Shown one piece after another: positions 1 to 64,000 of a stretch of 64,000 nucleotides of DNA. The stretch comes from an uncultured cyanobacterium (lineage in GTDB: Bacteria > Cyanobacteriota > Cyanobacteriia > Cyanobacteriales > Nostocaceae). A model generated the notes under the pieces. The model made no database searches. It was given only the letters and a program-made list of their open reading frames with translations, and was not told the DNA's origin. Numbering within the stretch: the stretch's first letter is position 1; each line of letters starts with the position of its first letter. The DNA lies in contig OY970166.1 in NCBI GenBank assembly GCA_963706595.1, positions 800,001 through 864,000 of the forward strand, in the 5' to 3' direction. Made by a program: the position numbers and the translations under genes.

Positions 1-247
1 GATGATTTGATAGATAAATATCTATGCTAAATCTCTAAATTCGCAATTTTACTAATATATACAAGCGACAAACCTAGATTTTAAACATATTAATTGACAA
101 CTAACTGTTACATCAATTAGCCCGGTAATCAAAACTCAAATAACTAATTAAATACGCAATTTCGAGAATAGTTAGGTAACGAATTTATAGTAACGATGAC
201 AATCTGATGGTAACAATGTCAGAATAAACTCTCTATCCTTATTCTGA

Positions 248-626
248 TTAGAGATTTGATTTTAAATCATTAATTATTTCTACCAATCCAATGGCATCTA
301 CCATTCCTGCTACTATGCCTAAACTTTTCTATATTTTGGATTTGGATTTCTTTTAGATTCAACATCACTACAGGATTCTCCATGAATTCTGTAGTAATTT
401 TCTCATTTCTATTTTGGTTAACAATTAATTTTTCTAAACTTTTTCTAGATTTTCATATTCCGCCTGCAATCCTCGTTTTTACCTGAAAGCTTTGCTAATT
501 GGCAGTTGTTTGGTTTTGTAAGACTAATTCTGATTAAGCCCCTTTACTTTTAATTTGCTTTAGTTCCCATGTACTACTTGGAGGCTCTTTTCTTGATGTG
601 TGACAGTCGAGGGTGCGGAATGTGGG
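248..626 (-). mobile_element. IS1634-family remnant: terminus plus frameshifted transposase N-terminus (248-365)
   Basis: Minus strand from ATG 365 reads MLNLKEIQIQNIE, then after a frameshift LGIVAGMVDAIGLVEIINDL, which resembles the IS1634 transposase N-terminus. A terminal-like motif GGGTGCGGAATGTGGG ends at 626, exactly where ISAs1 homology starts. Confidence 0.65.
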
Positions 627-1439
627 TTACACACAGTCAGTGCATGGTCAAGTGAACACCGTTTGGTCTTGGGACAAACAAAAGTCAGTGATAAATCTAA
701 TGAAATCACCGCAATTCCAGCACTGTTAGAAATGCTAGACATCTCTGGCTGCATCATTACTATTGATGCGATGGGGACTCAAAAATCGATTGCCCAGAAA
801 ATTATTGCGGCTGATGCGGATTATATTCTGAGCCTGAAAGATAATCATCCTACACTGCACCAGCAAGTTAAAGCTTGGTTTGAAACAGCCCAATCCAATG
901 GATTTAAAGATGTTGATGTGAGTAGGAATCAACGGATCGAAAAAGGACATCACCGCATCGAGAAGCGTCAGATTTACACCGTACCAGTGTCACAACTTCC
1001 TGCTCTTTATGAACAAGATTTGTGGACAGGACTCACAACAGTTGTGATGGTAGTGCGTTCGATTCAGCATTGGAATAAAACTACCCAGGAGGTGCAATTT
1101 TACATTACTAGTCTTACTAGTGATGCCCAAAAAATTGGTAGTGCAATTCGACAGCATTGGGGGATTGAAAATTCTGTTCATTGGACATTAGATGTCACTT
1201 TCAATGAGGATGAATGTCGAATTCGTTCTCTGCACAGTCCACAGAATTTTTCTTTGCTACGTCGCATTGCTCTTAATGCTTTAGAGCGAGAATCATCTTT
1301 CCGCCGCAGTATTCGCCAAAAGTCACGGCGAGCCGCTATGAATGATCAGTATATGCTTTCTGTTTTGGCCGCATCTCTCCCAAATTCAATCCTCTCCTAG
1401 AATCCGACTGTCAATAGGGTTTGAGATGCGCTAACCCTG
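627..1439 (+). mobile_element. 5'-truncated ISAs1-family (H-repeat) element; transposase pseudogene 627-1400
   Basis: ORF has ISAs1 DDE motifs (LHTVSAW, KSNEITAIP, ITIDAMGTQ, LKDNHP, EKGHHRIEKR, HWGIENSVHWTLDVTFNED). The N-terminal part, including the IDGK motif, is missing. A right-end-like ATGCGCTAACCCTG ends at 1439. Confidence 0.9.
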
Positions 1440-1723
1440 GTTATATTAATTTATCAGGTGAATTAATAATCAATCCCCAGTTTGATGCTGCTGAGATATT
1501 TGAGCAAGGTATAGCAAAAGTTAGAATTGGTAACAAGCATGAGTATATTAACTGCAAAGGTAAAAAAATTAATAATGTAGACTCTAACATCATGGTTAAA
1601 GAATTACCAAAAACACCAGTAATATATAATCCTTCACCACTGACTCCCACCAAAGAAGACACCCAAAATTCACACTTATTACATACAAGAAGACGCAAAA
1701 GAAAAAATACATCGTCAGGCTGA
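1440..1723 (+). pseudogene. C-terminal remnant of a WG-repeat (KWG) protein interrupted by ISAs1
   Basis: GYINLSGELIINPQFDAAEIFEQGIAKVRIGNKHEYINCKGK matches the WG beta-repeat consensus and begins right at the IS right end. Confidence 0.7.
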
Positions 1724-1798
1724 TCATCCCTTGTTACTTCCCCTAAAGCGCTATTCTTGTCACAATGGTGATATATCTACCTCTAACTATAAAAAACT

Positions 1799-3271
1799 AT
1801 GCTTATCCAAGAGAAAAAGCAATACAACTGGAAACCTATTATTAAAGCATTTGAGGCTGTAGTTGGGAAAAATGGTGTGGTGCAACGGCGGGAAGAACTC
1901 ATCACCTATGAGTGCGATGGCTTAACCAGTTATCGTCAACGTCCGGCTGTGGTAGTTTTGCCCAGAACAACAGAACAAATTGCCGAACTGGTGAAAATAT
2001 GCAATAAATACTCTGTAACCTTTATCGCCCGTGGTTCTGGGACTGGTTTATCTGGTGGCGCTTTACCTTCGGAAGATTCGGTTTTGATTGTCACTTCCTT
2101 AATGCGGCAAATTCTCAATGTGGATTTAGATAATCAGCGCATTGTCGTACAGCCAGGAGTGATTAATAGCTGGGTAACGCAAACCGTCAGTGGGGCGGGA
2201 TTTTATTATGCACCAGACCCTTCTAGCCAAATTATCTGCTCAATTGGGGGTAATGTGGCGGAAAACTCTGGGGGGGTGCATTGCTTAAAGTACGGTGTGA
2301 CTACTAACCACGTTTTGGGATTAAAAATTGTCACGCCTGAAGGAGACATTCTGGATTTAGGTGGACAAGTGCCGGAAATGCCTGGTTATGATTTAACAGG
2401 TGTATTTGTGGGTTCTGAAGGTACTTTAGGCATCGCTACAGAAATTACTCTGCGAATCCTCAAAAGTGCTGAATCAATTTGTGTTTTATTAGCAGATTTT
2501 ACTAGTGTAGAAGCGGCTGCGGCTAGTGTTTCTGATATTATCAGCGCCGGAATTATTCCCGGTGGGATGGAAATGATGGACAACATTAGCATCAATGCTG
2601 TTGAGGATGTTGTGGCGACAAATTGTTATCCTCGTGATGCTACGGCAATTTTATTAGTAGAAATCGATGGTTTGGATGTGGAAGTTGAGGTAAATAAACA
2701 ACGGGTGGCGGAAATTTGTAAAAAGAATGGGGCGCGGAATGTAACTTCTGCTAGTGATTTAGAAACTCGCTTAAAACTTTGGAAAGGTCGGAAGGCGGCT
2801 TTCGCTGCGGCTGGACATTTAAGCCCAGATTATTATGTTCAAGATGGGGTGATTCCTCGGACGCAATTAACTTATGTTTTGCAGGAAATTGAGGCGTTAA
2901 GTCAAAAGTTTGGTTATAAAATTGCTAATGTGTTTCACGCTGGTGATGGCAATCTCCATCCTTTAATTCTATTCGATAATGCTGTGCCGGGAGCGTTGGA
3001 AAAAGTTGAGGAAGTGGGCGGAGAAATTCTCAAGCTTTGTGTAAAGGTAGGCGGTAGTATTTCTGGTGAACATGGCATTGGTGCAGATAAAAAATGCTAT
3101 ATGCCTGATATGTTTAGTCCGGCTGATTTGGAAAGTATGCAATGGGTCAGGCAAGTTTTTAATCCCCAGGGTTTGGCAAATCCTAATAAGATTTTCCCCA
3201 CGCCTCGCACTTGTGGTGAAGCGGCAAATGCTGTCAGTATGAAGCAGTTTGCGGGGGTGGAACAATTTTAA
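1799..3271 (+). CDS. glcD: glycolate oxidase/dehydrogenase FAD-binding subunit GlcD
   Basis: Motifs RGSGTGLSGG, APDPSSQIICSIGGNVAENSGG, HAGDGNLHP, GSISGEHGIG. Confidence 0.92.
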   Translation: MLIQEKKQYNWKPIIKAFEAVVGKNGVVQRREELITYECDGLTSYRQRPAVVVLPRTTEQIAELVKICNKYSVTFIARGSGTGLSGGALPSEDSVLIVTSLMRQILNVDLDNQRIVVQPGVINSWVTQTVSGAGFYYAPDPSSQIICSIGGNVAENSGGVHCLKYGVTTNHVLGLKIVTPEGDILDLGGQVPEMPGYDLTGVFVGSEGTLGIATEITLRILKSAESICVLLADFTSVEAAAASVSDIISAGIIPGGMEMMDNISINAVEDVVATNCYPRDATAILLVEIDGLDVEVEVNKQRVAEICKKNGARNVTSASDLETRLKLWKGRKAAFAAAGHLSPDYYVQDGVIPRTQLTYVLQEIEALSQKFGYKIANVFHAGDGNLHPLILFDNAVPGALEKVEEVGGEILKLCVKVGGSISGEHGIGADKKCYMPDMFSPADLESMQWVRQVFNPQGLANPNKIFPTPRTCGEAANAVSMKQFAGVEQF

Positions 3272-3373
3272 TTTTGTGAGGTTTTTTTAAACGCAGAGGG
3301 GCGCTGAGTTTTGTTTAACGAAAAACCTGGATTGTGTTGTATACTATCGCTGGCGGATGGTATTGCAAAAAAT

Positions 3374-3781
3374 ATGGTGCGGTTTTTGGTGACGGTGATT
3401 TTGGTGGTGTTTTTGGTGGGGTGTGGTAGTGTTGGACTGTTACCAAGTACTCAGTTAGTCCAAAAGGCGATCGCACTCCAGGTTGAACAAACTCGGCAGC
3501 AACTCAATGAAAAACTGGATCTGGATTTTCAAGGTTTTGAAGTCAAAGGCTTAAAAATCCGCCAGGAACAACCTCTGACGATTGAAAGTTTACCGGCGTT
3601 TCAGGTGCGGGGAACTTACGATTTGATTTTAAATCTCCCCAAAAGACAGTTGAAACAACTGCAACAACCTTTTGAGGTTTATCTGCAAATTCAGCAAGAA
3701 GGTAAAAGTTGGCGCTTGCTAGTTCCGGCACTGGATAGCAAAGATTCTCAGAAAAGTTGGCGCAGCTATTTAATTCTCTAA
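3374..3781 (+). CDS. conserved hypothetical lipoprotein
   Basis: Hydrophobic signal peptide ending in lipobox LVGC. ATG 3374 preferred over the upstream TTG. Confidence 0.7.
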   Translation: MVRFLVTVILVVFLVGCGSVGLLPSTQLVQKAIALQVEQTRQQLNEKLDLDFQGFEVKGLKIRQEQPLTIESLPAFQVRGTYDLILNLPKRQLKQLQQPFEVYLQIQQEGKSWRLLVPALDSKDSQKSWRSYLIL

Positions 3782-3876
3782 GGTGATGTGCAGATCATCA
3801 AACTATCATACGCTTGACAGTAGAATTTTCAGCCATAGCCATGATGGAGGTAATAGTTTCTCCAGGGATTAGGCAA

Positions 3877-4650
3877 ATGAATTTCCGATTTGTGATCAAT
3901 TCTATCGTGGTAATTGTCCTAGCAGTACTTCTAGGTTTTAGCGGACTGCAATGGTTCCAAATACCTGCGGGTAGCTTCCTTGATTGGGTAATTGGTGGTG
4001 CAAGTTTTTGGTGGTTATTAGTAATTGTGACTGTACCTTGGAGTGTACATTTTCAGGCTAAGGAAGTTTTAGCAGCAGCAGCACAATCTCAGGAAAAAGA
4101 AATTCCTGTAGATGATAAACAAGTTAATTATGTCAAAGTTTTAGCCAAGCGATCGCTCTGGATAGCCATTGGTTTACACTTAATTTCAGCCGTGGGTCTT
4201 TACACTCTTGCAGCCACTGGTATCAGCGCTGTGGGATATATCAGTTCTGGTGCGGCTTTATTATTAACCGTCCTGCGTCCAGCTATCCGCGCCTATGAAT
4301 ATTTATATGCAAGGCTGATGATGATTCGCCAAGAATTTCAATATCCCCGTGAGGATGTGATGGAACTCCGCAATCGTTTTTATCAACTAGAGGATATAGT
4401 TAGACGCTTAGAAGAACAACTCAACCCACAGCTAGATTATTCACTACCTGCAAATCAACAACGCTTTACTGAACAAACGCGCACAGATTTAGCCACTTTA
4501 AATGCTAGTTTAGCAGAATTACGCGCTACAAATCAAGTAGAACATGAACGTTTGGCTAGAGAAGCCAGAAGTGCGATCGCTCAACTTTCCACCGATGGAC
4601 AATTTCTCGATCATGTCCGCGAAATCATCCGTTTTTTTAAAACAGCATGA
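3877..4650 (+). CDS. hypothetical membrane protein with C-terminal coiled coil
   Basis: About four hydrophobic segments followed by a heptad-rich helical tail. Confidence 0.7.
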   Translation: MNFRFVINSIVVIVLAVLLGFSGLQWFQIPAGSFLDWVIGGASFWWLLVIVTVPWSVHFQAKEVLAAAAQSQEKEIPVDDKQVNYVKVLAKRSLWIAIGLHLISAVGLYTLAATGISAVGYISSGAALLLTVLRPAIRAYEYLYARLMMIRQEFQYPREDVMELRNRFYQLEDIVRRLEEQLNPQLDYSLPANQQRFTEQTRTDLATLNASLAELRATNQVEHERLAREARSAIAQLSTDGQFLDHVREIIRFFKTA

Positions 4651-4667
4651 TCTTCGGTACAATCTTA

Positions 4668-4864
4668 GAGATTGTTTGAAAAGTCTAATTTATGACAGCC
4701 CTGGCGACTAGAAGTCGCGGCTATACAAACTAAACCCGCCTGCGCGGGTTAAAAATTCCACTTTTTCATTAGTCCAGGTCGGTGGACTTCCCTACGGAAA
4801 GCCGCTACGCGTCATGCCTGTGTAGTCGCGAATTATATTCGCCCAAAACTTTTCAAACATCCTC
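4668..4864. mobile_element. MITE with ~17-bp TIRs and TTA target duplication (IS5/IS1031-like ends)
   Basis: GAGATTGTTTGAAAAGT ... ACTTTTCAAACATCCTC, flanked by TTA at 4665-4667 and 4865-4867. Confidence 0.75.
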
Positions 4865-5019
4865 TTAGTCGCTAGATTGTCCCAAACGTTCCGGATTTTC
4901 TACACCCCGCAACCGATTCCAAAGCTGATAGTCTATCTGCTATATAAATACTAGACAAAGCTAGACATTTACTTCTTACGTCAAAGGGAGCATGGGAGCG
5001 GTTATCCCTCGGTAAGCTT

Positions 5020-6096
5020 TCAAGGTTTAGCCAACCTCGATAAAACTATTGCTGCGTTTAAATCTCTGTCCATTGAATGCGCACAATTTTGGCAATTGTA
5101 AACTCTTTCTGAAAGTGGCATATCTTGAATATGTCCACAATTGGAACAGGTTTTGGTCGATGGAAACCAACGGTCAGCAATGATTATTTCACAACCAAAC
5201 TTCTTAGCTTTGTATTCTAGCTGACGCTTGAATTCATAAAATCCGCAATCAGCAATTACTTGAGCTAATTTATGATTGGATAGCATCCCTGAAACATTCA
5301 AATTCTCTACTACTATCTTTGCGTGGTTTTTGCATAAGTAAGTAGTGATTTGGTGAAGGGTGTTTTTTCTCAAGTTAGCTATCTTGGCATGGTGTCTAGC
5401 TAATGTAATTTTAGCTTTATACCTATTGTTGGAACCCTTGACCTTTCTGGCGAGTTTCCTAGAAAGTCTTTTAAGTTTTCTCAGGTTAGTTTTGTAGTGT
5501 TTGGGGTTAGGAAATACTACACCTGTAGAAAGAGTAGCTAATTCTTTTACCCCAATATCCACACCTACAACTTCATACTTTTTCAGGGTTGGTTCATGCT
5601 CTTGTTCATAAGCAAAGGCGATAAACCAACTGTCAGCAGTACGAGATATAGTGATTGATTTACAAGTGGTATGCGGTAAACCTTCGTAGGTCTTTATCCA
5701 TCCAATTGTAGGCAATTTTATCGACTTGCCACCTACAGGTATAGGTTTTCCACCTGCATCAATAGTGAAAGAATCATTGTGTCCTTTCTTTTTAAAGTTA
5801 GGATAATCACTCTTGGCACTAAAAAATCTAGAGAAAGCATCCCCCAAATTGTCAAAAGAATATTGAGTTATCTTTTGACAAATACCTTTTTCTTTAATCC
5901 AATCAAACTCTGGCTTTACATGATTGTTAAAGAACTTTTTTAATATGTATTTATTGGGCTTAAATCCATCTTCGTAAAGTTGTTTCCAAGTAGCAAGACC
6001 CCAATTGTAAGTAAACCTCGCTATTCCTGCGTGTTTACTCATGATTATCTCTTGATTCTTGGTTAGTTTCAACTTTGTTTTGATGGACAAAAGCAT
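5020..6096 (-). CDS. tnpB: RNA-guided endonuclease TnpB (IS607-type)
   Basis: N-terminal HAGIARFTYNWGL, RuvC-I GVDIG, RuvC-II VVENL, Zn finger CSNC...CQNC, RuvC-III DRDLNAA. Confidence 0.93.
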   Translation of the reverse strand: MLLSIKTKLKLTKNQEIIMSKHAGIARFTYNWGLATWKQLYEDGFKPNKYILKKFFNNHVKPEFDWIKEKGICQKITQYSFDNLGDAFSRFFSAKSDYPNFKKKGHNDSFTIDAGGKPIPVGGKSIKLPTIGWIKTYEGLPHTTCKSITISRTADSWFIAFAYEQEHEPTLKKYEVVGVDIGVKELATLSTGVVFPNPKHYKTNLRKLKRLSRKLARKVKGSNNRYKAKITLARHHAKIANLRKNTLHQITTYLCKNHAKIVVENLNVSGMLSNHKLAQVIADCGFYEFKRQLEYKAKKFGCEIIIADRWFPSTKTCSNCGHIQDMPLSERVYNCQNCAHSMDRDLNAAIVLSRLAKP

Positions 6097-6125
6097 TGTT
6101 CGACCCTCAAAACTGTATTTCTTGA

Positions 6126-6248
6126 TTAGCTACAATAAACGATGTTTTTACGATGTTGCTCTGTGGGTTTTAATCCCTGAATAATCAATAAGTCGTTCTC
6201 GGTATAAAACCGATGCCCCGATGGTGTTCTTTTTGCTGGTAATTTTCC
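6126..6248 (-). pseudogene. IS607 TnpA (MerR-HTH serine recombinase) fragment
   Basis: Reads GKLPAKRTPSGHRFYTENDLLIIQGLKPTEQHRKNIVYCS*, i.e. the RTPxGHRxY HTH segment and the start of the resolvase YxR motif, truncated. Confidence 0.75.
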
Positions 6249-6586
6249 ATAATTCCTTGTTTTTGAGTTTGTGCCATGATTAATTACTCCTTCTCTTTCT
6301 AACAGTAGGCCTGACCTAAATTGAAATGCCGACTGTCAGGAGAAATAGTTGGAAAATGATTTTTTAATCACACCAGACGCAGAGGACACAGAGTTAGGAA
6401 ATTATTGAGTATTTTTTAATCAAAACTCAGCACTCAGCACTCGGTGTAAGGGCGGGTTTACTAAGGATTTTGACAAACCACAGATTGACTGCTTAAACCC
6501 GCCCCTACCCACTCAGCACTTTGCAATACTTTGGGTAGAGGTTACTGCTGAACAATACAGGGAAACTGAATTTAATGTGAGTTTGA

Positions 6587-7291
6587 TTGTGGAGTTTGTT
6601 TGTGGAGCCTATCTATGATCAATCATTCGAGGTCAGACTCCAGGATGTTGTACTTGAACCACAGGAAGAATCATATTATCCTGTCAAGTTGGTAACAGGT
6701 CTGGGTGCAACTTATTGCCGTTACTATCCGGTAAAAGATGCGGAAAAGGCGGTGATTTGGGTGGGAGGTGCTGGTGGTGGCTGGGATACACCGGCGCGCG
6801 GACTTTATCCCCGATTATGTGAGGATTTGAAAAGTGAAGCGATCGCTTCTTTAAGAATACGCTACCGTTACCCCACACAATTGGCAGATTCTGTCCTAGA
6901 TGTGCTGACAGGGCTAACTTATTTACGAGATCAGGGTATCAAATATTTAGCCCTAGTTGGTCACTCATTCGGTGGTGCGGTAGTCATTCAAGCGGCTGCA
7001 CAATCACCTCATGTTTACACTGTTGTAGCACTTGCTACTCAAACAAATGGTATAAATGCTGCACCAGAATTAGCCACACGCTGCTCATTACTGCTACTGC
7101 ATGGCATAGTTGACCAAGTACTTCCTCCTAGTTGTTCACAACAAGTTTATCAGGCAGCTTTACAACCCAAGCACATAATTCTATATCCTGATGCCAATCA
7201 TGGACTAGACGAAGTAGCCGATGAAGTTTACCACGTAGTCCGAGACTGGATTATTCAAAAGTTAAATCGCTCTTCAGTCACATTAATCTAA
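6587..7291 (+). CDS. alpha/beta hydrolase (dienelactone hydrolase-like); start possibly frameshifted
   Basis: Nucleophile motif GHSFG, LLHGIVDQ and NHGL catalytic segments. Confidence 0.8.
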   Translation: MWSLFVEPIYDQSFEVRLQDVVLEPQEESYYPVKLVTGLGATYCRYYPVKDAEKAVIWVGGAGGGWDTPARGLYPRLCEDLKSEAIASLRIRYRYPTQLADSVLDVLTGLTYLRDQGIKYLALVGHSFGGAVVIQAAAQSPHVYTVVALATQTNGINAAPELATRCSLLLLHGIVDQVLPPSCSQQVYQAALQPKHIILYPDANHGLDEVADEVYHVVRDWIIQKLNRSSVTLI

Positions 7292-7326
7292 CCCATTAAA
7301 AACTACGTTAGCGAAGCTCTTCCGAA

Positions 7327-7369
7327 CTACGAATTACGAATTACGAATTACGAATTACGAATTACGAAT
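7327..7369. repeat. STRR tract (TTACGAA)n
   Basis: About six tandem heptamers between convergent genes. Confidence 0.9.
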
Positions 7370-8721
7370 TATAAAAGCCTTGCTGACTCATATAATCTTT
7401 TCATCATTGCTAAAATTTTCGTACCATAGTCTAAATCAACTGACCAGCGCCCAGAAAGCTGATAAATTGATGGCGCAACCCCACGGGTAATAAAACGAAA
7501 TCGTGGATCTACAACTTCGTTTACCAAAGGTTCTAAACTAGCGTAAGCTTTTAAATGTTGAATATGCGCTCTCACACCAATTCTAGCACTAGAAAAAGAT
7601 GCAACTTCTGCACCACCACCGATAGAACCTAAACCAGCAAAGTTATTTTGCTCAGGTCTAACATCGCTACCAAAGCGTAAAAATCCTGTTTCTAAACACA
7701 TTTGACAGAAAGCAATATCATAGTTAACACCTTCGGCAGTACCTTCTTCTCTGTACAATTTAGGGATGTCAAGAAAAGTATTTAAAGCATTTTGATTATT
7801 GTTTCTCAGGAATAATTGTAACTCTATTTCAGAAGTATTTCCCCGTGACATAATTCTGTCAAGTTGGTCAGCACACACTAATAAATTTGAGCGTAAACTA
7901 ACTGTACGAGTTGCCGCTTCCCAACCGATAGCAACATTAAAATCTCTCAAATCTACGGCTTTGATATAAACAATTCTTTGATAACTAATCCGGTTAACAT
8001 TGGGTAACTTGGATAAATCAATTCGTAGCTGATCTACTAAATCAATAGGAATGTAAGAATTACCATTAACCAATATTCCTTGTTCAGCGTATTTCTGCCC
8101 ATTAATATTAATATTAACTGCTGGATAAGTTGGTTCCACAGGAGTTACAGAAGTTGGGTCAATTACCCGACTCCAAGATGCTAGACCATCGGCAATTCCC
8201 ACCGCAAAATCACGGCGACGATTTTGCAGCAAAGAACGATCTTCGGGATTGCTAATAAAGCCTACTTGCATTAATAAAGAAGGAATCGTGATTTGGCGAC
8301 AAAATGCCAAACTCCCCAAACCGCTATCTGTATCTGGCTTAACTCCCCGATTTGGTAACTGAGTTACACGACGCAAAAGCCCCATTAAAACCAATTCGCC
8401 ATTAGTTTTACGCTCCTGGTTGTTGGCGATATGGTAGACCCCCGCACCTCGCACAGATGGACTGCTAGCAGTATCTGCATGAATTTCTATGGCGACATCC
8501 ACCCGACGACCACGGGAATTAATCCAAGCGATAGTTTGGGCGGCGCTGAGGTCATCAGGAACTGCCAAAACATCAAAACTTCTCGCCCGTAATTCTGTTA
8601 CAATCAAATCCCGCAGCAAAATCATTTCTCTGGCTTCGCTTGTACCACCTGCGATGGAGCCAGGATCAATCCCTCTGGCTTCTCTACCTCCGTGAGCTGC
8701 TGAAATAAAAATACGTCCCAT
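7369..8721 (-). CDS. tftA: N-acetylmuramoyl-L-alanine amidase-like protein with C-terminal glucosaminidase domain (TftA-like)
   Basis: Amidase_3 N-terminus (IFISAAHGG, EIHAD) and glucosaminidase motif QMCLETGFL...QNNFAGLG. TftA identity is recalled, not searched. Confidence 0.7.
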   Translation of the reverse strand: MGRIFISAAHGGREARGIDPGSIAGGTSEAREMILLRDLIVTELRARSFDVLAVPDDLSAAQTIAWINSRGRRVDVAIEIHADTASSPSVRGAGVYHIANNQERKTNGELVLMGLLRRVTQLPNRGVKPDTDSGLGSLAFCRQITIPSLLMQVGFISNPEDRSLLQNRRRDFAVGIADGLASWSRVIDPTSVTPVEPTYPAVNININGQKYAEQGILVNGNSYIPIDLVDQLRIDLSKLPNVNRISYQRIVYIKAVDLRDFNVAIGWEAATRTVSLRSNLLVCADQLDRIMSRGNTSEIELQLFLRNNNQNALNTFLDIPKLYREEGTAEGVNYDIAFCQMCLETGFLRFGSDVRPEQNNFAGLGSIGGGAEVASFSSARIGVRAHIQHLKAYASLEPLVNEVVDPRFRFITRGVAPSIYQLSGRWSVDLDYGTKILAMMKRLYESARLL

Positions 8722-8848
8722 CCTCAGTATTTCCTCGAAAAATTAGGCTGAAGCAATTTCATACATGATTGTTGGCTTGGCAACAAGAATATAATAGCTA
8801 TGAGTGGGTAGACTCACAGCATTTATGACTACGAAGTAATGGACTAAA

Positions 8849-10780
8849 ATGCAAATTCCCCGCTTGCACCCAGATACAATTGACGAAATTAAACAACGTG
8901 CTGATATTGTTGATGTCGTTTCAGACCACGTAGTTTTACGCAAGCGCGGTAAGGATTTTGTCGGTTTGTGTCCTTTCCATGATGAAAAAACTCCCAGTTT
9001 TACAGTCAGTCAAACTAAGCAAATGTACTATTGCTTTGGCTGTCAAGCCGGGGGAAATGCGATTAAGTTTTTAATGGATGTGGGAAAACACTCTTTTGCA
9101 GAAGTAGTGTTAGATTTAGCCCGACGTTATCAAGTTCCTGTGCAAACTCTCGCACCAGAACAACGCCAAGAATTACAGCGTCAAATTTCTCTGCGGGAAC
9201 AGTTATATGAGGTTCTGGCTTCTACTGGACAGTTTTATCAACACGCCCTCAGACAAAGCCAAGGACAAAAAGCATATCAGTATTTGCAATCTGAACGCCA
9301 ACTGAAGGAAGAAACAATTCAGCAGTTTGGCTTAGGTTATGCACCAGCCGGTTGGGAAACTCTGCATCGCTATCTGGTGGAAGATAAACGTTACCCAGTG
9401 CAATTGGTGGAAAAAGCCGGGTTAATTAAGCCCAGGAAAGAGGGAGGCGGTTATTATGATGTTTTTCGCGATCGCCTGATGATTCCCATCCGCGATCTCC
9501 AAGGGCGGGTAATTGCTTTTGGGGGGAGAACTTTATCTGAAGAACAACCAAAGTATTTAAATTCACCAGAAACCGAACTTTTTAGTAAGGGAAAAACTTT
9601 ATTCGCCCTAGATCACGCCAAAGACGGCATTTCTCAACTAGATCAAGCTGTGGTGGTAGAAGGATATTTTGATGCGATCGCTCTCCATGCTGCGGGTATT
9701 AATAACGCCGTGGCTTCTCTGGGTACAGCTTTAAGCATTGAACAAGTTAGATTAATCTTACGCTACACCGAATCAAAACAATTAGTCCTCAACTTTGATG
9801 CTGACAAAGCCGGGAACATCGCCGCCGAAAGAGCGATTGGAGAAATTGCCGCATTAGCGTATAAAGGCGAAGTGCAACTAAAAATCGTCAATATTCCTGA
9901 TGGTAAAGATGCTGATGAATACCTACATACTCATACACCACAAGACTATGAGCAACTGTTAGCAAACGCCCCACTGTGGCTGAATTGGCAAATTGACCAA
10001 ATTATTCAAAACCGCGACTTAAAACAAGCTACCGACTTTCAGCAAGTCAGCCAGCAAATAGTAAAAATACTGCAAAACATAGATAACAGTGATACGCGAA
10101 ATTATTACGTTTCCCACTGTGCGGAAATCCTCAGTTTGGGTGATACGCGACTGATACCTCTACGAGTCGAAAATCTGTTAACTCAAATTTCACCCACCAC
10201 GACAAGAAAACCTTCATCCGGTCAGAAAAAATGGAGTGGCGGAAAACCTCCCCACTCCCCACTCCCCACTCCCCACTCCCCTCTTTCAAACGATCGCAGT
10301 CTTTTAGAATTAGCCGAAGCTTTACTATTACGAATTTATCTACACTGTCCCGAACAGCGCCAAGCTATTTTTAACACCTTAGAAGAACGCAATTTAGAAT
10401 TTAGCTTTTCTCACCATCGATTATTGTGGCAGAAAATTTTAGAATCCACAGGAGAAGAAGTAGAAATTATCTCCACTTTGCAAGATAGATATTTAGAAAT
10501 ATCAGAACAAATAGAATCAGTTTCCCATTTATTTCACCTCAACGAGAAAAGTCAGAAAGAAATACTGCGAACACCCCAAGCCGTTCAAGCTGCTGTTGCT
10601 TGTATGGAGAGAGTATTAATAGAAAAGCGCTATCGTTACTTTTTAGAACTTTGGGAACAAACCGATCCCGAAGCCGAACCAGAAAAATGGCAATCATATT
10701 ATCAGTCTTTCTACAATGAAAAAATGCGCCTGAAAGAACTAGACCGCCAACGCCAATTTTCCATTACAGATTTACTTTAA
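8849..10780 (+). CDS. dnaG: DNA primase
   Basis: CPFHDEKTPSF zinc finger, FRDRLMIPI, KYLNSPET, VEGYFD and toprim FDAD motifs. Confidence 0.97.
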   Translation: MQIPRLHPDTIDEIKQRADIVDVVSDHVVLRKRGKDFVGLCPFHDEKTPSFTVSQTKQMYYCFGCQAGGNAIKFLMDVGKHSFAEVVLDLARRYQVPVQTLAPEQRQELQRQISLREQLYEVLASTGQFYQHALRQSQGQKAYQYLQSERQLKEETIQQFGLGYAPAGWETLHRYLVEDKRYPVQLVEKAGLIKPRKEGGGYYDVFRDRLMIPIRDLQGRVIAFGGRTLSEEQPKYLNSPETELFSKGKTLFALDHAKDGISQLDQAVVVEGYFDAIALHAAGINNAVASLGTALSIEQVRLILRYTESKQLVLNFDADKAGNIAAERAIGEIAALAYKGEVQLKIVNIPDGKDADEYLHTHTPQDYEQLLANAPLWLNWQIDQIIQNRDLKQATDFQQVSQQIVKILQNIDNSDTRNYYVSHCAEILSLGDTRLIPLRVENLLTQISPTTTRKPSSGQKKWSGGKPPHSPLPTPHSPLSNDRSLLELAEALLLRIYLHCPEQRQAIFNTLEERNLEFSFSHHRLLWQKILESTGEEVEIISTLQDRYLEISEQIESVSHLFHLNEKSQKEILRTPQAVQAAVACMERVLIEKRYRYFLELWEQTDPEAEPEKWQSYYQSFYNEKMRLKELDRQRQFSITDLL

Positions 10781-10809
10781 TATTTCCCCCCAATCATTAT
10801 TAGTAATAA

Positions 10810-10910
10810 TATAGCATTTCCTAGTCTGCTGAAAGAACCCCACCCCCAACCCCCTCCCCGCAAGCGAGGAGGGGGCTATGATGTACTTCATTGAAGTGGA
10901 TACCGCTATA
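10810..10910. repeat. ~100-bp dispersed MITE-like repeat (TATAGC...GCTATA ends), copy 1
   Basis: Near-identical to 37081-37187 across AAGAACCCCACCCCCAACCCCCTCC...GAAGTGGATACCGCTATA. Confidence 0.8.
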
Positions 10911-11122
10911 ATACTAAAATAATTTCACTTTTACAAATGTACCCTAACTCTTACTCCCTCTCCTTAGTAAGGAGAGGGTTGGGGTGAGGTTCTTCCCGTT
11001 AATAATCTTGCCAAAGCATAATTTCTAAGTTAAACTTTATACAAATTTAAAACTAAAAAATATACACAATCCCTTGAGTGATTATGTGTAAATTTTCCAT
11101 AATAATATTAATTTTCTAAAAA

Positions 11123-12238
11123 ATGTCATTATTTACCAACTTACTAAATTTGCATTCAGAGAATAAACCGCTTGAAGACTTTTTTACAGAAATTATTGCT
11201 TATTTTCTAGATATCAATCACGATATTTTAATCGCTTGGCTCAAACATGAATCAATTATTGGTGATGAAAATGAAATAAATATCAACATTTTCACACAAG
11301 AATCCTATCAGCCATTAAAACATCATCATAGCGGTAGTAAACCTGATATTGTGATTAAATTAGAACATGATACTCAGACAGATATCATATTTATTGAATC
11401 GAAAATTGCCTCTACTGAAGGATGGGAACAATTAAAAAGATATGCTGAGATTTTGAGCAGTTTATCATATCCTCAACAGCGAACTCTAATTTACATCACT
11501 CGTGATTACGAACCAAAGGAAGAAATTCAAAAATTACTTCCACAATTAACCCCAAACGTAAAATTTTTTCAATTGAGATGGTATCAGTTTTATAGCTTCT
11601 TGAAGAAGTACGAAACGGATACTTTGGCTAAAGAAATATTAAAATTTATGGAGTTTTACAGAATGTCTCATACTAATCAGCTTTCGTCTGTTGATTTATT
11701 GACAATGGTCAATTTCAAAAAAACCTTTAATTTTATGAAAGCTACTCTCAGCGAAGAAGTAGAAAAAGAATTTAATATAGTTTTTGATAATGTAATCAGA
11801 GCCACACAAAATATAACTCTCTGGATAAGGGATAGCAATTATATGATCTACACTAACCTGTATCCTAGTTCTAATTTTTGGTGTGGTCTGGGATATTTTA
11901 ATTTAAATCCAGATAATTTGACTGATTATCCACATTTGGGGATATATTTAGGAGTTTCTGATAAATTTAAAGAACGTTTAAAATTTATTCAAACAATGCA
12001 GGAAATAGTGAAAGAATACCCTGACAAATGGACTCCTTATAATTTAACTATTACTCCAGCATGGTCTAACATTTCTTATCGCAAAAGCCTACAAGAGTTT
12101 TTATCTCAAGAAGACCAAATATCTGTTATTAAATCGTTTTTTATAGAATCTATCCATGAACTGCAAAAGATTCAACCTTATTTTGATTTTCCTTGGAAGG
12201 TTGTCAGTACAGAACAAGCATTGTTAGAAGAAAAATAG
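11123..12238 (+). CDS. PD-(D/E)XK nuclease family protein
   Basis: EDFFTE...KPDIVI...IFIESKI...QLKRY motif pattern; AT-rich. Confidence 0.75.
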   Translation: MSLFTNLLNLHSENKPLEDFFTEIIAYFLDINHDILIAWLKHESIIGDENEININIFTQESYQPLKHHHSGSKPDIVIKLEHDTQTDIIFIESKIASTEGWEQLKRYAEILSSLSYPQQRTLIYITRDYEPKEEIQKLLPQLTPNVKFFQLRWYQFYSFLKKYETDTLAKEILKFMEFYRMSHTNQLSSVDLLTMVNFKKTFNFMKATLSEEVEKEFNIVFDNVIRATQNITLWIRDSNYMIYTNLYPSSNFWCGLGYFNLNPDNLTDYPHLGIYLGVSDKFKERLKFIQTMQEIVKEYPDKWTPYNLTITPAWSNISYRKSLQEFLSQEDQISVIKSFFIESIHELQKIQPYFDFPWKVVSTEQALLEEK

Positions 12239-12365
12239 GCATTTCTACTATGTAAAAATCAGAACCGAAAAAATCCGAGTATGAGATATATTTTTCCAAA
12301 CATATTTCTTTAGGTAGTAGAGCGATCGCCTGAAAACACAAGATAGTGAGCTATGGGAGGTGAAA

Positions 12366-13649
12366 ATGCGTCAACTCATTATCCAAGTGCCACGGGGAAA
12401 CGGAAAAGCAGTGATTGATATCGCCAAATCTCATAACGGTTCAAACCTTGCACGTTTTGAAGGGAATGCAGACGAACCGATTGATGTGGTGATTGTTCAC
12501 GTTTCTAATCGAGAAGTTGGGAAAGTCCTAGAAGAATTGCAAGATTTGCCCAAAGTACAGATCACTATAATACCAACTGGTGTGATGGCTCTGCAACCAC
12601 CTGTATCGGAAACGCCGCAGCAGGTGATAGATGTGGAAGAACGCAGTCCAATTGAGATTTTTCTCTCTGGTTTGCAAAGTGTTGGCTCATGGCGAGGCTT
12701 TCTTGGTTATGCAGTCCTCGCAGGTTTTGTGGTCTGGATTGGCTTGTATACTAATACAACTTACTTATTAGTGGCGGCGATGCTAATTGCACCGTTTGCA
12801 GGCCCAGCGATGAATACAGCCATTGGTACTGCATGGGGCGATCGCAAACTCTTAGGAAGAAGTATTCTACGCTATTTTGCAGCTTTAGCCGTCACCATAA
12901 TTACTACTTGCTTACTTAGCCTCATTCTACAGCAAGAAATTCCGACGAGTTTAATGGTAGAAAACAGTCAAATTTCAGCAGTAGCAGTAATTTTACCACT
13001 AGCAGCCGGCGCAGCAGGGGCGCTGAACTTGGTTCAGTCAGAACGGAGTAGTTTAGTATCTGGGGCAGCAACAGGAATGTTAGTTGCCGCTTCTTTAGCT
13101 CCACCTGCGGGAATTATCGGTATGGCTAGTGCAGTAGGCAGATGGGATATGGTAATTTCTGGGCTGTTCTTACTGCTTTTACAACTATGTGGCATTAATT
13201 TTTCAGCAGCCCTCTTGTTTCGAGTGTTCGGGTTGTCTCCTCAAGGAACTCGCTATCAGCGTGGTAAAAAACGGGTATTCTTTTCTGCCTTGGTGATCAC
13301 TGTCATCGGCTTGGGCGGTTTGCTAAGTTGGCAATTTATTAATTCTCCCAATCTCCAACGCTCTAGCCTAGCCCAACGTGCTAACGCTGAAGTCCAAAAA
13401 ACTGTAGAAGAAGTTGGGTTAGCAGAATTAGTCGAATCCAATGTACGCTTTACCAGAGCTAATATTGCTGGTCAGGATACTCTACTTTGTGTGATTTATG
13501 TGCAGCGTCAACCGCAAATTACAGCATCTAGTGAAGAAATTCGCGATCGCCTCACCCAATCCATTCAAACTCAATTATTAAAACAAAATTTTAACGCTAC
13601 ACCTTTAGTTAATGTAAACGTGCTAGAAACTCCTTTAAGATCACAATAA
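12366..13649 (+). CDS. DUF389 family membrane protein
   Basis: LLVAAMLIAP and GMLVAASLAPP motifs; multiple TM helices. Confidence 0.8.
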   Translation: MRQLIIQVPRGNGKAVIDIAKSHNGSNLARFEGNADEPIDVVIVHVSNREVGKVLEELQDLPKVQITIIPTGVMALQPPVSETPQQVIDVEERSPIEIFLSGLQSVGSWRGFLGYAVLAGFVVWIGLYTNTTYLLVAAMLIAPFAGPAMNTAIGTAWGDRKLLGRSILRYFAALAVTIITTCLLSLILQQEIPTSLMVENSQISAVAVILPLAAGAAGALNLVQSERSSLVSGAATGMLVAASLAPPAGIIGMASAVGRWDMVISGLFLLLLQLCGINFSAALLFRVFGLSPQGTRYQRGKKRVFFSALVITVIGLGGLLSWQFINSPNLQRSSLAQRANAEVQKTVEEVGLAELVESNVRFTRANIAGQDTLLCVIYVQRQPQITASSEEIRDRLTQSIQTQLLKQNFNATPLVNVNVLETPLRSQ

Positions 13650-13669
13650 TCCTGTATGCCTTAGCTGTT

Positions 13670-14248
13670 ATGAGCCTAACTACTGCTAAACGCTTCACCA
13701 TAGATGAATATCACCGTCTGGCAGAACTCGGCTTCTTCACAGAAGATGACCGAGTTGAACTAATTGAAGGGGAAATAGTCCAGATGGTTGCTAAAGGTAC
13801 ACCACACTCTGTTTGTGAAACACTTTTATTTAGGGAGTTAATCAAGCTTGTAGCAGATAGTGCTTTAGTACGAGGTCAACAACCAATTATCATCTCCCAA
13901 CACAGTGAACCTGAACCAGATTTAGCCATTGTGCATAATGTTGATGATAATTATCTTTCTACTCATCCTCAGCCATCTGATGTATTGTTGGTAATTGAGG
14001 TTGCTGATTCCTCTTTAAAATATGACCAAGAGATAAAATTACCGCTTTATGCAAAAGCGAGTATTAATAATTATTGGATATTTAATTTAGTAGATAATTA
14101 TCTAGAGTGCTATAGTGAACCTTATCAAGATTTGCAAGACAAATTTGGCTATCGCCGCAAGTTAATTTTCTTGCCTAATGAGACAGTTAATCTACCCGTT
14201 TTTTCTAATTTAGTTTTGAATTTATCTCAAGTATTTCCTAAAAAGTAA
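13670..14248 (+). CDS. Uma2 family endonuclease-like protein
   Basis: FTIDEYHRL, RVELIEGEI, EPEPD, LVIEVADSS, KLPLYA...YWI motifs. Confidence 0.9.
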   Translation: MSLTTAKRFTIDEYHRLAELGFFTEDDRVELIEGEIVQMVAKGTPHSVCETLLFRELIKLVADSALVRGQQPIIISQHSEPEPDLAIVHNVDDNYLSTHPQPSDVLLVIEVADSSLKYDQEIKLPLYAKASINNYWIFNLVDNYLECYSEPYQDLQDKFGYRRKLIFLPNETVNLPVFSNLVLNLSQVFPKK

Positions 14249-14467
14249 ATGATAAAAATTCAATGTATATGAAGAAATATAAATTAAACTTAGGGTGTGT
14301 TATGCCGTAGGCTAACGCACCTGAAATTTTTTATACTGAGTGTAGCCGGAGTCAAGAGGACTAAAGTCTTCACGACAAACCTTAACTAAAGAGTGTAGGG
14401 ACAATTCATGAATTATCCCTACACCCTACAAAGTTTCTGGAAAACGCATATTCAGTGGTGGCTTAAT

Positions 14468-15487
<1,020 letters not shown>

Positions 15488-15683
15488 TCACAGAGCCATC
15501 AACTTTTAAGTTTTAAAAATCCAATGATCAGCATAGGGAGAACCCTTGTAGAGACGCGATTCATCGCGTCTTCATTGCTCTCTTCCTACGTCACAGGATT
15601 AGTCCAGTAGTCGGGGTTAGGCGCACGAAATCATATCTTCAAGATGAAGATGTCTAATTTTGCGCCGTAACTCACCATCTAAA

Positions 15684-16196
15684 CTACGGACAAAATAACG
15701 TATCCCTTGTATCTCGCCCAGTCACAGGATTTGTACCCTTAGCCAGTTGACACAATTTTTTTTCCTCATCCTGACGCAGCAGAATATCAGTAAAATCTGC
15801 GCCATCAATAATCGCACCATCAAACCGAGCGTTAGAAGCAAACGCACCTTCTAAAACCGCATTTGTCAAATTAGCTTTAATCAATCGAGCTGAATCTAAA
15901 GTAGCGAATGAGAGGTCAGCACTCTCCAAATTTGCCGATTCTAAATTTGCCGCAAAAAAACTGACCCCGCGCAAATTAGCATGATTAAAGTCACTCTGGC
16001 GGAGATTAGCTTTGGTAAAACTAGAGTCTGTTAAATCACGTCCTGAAAAATCAGCCTCGATCAAAATCTCTTTGTTATATTCCAGAGCCAAAGCTGTGGG
16101 CGTATACCCAACAATTGCTGTGATGCCAACTACTACCCAAAGCAATACACTGAGTATAGTGGCTTCAATTCGATTACTTAATCTAGAATTCATCAT
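15684..16196 (-). CDS. pentapeptide repeat protein (exported/lumenal)
   Basis: A(D/N)LXX repeats, signal peptide, C-terminal [17 protein letters not shown]. Confidence 0.88.
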
Positions 16197-16207
16197 ATTT
16201 TTAACCA

Positions 16208-16714
16208 ATGGCGAAACCTCCTCCCTCTCATTATCCCGATATTGGTGAATTAGGAGAAGACCTCGTAGCACAATGGTTACAGTCTATAGGCTGGAGTATC
16301 CTGCATCGGCGCTTTTCCAGCCGTTGGGGAGAAATAGACATTATCGCCCAGCTTGACGAAAAACAGCCCTGCGGTGCAAAAAATCTCTTTGTTAACCGAT
16401 TACCCCAAGTAGCATTTGTGGAAGTGAAAACCCGTAGTCAAGGAAATTGGGATACAGGGGGTAAAAGTGCTATCACACGACAAAAGCAGGCAAAAATTGG
16501 GCGGACAGCCACAATATTTTTAGCTGAGTATCCTGAAAAAGCTGACTACCCATGTCGCTTTGATGTTGCTATTGTCTACTGTCAGCGAATCTCAAAACAG
16601 CCTAATGATTTGACCTTGACTTCAGAAGCTCTAGCTAGTTTATCAGCAGATGGATATCAATTGTATCTGCAAGAATATCTACCAGCAGCTTTTGACTTTG
16701 CCATTGATGGTTAA
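16208..16714 (+). CDS. YraN family protein
   Basis: [26 protein letters not shown] motifs. Confidence 0.88.
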
Positions 16715-16740
16715 TTAGTCAAAATGCTCCAACTTAGAAA

Positions 16741-17130
16741 TTAAGCGAGTGTTTCTGGACAATAACCCAGTCCCCGCACGAATTGTTGTCGGAACGCTTC
16801 AATTTCTTCTCTCTCTGGGCTACCATGAGAAACGATCGCAACTTGGTAGCGACGCATTACGTCTACAGGGCTTTGTCCTGCTTCCAAACTCCAAAGTGCC
16901 ATTTGCACCCGCATTGGTGGCTTGTAGCTAATTCCTAATTCATTGAGAAAAGCTCGAAAGTCGCCATCTTCTTGAGACGAAAGTTGTTCTTTGAATTTTA
17001 CCCTCACCACCCAGCCATCAATTTGATGAATCACGGTAACGAAAGAAACGGGCATCTGGGGTCTGGCGTGCAGATGTTGTACAATTCTCAGAGTTAGACT
17101 GGCATTTGCCAAGTAATATAAATATTCCAT
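16741..17130 (-). CDS. conserved cyanobacterial hypothetical protein
   Basis: 129-aa ATG-initiated ORF (MEYLYYLANASLTLR...) with protein-like composition. Confidence 0.75.
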   Translation of the reverse strand: MEYLYYLANASLTLRIVQHLHARPQMPVSFVTVIHQIDGWVVRVKFKEQLSSQEDGDFRAFLNELGISYKPPMRVQMALWSLEAGQSPVDVMRRYQVAIVSHGSPEREEIEAFRQQFVRGLGYCPETLA

Positions 17131-17413
17131 AGTTGCTGCTTGGGATCAAAGCCCATCCTACATTTCTATCTTCCTAAATAGATCGCTATTCCCGATAGGG
17201 TAAAAGCCCCCGTTTTTGTATGGGGAGGTTTACCCAATTTTTATGCAACTTCATTGTGAATTGTAAAGTAACGGCACACTTGGCTAACAGGTAATATCCT
17301 CTCTTTATGATCCGGCGCTAAATTTCTGCCTTTTTTCTTTCTGACTTTGTGTGCTGATTTCAAGGGGAGACGCGACGCGTTTCTAAAAGGCCAATTTTTT
17401 AACTGACCTGAAA

Positions 17414-18271
17414 TCACAAACCCATCGAATACAACATTACACGGTCATACAGTTGATCTGGCAAAAGATACTTAAGTAGGAGGGCAATTTTAGCATCTTG
17501 TCCCACAACATAGCGTGTCTTTGGTCGTTTTGCAGTCAGCGCCTGAACAACAGCCTGAGCGACAATCTCCGCAGAAATTCCCCCAGATGCTATGGTTCCA
17601 ACTTTTTGACGGACAGCACTCATGGCTTCACCATAAAGTGTTTCTGCTGATTCTGGTAGGTTCTTCCGGGCTGTGTCCACTTGCAGAAACGACTTTTCCC
17701 AAATTGGGGTAGCGATCGCACCTGGTTCTATAATTGAAACTGAAATTCCCCAGGGGCGCAACTCCATACGCATGACATCGGTTAGAGCTTCCAGGGCAAA
17801 TTTTGAAGCATTATAAGCTCCCAGAAACGGTGCGGCACTTCTACCACTAATGGAACCCATATTCACAATTCTACCCTGACCCAGGCGTAATAAACCCAGA
17901 AATTCTTGTGTAACTGCTAATTGTCCAGTGACATTAATATCCATCTGCTGTTGAAATTCAGCAATTGGTAGTAATTCTAAGGGGCCGGGAACGGCAATAC
18001 CGGCGTTATTTACTAAACCTAAAATTCCCCGCTCACCAACGACATTTGTTACCGTTGTAACTGCACATTTAATTGATTCGCAGTCAGTCACATCTAAAAA
18101 GATTGATTTGAGCTTTGGTGACGCTTGTGCTTGCAGTTTTTGAGCATCCTCATCTTTACGCACACCAGCAAACACAAAATATCCCAACTTGTCTAAAAGT
18201 AAAGCACAAGCTGCACCAATCCCTGTGGATGCGCCTGTGATCACAACTGTATTTTTATTTCCTGGAAGCAT
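17414..18271 (-). CDS. SDR family oxidoreductase
   Basis: TGASTGIG, NNAG, YNASK. Confidence 0.92.
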   Translation of the reverse strand: MLPGNKNTVVITGASTGIGAACALLLDKLGYFVFAGVRKDEDAQKLQAQASPKLKSIFLDVTDCESIKCAVTTVTNVVGERGILGLVNNAGIAVPGPLELLPIAEFQQQMDINVTGQLAVTQEFLGLLRLGQGRIVNMGSISGRSAAPFLGAYNASKFALEALTDVMRMELRPWGISVSIIEPGAIATPIWEKSFLQVDTARKNLPESAETLYGEAMSAVRQKVGTIASGGISAEIVAQAVVQALTAKRPKTRYVVGQDAKIALLLKYLLPDQLYDRVMLYSMGL

Positions 18272-18603
18272 GACTTTCCTCAGCAGTATTCATCTGTCAG
18301 AGTTGATATTAGACCCTGATAACATTTGAGATTTGAAAGTCCCAGAATCCCGGTATTTTGAACCGAGATGCTCATTTCTCGTCCATAATTTAAGAATGCT
18401 ATAATACTTTAACTATAAAGTCACTAGCTGAGAACAAATGTAGCAAAGCTATCTTTTGCCGGAATCTCAAAGTGCTTTAGTTTTTGATTATAAATGAAAT
18501 TCTTTAACAAATTATTTAATTATTCTTAACATTAAATTTCTGAGAATTAATCTTTTTTCATCTCTAGAGACGCAAAATTTCGCGTCTCTATACTTAATAT
18601 TTC

Positions 18604-18921
18604 TTAAATGAAATTTTTGAGATGTTGCACCAATTGTTCTGCTTGCATCACGCCCTCAATTTTTTCCACTGGCTGACCCTGCTTAAATAGTACCAGTGTG
18701 GGTAAGGCATTAATTTGGTACTGAGTTGCTAGGGCTGCATACTTTTCAGTGTCAATTTTGACAATCCGCAAACTATTTTGTAGTTGGGCGTTAACTTGTT
18801 CTAAAATCGGCACCATCATCTGACAAGGGCCACACCAATCAGCATAAAAATCTACCAACACTGGTACATCAGAACCAGTTAACATCTCTTCAAAACTGTT
18901 GAATTGTTTTTTTGTAGCCAT
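18604..18921 (-). CDS. trxA: thioredoxin (probably y-type)
   Basis: WCGPC active site, VLVDFYA, ALPTLVLFK. Confidence 0.9.
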   Translation of the reverse strand: MATKKQFNSFEEMLTGSDVPVLVDFYADWCGPCQMMVPILEQVNAQLQNSLRIVKIDTEKYAALATQYQINALPTLVLFKQGQPVEKIEGVMQAEQLVQHLKNFI

Positions 18922-19137
18922 GTGACACACACCAAATCTTTATTGATTGCTTTCAATGTTAATGTGTCCTTCAACGAATCGGTATATCATCATTTTGTTT
19001 TTATTGTTGCTCAATTTCGCACTGTTCCCAAAGATAGATGTCTAATTCAGAAAGCATCTGATTCTAAATTCCTGAGATTATCGGCACAAATCACCATAAG
19101 ATCATGAGCGCGGTTATTTGAAAAGCAACAGGATTAA

Positions 19138-19887
<750 letters not shown>

Positions 19888-19922
19888 TCAGTGAACAGTG
19901 AACAGTTAACAGGCGTATTTAA

Positions 19923-19954
19923 AGATCCCCGACTTCTTGAAGAAGTCGGGGATC
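19923..19954. repeat. palindromic dispersed repeat AGATCCCCGACTTC-N4-GAAGTCGGGGATCT (second copy 20713-20744)
   Basis: Two near-identical hairpins about 800 bp apart. Confidence 0.85.
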
Positions 19955-20199
19955 TGAGCCTCTCGCGGTTGCAAATCAAATAGAAGCATTACTAATAACA
20001 ACTTAACAATTTAGCCCACGCAGGTGGGCTTTGTTTGTGTAGCCGCGACTTGCATCCGCCAGGGCTAATTTAAAGCACTTAACAAGATTTACCGATTCAT
20101 GGATACTATATAGATTTTGGTATAAAAATATATACTTACCTCTTTCTGCATAAGTTAGGGAAAAAAGCGTAGCGCGCTAAAGCGGAAAAGTTTAGAGAA

Positions 20200-20670
20200 T
20201 TAAGTCCTCTCGGCAGAAACTACAACCCGAAAACCGATGAGGTCGTAGCTGTAGCCCGGCTCGTTCCTGTACCGAAAAGCAGATCGATAATAGCTCGGAT
20301 CGAAGCCCCAGGAACCACCGCACCGCGTAGCAGCAAAAATTGATTACCATTATTATTTTTTATACCCCATCTACTACCATTAGTAGGAGCATTTTTATAG
20401 TTTTTGTGCCAGAAATCGCCGCACCATTCCAAAACATTTCCGTGCATATCATACAACCCAAAAGCATTCGCTAGTTTAAAGCTACCAACTTGTGTTGTCT
20501 CTTCACGGGATTCTGCGTTGGGTGCAGAAGCATAAGTGTATCTGCAATTATAATTTACTAACTCTGGCCCCATAACAGGCTAAATCTAAATGCGCCTCAC
20601 CAAAGCGATTTGCAAAATATTCCAGCCGCTTATGTTTAAATTTATCCTGTTTTTGAGACTTAATCATCAT
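20200..20670 (-). pseudogene. internally deleted, frameshifted FGE-sulfatase (SUMF1)-domain gene
   Basis: N-terminus MMIKSQ...[13 protein letters not shown] is joined out of frame to [17 protein letters not shown]...LLRGGSW...IGFRVV. A 5-nt GCGGT duplication breaks the RGGSW motif. Confidence 0.8.
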
Positions 20671-20782
20671 CCTGATAAATATAAAAACTTTTTGAATACT
20701 CTGGCGAGGTTCAGATCCCCGACTTCTCAAAGAAGTCGGGGATCTTTTTCTTTTTTTCGTTCACGATTACCTGATAATTATT

Positions 20783-21139
20783 TTATCCTTTGCCTGAACG
20801 AATAGCAGCCTTCAAACCAGAAGAATTGAGTTCAAACATTTGCACAAATTGCAGAATTTCCGCAGCAGTAGTATATTTCCAACGTTCCTGCGAGATAGGA
20901 TTAAGCCAAGCAATATGACGGACACAACGGGCAAACTTTTTAATAAACTCCTCCGTAAATTCAATTCTACTAGGACTTACGCCCCCACGAGCCGCCCCCC
21001 CATCACTAACAATTAACACCACAGTCCACTTACTATGCAATTTCGGCAATAAATCATCAATAGATTTTACTTGCGAACCCTGGGGATGTAAGTATAAATA
21101 ATCGCCAGGACAGTTAAGAAAGTAAATGATATTGGTCAA
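20783..21139 (-). pseudogene. 3' fragment of a vWA-domain gene
   Basis: LIVSDGGAARG and AWLNP...W motifs of CoxE-like vWA proteins; no credible N-terminus. Confidence 0.7.
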
Positions 21140-21328
21140 TAGTCAGAGGTAAACCAGCTTCCTCTCGCATGACCATAAATAAATTAAATAAAAGGTAAGT
21201 CTTTGCTGAATAATGCCAATATTTTCACCACAAGAACTAGTAGGGGCGTAAAACATTTTCCCCTACACTGTGGTTTTTATTAAGTAAAATTCCTGACGCT
21301 ACAAGTGTTTACACAGACATAAAATAAC

Positions 21329-22411
21329 TCAAGATGGTTGGCTAGTTTTTTGCCAGACAGTAAAGCCCAACAAGAAAATAATACTAATGGCGGTAGAAAT
21401 TATCACCACAAAATTTACACCTTGTATTCTCATCGCCAGCAAATTAAAAACTAGAGTGATAGACCAAAGAGTGAACGCCGCATTTGGCTGGGAGAATCCC
21501 AAGTCCAACAAACGGTGGTGTATGTGGTCTTTACCTGGGGTACTGAGAGGGTTTTTTCCTGCCAATAACCTGCGGATAAACACTTGTGTAGTATCCATGA
21601 CTGGCAACAGCAGAAATAACACTGTCGGGCCAAGGGCAAAAATGGTATTTTGTTGCAGATTGCCTAAAATACTAGTTGCACCTAGCACATAACCAAAAAA
21701 GTATGCCCCCGCGTCACCCATGATAATCCGTGAGGGGTGGAAATTATGGCGCAAAAAGCCCAAGGCTCCACCCCCTAAAGCTGCTAGCACTAAAATAGCT
21801 GCGGCGCGATTGGGAAATTGGGCGGCAACCCCTAATAAACTCATCGCGGTGATAAAACTAACACCCCCCGCTAATCCATCCATCCCATCCATCAAGTTGA
21901 TCGCGTTAGTGATCCCCACTACCCAAAGTACCGTCACAGCCATGGAAAGCAGCGAGTCAATGGGCGTATTGAAACCAACCTGGATGCTGATGCCGTTGGC
22001 ATAAAGCAACAATGCCGTCACAATCTGCGCCCACAAGCGCACAGAGGGCGGTAAACCGAACTGATCATCAATAAAACCCACCAGCACTAGGATTGAACCT
22101 CCTAGTAGAATAGTTAACACTTGAGCCAAGACGTTTTGCAGGGCAATCGGTCGTAACAGGGTAGCTAGTACCATGGCGGCAATCACTCCCGCATAAATAG
22201 CTAAACCCCCGGCATTGGGCAAAGGCTGCTGGTTAAGTCGGCGAGCATTTGGTTGGTCAGCCCAACCTACCCGCAGGGCAAATTTGCGGACTGTGGGAAT
22301 CAAACGCCATGTTACCAGCCAAGCCAAAAGAAATGTAAATACTACTGCCAACCAGCCGGAGCCGCGAGGGTCGGCAATGCCGAGGGACTCAAGAAAATTG
22401 TATAGATTCAT
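21329..22411 (-). CDS. MraY/WecA family glycosyltransferase (GT4; undecaprenyl-phosphate GlcNAc-1-P transferase-like)
   Basis: GFIDD, NAINLMDGMDGLA, IIMGDAG, DHIHHRL motifs; many TM helices. Confidence 0.9.
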   Translation of the reverse strand: MNLYNFLESLGIADPRGSGWLAVVFTFLLAWLVTWRLIPTVRKFALRVGWADQPNARRLNQQPLPNAGGLAIYAGVIAAMVLATLLRPIALQNVLAQVLTILLGGSILVLVGFIDDQFGLPPSVRLWAQIVTALLLYANGISIQVGFNTPIDSLLSMAVTVLWVVGITNAINLMDGMDGLAGGVSFITAMSLLGVAAQFPNRAAAILVLAALGGGALGFLRHNFHPSRIIMGDAGAYFFGYVLGATSILGNLQQNTIFALGPTVLFLLLPVMDTTQVFIRRLLAGKNPLSTPGKDHIHHRLLDLGFSQPNAAFTLWSITLVFNLLAMRIQGVNFVVIISTAISIIFLLGFTVWQKTSQPS

Positions 22412-22511
22412 CCCCCAATTCAAGCATTACTGCCAGTGTCCTATATGAGTATCAACTGTAATATTAATCAATTTTTTTTATTTGCATTTATAATCTGAGC
22501 TACTTGGCTGA

Positions 22512-22538
22512 TTAGCACTCTGCTCTTGTGAGTGCTAA
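22512..22538. promoter_or_regulatory. CIRCE operator (HrcA site)
   Basis: Perfect TTAGCACTC-N9-GAGTGCTAA, 39 nt upstream of the groEL start. Confidence 0.97.
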
Positions 22539-22565
22539 ATTGTGTAATGGAACCGCTAGAGATAG

Positions 22566-24257
<1,692 letters not shown>

Positions 24258-24286
24258 TCTCTGTCACCTCATGTAAATATTTGGTT

Positions 24287-24321
24287 AGCAGTTTGTCTTT
24301 TTACGGCAAACTGTTTTTTTT
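24287..24321 (+). terminator. rho-independent terminator after groEL2
   Basis: GCAGTTTGTC...GGCAAACTGT stem followed by a T run. Confidence 0.7.
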
Positions 24322-24349
24322 GCCCTTACCGAAGAAGCAGAGGAGAAGA

Positions 24350-24515
24350 GGAACGGGGGCAGGGTGCAGGGGGCAGGGGAGAAGAGGAATCGTTGTTAAG
24401 TAACCGGAAGTTTAAAGTAATTTCTTACTCCCCCTTGCTCCCTGCTCCCTGCTCCCCTGCCTCTTAACTCCCCCTTGCTCGCTGCTCCCTGCTCCCCTGC
24501 CTCTTCTCCTCTGCT
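24350..24515. repeat. STRR-flanked dispersed repeat with ~55-bp unique core, copy 1 (others 38787-38900, 63530-63625)
   Basis: Core GAGTAAGAAATTACTTTAAACTTCCGGTTACTTAACAACGATTCCTCTTCTCCCCT occurs three times. Confidence 0.85.
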
Positions 24516-24656
24516 TCTTTTGACCAATTCCAAGGCAATGAAGTGATATGATCACCCTTTACTACTGATGTTATTTTTGACAAAACTAGGTGATCTATCA
24601 ATGACATCTTGATATTCAAACTGGTAAAATTTCTGACAAGTATTAAATCAAACTTT

Positions 24657-25793
24657 ATGGTAAAAAAACGTCGCCGTATACCCAAAGCCGTGAAAAAGTT
24701 CTATGAAAAGGAATTTTATCACCAACCAGGGACTCTGCCTGGGACTATCATCGTTGACGAAGATGCTCAAGCTCCCACAATTTTTTTGTTTGACTATAAC
24801 CAAAATAACTTTATTCGCAAACAAATAGAAATTCCTGAAGAATGTAGCACTTATCTAGATCAAGAATCTGTCTCTTGGGTAGATGTCCAAGGATTAGGAA
24901 ATCACGACATATTACAACGATTGGGTCAAGTTTTTGATTTACATCCTCTAGTTTTAGAAGATGTAGTCAATATGGGAGAACGTCCCAAAATAGAAGATTA
25001 TCAAGACCAATTACTCATCATTGCCCAGATGGTAGTTCCAATGGAAAAAGACTGTGGTTTTTACAGCGAACAAGTGAGTTTTGTTTTGGGGAAACATTAT
25101 CTGCTCACAGTGCAGGAAGAACCAGAACATGATTGCTTTGAAGGAGTGCGGTTACGAATTGATCGAGATAAAGGGATCATTCGCAAACAGGGGGCTGATT
25201 ATTTAGCTTATGCTCTATTAGATGCAATTATTGATGGCTTTTTTCCGGTTCTGGAAATGTACGGGGAGCGAATGGAAGAATTAGAGGAGGAAGTCATACT
25301 CAATCCTACCCGCAAAACATTACAACAAATTTATCAAGTTAGGCGAGAACTTCTGCAACTACGTCGTGCAATCTGGCCTCAGCGAAATGCCATTAATTCT
25401 TTAATTCGAGATGGCAGTAAACTCATAGGAGTGGAAGTGCAAATCTATCTGCGAGATTGTTACGACCATGCCGTACAAGTAATGGATATGGTGGAAAATT
25501 ACCGGGAACTAGCATCGGGATTAATGGATGTTTATTTGTCGTCAGTTAGTAACAAAATGAATGAAATCATGAAGCTACTAACGGTGATTTCTTCTATCTT
25601 TATTCCCTTAACTTTTGTGGCGGGGATATATGGAATGAATTTTAATACTGAAACATCTCCATACAATATGCCTGAACTGAATTGGTATTGGGGCTACCCG
25701 ATTTGCTTGGCAGTGATGGCGGCGATCGCTTTGAGTTTGCTATTCTTCTTCTGGCGACGAGGTTGGCTCCATAATTCTTCAACAATTAAGTAA
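24657..25793 (+). CDS. corA: magnesium/cobalt transporter CorA
   Basis: GIYGMNF signature, two C-terminal TM helices, PYNMPELNW. Confidence 0.95.
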   Translation: MVKKRRRIPKAVKKFYEKEFYHQPGTLPGTIIVDEDAQAPTIFLFDYNQNNFIRKQIEIPEECSTYLDQESVSWVDVQGLGNHDILQRLGQVFDLHPLVLEDVVNMGERPKIEDYQDQLLIIAQMVVPMEKDCGFYSEQVSFVLGKHYLLTVQEEPEHDCFEGVRLRIDRDKGIIRKQGADYLAYALLDAIIDGFFPVLEMYGERMEELEEEVILNPTRKTLQQIYQVRRELLQLRRAIWPQRNAINSLIRDGSKLIGVEVQIYLRDCYDHAVQVMDMVENYRELASGLMDVYLSSVSNKMNEIMKLLTVISSIFIPLTFVAGIYGMNFNTETSPYNMPELNWYWGYPICLAVMAAIALSLLFFFWRRGWLHNSSTIK

Positions 25794-25876
25794 GATGGGA
25801 AATAGCTAATGAGTCAATCGATTTGAGATTTTGGATTTTGGATTAAAATTATTACCGGGAGTTAATATTCAGATTT

Positions 25877-26578
25877 ATGGGGAGTAGTGACCAAAATTTA
25901 GTGATTTTGACCCTTTATATTATTGGCGTTTCCTACGTCTTTAACCGCATGGTCGAGTCCATCGACGATCAAGTTAAATTTGAATTTAAAAAAGCAGTCG
26001 TTGATGAACAACTCAAAGCACAAAATCTCCAAGATAAAATAGGGATTTCTTTTAAATTCAAATCCTCATATCCTGTAGATGATGTCAAGGAATTAGCGCT
26101 GAGTATCGATAATAAATCTGAGAATATTGCTATATATGTTGATTGGGATAATAGCTCTTTAGTTGTGGAACATAGCAAACAATCGCGCCGAGTTATTCGC
26201 AAATCACCAGATTTAACCCGTGACTTAGCTGTTCCCCAAAGTCCTAGTCTCATTGTTCCTCAGAAAACACTTTCGGAAACAGTCACAGCAGAAGATGTTT
26301 TTGTACGTGATAAAGATACCGGAACCTACTCGGCCACAAAACCCATAATTAACATTACTGGACTGAGCAAAGCTGGACCACCGCAAAAAAAGTTATATAA
26401 CGACTTTATACAAGAAAGAAAGGAGTTGGAATTTTCACTACAACTGGTGTTACGCATCTCTGAAGTCCGTGTAGGTCTAGCTCCAGGTGTGAATATCCCA
26501 CCAATGTGCATTATCAACTGTCCCTTCACTATTAGAAAATTACCCTGGACTTATGCTCTGCCTTGGAAAAAGAAGTAA
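25877..26578 (+). CDS. hypothetical protein with N-terminal TM helix
   Basis: 233-aa ORF with an N-terminal hydrophobic segment. Confidence 0.7.
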   Translation: MGSSDQNLVILTLYIIGVSYVFNRMVESIDDQVKFEFKKAVVDEQLKAQNLQDKIGISFKFKSSYPVDDVKELALSIDNKSENIAIYVDWDNSSLVVEHSKQSRRVIRKSPDLTRDLAVPQSPSLIVPQKTLSETVTAEDVFVRDKDTGTYSATKPIINITGLSKAGPPQKKLYNDFIQERKELEFSLQLVLRISEVRVGLAPGVNIPPMCIINCPFTIRKLPWTYALPWKKK

Positions 26579-26622
26579 TCCCAATCGGACATATCACACC
26601 ATCCCGGATTACACTGGACTTA

Positions 26623-27057
26623 GGGAGAGAGTAGGCGCAGGCGGTTGCAGGTCAGTCAGATTGACTGGTTTGAGGAAAGTCCGGGCTCCCGAAAGACCAA
26701 ACTTGCTGGATAACGCCCAGTGCGAGCGATCGTGAGGATAGTGCCACAGAAAGATACCGCCATTTTCAGTGAACAGTGAACAGTGAACAGTAAAAACCTG
26801 ATAACTGATAACTGATAACTGAGAATGGTAAGGGTGCAAAGGTGCGGTAAGAGCGCACCAGCACAACCGAGAGGTTGTGGCTCGGTAAACCCCGGTTGGG
26901 AGCAAGGCGATGGAGACTACGGTTGGTCTTTTACCAGTTTCCAAAAGTAGAGCCGCTAGAGGCGTTTGGTAACAAGCGTCCCAGATAGATAACTGCCCTC
27001 AATGGTGTTTTTAAACACTGGCGAGAACAGAACCCGGCTTATGTCCGACTCTCTCCC
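26623..27057 (+). ncRNA. rnpB: RNase P RNA (type A) with STRR insertion in P12
   Basis: GAGGAAAGTCCGGGCT, GGATAGTGCCACAGAAA, GGTGCGGTAAGAGCGCACC and AACAGAACCCGGCTTA motifs; terminal P1 pairing GGGAGAGAGT/ACTCTCTCCC. Confidence 0.97.
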
Positions 27058-27110
27058 CCTTTTTTAACTGCTGAGTGCTGAGTGCTGACTCAAGAAAGTT
27101 TTGAAATCCC

Positions 27111-27205
27111 TTTCTCCCCTGCTCCCTTTCTCCCCTGCTCCCTGCTCCCTGCTCCCTGCTCCCTGCTCCCTGCTCCCTGCTCCCTGCTCCCTGCTCCCTG
27201 CCCCC
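27111..27205. repeat. STRR tract (CCTGCTC)n
   Basis: Tandem 7/8-mers between rnpB and rnc. Confidence 0.9.
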
Positions 27206-27224
27206 TTTTGCCCCATACTCCTTG

Positions 27225-27944
27225 ATGACACTTGTTTATCCACGCCGTCAGCGACAGCTCGAAAGTTTAGTCAGAAAGTTAGGTCTACCACCAGGTTTAC
27301 CTATTAAGTGGGATCTGTTGGATTTGGCGCTGACTCATCCGACTGTTTCTGACTCGGCAAATTATGAACAATTGGAGTTTGTGGGTGATGCGGTGGTGCG
27401 ACTAGCGGCGGCCATAGTGTTGTGGGAAACATATCCTGATTGTCCAGTGGGGGATTTTGCCGCCATTCGTTCAGTTTTGGTAAGCGATCGCATCCTCGCT
27501 CAACTGGCTAGAGAATATGGTTTGGAGTTATACTTACTTGTCGCTGGTAGTGCTACAAGCGATAAAGTTGGTCAAGAATCACGCCTAGCAGATGCTTTTG
27601 AAGCTGTTCTGGGTGCGCTTTATCTCAGCACCAACAATTTAGAATTAATTCATCCTTGGCTAGATTTTAATTTTAAAAAGTTAGCAACGGAAATTCGCCT
27701 CGATCCCGCTAGACTTAACTACAAAGCCGCCCTGCAAGAATGGACACAGGCTGAATTTAAAGTTTTGCCTGAGTATCGCGTCACAGAAGTTAATCAAGCT
27801 AACCAAAATCAAGAACGGTTTGCGGCTGAGGTTTGGCTCTATGACAACAAATTAGGTGAAGGTAAAGGACGCTCAATCAAAGCAGCTGAACAAGCCGCAG
27901 CTAAAGTAGCTTTCTTAGCAATTCCTCAGCCCGAAAAACCCTAA
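27225..27944 (+). CDS. rnc: ribonuclease III
   Basis: EQLEFVGDAV, ADAFEAVLGALYL, dsRBD NYKAALQEWTQ...KAAEQAAA. Confidence 0.93.
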   Translation: MTLVYPRRQRQLESLVRKLGLPPGLPIKWDLLDLALTHPTVSDSANYEQLEFVGDAVVRLAAAIVLWETYPDCPVGDFAAIRSVLVSDRILAQLAREYGLELYLLVAGSATSDKVGQESRLADAFEAVLGALYLSTNNLELIHPWLDFNFKKLATEIRLDPARLNYKAALQEWTQAEFKVLPEYRVTEVNQANQNQERFAAEVWLYDNKLGEGKGRSIKAAEQAAAKVAFLAIPQPEKP

Positions 27945-28763
27945 ACCAAAAAATATGATTTAATGGAAAGTTTACTTAATTATAGCAAGCGTGATTATAC
28001 TGAATAATCTATATTAGATTAATATAACCAAAATTATTGTTTTTCCTACACTGCAACTATGCTAAGTGAATAAACGGAATTAGCAGCTAATGCAAAATTC
28101 GTGAGTTCAAGAAATAACAGAAATTTTACTTAATCGGCTTTATTAATAGTAACTTAACTGCTTTTTTGGGAAAATAAAAGCTAAATGTCTTGTCACTAAT
28201 GGATATTTATGGTTATACTGCACTTGTAACAATTTTACACGAATGGTAAGCAATTTATTCTGGCAAATACCATTAATTATGTAAAAACATGGCATGAAAT
28301 TTGTAGGAAGAAAGGAAAACTACACAAGCCAAAGAAGTATTTTAGAGGATGTTTGAATTCCTGTATTTGGAGAGAAACCATTGATGGGAAAGCATTAAAG
28401 AATCACCTCAACAGAGGGTTGTATTGCTTCGCCAATAAATTCTGATGTCAATAGTACAGTTAACTTTACTTGCAAAAGTAAATATAACAATGGGGTTTAA
28501 CTCTCAGTAAACTTAGTAGATAAACTTTAACTAATCGCTTAAAAGTCAGCTTTTGGGCTACTTTAAGCATTCCCTATCTACTAAACTTTACCTGAAAACC
28601 TTGAGGGTTGGGAAGTGTCAAAATAAGTTATTTTGGCACGTCATCAACTATCTGATTCGGCAACATATTTTTGACTTCATCCAGATGTTCAGCCAGTCCA
28701 TTTTTGTTAACTCACAATAAGTGTGTTTTCGTTCAAACAGGTTATTAGAGGAGCAATTTGTTA

Positions 28764-29564
28764 ATGAAAGTCAATTCACCAGCAGTAAAATTTGGTTTGA
28801 AAGTTGCAAGCAGTAGCTTTTTAGCCACAACTATTATTGGTTTCAGTAGCGCCAGTGCTTTTGCGGCTCAATTAATCTCAATCTCAGTTCAAAGTACTGT
28901 CGAATTATCAGGCACAATCGAGCTTCCTCGCATCAATCCCAATTTCAATAATAGAGTTACTCGTGTTGATACAGATAGCGAAGGGAAATATTACCGCAAT
29001 GGTGTTCTTGTGTACGATTCAAATCATGTAAAGGAGAAAGTAGATGAGAATGGTAATAAGAGTTACTATGTGGATTTTAAAGGTATTCCTTTTGTATCCT
29101 TAGATGGGGTTCTCACTTCACCAATTCTTTCTGGTGGTGAGTTGACACCTTATAATTATCAGGGTAATCCAGGTTTGCCAGGAGTAAAATTTCAAGGCGT
29201 AGTTCAGGACGAATTTGTTCTCGGCAAAGCCTTTTATCAGGGTATTCTCACTGACCCTACCACAGGTAAGCGGTATGAAGGTGAGTTTGAAATTAGTGGA
29301 TTTAGTCCGCGATATAGCAACACTAACGGTGGTAACTTTCCCACAGTTTTTGATTTCGAGTCTGATATTCCAGGAGATTCAACCATAAAAAAATTATCTT
29401 TAGATGATTTCTTGGTGAGTTTTAATGTCACAGTGGAAGGAAACGGCGTGGAAATTCTTTCAGAACCACCCAGCGATGTCACTTCTGTACCAGAACCTGC
29501 TACTGTTGGTGGTCTGTTTTTAGCCAGTATTATGGGTTTGTTCGTGAAACGTAAATCAGCCTGA
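28764..29564 (+). CDS. PEP-CTERM sorting domain protein
   Basis: Signal peptide (ASAFAA) and C-terminal VPEP + TM + KRK. Confidence 0.88.
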   Translation: MKVNSPAVKFGLKVASSSFLATTIIGFSSASAFAAQLISISVQSTVELSGTIELPRINPNFNNRVTRVDTDSEGKYYRNGVLVYDSNHVKEKVDENGNKSYYVDFKGIPFVSLDGVLTSPILSGGELTPYNYQGNPGLPGVKFQGVVQDEFVLGKAFYQGILTDPTTGKRYEGEFEISGFSPRYSNTNGGNFPTVFDFESDIPGDSTIKKLSLDDFLVSFNVTVEGNGVEILSEPPSDVTSVPEPATVGGLFLASIMGLFVKRKSA

Positions 29565-29744
29565 TTCCCCAGATATTAAGGAATTGCCAATAAATAAACC
29601 ACCCAGAAAAACCAGCCAATTGCCCGAAAGATGATAATTTTTGAGTGCTGGAAGGAAGTGATTACTCAAGATAACCACTTCCCTTATTTTTTTTATAACT
29701 CTCTGACCTTTAAACTATTATTTAAATAATTAATAATTAATATT

Positions 29745-30779
29745 ATGAACATCGCTGTTATTGGTGTGGGACGTTGGGGAGTACATTTACTGCGAAATTT
29801 TTTAGCACATCCTCAAGTGAGTGTGGTGGCTGTGGTAGACCCCCAACCAGAAAGGTTGGCAGCAGTAAAGCAACAGTTTAATTTAGATGAAAATATATGC
29901 TTGACTACTGAGTGGTCAGATTTACAGCAATTAGCGGGACTGACAGCAGTTGCGATCGCCACTCCAGCCACTACCCACTATACTTTAATTAAACAAGCGC
30001 TGAATCTGGGATACCATGTTTTAGCAGAAAAACCCTTAACTCTAGACCCAGTAGAATGTCTGGAACTTTGTCAACTGGCAGAACAACAGCATTTAATCCT
30101 GATGGTTGACCATACTTATTTATTTCATCCAGCTGTTGAACAAGGGCAAACTGTCGTTAAAGCAGGTACATTAGGTGACTTACGCTATGGCTATGCTACA
30201 CGTACCCATTTAGGGCCAGTCCGCCAAGATGTAGACGCTTTGTGGGACTTGGCTATTCATGATATTGCCATTTTTAACAACTGGCTGGGTGAGATACCTG
30301 TGAAAGTACAGGCTACGGGTACGGTGTGGTTACAGGGAGTAGAGAATGGAGAATTGAACCAATCTGTATCAGGGTTAGCAGATTTAGTCTGGGTAACGCT
30401 GACATACCCGGATGGCTTTCAGGTATATATTCACCTGTGTTGGGGAAATCCTGATAAACAGCGACGGTTGGCGGTTGTGGGTAGCCGTGGTTGCTTGGTT
30501 TTTGATGAAATGTCAACTTCATCGCCTTTAACTCTGTTACATGGTGAGTTTGAACGTCAGGGAAATCAGTTTTTACCTGTGAATCAAAAAACAGAGGTGC
30601 TGGAATTAAAAACAGGTGAACCATTGCAGCGAGTGTGCGATCGCTTTATTGTCAGTATGAGCCAAAATACTGTCCCAGACATTTCATCTGGTTGGGTAGG
30701 CACAGAATTAGTACAAATTCTCTCTGGTCTCACAGCATCTCTAAACCAAGGCGGACAGCCTATTATTTTAAACATCTAG
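29745..30779 (+). CDS. Gfo/Idh/MocA family oxidoreductase
   Basis: GVGRWG, IATPATTH, EKPL, DLAIHD. The stop codon overlaps a MITE end. Confidence 0.9.
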   Translation: MNIAVIGVGRWGVHLLRNFLAHPQVSVVAVVDPQPERLAAVKQQFNLDENICLTTEWSDLQQLAGLTAVAIATPATTHYTLIKQALNLGYHVLAEKPLTLDPVECLELCQLAEQQHLILMVDHTYLFHPAVEQGQTVVKAGTLGDLRYGYATRTHLGPVRQDVDALWDLAIHDIAIFNNWLGEIPVKVQATGTVWLQGVENGELNQSVSGLADLVWVTLTYPDGFQVYIHLCWGNPDKQRRLAVVGSRGCLVFDEMSTSSPLTLLHGEFERQGNQFLPVNQKTEVLELKTGEPLQRVCDRFIVSMSQNTVPDISSGWVGTELVQILSGLTASLNQGGQPIILNI

Positions 30780-31135
30780 GACTTACGCATAAATTAATCA
30801 TGGTATTTTGTCAACAAAATAGCTAATTTCCGGCTTTCAACAATGATTATCTTGATAGTAAATATATCCGTGTGGTAGGGGTTTAGCAATGCTAAACCCC
30901 TACGAAATATGTGCTTTTTAGTGTTATACATATTTGGTATTTATAGGACTTACGCATAATCTACGTTTTCTTGGCGTTCTTCTCCCAAGGGGAGACGCTA
31001 CGCGGTAAGCGTAGCTATGCCGAAGGCTTTAGGCGACTTGGCGGTATGCGCTTCGCGCACGCTACGCGAACGATAAATCAAGATTTTTGGCAATTGTTGC
31101 GTAAGTCCTGATTTATTGTCAATGCGTAAGTCCTA
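30777..31135. mobile_element. MITE with 13-bp TIR TAGGACTTACGCA and 5-bp TSD ACATC, containing a second same-TIR MITE (30944-31110, TSD ATTTA)
   Basis: TIRs at 30777, 30944, 31098 and 31123; TSDs at 30772-30776/31136-31140 and 30939-30943/31111-31115. Confidence 0.88.
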
Positions 31136-31138
31136 ACA

Positions 31139-33169
31139 TCAACCGTTCCTGATTTCTCCCAATAGCTCACCTAATTGCAAAACTTTGTAACTATCCTCTA
31201 CAAGTGGTAGTTCGCAACTTTCAGGCTCTAGTTCTGGTTTTTGAGATCCATTCATCCCATGAGAATCATCCCCAGAAGCAATCCCGCGATTATGTAAATT
31301 TCCCTCTGTGGTGGAAACCGTTAATAAGGTGCTATCAATCATCCGCAATCTAATTTTCACGGTCGTGCCTTGGTTGATACCCGCACTTTCCAGAGTAATA
31401 CTACCTCCCATCAGTTCAATTAAGTTGCGGGAAATCGCTAGTCCTAGTCCAGTCCCTTCAACCTTGCGTGTTGCGCCGCCATCCAGCATGACAAAGGGGC
31501 GAAATAGTTTGTGCTGCTGAGTAGGTTCGATGCCTAAACCTGTATCTGTGACGCTCACAATCACCTGAGATTCTTTAGCAGTTGCTGTAGCAATTGTGAT
31601 GCTTCCCTCGTCAGTAAACTTAGTCGCATTACCAATGATATTAATTAAGACTTGCTTTAACTTGGCTGCGTCTGCTTCTACGGGAATCAAGTCAGTACCT
31701 AAATCGGTTTTTAACTGCAAGCCCTTTTTTTGAACATTTACTGATTGTAAATTAATCACTTCCAGCAGCACTTGTCGGAGGTCAATAGGTGCTGTAACTA
31801 CGGAAAGTTTACCTGCTTCTATTTTGGAAATATCCAGTAACTCATTGATAATTCCTAATAAGTGAATAGCTGTTTCGTCGGCACGTTTAAGAAACTCTAT
31901 TTCTTCTTCCCGATTATCGCACAAGCCATCGTGAACCACCCGCACACAGTTAATAATCACATTCAGAGGATTTCTCAATTCGTGGGAAGTTGTAGCCAAA
32001 AACTGACTTTTGATTTGGTTGGCGGTTTTCGACTCTTTCCAAGCAATTTCTAGTTCTTCCGCCCAGGCTTTGAGTCTATCCACCATTTGCTCCATTGCTT
32101 GTGCGAGTTGGTTGAACTCCCGGATTTTGAAGTTGTGTGGTACTGGTTGTGCGGCGTGGTGGCTGTGAAGGTTCAGGGCGTAGTCTCGCAATTCTTCTAA
32201 AGGACTGGCTAGGTAAGGGGCAAGATATAAAGATGCTAACAAACTTGCACCAATTAAACCAACTGTTAAAACTATTAAAATCAGTTTTATTTCTTCTAAA
32301 CCTAGCAGCGCATTATCCACTGTTGTTACAGCTAGGACTATCCATTTTTGCCCTTGCTCTTTTGTAATGGGATTGTCAATAGCTGTGTAACCAACTATTA
32401 ATTCTTTGCCTTGTTGATTCGGTAAATTTATGGAGTTACTTTCTCCAGCAACGCCATTTTTAATAATGTGTTTTATTTGGGAAATATCTGGGTATTCTCG
32501 AATATTTCTACCAACTAACTCTGCGGATGGGTGCGCTAAAATCATCCCGTTTTCAGCAATTACTAGGGTAGAACCAGTTAAAGATCCTGGCTGATTTTTG
32601 GTTTGTTTGTATAGTGCTGATTGAATACTCAATGCATATAGCGCTTGGCCATTGCGACTGTACACGGGGATAGATAGCAACAATTGCAGTTGATTATGGG
32701 GATTTTTTTGCCCTGTGGTTCCTGCTTTTGGAGGTAAGATTTTTTTGATATTAATTTTTTCTCCTTGATCAGGAAAAGATAATCTCAATTCGCTAATTTC
32801 TTGATTACCACAGCTACTGGCAATAATTTTACTGCTTTGCAGATTGGTTAATTGCAAGCACTCAACGTGGGTTGGTAATTGTTTGGCTAGCTGAATGAAA
32901 TATTGTTCTACTTCTTGAGACGAAGCAGACTGAATAACGGCTGTTTGACTGACAGTTAGCAAGTGAGTTTTGAGGGTGGCGATCGCATTGGCCATTTTCT
33001 CACCTTTGGAGATAGCGCTTTCTGTGAGATTTTGACGGGCGGTTTTCAACAAGCTACCCCTGGCTTTATTCAAAGCCACAATTTCTCCCAGCAGTAAAAC
33101 TGGGACAACCAAAAGCAAAATTCTTGTTACTAAAATACGTCGAAAGGATGATTCACGAGCCTTAACCAT
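31139..33169 (-). CDS. membrane sensor histidine kinase (Cache-HAMP-HisKA-HATPase)
   Basis: Two TM helices, SHELRNPL H-box, NATKFT, DTGLGI, GTGLGL. Confidence 0.92.
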   Translation of the reverse strand: MVKARESSFRRILVTRILLLVVPVLLLGEIVALNKARGSLLKTARQNLTESAISKGEKMANAIATLKTHLLTVSQTAVIQSASSQEVEQYFIQLAKQLPTHVECLQLTNLQSSKIIASSCGNQEISELRLSFPDQGEKINIKKILPPKAGTTGQKNPHNQLQLLLSIPVYSRNGQALYALSIQSALYKQTKNQPGSLTGSTLVIAENGMILAHPSAELVGRNIREYPDISQIKHIIKNGVAGESNSINLPNQQGKELIVGYTAIDNPITKEQGQKWIVLAVTTVDNALLGLEEIKLILIVLTVGLIGASLLASLYLAPYLASPLEELRDYALNLHSHHAAQPVPHNFKIREFNQLAQAMEQMVDRLKAWAEELEIAWKESKTANQIKSQFLATTSHELRNPLNVIINCVRVVHDGLCDNREEEIEFLKRADETAIHLLGIINELLDISKIEAGKLSVVTAPIDLRQVLLEVINLQSVNVQKKGLQLKTDLGTDLIPVEADAAKLKQVLINIIGNATKFTDEGSITIATATAKESQVIVSVTDTGLGIEPTQQHKLFRPFVMLDGGATRKVEGTGLGLAISRNLIELMGGSITLESAGINQGTTVKIRLRMIDSTLLTVSTTEGNLHNRGIASGDDSHGMNGSQKPELEPESCELPLVEDSYKVLQLGELLGEIRNG

Positions 33170-33459
33170 CGACTATCTCACTTCGCATCTGTAAACCACA
33201 AAAGTAACGATGTGCAATTAGAACAGCTCAAGGAGACATTCTTATAGGTTATGAGATTTGTTTTGTCAACTCCCAAAAGTGTTAAATATTGAAGATATAA
33301 CCACTAAATCAGCCATACCAAAATTTATATATTGTAGATGTGAACTTGACTGATGTTGCATATAGATCCAGTGATGAAATTGTACTCAAACTAACTTGCG
33401 GGTAAATATTTTTGTCAAATCAATTCACTAACAAGCAAAATTTCCAGACTATTAAACCA

Positions 33460-34191
33460 ATGATGCACAATCGTCCTTATACCACAGTAGTTTTAGCAAT
33501 GAGTGCAGACGGCAAGATAGCAGATTTTAAGCGATCGCCTGCTCGCTTTGGCTCAGAGGCGGATAAAGCGCACCTGGAAAAACAAATTGCTGCCTCTGAT
33601 GCTGTTTTAATAGGTGCTGGTACTCTTCGTGCTTACGGTACAACACTCACCGTATCACAATCAACTTTGCTACAACATCGCCTAAAACAGGGTAAGCCAG
33701 CCCAGCCTCTTCATATAATCCTTACACAATCTGCTGACCTCAATCCGGGAATTAAGTTTTTTCAACAGCCGATCAAACGCTGGTTGCTGACCACAACAAT
33801 GGGCGCATCTTCTTGGCAAAGACGAGAACAGACATTTAATTCCACAGGGTTATCACCCCTAGAAGAGTGTCCTCCCAAGTTTGATCAGATTATAGTTTTT
33901 GACACACCAACGGGAAAGGTTGACACGTCTGCTGCTTTGCAACACCTGGCATCTCTACATATAACACGGTTAGCCGTCTTGGGAGGAGGTGAATTAGTAT
34001 CTTCTATGTTGCAATCAGATTTAATCGATGAACTCTGGCTGACGGTCTGTCCATTGCTTTTAGGCGGTGCATCTGCACCAACACCAGTAGAAGGTGTCGG
34101 ATTTTTATCTCAATTAGCTCCTAAATTAGAACTCTTAGAAGTTGATCAAGTTGAGCAAGAGGTGTTTCTGCACTATCGCCTGCAACGTTGA
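33460..34191 (+). CDS. RibD C-terminal (reductase) domain protein
   Basis: AMSADGKI, AVLIGAGT, LGGGEL, IDELWLTVCP. Confidence 0.88.
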   Translation: MMHNRPYTTVVLAMSADGKIADFKRSPARFGSEADKAHLEKQIAASDAVLIGAGTLRAYGTTLTVSQSTLLQHRLKQGKPAQPLHIILTQSADLNPGIKFFQQPIKRWLLTTTMGASSWQRREQTFNSTGLSPLEECPPKFDQIIVFDTPTGKVDTSAALQHLASLHITRLAVLGGGELVSSMLQSDLIDELWLTVCPLLLGGASAPTPVEGVGFLSQLAPKLELLEVDQVEQEVFLHYRLQR

Positions 34192-34366
34192 GCAAATTAG
34201 ATTACCCTAGTAATCATTGGTCATTAGCCCTTCGGCTACGCTCAGGGTAAATCATTGGTCATTGGGTATTAGTGGAAGTTCTTATCCAAAATAAAAGCCT
34301 TTTGACTTTTGACTTTTGACTTTTGACTTCCGCGTAGCGGTTCCCTTACCCTAGAAAAGCCCCACA

Positions 34367-35557
34367 ATGGTGGAAAAAATCAAGCCTCGCTACTCTAGCC
34401 TTTGGATTAACAAAATCGCGGAAGTACCCCAAGATGCCTGGGATGCTTTAGCAATGCCACTGAAAACGCCGTTTTTAGAATGGGATTGGCTGAATAATTT
34501 AGAAATTTCCCAGAGTGCTACTGCTAAAACTGGCTGGTTACCCAATCATTTAACTCTTTGGCGAGACAGGACTTTGATTGCGGTTGCGCCACTTTACCTG
34601 AAAGGTCATAGTTATGGCGAATTTGTCTTTGATCACCAATGGGCAGAATTAGCTGATCGTCTTGGAGTCCAGTATTATCCTAAATTACTGGGAATGACTC
34701 CATTTACTCCGGCTGAAGGTTATCGGTTTTTAATCGCCCCAGGGGAAGATGAGGATGAAATTACAGCCCTGATGGTGCATGAGATTGATTCTTTCTGCAC
34801 TAAACATCAGATTTCTGGTTGTCATTTTCTCTATGTTGATCCCCAATGGCGGGCTGTGCTGGAACGTCAAGGTTTTACAACTTGGTTACACCACAGCTAT
34901 ATTTGGGAAAATGTCGAGTTTAAAAATTTTGATGATTATTTAAAATTATTCAACGCTAATCAGCGCCGCAATATCAAGCGAGAACGCAAGGCTGTGGAAA
35001 AGGTGGGTTTACGACTACAAGCAGTGACCGGTGATGCAATTCCTCAGTCTTTATTTCCTTTGATGTACGATTTCTATGCTGATACTTGTGATAAGTTCGG
35101 CTGGTGGGGTAGTAAATACCTGACAAAGCAGTTTTTTGAGCAGCTACACACAAATTATCGCCATCGAGTGGTGTTTTTTCCGGCGTATGATCAGGAAAAT
35201 CAGGGTCAACCTGTGGGAATGTCTTTTTGTTTGTTTAAAGGCGATCGCTTATATGGACGTTATTGGGGTAGTCTTCAAGATATAGATTGTTTACATTTTG
35301 ATGCTTGTTACTATACACCGATTGAGTGGGCGATCGCTCACAATATCCAAAGCTTCGATCCCGGTGCTGGCGGACGACACAAAAAACGCCGTGGTTTTCC
35401 CGCTATGCCTAATTACAGTTTGCACCGCTTTTACAATAGTCGTTTAGACCAAATTCTTCGCCCTTATATTCGGGAAGTTAATCAATTAGAACAGCAGGAG
35501 ATGGAAGCGATTAATCAGGATTTACCTTTTGGTCAAGACACAAAAAAAATCAACTGA
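34367..35557 (+). CDS. GNAT/FemAB-like acyltransferase (DUF482-type)
   Basis: HSYGEFVFDHQWA, YYPKL, LYGRYWG, LHFDACYY, GAGGRHK. Confidence 0.88.
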   Translation: MVEKIKPRYSSLWINKIAEVPQDAWDALAMPLKTPFLEWDWLNNLEISQSATAKTGWLPNHLTLWRDRTLIAVAPLYLKGHSYGEFVFDHQWAELADRLGVQYYPKLLGMTPFTPAEGYRFLIAPGEDEDEITALMVHEIDSFCTKHQISGCHFLYVDPQWRAVLERQGFTTWLHHSYIWENVEFKNFDDYLKLFNANQRRNIKRERKAVEKVGLRLQAVTGDAIPQSLFPLMYDFYADTCDKFGWWGSKYLTKQFFEQLHTNYRHRVVFFPAYDQENQGQPVGMSFCLFKGDRLYGRYWGSLQDIDCLHFDACYYTPIEWAIAHNIQSFDPGAGGRHKKRRGFPAMPNYSLHRFYNSRLDQILRPYIREVNQLEQQEMEAINQDLPFGQDTKKIN

Positions 35558-35635
35558 TGCGCTTCCTTAATCAAACCATCAGTGCTTGGTCATTCATTGC
35601 TGAAAATGTTTTTGTTCCTCACAAATGTTTTAGTC

Positions 35636-35749
35636 CGTCGGGGACTCAGTGGCATCAGGGAATTTTTCTTAGGTAGTGTCAGCAATTATGTATTACACCA
35701 TGCACCCTGTTCTGTATTGACAGTCCAAGGTGTAAGAGCTAATTTGTAA
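35636..35749 (+). pseudogene. C-terminal fragment of a universal stress protein
   Basis: RRGLSGIREFFLGSVSNYVLHHAPCSVLTVQG is the USP G-S-V motif region; below the ORF track cutoff. Confidence 0.8.
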
Positions 35750-35787
35750 CCAGGATGTGAAAAATTTTTGGCTTCTCAGATATCTGC

Positions 35788-36921
35788 TTAACTATGCATC
35801 ATTAAATATTGTCCATTGCCATTATATTCACCATTGCAACTAGCAAAATTGCTAATAAACCATATCAAATAAAATCTCCATATTCGGCGAAATTTGGCAT
35901 AATCAATGCCATAATTCAAGTATTTTATGGTTTCTTGATTACTGTCAAAATTACTGAGCCATGTAGCAAATGTTTGCGAGTAATTAGAACCATTGAGATA
36001 CCATCTTTTTACGGTTTTAAGATTTTTGTTATGGCTAGGAATTGCATCATAATTCCAGTATCTACCGTGGGGAAAAATATATTTGTGAGTGTAAGCACTA
36101 GAGATATTATTAGGGGTACGAACTGTAATAATATGAATAAAGACCTTGCCATTCTCCTTGAGAAAAGAAGCTAATTTTTCAAAAGAGTTAGTTAAATTAC
36201 CTACATGGGAAAAAACACCAATAGACAGGATTTTGTCAAATTTTGTGTCAAATTCAACATCATTTAAATCTCCTTCAGATAATCCGAATCTGCCTGAACT
36301 GAGGTAGCTTTCAGGGTCTTGCATCTTCTGACGCATATATTCACATTGTTCGTGACTCAAATTCAGCCCAGTCACTTTGACATGAGGAAATTTAGAAAGA
36401 ATGTAATTGGGAACGCACCCCCAGCCACAGCCAAAATCTAATATATGGTCTCCATCCTGGATGTCTAATTTCTCAATCACATCATCAATCATATCTATCT
36501 GTGATTGTTCCAGGTTTAATGCTCCTTTTTCCCATAATCCCATACTGTATTTAGGGTAAATGAGTTTTCCTTCACCCAACATTTTATTCAGCATGGCTTG
36601 AGGCAAATCATACTGAATTTTCATTAAATCTCGTGACCCTTCAGCAATATGATCGGTTTCTTTTAATACCCATTCATAAGGTGCTAAAAGTGAAGGAAAA
36701 TATTGGAAGAAAACAGGCATACAAGTATCAAAAAGTGTTTGCAGACTTGAGTCAGGAATTTCTAATCCGTTAATGTAAGCCTCTGCTATGGCCATTTGGA
36801 TTGTATTCACTACTTCAACGGCTCCACGGGTTGCTTGATATGCCAATGGATTTTTGTAATTTATATCTCCTATGAGAGGTATATGTTTTTGAATTTCTTG
36901 TAATTGATTGCTATTAATCAT
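35788..36921 (-). CDS. class I SAM-dependent methyltransferase, cyclopropane-fatty-acid-synthase/CMAS-like
   Basis: ILDFGCGWG, YIFPHG, NYSQTFATW, FRRIWRFYL; RBS AAGGAG before ATG 36921. Confidence 0.88.
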   Translation of the reverse strand: MINSNQLQEIQKHIPLIGDINYKNPLAYQATRGAVEVVNTIQMAIAEAYINGLEIPDSSLQTLFDTCMPVFFQYFPSLLAPYEWVLKETDHIAEGSRDLMKIQYDLPQAMLNKMLGEGKLIYPKYSMGLWEKGALNLEQSQIDMIDDVIEKLDIQDGDHILDFGCGWGCVPNYILSKFPHVKVTGLNLSHEQCEYMRQKMQDPESYLSSGRFGLSEGDLNDVEFDTKFDKILSIGVFSHVGNLTNSFEKLASFLKENGKVFIHIITVRTPNNISSAYTHKYIFPHGRYWNYDAIPSHNKNLKTVKRWYLNGSNYSQTFATWLSNFDSNQETIKYLNYGIDYAKFRRIWRFYLIWFISNFASCNGEYNGNGQYLMMHS

Positions 36922-37080
36922 GTTTATACTCCTTGTATAAAGCTGGATAATTTTCTCGTAAATTACCACCGATCATAGTAATCAATTACTTGCTTATTCA
37001 CCTACATTTAGGGAGATGTAAAATCTCTAAAATCCTCTAAATACTAAGTATTAAATCAAAAAATATTCAGCCAGAATATA

Positions 37081-37187
37081 TATAGCGGTTATCAGTTAAG
37101 TGAGATACAAGAACCCCACCCCCAACCCCCTCCGGTGCAAGCGAGGAGGGGGCTATGATGTACTTCATGGAAGTGGATACCGCTATA
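37081..37187. repeat. ~100-bp dispersed MITE-like repeat, copy 2
   Basis: TATAGCGGT...ACCGCTATA inverted ends; matches 10810-10910. Confidence 0.8.
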
Positions 37188-37263
37188 TGTAAAATTATTA
37201 TTAATAATGGCTAGTGGTTAATTGATTGCTAGGCAATTAACCATTAGCAGGGCTTAAAAATTC

Positions 37264-38190
37264 TTAAAGTTCTTTGTCATTTTTGTAACTGGCAACAGCT
37301 ACTCTGAGATTGCCTTGGTGTTGTGCAAGCAAGCGATCGCCTGCGGCTTTGTCTAAACCAGTCCAGTGCATCAGCAACGCTAGCTTTACCCACTTCCCAC
37401 TGCGTTCTAGTAAAAAACCAGCAGCTTCCCGACTCAACCCTGTTAAGTCTTGCAGCATCTGTAAAGCGCGATCGCGTAACTTTTGATTAGTCACCGCCAC
37501 ATCCACCATGCGATTACCGTAAACTTTGCCCAGCTTCACCATTACCCCAGTCGAAAGGATATTTAAAGCTAGCTTTGTGGCTGTACCAGCTTTTAAGCGA
37601 GTGGAACCAGCGAGGATTTCTGGACCAGTTAATAAGCGAATATCAACGTCAGCATCAAACCGCACTTGCTCTGTAGGTACACAGGCAATAAAAATAGTCC
37701 TCGCACCCCGTTGACGGGCGGCGTTGAGCGCTCCGTGGACAAAAGGAGTTGTCCCACCGGCAGTAATCCCCACTACCACATCTAATTGAGTAATGTGTCG
37801 TTGAGCGATCGCCCCTTCACCATCTTCGCTCCGATCTTCTAAATCTTCCGAACTGCGTACCAATGCACCAGCACCACCAGCAATAATTCCCTGTACCAAC
37901 TCTGGGGGTGTGCAGAAAGTAGGTGGACATTCAGACGCGTCTAGCACCCCTAACCTGCCACTTGTCCCCGCACCAACATAAAATAAACGTCCTCCCTGGC
38001 TCAAACGTTCTGCGGCCACATCAATGGCTTGCGCCAACTGTAATTGAGCCGCCGCCACCGCCGCCACTGCTTTTTCGTCTTCGCGATTAAACAAATCCAC
38101 CAACTCAACAGAACTGAGTTGGTCTAAATTAAGACTATCAGGATTGACCTGCTCAGTTAAAAGATAGCCCCGTTCATGCAAATTTGGCAT
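37264..38190 (-). CDS. murQ: N-acetylmuramic acid 6-phosphate etherase
   Basis: GAGTSGRLGVLDASECPPTF, GPEILAGSTRLKAGTA, NRMVDV. Confidence 0.96.
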   Translation of the reverse strand: MPNLHERGYLLTEQVNPDSLNLDQLSSVELVDLFNREDEKAVAAVAAAQLQLAQAIDVAAERLSQGGRLFYVGAGTSGRLGVLDASECPPTFCTPPELVQGIIAGGAGALVRSSEDLEDRSEDGEGAIAQRHITQLDVVVGITAGGTTPFVHGALNAARQRGARTIFIACVPTEQVRFDADVDIRLLTGPEILAGSTRLKAGTATKLALNILSTGVMVKLGKVYGNRMVDVAVTNQKLRDRALQMLQDLTGLSREAAGFLLERSGKWVKLALLMHWTGLDKAAGDRLLAQHQGNLRVAVASYKNDKEL

Positions 38191-38263
38191 AGTCTACATC
38201 TTGATTAATGGCTTTCATGCGTATAGAAATCTTTCTGCCTCCACTCCCCACTCCCCACTCAGT

Positions 38264-38716
38264 TCACAACAAACCTTCCAATTTGCGCCGCATATTTTCT
38301 AATTCAGAATCAGACATTTCTGATGCAGCTGGTGGCACTTCGTTAGAGCGGTAGCTATCTTCATCAGTATCCTCCGCTTCGGCATCAGCTTGCCAGTCAG
38401 TATTTTCCAAGTTCATTTCTGGAGGTAAGATTAAATCGCTGTTGGCTGGAACAATTTCCCATTCATAGCCAGCACTTTCACAAAATCCCTTAATTTCCTC
38501 AGCATCGAGCATTTCCACTGTAGGCGTAGGGAAATCCTGAGCTTCCAGTAACAGGGCAAAGCGGAGAGCGTCGTCTTCTGACTCGAACATCAAAATTTTA
38601 TTGCGTACAGCCCCTGGCTGCGATGCTGAAGCATCAGCCACTCGAATTGAATGAATTCCCTCATTTTCTGTGTGAGCATTGAAAATTAGCACAAAAACAC
38701 GCATTGGTGTAATCAT
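38264..38716 (-). CDS. DUF3110 family protein
   Basis: VFVLIFNA..ENEGIH, LMFESEDDA.RFALLLEAQDFP, RRKLEGLL. Confidence 0.85.
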   Translation of the reverse strand: MITPMRVFVLIFNAHTENEGIHSIRVADASASQPGAVRNKILMFESEDDALRFALLLEAQDFPTPTVEMLDAEEIKGFCESAGYEWEIVPANSDLILPPEMNLENTDWQADAEAEDTDEDSYRSNEVPPAASEMSDSELENMRRKLEGLL

Positions 38717-38909
38717 CTGTCCTTTGGTTTTGCGATCTACTTATACTATTAAAGTCTGAGGCTGTGCAAAGAAGGAGAACAGATTGAAGAGGCAGGGGAG
38801 CAGGGTGCAGGGTGCAAGGGTGAGTAAGAAATTACTTTAAACTTCCGGTACTTAACAACCATTCCTCTTCTCCCCTGCGCCCTGCCCCTTTTCCTCTTCT
38901 TTGACCAAT

Positions 38910-39793
38910 ATTCTGGAAAAGTTAGGTGTTATATAGCAGTGTTGTTAGACTCCCGCCCGATCTACACTGGAGAAGATGATCCACAATTAAATTCCGAACG
39001 TCGTAAACCCCAATTGCCATTGCAATTTAGTGTGACAGCAAGAAGCCTCTCACTTAACACGATAGCGGAAGTGATGAGATGAATTGCGCGTGAATTGACG
39101 ACAGTCTCCCGACCAATGCGACAGCGAGGAAGGGAGACACGGAGGAAACGAGCAAAATATTTTAAATTTGGTATAATCGATTTGGTTGACTTCACCCATA
39201 TTGGTGTCTGATAAGCCTCTGTCCAATAGCATTACGATTATTGGTAAGCGACTCCGTTGCACAGCATAGAAGCAAGTAGGCACATCTTGATTAATACAGA
39301 TCACCTCCGGGTTTGTCCTATAGCGCGAATAAGCCAGCATCTCATCCAGGACAGTAAAATTTGTAGGGTACAAGGTAAGAAATTGCATAGTCTGCGGAGG
39401 GGCTTCTCGTGGACTTAAAACAAAGCTCAGTCAATGTCTTCATAGAAGAGTCGCTGAGAAGCCTACACTGTATGCTTGCATCAGTGTAGGAGTATGTCAC
39501 TGTGACAGCCCCTTTCATTCTGATTCGGTTTATTTCTCACCCAAATTTATCAACGAATCAGCCTTTTATGGAAGAGTGGGTGACACAAATTCAACAATGG
39601 TTACAGGCGGGAAAACGAATTTATTTCTTTGTTCATTGTCCTCTAGAAGAGCGATGATGCTCCGCCCCGCCTTTGGCGATCGCCTGGGACAGCGCGTTAC
39701 TTCCAAAAGCTATTGTCACAACATGGCACAGAAATTCCGCCTTTACCTGGGAATAATCTCGATTATCCTCCCAATCAATTGAGTTTATGGTAG
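38910..39793 (+). pseudogene. DUF72 family gene remnant (5' truncated, two insertions)
   Basis: LLDSRPIYTGEDDPQLNSERRKPQLPLQFSVT | APFILIRFISHP...RIYFFVHCPLEER | SPGTARYFQ...QLSLW* forms one frame after removing the two insertions. Confidence 0.85.
39037..39500 (+). mobile_element. non-coding element with IS200/IS605-type subterminal hairpins (PATE-like) and an internal promoter
   Basis: Left AGCAAGAAGCCTCTCACTT..AAGTGATGAG and right GAGAAGCCTACACTG..CAGTGTAGGAGTATGTCAC hairpins; interrupts the DUF72 frame; no tnpA or tnpB ORF. Confidence 0.78.
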
Positions 39794-40031
39794 TTTTGGC
39801 AAAATATCATTTCCTCTTGTTTCCAAAAGAGTGATAATGGTTATTACAATGATTTTGTGACCAAACTCGACACACTTCCCCCTGATCAAAAAAAGGGGCA
39901 ATACCCCTCTTTGCAAAAGTAGCAAGAGGTGAACTACAACACCTAAATTTCATTACCCAAAAATATTAAATTGTTGATGTGTAATTGAGGCGATTGTGGT
40001 GAAATCAGCAGTTATATTAAAGGAGGTTAAG

Positions 40032-40472
40032 ATGAGTCGTCTTATTTATGAAAAATCAGTTTCATATAAAGGATATCTCATCATTCCATTTGTTTTTGGC
40101 AAAGCGGATAATTACGAAATTTATTCGTATAAACTCTTGTCAGAAATTGGACGTGGAAGCAAATTTCATAAAGCCGAGAATCCCGCCGAAATCTATGGTA
40201 ATAGTAGCAATAATATCGTTGATATTGCCAAAGAACATATTGACCAACATTCCGAGTTTGTCAATCAAGGAGATAGTTTTAAATCTCGGTATGTATACGG
40301 CAATAACTTGATTATCATCTTTCAAGAGGGAGGTAAGTATTTTTACGACCATTATGCTCCAGAATTACTGAATAATATTGCCGCCCCCAAATTATTCACC
40401 TCTGAATATGAGTGCTTAAATTGGATTCAGCAAGGACTCAGTGGACAATATATGCGCGACAGAGCAAATTGA
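40032..40472 (+). CDS. conserved cyanobacterial hypothetical protein
   Basis: Strong RBS AGGAGG before ATG 40032; 146-aa ORF. Confidence 0.75.
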   Translation: MSRLIYEKSVSYKGYLIIPFVFGKADNYEIYSYKLLSEIGRGSKFHKAENPAEIYGNSSNNIVDIAKEHIDQHSEFVNQGDSFKSRYVYGNNLIIIFQEGGKYFYDHYAPELLNNIAAPKLFTSEYECLNWIQQGLSGQYMRDRAN

Positions 40473-40504
40473 CTTTTTTTTGGAGTTGTTTGTCGTAGAG
40501 GCGG

Positions 40505-42016
40505 CTAAGGCAACCAAAACTCAGGTAAGACAGATTTACCCAAGTCGCGCACAGTTTGATTGAGCGATCGCGCCATTTGAATGTGCGCTTCGTCCTCTTC
40601 TACAGGTATAATATGGGCAGGCTGACCCTGACCTAAGTAGGACATCGCTAAATTTGCGGCTTCTAAACCTGTGACATAAGCCTTTTCCTGAGACCAAGAA
40701 CCGTGACGATTCACAATCCAATCACCACTCATAAAGACATTCTCAAAACTAGTCTTGGCTGGCAACATATAGCGATAGCTACCAGGGGCAAAGTGAGTCA
40801 CTGCATTGGGTAAGCGAATTACACTGCTATCAATTACTTCAGCTTCGCCAAAGGCTGGGACACAAGTTGTTAAATAATCCTTGACTTTAGTAATGATGTC
40901 TGCATCACTCATATTCAGAAACTGATTGGCATGATAGAAATCAACTTCAATCACCGTTCCCGGCTCATTTTTATACTCATCATGTAGGGCATTTAAATCA
41001 AAAAATGTCCATCCTGTGGTGGCATCAAAGCCAAAGCAAGCATTAGAAGGACGAGGAACATTAATTTTGCGGTCAAACCATAAACGGGTGGCTAAAACGT
41101 CAATTGCCCCTAAATTACTTAAATTTCGGAACTCTTCCCGGCTTTGTAAACTGGGACTATTGGCGACAATTTTCTTCATCCCGGTGACACCAACTGCAAA
41201 AATTACCGCATCGGCATCAAATACCTCATCACCGCAAACCACACCCTTGGCTTGATTCTGACTATCCACAATTACATCAGTCACTCGGCGTTGGGGTAAG
41301 ACTTTCGCACCAGCTTTTTCTATTTTTTCCACCCAAGGACGAAATATTTTTTCTCCCACTGTGCCGCGACACCAAACCACATCAAAATCAGCTTGATGCG
41401 CCAGAATAAAAAAGTACAACATTCCTAACGTGGCGGCGGCTGAACATTGTTCACCTGGGGCAAATAAGCCCACTAACAACATAGGTTCAAAAGCTTCTTT
41501 GTAAAGTCGGGCAGAAACGCCAAAATCTTTGAATAATTCACGGGCTGTGACAAAATCATAACGCCGCCAAGCTTCATCAGAATTGTCAAAATCCACAACC
41601 GAATAAAGCAAAGGCAAGGCGCTGATGCGATCTATTAAGGGTAATCGCTGAAATTGAGTGTAAACAAAAGTGCCTATAGGTGCGGGAAGTCGCGGTAAAT
41701 CTTGGAAAATTGGTGATTCAACTTCTAATCCCGCAGGCGAATATTGGGCGGAACGAGTCCAGGTGGTAAAGGGATTAATTTCTAATTCATTAATCAGGGC
41801 AAAAATATTTCTGTAAGGATACCAAAAGCCGTGAATTCCCGCTTCTACAGATTTTCCCTCTGTGGTTTTCCAACCGGCGACTAATCCACCAGGGTAGGAA
41901 CCAGCTTCTAAAAGTGTGACATCATACCCTTGTTTTGCCAAATGGTAAGTTGCGCCTAAACCCGCCCAACCAGCACCGACAACTACCACCCGTTTTGCTT
42001 GTAACCCGACTGTCAT
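40505..42016 (-). CDS. FAD-dependent oxidoreductase (amine oxidase/carotenoid desaturase-like)
   Basis: VVGAGWAGL, EAGIHGFW, SGDW, SQEKAYVTG. Confidence 0.85.
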   Translation of the reverse strand: MTVGLQAKRVVVVGAGWAGLGATYHLAKQGYDVTLLEAGSYPGGLVAGWKTTEGKSVEAGIHGFWYPYRNIFALINELEINPFTTWTRSAQYSPAGLEVESPIFQDLPRLPAPIGTFVYTQFQRLPLIDRISALPLLYSVVDFDNSDEAWRRYDFVTARELFKDFGVSARLYKEAFEPMLLVGLFAPGEQCSAAATLGMLYFFILAHQADFDVVWCRGTVGEKIFRPWVEKIEKAGAKVLPQRRVTDVIVDSQNQAKGVVCGDEVFDADAVIFAVGVTGMKKIVANSPSLQSREEFRNLSNLGAIDVLATRLWFDRKINVPRPSNACFGFDATTGWTFFDLNALHDEYKNEPGTVIEVDFYHANQFLNMSDADIITKVKDYLTTCVPAFGEAEVIDSSVIRLPNAVTHFAPGSYRYMLPAKTSFENVFMSGDWIVNRHGSWSQEKAYVTGLEAANLAMSYLGQGQPAHIIPVEEDEAHIQMARSLNQTVRDLGKSVLPEFWLP

Positions 42017-42128
42017 ACAATTTTAGATTTTAGATTTTAGATTTTAGATTTCGGATTTTAGATTAGATTTCGGATTTTCAACCACTCCCCACTCTCTTGT
42101 ACAGACGCGATTCATCGCGTCTCAGCCC

Positions 42129-43976
42129 TCAGCACTCACAATTGGGTATCCATACCGTGAAAATTGAACCAATAGCTACAGTAGATTCTACTTCAATTCG
42201 ACCCCGATGGAGTTCTACAAGTTGTTTGGTTAAAGCTAAACCGAGTCCTGTACCTTCGTAGCGGCGGCGATAGGGTGTATCGAGTTGCTGGAATTTCTCA
42301 AACAGTAGTGGTAATTGTGCTTCAGGAATGCCAATTCCAGTGTCTTCGATTTGAAAGATAGCGGTATTATCTTCTACCCAAATCCGCAAAGTGACACTGC
42401 CACCTTCTGGGGTAAACTTAATGGCATTAGTTAACAGATTCCACAGAATTTGTCCGACTCGTCCCACGTCAGCTTTAAAGCGATCGCGTTGGGGGTCAAT
42501 TTGTAAATCCAGTTGCAGATGGACTTGTTTGCTGTCGGCTTTTTTTAATAGTGACTCTAGGGAACTTTTGGCTGTACCGCTCAAAGAAAATTCTGTAATA
42601 TTTAATACTGTTTTCCCAGCTTCAATTTGTGATACATCGAGGATGTCATTAATTAATTCTAATAAATGTTCTCCACTATCGTGGATTGTTTGTAAATAAT
42701 GGCGTTGGCGTTGACTCAACTCGCCCAAAGGCCAACGTAACAAGGTGGAAGACATCCCGATTACGTAAGTTAAAGGCGTAAGCAATTCATGACTGATGGT
42801 AGCGAGAAATTCATTTCTGAGGCGACTAGCAGCTTCAGCCGCCAGTAAAGCTTCCCGCAAAGCCATTGTGCGTTCAATAACGCGTTTTTCTAGAGTTTGT
42901 TTTTCTGCGGTGAGGGTGCGTGTCACGTCTTGCAGAGATTGTATTAACTCCGATTGATGAATAGCGATCGCTAATTGTTCAGCTATAGAAGTTAGTAAAC
43001 TCTTCTCATCCTCAGTCCATTGTCGGGGAGTGTGACATTGATGAGCAATCAGTAACCCCCACAGCTTTTGTTCAAATATAATTGGTGCTACCAACTTTGC
43101 TCTGACTTGGCTGTTTCTTAAAAAATTTAACAAACATTCTTCCAGAGCATAAGTTTTTTCCACATCATCAACAACTAAAGTAAATCCTTGGCGATACTTT
43201 TCCCAACAGGGAGAATTACGGTTCAAGCAAGCTTCTTCCTGAGCATACAACACCGATGGAATGGCATTTTCAGCGCGGGCTTCGTGAACAATGCAACCCC
43301 CAAGAGGTTGAGGTGGGTTTTGTGGAGTATTGACTCTGGAATGCTCAAATTTATAGACTACCAGTCTGTCTAGTGCCAAAAATTCTTGGACTAAAGCCAT
43401 TGCTGTCGCCATAATTACTGGCAAATCCAAGTTTTTGCAGATTTGGGTTGTCACCTGATTTAACAGATGCTCTCGCTGTAATCTGTGTTTCCAGGCATCT
43501 TCCACAGGCTGACAGGAAGAACCTTGAGGTTCTGTCATCTCCTCTGTTGGCTGTGGCAAAAGATACTCCAATAATAACAGCGTAAATTGAGTTTGGATCT
43601 GGGTATCATTCGGTCTAAGAGCTTGACGATAGCGTTCCAGATTTTGATGCGTGTAGGAATCATCCTCAAACAAATCTCGTACCTGGGAGACAAATAAGGC
43701 GATCGCTTCCGAATTAAATGTCAAGCTAGTATTTAACTCTGGTTCCCCTTGCTCCTGCTTACCCAGCAAAAGTGCGCTAAACTGCTCAGAAATCACCAGC
43801 GTAAATCTTTGATTTTGCCACTGTAGTGGTGTATCAATCCTTGCCAATACAGCTTCTGTAATTACCAGTGCAGTAGTTCCTACTACTTGAGTTATCTGTT
43901 GTAATAATTCCCCAAGCTGATTAAAAACAACTAAAGGCAAATTTCGAGAAAAACTCAAATCAGGAGAACTAAGCAT
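42129..43976 (-). CDS. cikA: CikA-like GAF histidine kinase without C-terminal pseudo-receiver
   Basis: CikA-type N-terminus, GAF (DRLVVYKF, LWGLLIAHQC), SHELLTPL, NAIKFT, GTGLGL; ends straight after HATPase. Confidence 0.75.
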   Translation of the reverse strand: MLSSPDLSFSRNLPLVVFNQLGELLQQITQVVGTTALVITEAVLARIDTPLQWQNQRFTLVISEQFSALLLGKQEQGEPELNTSLTFNSEAIALFVSQVRDLFEDDSYTHQNLERYRQALRPNDTQIQTQFTLLLLEYLLPQPTEEMTEPQGSSCQPVEDAWKHRLQREHLLNQVTTQICKNLDLPVIMATAMALVQEFLALDRLVVYKFEHSRVNTPQNPPQPLGGCIVHEARAENAIPSVLYAQEEACLNRNSPCWEKYRQGFTLVVDDVEKTYALEECLLNFLRNSQVRAKLVAPIIFEQKLWGLLIAHQCHTPRQWTEDEKSLLTSIAEQLAIAIHQSELIQSLQDVTRTLTAEKQTLEKRVIERTMALREALLAAEAASRLRNEFLATISHELLTPLTYVIGMSSTLLRWPLGELSQRQRHYLQTIHDSGEHLLELINDILDVSQIEAGKTVLNITEFSLSGTAKSSLESLLKKADSKQVHLQLDLQIDPQRDRFKADVGRVGQILWNLLTNAIKFTPEGGSVTLRIWVEDNTAIFQIEDTGIGIPEAQLPLLFEKFQQLDTPYRRRYEGTGLGLALTKQLVELHRGRIEVESTVAIGSIFTVWIPNCEC

Positions 43977-44050
43977 TTTCAATAGTCTAGTAATAAATTG
44001 CTCAATGCTAATGTTTTCTAACCAACAGTTTAAGACAGTAATACAAGATT

Positions 44051-47000
44051 ATGCATCGTATCAGTGCCACACCGGGCGGATGGAATCAATCAGATGAGTT
44101 AGTTTTTTTAGAACAAACTCCAGCCCCTTTTGTCTTTATTACTGCTGCGGATACTGACATTCAAACCTTAGCAGCAGCCGTCCCTAAATTACCTGCAACA
44201 TTTCCCACCATCAGAGTTGCTAGTTTATTGCAGTTACAACAACAAATCACTATAGATTCTTATGGCGAGGACGTTTTAGAATCTGCCCAAGTAATCATTT
44301 TGCGACTATTAGGAGGACGTTCCTATTGGGCTTATGGTTTAGAAGTAGTGCAAGAAATTGTACAACGTCAGGGGACAACCCTGATAGTAATGCCTGGGGA
44401 CGATGGTCTTGATCCTGAATTAATTTCTCAATCTACTTTACCTTTAAGTGCTGTTAATCAAGTTTTACAGTATTTCAGAGAAGGCGGAGTGGAAAACATT
44501 GTTAACGCTTTGCAATTTATCTCTGATACTTGCTTGGATACGTCGTTTCAACCCCTACCACCGCAAGGGATTCCCCGTGTCGGCTTGTATGAGTGGGAAA
44601 TTCGCCACTCCCCACTCCCCACTCCCCACTCCCCACTCCCCACTCCCCATTCCCCATTCCCTAAAGTGGGGATTCTTTTTTACCGCGCGCATTATTTATC
44701 TGGGAATACGAAGGTAATTGATGCTTTGTGTACGGCTTTAATAAAGCGTAATTTACAACCTGTACCCGTGTTTGTTTCGTCGTTACGCGATCCCGATGTT
44801 CAAGCAGAGTTGAGTGAGTTTTTCCAGCCGAAAGATTCAGAGCAAATTGGCGTATTGCTGAATACTACGAGTTTTTCTCTGGCGCGTTTGGAAACTGAAG
44901 CACCGCAACTTGATTTGTGGCAAAAATTAGATGTGCCGGTGTTCCAAGTTATTCTCAGTGGCGGTGGTGTGGAACAGTGGGAGTCACAGTTACAAGGGCT
45001 TTCGCCTCGTGATATGGCGATGAATGTGGCGTTACCAGAGGTAGATGGACGGATTATTACTCGCGCTGTGTCTTTTAAAACTGTACAAACGCGAAATCCT
45101 GATTTGGAAACAGATGTGATGGTTTATGAACCGGTGAGCGATCGCATTGAGTTTGTAGCTGAACTCGCAGCCAATTGGGTAAAACTCCGCTCTAAGCCAC
45201 CTGAAGAGCGCCGCATTGCCCTGATTTTGGCAAATTACCCAAATCGCAACGGCAGGTTAGCCAATGGCGTAGGATTGGACACGCCAGCCAGTTGTGTGGA
45301 AATTATTAAAGCTTTACAATCTTCTGGGTATGTGGTGGAAAATCCGCCGATTCACGGAGATGATTTAATTCAACGTCTCACCACTGGGGTAACTAATGAT
45401 CCTGAAGGTAGAGAGTTGCGTCCTGTGCTGCAAGGTGTTTCTGGTGCAGATTATCAAGCTTATTTTGCCACTTTACCAGCAACTGTACAGCAAGAAATCA
45501 CTGACAGATGGGGAGCCGCATCTGAAAACTCAGAATCCTCTTCCTCCCCCCTGCCCCCTGCCCCCTGCCCCCCTGCCTCTTCCCTCCCTGTTTCTGGTAT
45601 GCAACTGGGTAACATATTTGTGGGGATTCAGCCGTCACGGGGTTATGATCTTGACCCTAGTTTGAATTATCATGCACCGGATTTGGTGCCAACTCACGCT
45701 TATTTGGCTTTTTATTATTGGGTGCGGGAATGTTTTAATGCTGATGCGGTGGTTCATGTGGGGAAACATGGCAATCTGGAATGGCTACCGGGTAAAAGTG
45801 TGGCTTTGTCTAGTAGTTGTTATCCAGAGGTGGCTTTTGGCGCACTTCCCCACCTTTATCCGTTTATTGTCAATGACCCTGGTGAGGGTTCACAAGCCAA
45901 GCGACGCGCCCAAGCGGTGATTTTAGATCATCTCACTCCTCCGATGACGCGGGCGGAGCTTTATGGGGCTTTGCAACAGTTAGAAAATTTAGTTGATGAA
46001 TATTACGAGGCGGAAAGTTTAGATCCGACGCGTTTACCTTTAATTCGCGATCGCATTCGGGAATTAGTCATCCAAGAGAATCTTCACAAAGATTTAGGGA
46101 TCGAACATGAAACGGATATTTTAAAGTTTGAATCTGTAATTTTAAATTTCATCGGCGGCTATCTTTGTGAATTGAAGGAAGCGCAAATACGAGATGGTTT
46201 ACACATTTTTGGTCAATGTCCCCAAGGGCGACAACTACGAGATTTAATTGTGGCGATCGCACGCATCCCTAACCGCTATTCTGAAGGTATTACGCGCGTT
46301 ATAGCTGAAGATTGGGGTTTGGATTTTGACCCTCTGACAACAGATTTCAACACGCCGTTATCAGCAGGCGATCGGGAGGTTTTAGACGCGAAAATTTCTC
46401 TAGAAATTTCTCTAGACGCGATGAATCCTGAAATTTCAGACGCGATGAATCGCGTCTCTACAAGTCGGACGGTTGGCGATGCGGTAGAAATCTTGGAAAA
46501 TCACGCCGCCCAATTAGTAGAACAACTCCTCTCTTCATCTTGTACAGACGCGATTCATCGCGTCTCCTCTTCTTCTTCTTCGCCGATTGATCGCGTCTCT
46601 TCCTGGATTAGCAACAAACTTCTCCCGGCTTTACAACAAACCAATGAGGAAATTACCAATTTACTCCACGGACTTGACGGTAAATACATTCCCAGCGCCC
46701 CTTCTGGCGCACCTACACGCGGCCGCCCAGAGGTCTTACCCACTGGAAGAAACTTTTATTCCGTTGATATTCGGGCTATTCCTACAGAAACGGCTTGGGA
46801 TGTCGGTAGAAAAGCGGCGGAAAATTTGATTGAATGCTACACCCAAGAAAACGGTGAGTATCCCCAAACACTGGGGTTATCGTTGTGGGGAACTGCAACT
46901 ATGCGGACTGGTGGTGATGACATCGCTGAGGCTTTAGCTTTACTGGGTGTGCGTCCGGTTTGGGATGGTGCAGCCCGGCGCGTTGTAGACTTTGAAATCT

Positions 47001-47974
47001 TACCCCTGAGTATATTGGGTCGTCCTCGTGTCGATGTCACTTTAAGAATTTCAGGATTTTTTAGGGACGCTTTTCCCAATTTAATTGATTTATTCGAGCA
47101 AGCTGTAGCAGCAGTAGCAGCACTGAATGAATCTTCAGAGTATAATCCCCTAGCGGCACAAGTTAACCAAGATACTGATTTTTGGATGCAGCAAGGTTTG
47201 ACTCCAGAAGCAGCAGCAGCGCGATCGCAATATCGCATTTTTGGTTCTCAACCGGGTGCTTATGGTGCGGGACTCCAAGGCTTAATGGCTTCGCAAAATT
47301 GGACAGATGACCAGGATTTAGCTCGCGCTTATATTAATTGGAGTTGTTACGCTTACACCAGTGCTAGTTCCCCCGATGCAAAAGGCGAATTAGTCGGAAT
47401 TTCTGCCCCAGAAGCCTTTGAACAACGTTTGGCACAAATGCAAATTGTGCTACACAACCAAGATAACCGAGAACACGACATCCTCGATTCTGATGACTAT
47501 TATCAGTTTCAGGGCGGTTTAACAGCCGCAGTCAGATCACTGCAAGGGAAAAATCCTCAAACCTATTTTGGTGACAATTCTAATCCAGATCAACCACGGG
47601 TTCGCGAACTCAAATCAGAAATTGCACGGGTGTATCGTTCTCGTGTAGTTAACCCCAAATGGATTGAGGGGATGATGCGCCACGGTTACAAAGGTGCATT
47701 TGAAATGGCCGCCACAGTCGATTATTTATTTGCCTACGATGCTACAGCCCAATGTGTGGAAGACTATATGTATGAGGGCATAACACAAGCGTATTTACTA
47801 GATCCCGTCGTCTGTGAATTTATCCAAGATAAAAATCCGTATGCTCTGCGTGATATTGCTGAAAAATTATTAGAAGCACACCAGCGTAATTTATGGCAGG
47901 ATGTAAGTATCCAGACATTAGACAACTTGCGAAATTTAGTACATCAAGCTGAAGCGACCATCGAAGAAAAATAA
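44051..47974 (+). CDS. cobN: cobaltochelatase subunit CobN with in-frame repeat insertions
   Basis: MHRISATPGG start, HVGKHGNLEWLPGK, NDPGEG, LPTGRNFY, RISGFFRDAF, NPKWIEGM. Confidence 0.95.
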   Translation: MHRISATPGGWNQSDELVFLEQTPAPFVFITAADTDIQTLAAAVPKLPATFPTIRVASLLQLQQQITIDSYGEDVLESAQVIILRLLGGRSYWAYGLEVVQEIVQRQGTTLIVMPGDDGLDPELISQSTLPLSAVNQVLQYFREGGVENIVNALQFISDTCLDTSFQPLPPQGIPRVGLYEWEIRHSPLPTPHSPLPTPHSPFPKVGILFYRAHYLSGNTKVIDALCTALIKRNLQPVPVFVSSLRDPDVQAELSEFFQPKDSEQIGVLLNTTSFSLARLETEAPQLDLWQKLDVPVFQVILSGGGVEQWESQLQGLSPRDMAMNVALPEVDGRIITRAVSFKTVQTRNPDLETDVMVYEPVSDRIEFVAELAANWVKLRSKPPEERRIALILANYPNRNGRLANGVGLDTPASCVEIIKALQSSGYVVENPPIHGDDLIQRLTTGVTNDPEGRELRPVLQGVSGADYQAYFATLPATVQQEITDRWGAASENSESSSSPLPPAPCPPASSLPVSGMQLGNIFVGIQPSRGYDLDPSLNYHAPDLVPTHAYLAFYYWVRECFNADAVVHVGKHGNLEWLPGKSVALSSSCYPEVAFGALPHLYPFIVNDPGEGSQAKRRAQAVILDHLTPPMTRAELYGALQQLENLVDEYYEAESLDPTRLPLIRDRIRELVIQENLHKDLGIEHETDILKFESVILNFIGGYLCELKEAQIRDGLHIFGQCPQGRQLRDLIVAIARIPNRYSEGITRVIAEDWGLDFDPLTTDFNTPLSAGDREVLDAKISLEISLDAMNPEISDAMNRVSTSRTVGDAVEILENHAAQLVEQLLSSSCTDAIHRVSSSSSSPIDRVSSWISNKLLPALQQTNEEITNLLHGLDGKYIPSAPSGAPTRGRPEVLPTGRNFYSVDIRAIPTETAWDVGRKAAENLIECYTQENGEYPQTLGLSLWGTATMRTGGDDIAEALALLGVRPVWDGAARRVVDFEILPLSILGRPRVDVTLRISGFFRDAFPNLIDLFEQAVAAVAALNESSEYNPLAAQVNQDTDFWMQQGLTPEAAAARSQYRIFGSQPGAYGAGLQGLMASQNWTDDQDLARAYINWSCYAYTSASSPDAKGELVGISAPEAFEQRLAQMQIVLHNQDNREHDILDSDDYYQFQGGLTAAVRSLQGKNPQTYFGDNSNPDQPRVRELKSEIARVYRSRVVNPKWIEGMMRHGYKGAFEMAATVDYLFAYDATAQCVEDYMYEGITQAYLLDPVVCEFIQDKNPYALRDIAEKLLEAHQRNLWQDVSIQTLDNLRNLVHQAEATIEEK

Positions 47975-47993
47975 TTGGTGTAGGAATACAAAT

Positions 47994-49211
47994 ATGGATA
48001 ACTTGGCTTATTTTCATTTAGCTGATGCCTATGAAAACAGCGACTCCAGTGATTTGGTGTCTATGAGTGCTTTATTGAATAAAGCAGCTGCACCAGACTG
48101 GAAACGCCTTTCTAGTAAAGCGTGGAAGCATTTGTTGCCCCTAGCGATCGCCTTGTCTATTCTGAGTTCGGTCAGCAGCGTTTTGGCACTAGAACGAGGT
48201 GATCAAGGTCCTTCGGTGAGGAATCTCCAAGAACAGTTACAGCAAGCAGGCTTTTATGGCGGTAGCATCACAGAAGTCTACGATTTCCCCACAGAAGATG
48301 CTGTGCGGCGTTTTCAACAAGCTCATGGTTTAGCAGTTGATGGCATTGTGGGAGTCAGTACCCGGCAAAAATTATCAAACTGGCAGACACAACAAGCGAG
48401 TTATGGGAGTACAACAGTTTCGACAATCAGTGCGAACAATTTCACACTGCCCACACTCACTACTGCCAGTACACCATTTGCCACAATCAATACTAGCAAT
48501 CCCCAACTTCCCAGAGCCACCACTGCCAGCATGACCACCACAACAATTACTGCTGTGAGAACGCCCAATATCATCCAGCATTCTAACTTGCTGGTGAAAG
48601 GAGATGAGGGTGAGCCAGTTAGGCTTTTACAAGAACGGCTGCGAGTTGCAGGCTTCTATTCCGGTAACGCCACAGGGGTATTTGGCCCTATTACCGAAGA
48701 AGCTGTCAAGCGGTTTCAAGCAGCTTATAACTTAGAAGTTGATGGCATTGTCGGCCCATCAACAGCAAGCAAATTGCCTCCTGTTGGGGTTGGTGGAGCC
48801 GAAACTTCTCCCACACAGACAGTGAATACAAAAAATCTCACAATGGGACATCGCGGTGAAGCAGTCAGACTGCTTCAAAAACAATTGATTCAAGCCGGAT
48901 ATCTGAATGGAACACCAAATGGATACTTTGGTTCTTCTACTGCGGATGCTGTGCGTCGCTTTCAAGCAGCTAATTACTTAGCTGCCAGTGGTATCGCTGG
49001 ACCCACCACTAGAGCTAAGTTATATAGCGTAATTGGGACTGCTCCCCAAGGCGAATTTAGTGTCTTGGAAATCCAAAGGCGACTACGAGATAAGGGTTTC
49101 TATCAAGGAAATCTCAACGGTGTGATGGCAGATGATACCAAAAGAGCCATTAAGCAAGCCCAAGAATTTTACGGAATCAGTCTCAGTGATATCAGAAGCG
49201 GACGCTTTTAG
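47994..49211 (+). CDS. peptidoglycan-binding domain protein (alr1690-like)
   Basis: Repeated GDxGxxV..LQ..L / AVRRFQ / DGIVG domains. Confidence 0.9.
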   Translation: MDNLAYFHLADAYENSDSSDLVSMSALLNKAAAPDWKRLSSKAWKHLLPLAIALSILSSVSSVLALERGDQGPSVRNLQEQLQQAGFYGGSITEVYDFPTEDAVRRFQQAHGLAVDGIVGVSTRQKLSNWQTQQASYGSTTVSTISANNFTLPTLTTASTPFATINTSNPQLPRATTASMTTTTITAVRTPNIIQHSNLLVKGDEGEPVRLLQERLRVAGFYSGNATGVFGPITEEAVKRFQAAYNLEVDGIVGPSTASKLPPVGVGGAETSPTQTVNTKNLTMGHRGEAVRLLQKQLIQAGYLNGTPNGYFGSSTADAVRRFQAANYLAASGIAGPTTRAKLYSVIGTAPQGEFSVLEIQRRLRDKGFYQGNLNGVMADDTKRAIKQAQEFYGISLSDIRSGRF

Positions 49212-49271
49212 CATCCGCTCTCGATGTTGACAGAGATGATTTTTCAACTAATTACTGACCTTTTTGAGTGA

Positions 49272-49727
49272 CTACAAAGGCATGAGCGCCCGTTGACACT
49301 TAGGACAGACTGCGTGGATTGTCATTTGACAGTCCAGCAGGTGAAACCCTTCTTTTTGGGCAGTTTTTGAACCTATTTTTAAAATCGAGTCGTTTTTAAA
49401 CTCAATAGTCGCGTTGCATTTTACACAAATTAAATGGTGGTGATGATGGGGGTAGGGCTGGTTGATTTCATAATGTTTATGTCCTTCTCCCAGTTCTAAC
49501 TCCCGCAAAATCCCCATGCGTGCCATCAATTTCAACGTCCGATAGATAGTGGAAAGACTAATGCCTTCCCCATCACTTTCTAGCCGATGATAAAGATCCT
49601 CAGCACTGAGATGTTCCCCTTGCGGAAGTTCTTGAAAAATGTGTAGAATTGTTTCGCGCTGGGGAGTTAAACGCCAGCCTCGATCATTCAGTTCTGCCTT
49701 GAGTGAAGTAGATGTGTAAACAGTCAT
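49272..49727 (-). CDS. furA: ferric uptake regulator FurA
   Basis: RLTPQR, HLSAEDL, STIYRTL, HHHHH-LICVKC, CPKC; recalled synteny with PCC 7120 furA. Confidence 0.92.
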   Translation of the reverse strand: MTVYTSTSLKAELNDRGWRLTPQRETILHIFQELPQGEHLSAEDLYHRLESDGEGISLSTIYRTLKLMARMGILRELELGEGHKHYEINQPYPHHHHHLICVKCNATIEFKNDSILKIGSKTAQKEGFHLLDCQMTIHAVCPKCQRALMPL

Positions 49728-49799
49728 ACTAATTTTTCTCAACAAAGCCTATTAGTTGAGAATATAACAAATTTTGGGGGAAATTTGCAACAATCCTCT

Positions 49800-49818
49800 C
49801 TTATTGCGAACATTTATT
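49800..49818 (-). promoter_or_regulatory. putative FurA autoregulatory box
   Basis: Minus strand AATAAATGTTCGCAATAAG resembles the AT-rich FurA box recalled for the Anabaena furA promoter. Confidence 0.4.
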
Positions 49819-49973
49819 AAATAAATAATTCCAAATAATTCTTCAAGATCAACTAGGTTGATTCCAGAAACCATAGATAGTTCGACAGTCGGATATCTAA
49901 GAGATATGGGTAAACCTCTTAGATATTCTGCTTAACTTGAGACTGTCGAGTGCCAATAACAACCGAGACATGA

Positions 49974-51224
49974 CTAACTGAGAGATTCTAAATAATCGCG
50001 GATCAGGTTGCGTCGTTTGGGTTGGCGGAGCTTTTGCAAAGCTTTGGATTCGATTTGACGAACTCGTTCTCTGGATAAATCAAGAGCGCGGCCAATTTCG
50101 GCTAAGGAATAAGGATGACCATCTGACAAACCAAAACGCATGAGAATCACATCACGCTCACGGCTGGTTAAATCTGCCAACAGGCTATGCAAGTCTTTTT
50201 GTAAAGATTCTCGCATTAACATCTCTTCTGGGGTTACACAGTCGGTTTCCAGTAATTCCCCCAGTTCAGTGTCCTTATCTTTACCAACTTTGGTTTCCAG
50301 AGAAACAGAACGTGGGACTCTGAGCAACACTTCCCGGACTGCGGCTGGTGTCATTTCCAACTCAACTGCTAAATCTTCTAAGGTGGGAGTGCGACCTTTT
50401 TCTTGAGCAATTTTGCGTTGAGCTTTTTTGATTTTGTTCAGCTTTTCTGTAATATGAACAGGTAAGCGAATTGTACGACTAGAAGTCGCGATCGCTCGCG
50501 TAATTCCCTGACGAATCCACCAATAAGCATAAGTGCTAAAGCGATAGCCCTTAGTCGGGTCAAATTTTTCGACAGCTCTTTCTAAGCCTAAAGTTCCTTC
50601 TTGAACTAAATCTAATAATTCTAAACCGCGATTTTGATACTTTTTCGCAACGGACACTACCAAGCGCAAATTTGCCTTGATCATGTGTTCTTTGGCGTGA
50701 AGTCCTTGGGTCTGCACTTGCTCTAGTTCTGCGACTGTTAATTTAGCAATTTCCGCCCAGCGACGCTTGCCATTTGCTAAAGTGGGTTTGAGATCCGCCA
50801 GTTCTATACCAGCAGTAGTCGCCCACCTTTCCAAAGAAGGGCGATGTCCCAGTTCAGATGTCAGACGCTCCTGAACCTGAACTAACTTCAGAAATGGGGC
50901 AATGACTTCATCACCTTGCTTGGCTGCGTCGGCAAGTACAGTCCGCATCCGCAAGTAGCGTTGGACTTTTTGGGCTTCGGAAACTTCTTCATCGCGCCCT
51001 AGAAGCCTAACTCGTCCAATTTCCTGAAGGTATAGACGTACTAAGTCTGTACTCCGACGGTTATTGTTCGCCGCCAAGTAAGCAGGGTCAACAGCAGCTA
51101 CTTCCAATTCCTGAATCTCATCTGCCGACAACTCACCATCATCAATAATGAGTTCTTCTTCCATTGCCTGGTGGGACTTTTTGGTATTGGAAGCGGCATC
51201 TGCATAAAAAGATGTTGCTGGCAT
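49974..51224 (-). CDS. sigC: group 2 RNA polymerase sigma factor SigC
   Basis: MPATSFYAD start, ANLRLVVSVAKKY, FSTYAYWWIRQ, RERVRQIE. Confidence 0.92.
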   Translation of the reverse strand: MPATSFYADAASNTKKSHQAMEEELIIDDGELSADEIQELEVAAVDPAYLAANNNRRSTDLVRLYLQEIGRVRLLGRDEEVSEAQKVQRYLRMRTVLADAAKQGDEVIAPFLKLVQVQERLTSELGHRPSLERWATTAGIELADLKPTLANGKRRWAEIAKLTVAELEQVQTQGLHAKEHMIKANLRLVVSVAKKYQNRGLELLDLVQEGTLGLERAVEKFDPTKGYRFSTYAYWWIRQGITRAIATSSRTIRLPVHITEKLNKIKKAQRKIAQEKGRTPTLEDLAVELEMTPAAVREVLLRVPRSVSLETKVGKDKDTELGELLETDCVTPEEMLMRESLQKDLHSLLADLTSRERDVILMRFGLSDGHPYSLAEIGRALDLSRERVRQIESKALQKLRQPKRRNLIRDYLESLS

Positions 51225-51697
51225 AAGGATCGTCTCAATGGCTCCAGGTAACAATAGATTACGGTCAGCTAATTAACTGTTGCTATTGTTCCCGTGATTC
51301 CAGATGAAATAACACGGTTGAGGTTTTCAGTAATTTTTCTTTAAGAAAACATACTGAAATTTTCCGACACTAATACCGAATTGTATCGGTTAAGCGTCTG
51401 AATTGAACCAATAGCTATTCAAATCTACATTTAGTCTTTAGATTACACACTACTTAGTGTGTATTTCCACGATGATAAATATTTATGATTACGTTGGTAA
51501 CTGGTATAAACATCGTCAGTAAAAAATATGTTTATCATTGGTATAGTCATATATACATGGGAGGAAAGTAATATCCTGATGATTTATGATTTTTTTTCTA
51601 GGGATGATTGAGGAATAACTACAAGTGACAGGTTGTCATAGATTAGCCAGTATATACTGAGAAAGACCCATTAAACTGCTCTGATGAAGTTTAATAG

Positions 51698-52642
51698 TTA
51701 GTTATACTCTGGCTTGGTATCTCTTACCATCAGTTCTAACAGTGCTTGTCGGGGTGTGACTTCACTGTGAAGCAAGCGGTAAACTTGCTCAGTAATCGGG
51801 ATCACAATATTGTGGTGCTTGGCTCGTTGTACTAACACTTGGCAAGTGTTGACACCTTCAGCTGTTCCGGGTAAGTTGTCCAGAATTTCTGGAAGTGTTT
51901 GACCAAGAGCCATCTGATAACCAACTTGGTAATTGCGACTCAGAGGACTGTTGCAAGTTGCTAACAAGTCTCCTAGACCTGATAAACCATAAAATGTTTC
52001 CGTTTTTGCACCCCAACTCTGGCCAATGCGAACCATTTCTGTGAGTCCACGGGTGACTAAGGCGGCTTTAGCATTGGTTCCCAGATGTAACCCATCACAT
52101 ACACCTGCTGCGATCGCCATAATATTTTTTAATGTCCCTCCTAGCTCTACACCTAGAGGATCAGGATTAGTATATACCCGAAACCGAGGCGAAGAAAATA
52201 CCAGTTGCACAAGTTCAGCCGCAGTACTATCATTGCTGGCTGCTACCGTTGCAGCTGGTAATGATTGTTGAATTTCTTTCGATAAATTTGGCCCCGATAA
52301 CACAACTACTGAATGATGTGGAAATGCTGTTTGCCAAATTTGCGACGGTGTACAGGTCGTTTTGGGATCTAAGCCTTTTGTGGCTGTGACAAAAATTGTT
52401 TTTGGGGAAAGGGGGAATGATTTGACTTGAGAGACGACATCACTCACCCCTTTCATGGCGATCGCCGATAAAATAATTTGGGCATCTTGTAGAACTGCTT
52501 CCAGATTTGCTGTTCCTCTACGTGACCACACACGCACCTGATGGCCGTTTGCACTCGCCAAATCTGCTAAAGCCATACCCCACGCACCTGCACCCAGAAT
52601 CGCTATGGTAGTTTTTTGCACCGCTATCATTACCATTTCCAA
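51698..52642 (-). CDS. gpsA: NAD(P)H-dependent glycerol-3-phosphate dehydrogenase
   Basis: GAGAWG, LSGPN, GVELGGTLKN, GLGDL...SRN. Confidence 0.95.
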   Translation of the reverse strand: MEMVMIAVQKTTIAILGAGAWGMALADLASANGHQVRVWSRRGTANLEAVLQDAQIILSAIAMKGVSDVVSQVKSFPLSPKTIFVTATKGLDPKTTCTPSQIWQTAFPHHSVVVLSGPNLSKEIQQSLPAATVAASNDSTAAELVQLVFSSPRFRVYTNPDPLGVELGGTLKNIMAIAAGVCDGLHLGTNAKAALVTRGLTEMVRIGQSWGAKTETFYGLSGLGDLLATCNSPLSRNYQVGYQMALGQTLPEILDNLPGTAEGVNTCQVLVQRAKHHNIVIPITEQVYRLLHSEVTPRQALLELMVRDTKPEYN

Positions 52643-52646
52643 CTAC

Positions 52647-53549
52647 TTAAATCTCAGACGCGAGCAATTGCGTCTCTACCTGACGGGGGTAGCGTTGCAT
52701 TAATTCCCTGACTTGCTCTGCATGATATGAGCTTCTTGTCAAGGGTGAGGAAACAACTTGTAAAAATCCGATTTCCGTACCGAATACCTGCCAAGCTGCA
52801 AATTGTTCGGGGGTAATAAAGTCATTAACTTGCAAGTGTTTTTGACTGGGTTGGAGGTACTGCCCAATGGTCAAAATGTCACAATCTACAGAGCGTAAGT
52901 CTTGCATAGCTTGGCGAATTTCGGTATCAGTTTCACCTAGTCCGACCATGATACCGGATTTAGTGTATACCCAAGGGGCAATTTGGCGAGAGCGTTGCAA
53001 TAATTCCAAAGTGCGCGCATAGTTTCCTTGGGGACGCACCCGACGATACAAGCGCTCAATTGTTTCTGTATTATGGTTAAGTACCTCTGGCGCAGCTTGT
53101 AAAATTATTTCTAAAGCATTCCAATTACCGCACAAATCAGGAATCAGCACCTCAATTGTGGTTTGAGGCGAGACACTCCGCACGGCTGCAATACACCGGA
53201 CAAACTGAGAAGCCCCACCATCAGGTAAATCATCCCGGTTTACAGAAGTAATCACCACATGATTAAGTTTCATCCGGCGCACAGCCTCAGCCAGTCGTGC
53301 TGGTTCTGTAGGGTCTAGGGGTTGGGGTTTTTTCTCAAAATCAATATCACAGTAAGGACAAGCACGAGTACAAGCAGGCCCCATAATCAAAAATGTGGCA
53401 GTACCGGCTTGAAAGCACTCACCAATATTCGGACAGGAAGCTTCCTCGCAAACTGTATTGAGTGCTAAATCCCGCAAAATTTCTTTGACGTTACCAACGC
53501 GCTCCCACTGAGGCGCTTTTACTCGCAACCAGTCTGGTTTAACAGTCAC
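52647..53549 (-). CDS. lipA: lipoyl synthase
   Basis: [24 protein letters not shown]. Confidence 0.96.
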
Positions 53550-53664
53550 AATCTACTTTTATGAAGTTATACAAATCTCATCCTAGCAAGCAAAGCTCTA
53601 AATAATCAGCACATTTTGATATTTTATGATTGCTTATGATATAATCAGATGGTATTTATTGTGG

Positions 53665-53738
53665 CGGGATGTGGCGCAGCTTGGTAGCGCACTTCGTTCG
53701 GGACGAAGGGGCCGCTGGTTCGAATCCAGTCATCCCGA
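53665..53738 (+). tRNA. tRNA-Pro (CGG)
   Basis: Cloverleaf CGGGATG...CATCCCGA, anticodon arm CTTCG-TTCGGGA-CGAAG, T-loop GGTTCGAATCC; no encoded CCA. Confidence 0.96.
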
Positions 53739-54121
53739 TTTTTTGTTGTTGGTTTACCTGAAGCAATAGTTCATTAACCCTATTGTATTACTCTCGTCAG
53801 ATAAAAATTAGTACCCGTTATTTTAAGGACTTTGATGAATTTTGACGTAGGTTGGGTTGAACAAAATGAAACCCAACACCAAGAAGACCTGGTTTAGTTG
53901 GGCAAAGCATTATCTCAACCCAAGCGATTGCTTTTTCTTTCATCAGAGTCATAAAAGAGCGTTAATTAGTGGCGTATTTTTCTCTTCCATCAACTGCCAT
54001 AATTGTTGAAGGGTAGATTTACTTGCTACGAAAGGACACTGAATAGTAATTTTGCTGATTGCCTTATACTGGCTAATTTTGCTAAGTATTATACATTACA
54101 TTTATAACTTGAGAGCCTACA

Positions 54122-55222
54122 ATGAATTATTCAAATAATGAAATGAAATTTATCGCTTTAAGCCATTTTCAATCAAGAATATTTATATTATTAAAAATAA
54201 TAATTAATAAACAATATTATAAGTCTGAAAATAAAAAGAAATTTTTCAAAAACCTATTAGGAAACATACAAACTATTTCGAGTGAAATTAATGACGAACA
54301 TAATAATATAATTGAATTACAGTATAAGTATAATGATTTATCATTTAATTTAATAATAAATATTATAGATAATTTGTTAAATTGTATTACGCAAGATTCA
54401 GAATTTGTCATTGAAAAATATTTGATAGCAGCATCACATTTTGAAAGTACACAAGTAAATGTTGCATTACTAAATAATTTCATAAAAGAAGATGAAATTT
54501 TAGAATTTTATCAAAATAAAATATCAGAAATTTATAAAGAACTTGAGAAGATGAATGATTCAATTGATTCTAATGTTACTATAACTATTGAAAATTCAAT
54601 TTCCCCTATATGGATTCTACCAACTTCAACTTTTGAATGCACAAATATTGTGCAAATTCTCAATGATGGGTGTGAAGAAAGTCTAACAGTAAATGAAATT
54701 TTTATGAATAGATTAATGGTGTCATCCAGGATTGAAGAAACTTTAAATAGTTGGATAAGTAAAAATAATAGCAAGGTAAAAAAAAGAATTTTTATATTAA
54801 AGGAAGCTGTTACAGCCCATTTAGAAGAAAAATATTATTTAAGCGTATCTGCATTAATACCACAAATAGAAGGATTATTAAAAGATGCAATAGATGAGGC
54901 TAATATTACAGGAGTTAACTTGGAGTCGCTAAAGGAAGGATGTATCAAAAATGCAGCAGATAAGTTAGCAATAGAATGGAAAAAACGAACGAAAACAATA
55001 CAGAGAAATTTAGTGGATTTACTCAGTGAAAATTTTCCAAAGGTAATTGCTGATCTATATAAAGACTATAATTCAGAAGATGATCAGGAAAATAAACTTA
55101 ATCGTCATGGAATATGCCACGGGTTACAAACAAATTTTGGTATTGCCACAAGTTCTTTACGTTTAATTTTAATAATTGATAGAATCATCTTCTTTATGGC
55201 CGATGATGAAAATAATAAGTAA
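54122..55222 (+). CDS. AT-rich hypothetical protein with C-terminal HEPN-like motif
   Basis: LIPQIEGLLK ... NRHGICHG (Rx4H). Confidence 0.7.
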   Translation: MNYSNNEMKFIALSHFQSRIFILLKIIINKQYYKSENKKKFFKNLLGNIQTISSEINDEHNNIIELQYKYNDLSFNLIINIIDNLLNCITQDSEFVIEKYLIAASHFESTQVNVALLNNFIKEDEILEFYQNKISEIYKELEKMNDSIDSNVTITIENSISPIWILPTSTFECTNIVQILNDGCEESLTVNEIFMNRLMVSSRIEETLNSWISKNNSKVKKRIFILKEAVTAHLEEKYYLSVSALIPQIEGLLKDAIDEANITGVNLESLKEGCIKNAADKLAIEWKKRTKTIQRNLVDLLSENFPKVIADLYKDYNSEDDQENKLNRHGICHGLQTNFGIATSSLRLILIIDRIIFFMADDENNK

Positions 55223-55406
55223 TTATAGATACCAATGAAGCGAAAAAATAGATTTAACCAACCATTGAAACGCCTGATCGCTGGCTAAATTGGGCTGCTA
55301 ATGAAAATTTTACAGGCGATCAAAATGTCTGGCAAGGTGTTATTGATGTTTCATCGCTGACCCATAACACTGAAGAATGCACTCAATGTAGGGGTAGTTT
55401 GCAGTG

Positions 55407-55583
55407 CATTGGTGTCAACTTAAGCCCCGGCGACTGGAAGTCGCGGCTACACAAACAAAGTCCGCCTGCGCGGACTCAGGAAAAATCGAGGATCTGAAAC
55501 CCACGGAGGTGGGTTTTGCCTGTGTAGATGCGGTTTTTAACCGCCGATTTAATCTTAAGTTGACACTTAAGTTGACACGTATG
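55407..55583. mobile_element. MITE with ~18-bp TIRs (CATTGGTGTCAACTTAAG) and 9-bp TSD; IS4-type, Nezha-like
   Basis: Right end CTTAAGTTGACACGTATG with an internal 12-bp duplication; flanks TTTGCAGTG (55398-55406) and TTCGCAGTG (55584-55592). Confidence 0.78.
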
Positions 55584-56869
55584 TTCGCAGTGACGCAAAT
55601 CACGGCTAAAAAAATTCGTAGCACTTAGAATAGGCATTGTTATCTTTTAAACATAAGAGTAATCAAACTTAATCAAGCTTGGTAAATTTATGACTGTGAG
55701 CGATGATCGCTTAACAGAAAATTCTTCAGGTAGCACATAGCTAATTACTATGCCTTTAGACTGATTAAGAGTGCTAGAACCCTCATTTTTACGTTAATTT
55801 TCCAAAAATACTGGTTCAATGATTTACAAATATTATGATTTGTATTAGAGTTATGTTATGTTTTGTATAGTGCTTCTAAGTTACTGACCAACAAATTATT
55901 TGTTGGTTTAAGCTCAAACAGCTTAAATTAATACTAGAAAGCCAATTCAAGCGGATTTGGTATTTTTAACACAAAACCGATTCTTAAAAAACTTATAGTT
56001 TCGTTACAATAACCTCAGATATCTTGAAATCCTGAATTCTCAGGAACTACTCAGGTAGTTATTTTGAATACTGAGCAGTAACTAAACGAAGTAAAACAGT
56101 AATTATACTGTTACCGTCCATAGAATCGTAGTCAATCATCTTGGTCTTGAGCCATGTTATGTTTTCACAGTCATGCTAAAAAACAGCTTTCTGAGGATTG
56201 ATCACGGCGATAATTTTAAATATCAGTAGTTGAGAAACATAGGAGTTTCGCCAATTTCAACGATGGGAAAGTTGCTAGAGTCAAACATAGTGGAATTAAT
56301 TAAAATCACGGGAAACTTCCCAAATGTCCACTGTCATTCTCAGCCAAATAGAATGTAGCGAGTTTAGCAATATAAGGTTTAATAGTCATGGTTAGAAACA
56401 GCGAATTAAGAGTTAATCAGGGTTCTCACCTCAAATTAAAGATTGGAGATAAACGATACGAACAGTTCTCCAGGATAGGATTTTTACGAAATCTCACAGT
56501 GGGAAAACCACTAAAATAATACATAGTGGAATACATCCAAATTCAGATGAATCTTGATAAACTATAGCCAAGAACCCCGAAAGCGGGAATACAAGTAATT
56601 GGCAGAATATTACTACTAGGAATATTTGAATAGTTTAAGAAAGCATCTGGAATTAGAGGTGAACCCACCTACAGAATTTTCTCAAATGAATGGTGTTATT
56701 TAATAACATTGCTAGTTAGGAATAAAATTCAGCTTTTGTTTTGAAAGCCTGTTTTGTTGTGCCTTGAATCTCTACGGATAAAGAGCATAATTTTCTACTG
56801 GCTGGTATCAGGATAAGCGGTGATTAATACCGTTAGCTCACAATTTTTTTACTGGGAATAAGGTGAATC

Positions 56870-58099
56870 ATGAATAAAGTGCAAGCATCCTTTGAAGCTA
56901 CAGAAACCGCATTTCACGTCGAAGGTTACGAAAAAATAGATTTTAGTCTTGTTTATGTGAACGGGGCTTTTGATGTCAAAAACCGCGAAATTGCCGATAG
57001 TTACGCGAAATTTGGTCGCTGTCTAACTGTGATTGATGCCAATGTTTATGAACTTTATGGTAAGCAAATCAGGTCATATTTTAAGCACTATGATATTGAT
57101 TTGACAGTATTTCCCATCATCATTTCTGAGACAGATAAAAGCCTGAGCAGTTTTGAAAAAATTGTTGATGCTTTTTCCGACTTTGGCTTAGTTCGCAAAG
57201 AACCAGTTTTAGTCGTCGGTGGTGGTTTAGTTACTGATGTGGCTGGGTTTGCTTGCGCTGCTTACCGTCGCAAGAGCAATTACATTCGCGTTCCCACAAC
57301 CTTGATTGGTTTAATTGATGCAGGTGTAGCAATTAAGGTCGCAGTTAATCATCGTAAGTTGAAAAATCGCTTGGGAGCATATCATGCACCTTTGAAAGTG
57401 ATTCTGGATTTCTCATTTTTGCAGACTTTGCCAACTTCTCAAGTTCGCAATGGTATGGCAGAGTTAGTAAAAATCGCTGTAGTGTCTAATTCACAAGTGT
57501 TTGAACTGCTATACGAATATGGCGAACAACTGCTTGCGACTCATTTTGGACAGGTGAATGGGACACCGGAAATCAAAGAAATTGCTCATACAGTCAACTA
57601 CGAAGCCATCAAAACCATGCTGGAGTTAGAGACTCCTAATTTGCATGAGTTAGACTTGGATCGAGTGATTGCTTATGGACACAGTTGGAGTCCGACTTTA
57701 GAATTAGCACCTCGTGTACCCCTGTATCATGGTCATGCGGTGAATATAGATATGGCTTTGTCTGCAACCATTGCGGCTAAACGGGGTTATATTCCGACTG
57801 GAGAGCGCGATCGCATTCTAGAATTAATGAATCGTATCGGCTTATCTCTGGATCATCCTCTACTAGATGGCGATTTACTTTGGGATGCTACCGAGTCTAT
57901 TAGTTTAACACGAGATGGCAAACAACGCGCCGCTATGCCTCGTCCCATTGGTGAGTGCTTCTTTGTCAATGATTTGACCCGTGAAGAACTTGATGCGGCT
58001 TTAGCTGAACACAAAAATCTTTGTGCTAAATACCCTCGTGGTGGCGCAGGCGTTGACGCATACATTGACAGTCAAGCAGCCAAGCTATTGGGAGTGTAA
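56870..58099 (+). CDS. mysA: desmethyl-4-deoxygadusol synthase (sedoheptulose 7-phosphate cyclase)
   Basis: [57 protein letters not shown]. Confidence 0.95.
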
Positions 58100-58103
58100 A
58101 GAT

Positions 58104-58937
58104 ATGACCAGTCTTTTAGGAAAAGAAACAGCTAGACCAATCACGCCACACAGCATTTTAGTAGCCCAGCTACAGAAAACTCTCAAATTAGCCCAAGAGG
58201 GTAACATTTCCCCAGAAATCTTAGAATCTCTGCGCCAGGGAGTGGAATTAGCCGCAGGTTTAGATCCCTATTTGGATGATTACACTACCCCGGAATCGAG
58301 CGCATTAAAAGCATTGGCGCAAAAAACCAGTCAAGAAGACTGGGGAAAACGCTTTAGTAATCAAGAAACGGTGCGTCAACTAGAGCAAGAAATGCTCTCA
58401 GGACATCTGGAAGGACAGACATTAAAAATGTTTGTTCGCATGACCAAAGCCAAGCGCATTCTGGAAGTGGGAATGTTCACAGGATATTCAGCTTTGGCTA
58501 TGGCAGAAGCACTGCCTAGTGATGGGGTACTAATAGGTTGTGAAGTAGACCCCTATGTGGCTCAATTTGCTCAGGATTGCTTTAATGAGTCTCCTCACGG
58601 CAAAAAAATCATTGTCGAGGTTGCACCAGCCTTAGAGACAATTCACAAGTTAGCAGCCGAAAAAGAATCTTTTGATTTGATTTTCATCGATGCTGATAAA
58701 AAGGAGTATGTCGAATACTTCCAGATGATTTTAGAGCATCAGTTACTGACTCCCGACGGGTTAATCTGCGTGGATAATACTTTGCTGCAAGGACAAGTAT
58801 ACCTCCCCGCCGAACAACGTACCGCCAACGGTGAAGCGATCGCCCAATTCAATCGTGTTGTCGCCGCAGATCCTCGTGTGGAACAAGTTTTGTTACCCAT
58901 TCGAGATGGTGTCACCCTAATTAGACGCGTCGCGTAA
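58104..58937 (+). CDS. mysB: O-methyltransferase for 4-deoxygadusol
   Basis: ARPITP, EQEMLSGH, LEVGMFTGYS, FIDADK, VDNTL. Confidence 0.93.
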   Translation: MTSLLGKETARPITPHSILVAQLQKTLKLAQEGNISPEILESLRQGVELAAGLDPYLDDYTTPESSALKALAQKTSQEDWGKRFSNQETVRQLEQEMLSGHLEGQTLKMFVRMTKAKRILEVGMFTGYSALAMAEALPSDGVLIGCEVDPYVAQFAQDCFNESPHGKKIIVEVAPALETIHKLAAEKESFDLIFIDADKKEYVEYFQMILEHQLLTPDGLICVDNTLLQGQVYLPAEQRTANGEAIAQFNRVVAADPRVEQVLLPIRDGVTLIRRVA

Positions 58938-59085
58938 TCAAGGGATGAGGGAGATAAATTTGCTCCCTTCTCTCCCCCTGTAAGAACAGTTAACAGTTAT
59001 CACACCGATATAGTGGGGGATTTAGACCCAATTATGTCTCTTAATTGGTAACTGTTAACTGATAACTGATAACTGACAAAGACTT

Positions 59086-60483
59086 ATGGCACAATCAATT
59101 TCTTTATCTTTGGGGAAATCTCCCACTTCTTCAACGGGTGTTTGGGTAAAGTTAGTGACTTTATTCCAGACTCTCGGTACTTTGACATTATTACTCATAG
59201 CTTTGCCGTTTAATGCTTTAATAGTATTGATATCTTTGCTGTGGGGTTTTGTGCGATCGCCTTTTAAACAAAAAGCTGTGGTCGCATATCATCCTCAGAC
59301 TATCTTGGTAAGTGGAGCCAAGATGACCAAAGCATTGCAATTGGCTCGTTGTTTTCACGCAGATGGACACCGAGTTATTTTAATTGAAGGTCACAAATAT
59401 TGGTTATCTGGGCATCGATTCTCTAAAGCAGTCAGTGGTTTTTATACAGTTCCTGCTCCGCAATTAGACCCAGAAGGCTATATCCAGGCGCTGATAGAAA
59501 TCGTGAAAAAAGAGCAGGTTGACGTTTATGTACCTGTATGCAGTCCTGTAGCTAGTTACTACGACTCTTTAGCAAAACCGGCATTATCGGAATACTGCGA
59601 AGTTTTCCACTTTGATGCAGATATTACCAAGATGTTGGATGATAAATTTGCTTTTACTGAGCAGGCGCGATCGCTTGGTTTATCTGTCCCCAAATCCTTT
59701 AAAATCACAGATGCTCAACAAGTGATAAATTTTGATTTTAGTCAAGAAACCCATAAATATATCTTAAAAAATATTGCTTACGATTCCGTTCGCCGCTTAA
59801 ACTTAACCAAACTTCCCTGCGACACCCCAGAACAAACAGCAGCCTTTGTCAACAGTTTACCCATCAGCGAAGCAAACCCTTGGATTATGCAAGAGTTTAT
59901 TCCTGGGAAGGAGTTATGCACACATAGCACAGTGCGAGACGGAGAATTAAGATTGCATTGCTGTTCAGACTCATCAGCATTTCAAATCAACTATGAAAAC
60001 GTAGAAAATACCCAAATTCGGGAATGGGTGCAACACTTCGTTAAAAGTTTAGCACTAACTGGGCAAATTTCCTTCGACTTTATTCAAGCCGAATCCGGGA
60101 CAGTGTACGCCATTGAATGCAATCCCCGTACCCATTCAGCCATCACCATGTTCTACAATCATCCTGGTGTAGCAGAAGCCTATCTAAGTAAAACTCCCCT
60201 AGATGCACCCTTAGAACCCCTAACAAACAGCAAACCTACCTACTGGATATATCACGAAATCTGGAGATTAACAGGTATCCGTTCCTGGAAACAATTGCAA
60301 ACATCAGTAAATACCCTCTTGCGAGGCACAGATGCTATTTTCCAGCTTGATGACCCCGTACCATTCCTTACCCTACATCACTGGCAGATTCCCCTACTAC
60401 TGCTAAAAAACCTGCAAAAACTCACAGGCTGGGTAAAAATAGACTTCAACATCGGTAAACTCGTAGAACTAGACGGCGACTAA
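59086..60483 (+). CDS. mysC: ATP-grasp mycosporine-glycine synthase
   Basis: SGAKMTKALQLAR, PVCSPVASYYDS, YDSVRRL, IECNPRTHSA, IDFNIGKLVE. Confidence 0.93.
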   Translation: MAQSISLSLGKSPTSSTGVWVKLVTLFQTLGTLTLLLIALPFNALIVLISLLWGFVRSPFKQKAVVAYHPQTILVSGAKMTKALQLARCFHADGHRVILIEGHKYWLSGHRFSKAVSGFYTVPAPQLDPEGYIQALIEIVKKEQVDVYVPVCSPVASYYDSLAKPALSEYCEVFHFDADITKMLDDKFAFTEQARSLGLSVPKSFKITDAQQVINFDFSQETHKYILKNIAYDSVRRLNLTKLPCDTPEQTAAFVNSLPISEANPWIMQEFIPGKELCTHSTVRDGELRLHCCSDSSAFQINYENVENTQIREWVQHFVKSLALTGQISFDFIQAESGTVYAIECNPRTHSAITMFYNHPGVAEAYLSKTPLDAPLEPLTNSKPTYWIYHEIWRLTGIRSWKQLQTSVNTLLRGTDAIFQLDDPVPFLTLHHWQIPLLLLKNLQKLTGWVKIDFNIGKLVELDGD

Positions 60484-60625
60484 ATCAGTTAACAGTTAAC
60501 AGTTAACAGTTATCACGCCGATTTAATCAGAGGTTTCGACTCAATTAACTGTTAAAAAAACCTCTTCACCTCTTCACCTCTGCGCCTCTGCGCCTTTGCG
60601 TGACACTAATCCATATTAATAAACT

Positions 60626-61678
60626 ATGCCATTACTGAATATCCTGCACTTAGTCGGTTCCGCGCAAAACGAATTTTACTGTGATTTGTCACGCCTTTAC
60701 GCCCAAGATTGCTTGAATGCAACAGCAGAGCGATCGCGCTATAATTTTCAGATTGCATACATTACACCTGATGGCCAGTGGCGATTTCCCCCCTCCCTCA
60801 GTCGAGAAGATATCGCGGACACCAAACCGATTTCCCTCGTTGAAGCCATACAATTTATCACCGCGCAAAACATTGACCTCGTGTTACCACAAATGTTTTG
60901 TATTCCGGGAATGACTTATTACCGCGCCCTCTTCGACCTGCTCAAAATACCCTACGTAGGTAATACTGCGGACGTAATGGCAATAGCCAGCCACAAAGCC
61001 AGAACTAAAGCAATTGTCGCCGCCGCCGGGGTGAAAGTGCCTGAAGGAGAACTGCTTCGTCCTGGAGATGTGCCAACAATTACACCTCCAGTAGTCATCA
61101 AACCCGTAAGTTCTGATAACTCATTAGGGGTAGCTTTAGTTAAAGATGCGGCTGACTATGACGCTGCGTTAAAGACAGCATTTGAGTATGCAGATGAAGT
61201 GATTGTCGAAAAATTCATCGAACTCGGACGAGAAGTCAGATGTGGTATCATTGTCAAAGATGGGGACTTAGTGGGTTTACCCCTAGAAGAATATAAATTA
61301 GACCCTGACAAGAAACCTATCCGCAGTTATGCTGATAAACTCCAAAAAACCGATGATGGTGACTTGAATTTCAGCGCTAAGGATAACAAAAAGTCTTGGA
61401 TTGTAGACCCTAGCGACCCCATTACCCAAAGGGTTCAGGAAGTGGCGAAAAAATGTCATCAGGCTTTGGGTTGTCGCCACTACAGTTTATTTGATTTCCG
61501 CATCGACCCAGAGGGAGAACCTTGGTTTTTAGAAGCCGGTTTATATTGTTCTTTTGCTCCCAAAAGTGTAATTTCCTGTATGGCGAAAGCAGTAGAAATT
61601 CCTCTCAATGACTTATTCATGACCGTTATTCATGAAACCTTGAGCAATGAACCCAAAAAAAATTATGATAATTACTAA
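60626..61678 (+). CDS. mysD: D-Ala-D-Ala ligase-like mycosporine-glycine:amino acid ligase
   Basis: LHLVGSA..FYCDLSRLYA, PQMFCIPGMT, DNSLGV, GREVRCG, YSLFDFR, EAGLYCSF. Confidence 0.92.
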   Translation: MPLLNILHLVGSAQNEFYCDLSRLYAQDCLNATAERSRYNFQIAYITPDGQWRFPPSLSREDIADTKPISLVEAIQFITAQNIDLVLPQMFCIPGMTYYRALFDLLKIPYVGNTADVMAIASHKARTKAIVAAAGVKVPEGELLRPGDVPTITPPVVIKPVSSDNSLGVALVKDAADYDAALKTAFEYADEVIVEKFIELGREVRCGIIVKDGDLVGLPLEEYKLDPDKKPIRSYADKLQKTDDGDLNFSAKDNKKSWIVDPSDPITQRVQEVAKKCHQALGCRHYSLFDFRIDPEGEPWFLEAGLYCSFAPKSVISCMAKAVEIPLNDLFMTVIHETLSNEPKKNYDNY

Positions 61679-61738
61679 AACTATTATTTGATCACGAATT
61701 AGAATAGTAGTCTATGACTATATGCCTAAACTAAAAAT

Positions 61739-63433
61739 ATGCAAGAATATGATGTTGTTATTATTGGCGCAGGACATAACGGGCTAGTTTGTGCTGGTTA
61801 TTTGCTGCAAGCTGGCTACAGCGTCCTACTATTAGAGAAACGTCCGGTTCCTGGTGGTGCAGCCACAACCGAAGAATGCATACCTAAAGAAGCGCCTGGA
61901 TTTAAATTTAATTTGTGTGCAATTGACCACGAGTTTATTCATTTGGGGCCAGTTGTAGAAGAATTAGAATTAGAAAAATATGGTTTAGAATATTTAGATT
62001 GTGACCCTGTTGTTTTTTGTCCCCATCCTGATGGAAAATATTTCTTAGCTCACAAATCAGTGGAAAAGACTTGTGCAGAAATCGCTCGTTACAATGAACG
62101 CGATGCTAAAAAATATGCCGAATTTATAGATTACTGGCAAAGGGCAATTAGTGCAATGGTTCCCATGTTTAACGCCCCACCAAAATCATTTATAGATATT
62201 TTTGGTAACTACAATGTGCAAAAATTTAAAGATTTATTTTCGGTAGTCGGTTCGCCAGCCAAAAGCTTGGACTTTATTCGCACGATGTTAAACAGTGCTG
62301 AAGATATTTTAGAGGAATGGTTTGATGAGGAATTCTTAAAAGCCCCACTTTCTCGACTAGCTTCAGAACTCGGTGCGCCGCCTTCACAAAAAAATTTAGC
62401 TATTGGTGTGATGATGATGGCTATGCGTCACAACCCCGGTATGACCAGACCTCGTGGGGGAACTGGGGCGTTAGTCCAAGCATTAGTTAAATTAGTTACT
62501 ACTAAAGGTGGGACAATTTTAACAGACCAACAGGTAGAAAAAGTATTAATTGATAACGGTAAAGCTGTTGGTGTTAGGGTTGCCGGTGGTGAAGAATATC
62601 GCGCTAAATATGGCGTTATTTCCAACATTGATGCTAAACGTCTATTTTTACAGCTAATAGATACCAGTGAAGTTGATGATGCTGATCCTGATTTACGAGA
62701 AAGGTTAGAACGTCGCATCATTAATAATAACGAAACTATCCTAAAAATAGACTTGGCTTTAGACGAACCTCTGCATTTTCCGCACCACGACCACAAAGAT
62801 GATTATCTCATTGGATCTATTTTAATTGCAGATTCAATGGCTCATGTGGAACAGGCTCATAGTAAATGTACCATAGGCGAGATTCCCGATGCTAACCCTT
62901 CCATGTATGCGGTGATGCCTAGCGCCCTTGACCCCACATTAGCACCACCCGGTAAACATACTTTATGGATTGAATTTTTTGCGCCTTATCAAATAGCCGG
63001 TGCTGAAGGTACTGGTTTAAAAGGTACTGGTTGGACAGATGAATTAAAAAATCAAGTTGCAGACAAAGTAATTGATAAGTTAGCTAATTATGCCCCAAAT
63101 GTTAAAGCCGCAACTATCGCCCGGCGTGTGGAAAGTCCAGCCGAATTGGGTGAAAGATTAGGCGCTTACAAAGGGAATTATTATCATATTGATATGACTT
63201 TAGATCAAATGGTGTTTTTCCGTCCTTTACCAGAATTAGCTAACTACAAAACACCAATTGAAAATCTATTTTTAACTGGTGCGGGAACTCATCCAGGTGG
63301 GTCAATTTCCGGAATGCCAGGACGTAATTGTGCGCGGGTATTTTTGCAAGCAAAACATCCTTTAGGTCAAAGTTTAAGGGATGCGAAGGATTCATTTAAA
63401 TCAGCTGTAGGTTCGATATTTGGACTTGGTTGA
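61739..63433 (+). CDS. crtO: beta-carotene ketolase (CrtI-type FAD enzyme)
   Basis: GAGHNGL, PGFKFNLCAIDHEFIHLGP, GAGTHPGGSISGMPGRNCA. Confidence 0.88.
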   Translation: MQEYDVVIIGAGHNGLVCAGYLLQAGYSVLLLEKRPVPGGAATTEECIPKEAPGFKFNLCAIDHEFIHLGPVVEELELEKYGLEYLDCDPVVFCPHPDGKYFLAHKSVEKTCAEIARYNERDAKKYAEFIDYWQRAISAMVPMFNAPPKSFIDIFGNYNVQKFKDLFSVVGSPAKSLDFIRTMLNSAEDILEEWFDEEFLKAPLSRLASELGAPPSQKNLAIGVMMMAMRHNPGMTRPRGGTGALVQALVKLVTTKGGTILTDQQVEKVLIDNGKAVGVRVAGGEEYRAKYGVISNIDAKRLFLQLIDTSEVDDADPDLRERLERRIINNNETILKIDLALDEPLHFPHHDHKDDYLIGSILIADSMAHVEQAHSKCTIGEIPDANPSMYAVMPSALDPTLAPPGKHTLWIEFFAPYQIAGAEGTGLKGTGWTDELKNQVADKVIDKLANYAPNVKAATIARRVESPAELGERLGAYKGNYYHIDMTLDQMVFFRPLPELANYKTPIENLFLTGAGTHPGGSISGMPGRNCARVFLQAKHPLGQSLRDAKDSFKSAVGSIFGLG

Positions 63434-63659
63434 GAATTCTCTATAGCAACTATAGCAACCACCAAGGACGTTAAGACATAAACGGATAATCAAACTTAGA
63501 CACCAAAAGGGTTTTAACCCACTCCCCAGAAGAGGCAGGGGAGCAGGGAGAAGGGTGCAAGGGGGAGTAAGAAATTATTTTAAACTTCCGGTTACTTAAC
63601 CACCATTCTTCTTCTCCCCTTCTCCCCACTCCCTACTCCCCACTCCCTACTCCCCAGCA

Positions 63660-63687
63660 AAAAACCCCGGCGAAACTAACCGAGGTT
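63660..63687 (-). terminator. putative terminator of psb34
   Basis: Minus strand AACCTCGG...CCGGGGTT followed by a T run. Confidence 0.55.
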
Positions 63688-63741
63688 GATAGGAGAAGTC
63701 CGAATGACGATGAGAAATACCGATACCGAAATCTATAAATA

Positions 63742-63912
63742 TTAGCTAACGCTCAAGGCTACCAAAACTAAAGTGGTGACGATTAATGTAGCAAATGCAC
63801 CTTGTACAGCATATTGACGTTGCTGCTCTTGGTTGGGGTAGCCAGCATAGTACATTTTAGGTTCGTTGGCGTAGTTATTTAAAATGCCTGCTTCGTTAAC
63901 GGTGGTATACAT
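63742..63912 (-). CDS. psb34: Ssl1498/Psb34 photosystem II assembly protein (56 aa, not in ORF track)
   Basis: MYTTVNEAGILNNYANEPKMYYAGYPNQEQQRQYAVQGAFATLIVTTLVLVALSVS*. Confidence 0.88.
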   Translation of the reverse strand: MYTTVNEAGILNNYANEPKMYYAGYPNQEQQRQYAVQGAFATLIVTTLVLVALSVS

Positions 63913-63936
63913 AATGTTTTCCTGTAGTTGTTACCT

Positions 63937-63954
63937 TATGTAAACTAATATAAC
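63937..63954 (-). promoter_or_regulatory. HLR1-like (RpaB) direct repeat upstream of psb34
   Basis: Minus strand GTTATATT-AG-TTTACATA versus consensus (G/T)TTACA(T/A)(T/A)-N2-(G/T)TTACA(T/A)(T/A); one mismatch. Confidence 0.6.
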
Positions 63955-64000
63955 AAGATTGTTACAAAAGGTCAATAGAGGTTGACAAATAATAGTGGAT

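Follow-up and report, generated by a model that had tools for sequence, protein, structure and literature searches.

A gene-less IS200/IS605-type element of a Nostocaceae genome with a conserved promoter-like box and a predicted omegaRNA-like transcript carrying an additional 5' domain

The window analysed here comprises 64,000 nt of an uncultured cyanobacterium of the family Nostocaceae (contig OY970166.1 of assembly GCA_963706595.1, positions 800,001 to 864,000). On its forward strand the remnant of a host gene for a DUF72 protein is found at 38896 to 39790. This frame is split by an insert, as had been noticed in a preliminary description made from the sequence alone: the left piece reaches to 39030 and ends with ...PLQFSVTA, and the right piece starts at 39501 and begins with VTAPFILIRF. 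The uninterrupted orthologue in two genomes of the same genus reads ...CAATTTAG and TGTAACAGCCCC... on the two sides of this point. The empty DUF72 site was found in the genomes G001 and G005, and the orthologue of G001 is intact (Pfam DUF72 match, E 1.6e-56). The remnant in the window lacks the first ~190 codons, differs in length by 2 nt, has a stop near 38926-38938 and is broken again near 39655. The insert had originally been delimited as 39031-39520; its actual span is 39031-39500, and the remaining positions 39501-39520 are host flank.

The insert is one of eight near-identical copies (99.8-100% identity) of a gene-less IS200/IS605-type element (PATE) that are present at distinct sites of this genome. 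From exact empty sites in G001 and G002 the canonical length of the element was determined to be 471 nt. At these sites a TTTAG-like sequence is joined directly to the right flank, meaning that the canonical insertion takes place 3' of TTTAG without a target-site duplication. The pentanucleotide, located at 39026-39030 in the window, precedes all eight genomic copies and also the full-length parent element described below, and the empty sites in related genomes end with TTTAG, CTTAG or TTTAT at the insertion point. For the copy at G000:2225616 the search for an empty site was uninformative, its right flank being a high-copy repeat. From the known behaviour of the IS200/IS605 family, TTTAG is presumed to be the transposon-adjacent motif (TAM) for TnpB. 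In total 39 loci with relatives of the element were found, 32 in genomes and 7 in metagenomes. Given this copy number and the presence of relatives at many loci, the element is not a chance feature.

Both ends of the element have subterminal imperfect hairpins (~39048-39078 and 39462-39490) but no terminal inverted repeats. As the preliminary description had stated, the motif AGAAGCC stands 5' of both hairpins (39041-39047 and 39457-39463), and the right end of the window copy reads ...GGAGTATGTCAC, with 39500 as its last base. The left end (LE, 39031-39154) contains a second hairpin, GTCTCCC/GGGAGAC, at 39104-39138. Judged by eye on the alignments, compensatory changes preserve both LE hairpins in the relatives. 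The arms of the hairpin at the right end (RE), 39462-39470 and 39482-39490, are 9 nt long and 100% complementary, and this hairpin covaries in six of eight pairs.

The left junction of the window copy is atypical. In seven of the eight copies TTTAG is directly followed by the canonical start CTTAAACAGC. The window copy, the sole exception, instead carries TGTGACAGC as its first nine nucleotides (39031-39039), a sequence identical to the start of the right flank (39501-39509). The empty DUF72 site holds this 9-mer once. A 9-bp target duplication by another type of transposase was ruled out, because the canonical copies have none and because five of the nine repeated nucleotides equal positions 6-10 of the canonical LE. 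Our hypothesis is that the aberrant nucleotides are a scar of microhomology-primed repair. The altered left end might impair further cleavage of this copy by TnpA.

One intact IS605-type element, 1851 nt in length, is present in the same genome (L012, G000:C1:~4056075-4057925). It carries divergent tnpA and tnpB genes, a layout also known from IS605 of Helicobacter pylori, and encodes a Y1 TnpA (Pfam Y1_Tnp, E 2.5e-44, full-length profile match) and a TnpB of 408 aa (OrfB_IS605, E 1.6e-23; Cas12f1-like_TNB, E 1e-22). The TnpB can be aligned to that of ISDra2 (8h1j) with an E-value of 7.8e-42. In an alignment to 9yyg, rather than to ISDra2, it keeps GIDVG, AVEKL and RDLNAA at the places expected for the RuvC motifs. 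We take these three to be the RuvC motifs with the putative catalytic residues. The window element and L012 share the TTTAG target, the LE (97.7% identity over 130 nt), the RE (~90% over a 48-nt core) with its tail GGAGTATGTCAC, and stems 2/3 of the scaffold described below, the latter with compensatory changes. They differ in size and gene content (471 nt and no gene versus 1851 nt and two genes), in the loop of the RE hairpin and in stem 1. Since its LE and RE are common with those of the resident TnpA/TnpB element and it inserts at TTTAG without duplication, the insert belongs to the IS200/IS605 type, as its subterminal hairpins had led the preliminary description to propose; within the IS605 group it is a non-autonomous element of the PATE type. 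Thus both the copies at different sites and the longer TnpA/TnpB parent anticipated there exist in this genome.

The element encodes no protein, again as described before: none of the open reading frames in the insert has a Pfam match, and no translated similarity was detected in the genome (best E 0.29). Searches by tblastn with the two parent proteins (E<=1e-3) detected neither tnpA nor tnpB within 2.5 kb of any of the 32 genome loci or the 7 loci from metagenomes. The RNA module of this element family thus adjoins no tnpB gene, unlike the usual omegaRNA. It had also been considered that the interior could be a decayed tnpB gene. We rejected this, as no match was obtained upstream of ~39389 by blastn (word size 7-9), nhmmer, a covariance model or translated frames; the correspondence to a tnpB 3' end is confined to ~57 nt (39389-39445).

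Downstream of the left end, at 39169-39177, lies the sequence TGGTATAAT, which resembles an extended -10 promoter box and has no recognisable -35 element. It had been pointed out before as a possible promoter. In 29/29 aligned relatives all six specified bases of TGnTAnnAT are the same, and the neighbouring positions vary. In all 29 the RNA module is oriented from the box towards the RE. A scan for two-hexamer promoters and terminators returned 0 sites; that no sigma-70 site was reported follows from the missing -35 element, and the scan is uninformative for promoters of this kind. Contigs from RNA libraries cover the element, and those from three of four studies start inside it, downstream of the LE, and run through the RE. 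Their starts (39170, which is inside the -10 box, 39196 and 39259) are weak evidence on the transcript start, as these data are contigs and not raw reads, from which starts, ends, strand and a ranking of the parts are unreadable and in which DNA may be included. The contigs extend past 39500 into other flanks by 43-84 nt, and one of them (X8, 1647 nt) includes a left end as well. The available sections of a dRNA-seq study of Nodularia spumigena CCY9414 (PMC3610870) do not mention the element. Judged from the position of the -10 box, a transcript would start at 39184 and reach the right end as an RNA of ~317 nt.

A long structured RNA running to the right end had been postulated, and the alignment of the relatives agrees with this. 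The consensus RNA structure comprises 86 pairs that are 98% paired. Changes on both sides occur in 18 of these pairs, compared with 7.2 +/- 1.6 in shuffled alignments (0/500 reach 18) and 0-7 in slid controls. The folding energy of the single sequence is ordinary (z = -0.54; 31/100 shuffles fold as well). Of five interior pairings suggested earlier, CCAATAG/TTATTGG, TGTCCT/AGGACA and CTCAG/CTGAG enclosing TCTTC/GAAGA are borne out by compensatory changes, and GTCTCCC/GGGAGAC is the second LE hairpin mentioned above. The long-range pairing CCTCCG/CGGAGG lacks support: the relatives change on one side only, and local hairpins take its place in the consensus fold.

The 5' two thirds of the RNA (39184-39388, ~205 nt) form an unclassified RNA domain. 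One hairpin occupies 39223-39245, and a longer, branched one spans ~39287-39380; covarying pairs are found in helices 4, 7 and 9. Among 23 relatives the mean pairwise identity is 89% in this domain, 81% in the 3' part and 26% in the flanks. A leader that is simply cut away would not explain why this domain surpasses the scaffold in conservation. No homologue was found outside the element family by nhmmer, covariance model or translated search, and there is no counterpart in any of the tnpB loci searched, including 18 tnpB-linked RNA regions and the parent element. Rfam searches with cmscan (4227 families) gave nothing in the element, neither at gathering thresholds over the whole window nor at E<=10 over 38900-39650; no omegaRNA-type family matched. 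A group I intron or IStron was discarded as an explanation, no relevant family appearing at E<=10 in the latter region. By a crude method, duplexes between the 5' domain and the 5' region of the parent tnpA or tnpB mRNA have energies no better than those of shuffled sequences (35/200 and 12/200 were as good). In G028 there are variants of the module in which the central part of the 5' domain is absent or replaced, so this part is not essential for persistence. The promoter and the 5' domain occur without IS ends at the locus L019 of G028 and without a left end at the locus L013 of G000. In G002 only right-end matches were found.

The last ~112 nt of the RNA (39389-39500), which are at the same time the RE, are, as judged from the alignments, homologous to a TnpB omegaRNA scaffold, with an ISDra2-like layout of stems and of a putative pseudoknot. 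This part consists of stem 1 (39389-39415), stems 2/3 (39426-39458), AGAAGCC, the RE hairpin (39462-39490) and the tail AGTATGTCAC (39491-39500). When a profile of the element family was searched with nhmmer against the tnpB 3' and RE regions of TnpB-encoding loci, 17/18 loci matched with E-values from 3e-20 to 1.7e-4, and the 18th with 0.0025. The RE of a TnpB paralogue was matched at 1.5e-15 and that of the parent at 7e-5. Among the matches displayed for the 18 tnpB 3' regions, all begin at profile position ~210 or later. In a joint alignment of 40 sequences the shared structure is 95.5% paired, with both-side changes in 15/24 pairs (5.3 +/- 1.4 in shuffles). This count takes in a putative pseudoknot, placed as in ISDra2, between tail positions -6 to -3 and the loop of stem 1. 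It is 94% paired and includes one covarying pair (AU to GC); the window subfamily forms three of the four pairs. Stem 1 of this subfamily differs from that of the RNA belonging to the parent TnpB: the scaffold is a mosaic, in which stem 1 is like that of a TnpB clade with 63% identity and stems 2/3 are like those of the parent. By the omegaRNA paradigm, the host DNA directly 3' of the RE, TGTGACAGCCCCTTTC (39501-39516), would be the guide segment. The preliminary description had offered either a guide RNA or an unclassified RNA cargo, and both halves of this proposal apply, the former to the 3' third of the RNA and the latter to the 5' two thirds. The conditions named there as refuting the idea all turned out in its favour: the element is present in several copies, shows covariation, is covered by RNA-library contigs and matches a tnpB 3' end over ~57 nt only.

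The RNA module occurs in six of six genomes alongside a TnpB that is at least 65% identical to that of the parent element. Among 55 genomes lacking the module, a TnpB passes E<=1e-80 in 20. Both counts include related genomes and are therefore based on non-independent samples.

No publication on this cyanobacterial element was found in a literature search at title and abstract level. The concept of a gene-less omegaRNA source acting in trans is already in print: according to passages of Meers et al. (2023; PMC10055086), PATEs often encode omegaRNAs that need TnpB in trans, which was noted for Geobacillus stearothermophilus. In these passages PATEs, like the window element, have no protein gene, have LE and RE in common with TnpA/TnpB elements of the same genome and presumably depend on TnpA in trans for their mobilisation. 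What the window element adds to these passages is an extended -10 box that is conserved in its interior, together with a 5' RNA domain of ~205 nt that lacks a counterpart in tnpB-linked RNAs and brings the length to ~470 nt; the dedicated promoter and the extra domain are what is new. In the parts consulted of the work on ISDra2 (Nakagawa et al. 2023, PMC10097598), the scaffold of 116 nt, compared with 112 nt here, abuts the RE boundary from upstream, has several stems including the RE hairpin and forms a short pseudoknot of the tail (about -5 to -3) with the loop of stem 1. There the precursor is likewise longer on the 5' side, and its 5' 115 nt are cut off and dispensable. The two systems differ in the target (TTGAT in ISDra2, TTTAG here) and in the upstream part, which in our element is not tnpB coding sequence but a distinct, conserved RNA domain behind a putative promoter of its own. 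IStrons and their gene-less derivatives, as far as portrayed in the consulted portions of Zedaveinyte et al. (10.1101/2023.11.20.567912), share the IS605/IS607 background; they carry a further structured RNA next to the omegaRNA and likewise occur as gene-less PATEs. In contrast to them, our element has no group I intron signature (Rfam, E<=10), and its extra domain lies downstream of an internal promoter and not at the left end.

From the observed anatomy, copy number, target site, shared ends, scaffold homology, covariation and conservation of the promoter box, we infer a course of five steps, in which the element is a transposon that is mobilised in trans and makes its own omegaRNA for a TnpB produced elsewhere in the genome. 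We assign this explanation a probability of about 0.68. The Y1 TnpA of L012, the sole autonomous relative in the genome, would bind the shared subterminal hairpins, cut 3' of TTTAG at the LE and after ...GTATGTCAC at the RE, and carry the top strand via a single-stranded circle to new TTTAG sites. The internal extended -10 promoter would drive rightward synthesis of the ~317-nt RNA across the RE into the flank. Its last ~112 nt, with stem 1, stems 2/3, the RE hairpin and the terminal pseudoknot, would serve as the omegaRNA scaffold of TnpB and the next ~16 nt of host flank as the guide. Loaded with this RNA, TnpB of the resident element might cleave the donor joint (TTTAG plus flank) left after excision, or an empty sister allele, whereupon recombination would restore or copy the element. 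The ~205-nt 5' domain could be cut off, in the way that the ISDra2 precursor loses its dispensable 5' part, or it could aid expression, stability or the competition for TnpB.

We considered whether the RNA could instead be cargo, with its function residing in the 5' domain, for example as regulatory RNA, processing ribozyme or decoy, and unrelated to the guiding of TnpB; the 3' part would then be kept only as the right-end DNA for TnpA. This would agree with the 5' domain being the best conserved part, with its covarying helices, with the lack of a counterpart in the tnpB-linked regions and the parent, and with the two loci at which promoter and 5' domain occur in other settings. On the other hand, TnpA binds the subterminal hairpin and is not known to require stem 1 or stems 2/3, yet the protein-less family preserves these stems through compensatory changes. 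Moreover, the RNA always points towards the RE, the deletion variants without the central 5' domain retain the scaffold, and the module was found only in genomes with a close TnpB. We therefore regard pure cargo as improbable.

It could further be argued that the conserved features act at the DNA level only, the hairpins belonging to the single-stranded DNA intermediate and TGnTAnnAT being a protein-binding site or incidental, with no functional RNA at all. IS200/IS605 elements do move as single-stranded top-strand DNA, and covariation cannot separate RNA from top-strand DNA, as G-U (G-T) pairs lie on the same strand; in addition, the support for the transcript start comes from contigs, not raw reads. 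However, several studies yielded RNA-library contigs that cover the module, the box is invariant precisely at the positions that define an extended -10 element and variable in its spacers, and the homologous region in the TnpB-encoding relatives is the known omegaRNA-coding part, all of which makes a DNA-only function quite unlikely. Least probable by far is a small protein encoded on the opposite strand (ORF 39388-39050, 112 aa). The window sequence has this frame open, and 14/23 relatives have a similar open frame across the 5' domain, but substitutions are spread evenly over codon positions 1, 2 and 3 (39, 35 and 31), stops occur in all three minus-strand frames in 9/23 relatives, the start codon is not conserved, the frame extends into the left end, and, as mentioned, neither a Pfam match nor translated similarity was obtained. 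With no coding constraint, this ORF was ruled out as a gene.

Going beyond the omegaRNA-in-trans explanation, we tentatively raise a possibility that we consider rather unlikely. The 5' domain may be a new functional class of RNA of a protein-less transposon, which either gives the self-promoted guide RNA an edge in capturing the TnpB of other elements, making the transposon a parasite of TnpA/TnpB elements, or processes itself to release a guide RNA of ~130 nt. The odd left junction, where the initial 9 nt of the right flank are joined on at an ACAGC microhomology, would then be the scar of TnpB-guided cleavage of the empty allele followed by copying from the sister chromosome.

Studies of TnpB guide RNAs usually treat them as by-products of the tnpB transcript. 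In the element described here the scaffold is freed from the nuclease gene, has its own conserved promoter-like box and is fused to an RNA domain whose conservation exceeds its own. The family, which is widespread in Nostocales and some Oscillatoriales, offers a natural test case for whether omegaRNAs work in trans and which part of the RNA TnpB needs, and also for whether gene-less elements compete with their protein-coding relatives for transposase and nuclease. It may likewise be the source of a compact RNA design, acting in trans by nature, for a TnpB that uses a TTTAG-type motif. Should the 5' domain prove to be a processing or recruitment module, this would represent new biology.

The reading frame of a DUF72 gene is split by an insert of about 470 bp, as was confirmed from the sequence of 38700-39900 and the ORF listing. 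The left piece ends with the residues ...RKPQLPLQFSVTA and the right piece begins with VTAPFILIRF. Searching the right flank against genomes of the same genus yielded uninterrupted orthologues in the related genomes G001 and G005, reading ...CCATTGCAATTTAG|TGTAACAGCCCCTTTC... at the insertion point; the G001 protein matches Pfam DUF72 (E 1.6e-56). The gene in the window (38760-39030 and 39501-39790) is a pseudogene with multiple lesions, wrecked regardless of the insert: about 190 N-terminal codons are gone with unrelated sequence in their place, a 2-nt length difference and an in-frame stop are located near 38926-38938, and the frame is broken again near 39655. Just upstream of the remnant lies a DUF3110 ORF (38264-38716, minus strand). 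Elsewhere in the window Rfam matches at the gathering threshold are a class A RNase P RNA (26628-27056, plus strand), a tRNA (53665-53738, plus strand), and the PsrR1 sRNA (63660-63743, minus strand).

The preliminary description regarded the insert as a transposable element, and its own genome (G000; 5.57 Mb, one contig) indeed contains eight full-length copies at different sites. Over 476 nt, three copies are 100% and four 99.79% identical; for the window copy, identity is 100% over 466 nt. TTTAG directly precedes all eight copies, the flanks being otherwise unrelated to each other. For the copy at G000:4977691 exact empty sites were found in the related genomes G002 (...ccTTAG|tggtaggcg...) and G001 (...tTTTAT|tggtaggcg...), and therefore the canonical element can be defined as CTTAAACAGC...GGAGTATGTCAC, 471 nt in length, situated 3' of TTTAG without duplication, which is the insertion signature of the IS200/IS605 family. 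The motif AGAAGCC reported ahead of a hairpin is present at each end. Measured from the boundary, the foot of the hairpin stands 17 nt in at the left end and 10 nt in at the right end, which resembles the known spacing of IS608. The right flank of one copy (G000:C1:2226092-2226391; positions 1967-2266 of locus L004) is a high-copy repeat with 86 matches in G000, many of them as tandem-like units of about 110 nt, and is present in 10 of 10 genomes of the same genus; it may correspond to the multi-copy DGR-associated ncRNA element described in N. spumigena CCY9414 (PMC3610870).

Two partial matches to the insert led to a longer parent element, as had been envisaged, encoding both TnpA and TnpB (locus L012, G000:C1:~4056075-4057925, directly preceded by TTTAG). 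An ORF of 160 aa gives a full-length Y1_Tnp match (E 2.5e-44), and a divergent ORF of 408 aa contains the HTH_OrfB_IS605, OrfB_IS605, and Cas12f1-like_TNB domains and aligns to ISDra2 TnpB (8h1j and 8bf8, E ~8e-42). In the alignment to 9yyg the motifs GIDVG, AVEKL, and RDLNAA are retained at the expected RuvC positions and presumably include the catalytic residues. The left ends of L012 and the short element are 97.7% identical over 130 nt; the right ends have a terminal part of about 80 nt in common but differ in the hairpin loop, with compensatory changes (TCCTC/GAGGA versus TCTTC/GAAGA). Beyond L012 the genome carries some 20 tnpB-like and three tnpA-like loci, the closest paralogue of the L012 TnpB being 63% identical. 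One tnpB-like locus is situated in the window itself (5047-6090, minus strand; tblastn, G000:805047-806090); it is 30% identical to the resident TnpB over residues 20-391 and is unrelated to the studied element.

Could the interior of the element be a decayed tnpB gene? The preliminary description had recognised no transposase remnant, and blastn, a family profile, a covariance model, and the translated frames all agree with this upstream of ~39389. Positions 131-397 of the element (window ~39155-39421) gave no blastn match to the L012 parent. Within G000 the 5' ~200 nt of the profile were found only in the eight copies and one divergent copy (G000:4143361-4143619), and the 3' ~120 nt also matched the right end of the 63% identical TnpB paralogue (E 1.5e-15), a solo remnant at 1504503-1504615 (2.6e-10), and the L012 parent (7e-5). 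This remnant (G000:C1:1504503-1504615, minus strand) comprises right end and scaffold without promoter or 5' domain and directly follows the end of a long ORF. Against 18 tnpB 3'/right-end regions from 13 genomes, the profile matches shown start at position ~210 or later (GCGGTAGGGCATTCCGT) and extend to the end; only 39389-39445 (~57 nt) is equivalent to tnpB, namely to its last ~14 codons. The covariance model of the 5' domain had no match at E<=10 in these 18 regions and the L012 parent, and the translated interior frames had no similarity in G000 (best E 0.29). An antisense ORF of 112 aa was ruled out as a gene: substitutions number 39, 35, and 31 at codon positions 1, 2, and 3, and nine of 23 relatives carry stops in all three minus-strand frames.

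The proposed extended -10 element (39169-39177) is conserved in an alignment of 29 sequences: all six specified bases of TGnTAnnAT (T, G, T, A, A, T) are invariant, in contrast to the variable remaining positions of the box and the sequence upstream of it. No -35 element is evident. Assembled metatranscriptome contigs, with four studies covered, demonstrate that RNA libraries contain the module. A 390-nt contig runs from 39196 without mismatch to 39501 and continues for 84 nt in a different flank, contigs of 406 and 285 nt begin at 39170 and 39259, respectively, and a 1647-nt contig spans 39126-39463 and goes on into a different left end. Contigs thus cross the right-end boundary, and their starts do not fix the transcription start.

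Most of the paired segments noted in the interior are supported by covariation. For 23 relatives RNAalifold predicted 86 pairs with 98% of the cells paired, and 18 pairs have changed on both sides as compared to 7.2 +/- 1.6 when the columns were shuffled (a count attained by 0 of 500 shuffles; slid controls 0-7). The single-sequence folding stability is ordinary (z = -0.54). The putative RNA consists of a 5' domain (39184-39388), with a covarying hairpin (39223-39245) and a long branched hairpin (about 39287-39380), and a 3' domain (39389-39500, 112 nt). The latter is made up of stem 1 (39389-39415), the single-stranded linker CTTAAAACAAAG, stems 2/3 (39426-39458), AGAAGCC with the right-end hairpin (39457-39490), and the tail AGTATGTCAC. 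When 23 gene-less sequences were aligned jointly with 17 that are linked to tnpB, 95.5% pairing was obtained for this layout, and 15 of 24 pairs show two-sided changes (5.3 +/- 1.4 in shuffles). The loop of stem 1 and tail positions -6 to -3 might form a 4-bp pseudoknot, which is 94% paired, with three of four pairs in the window subfamily (AU in 31 sequences, GC in three, GU in one; five unpaired). Mean pairwise identity is highest in the 5' domain (89%), compared with 81% in the 3' domain and 26% in the flanks. A segment at 39208-39245, consisting of CTGATAAGCCT and a subsequent hairpin, is similar to the right-end module at 39454-39490 (CTGAGAAGCCT and hairpin; 10 of 11 identical) and also to the left-end AAGAAGCCT with its hairpin, and a third transposon end may have given rise to the beginning of the 5' domain.

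Among 60 relatives the interior was detected in five other genomes (81-99% identity). Scanning for a 22-nt motif gave 32 loci in contigs of one genome per species (Nostoc, Scytonema, Brasilonema, Anabaena, Dolichospermum, Nodularia, Calothrix, Pelatocladus, Desmonostoc, and Microcoleus/Oscillatoriales) and seven loci in metagenomes, some of which duplicate one another or loci from the relatives' genomes. By tblastn with the parental proteins, tnpA or tnpB was found within 2.5 kb of none of 39 loci. The constant unit of the family extends from the promoter through the right end. It is joined to at least two left-end types, and stems 2/3 occur in two types mirroring two TnpB clades, which indicates module shuffling. 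In a sample of 150 additional genomes from the order, the 5'-domain covariance model matched in three. In each of the six genomes that carry the RNA module a TnpB reaches at least 65% identity to that of L012, and 20 of 55 genomes without the module have a TnpB match at E<=1e-80, related genomes being non-independent samples in both counts.

Several variants were observed. The 73% identical relative at G000:C1:4143361-4143619 (L013, 3362-3620) is flanked by a large ORF and by one resembling a pseudouridine synthase. It retains the promoter box and the right end, its 5' domain differs in part, and no left end is recognisable; it may be an immobilised copy. In the related genome G028, positions 1499-1721 of locus L019, between glycosidase-like and rpoZ-like ORFs, carry the promoter together with the 5' domain (88% identity; covariance model E 1.9e-40) and lack both transposon ends. 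Two further variants of this genome (G028:C1:222998-223224 and 4065754-4066203; L125, L126) either lack positions 241-352, the central branched hairpin of the 5' domain, or have ~200 nt of other sequence in their place. In other genera small GC-rich palindromic inserts (44 nt in L056 and L063, 24 nt in L067 and L073) are located in the helix-10 and stem-3 loops; they have the appearance of small dispersed repeats nested within the module, and the family tolerates them.

In ISDra2 the functional omegaRNA scaffold is 116 nt long, with base pairing between positions -5 to -3 and the region of the stem-1 loop; cleavage removes the 5' 115 nt from the precursor, and this portion is dispensable (PMC10097598). 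In architecture and length (112 versus 116 nt) the 3' domain matches this scaffold. Gene-less IS200/IS605 derivatives (PATEs) are already known and often encode omegaRNAs needing TnpB in trans (Meers et al. 2023, PMC10055086), so that the central idea of the preliminary description was already in print. The literature covered, at the level of titles and abstracts, gave no match for a dedicated invariant promoter on such elements, a point on which supplementary and extended-data figures on PATEs may bear; nor did it for an additional large RNA domain that surpasses the scaffold in conservation, or for a description of the cyanobacterial family.

In seven copies the left junction reads TTTAG|CTTAAACAGCAAG; in the window copy it reads TTTAG|TGTGACAGCAAG. 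As the right flank of this copy begins with TGTGACAGCCCC, the junction is composed of the left flank, the initial 9 nt of the right flank, and the element starting at its position 11; ACAGC is common to the 9 nt and the element. Hypothetically, a break of the empty site distal to TTTAG, at the cutting position of TnpB, could be followed by trimming of the 3' end to ...TGTGACAGC and priming on ACAGC of the element in a sister copy, which would yield exactly this product. Ordinary microhomology-mediated events may likewise have produced the junction.

Anatomy, homology, covariation, and co-occurrence led us to favour, with a probability of roughly two in three, a trans-mobilised element that makes an omegaRNA for a resident TnpB, all activities being deduced from these features. 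The TnpA of the resident element would mobilise the gene-less element in trans, and the internal promoter would yield a precursor ending in the omegaRNA scaffold and flank. Guided by this precursor, a resident TnpB would cleave the TTTAG-flank joint, either following excision or on an empty sister chromosome, and subsequent recombination would restore the element.
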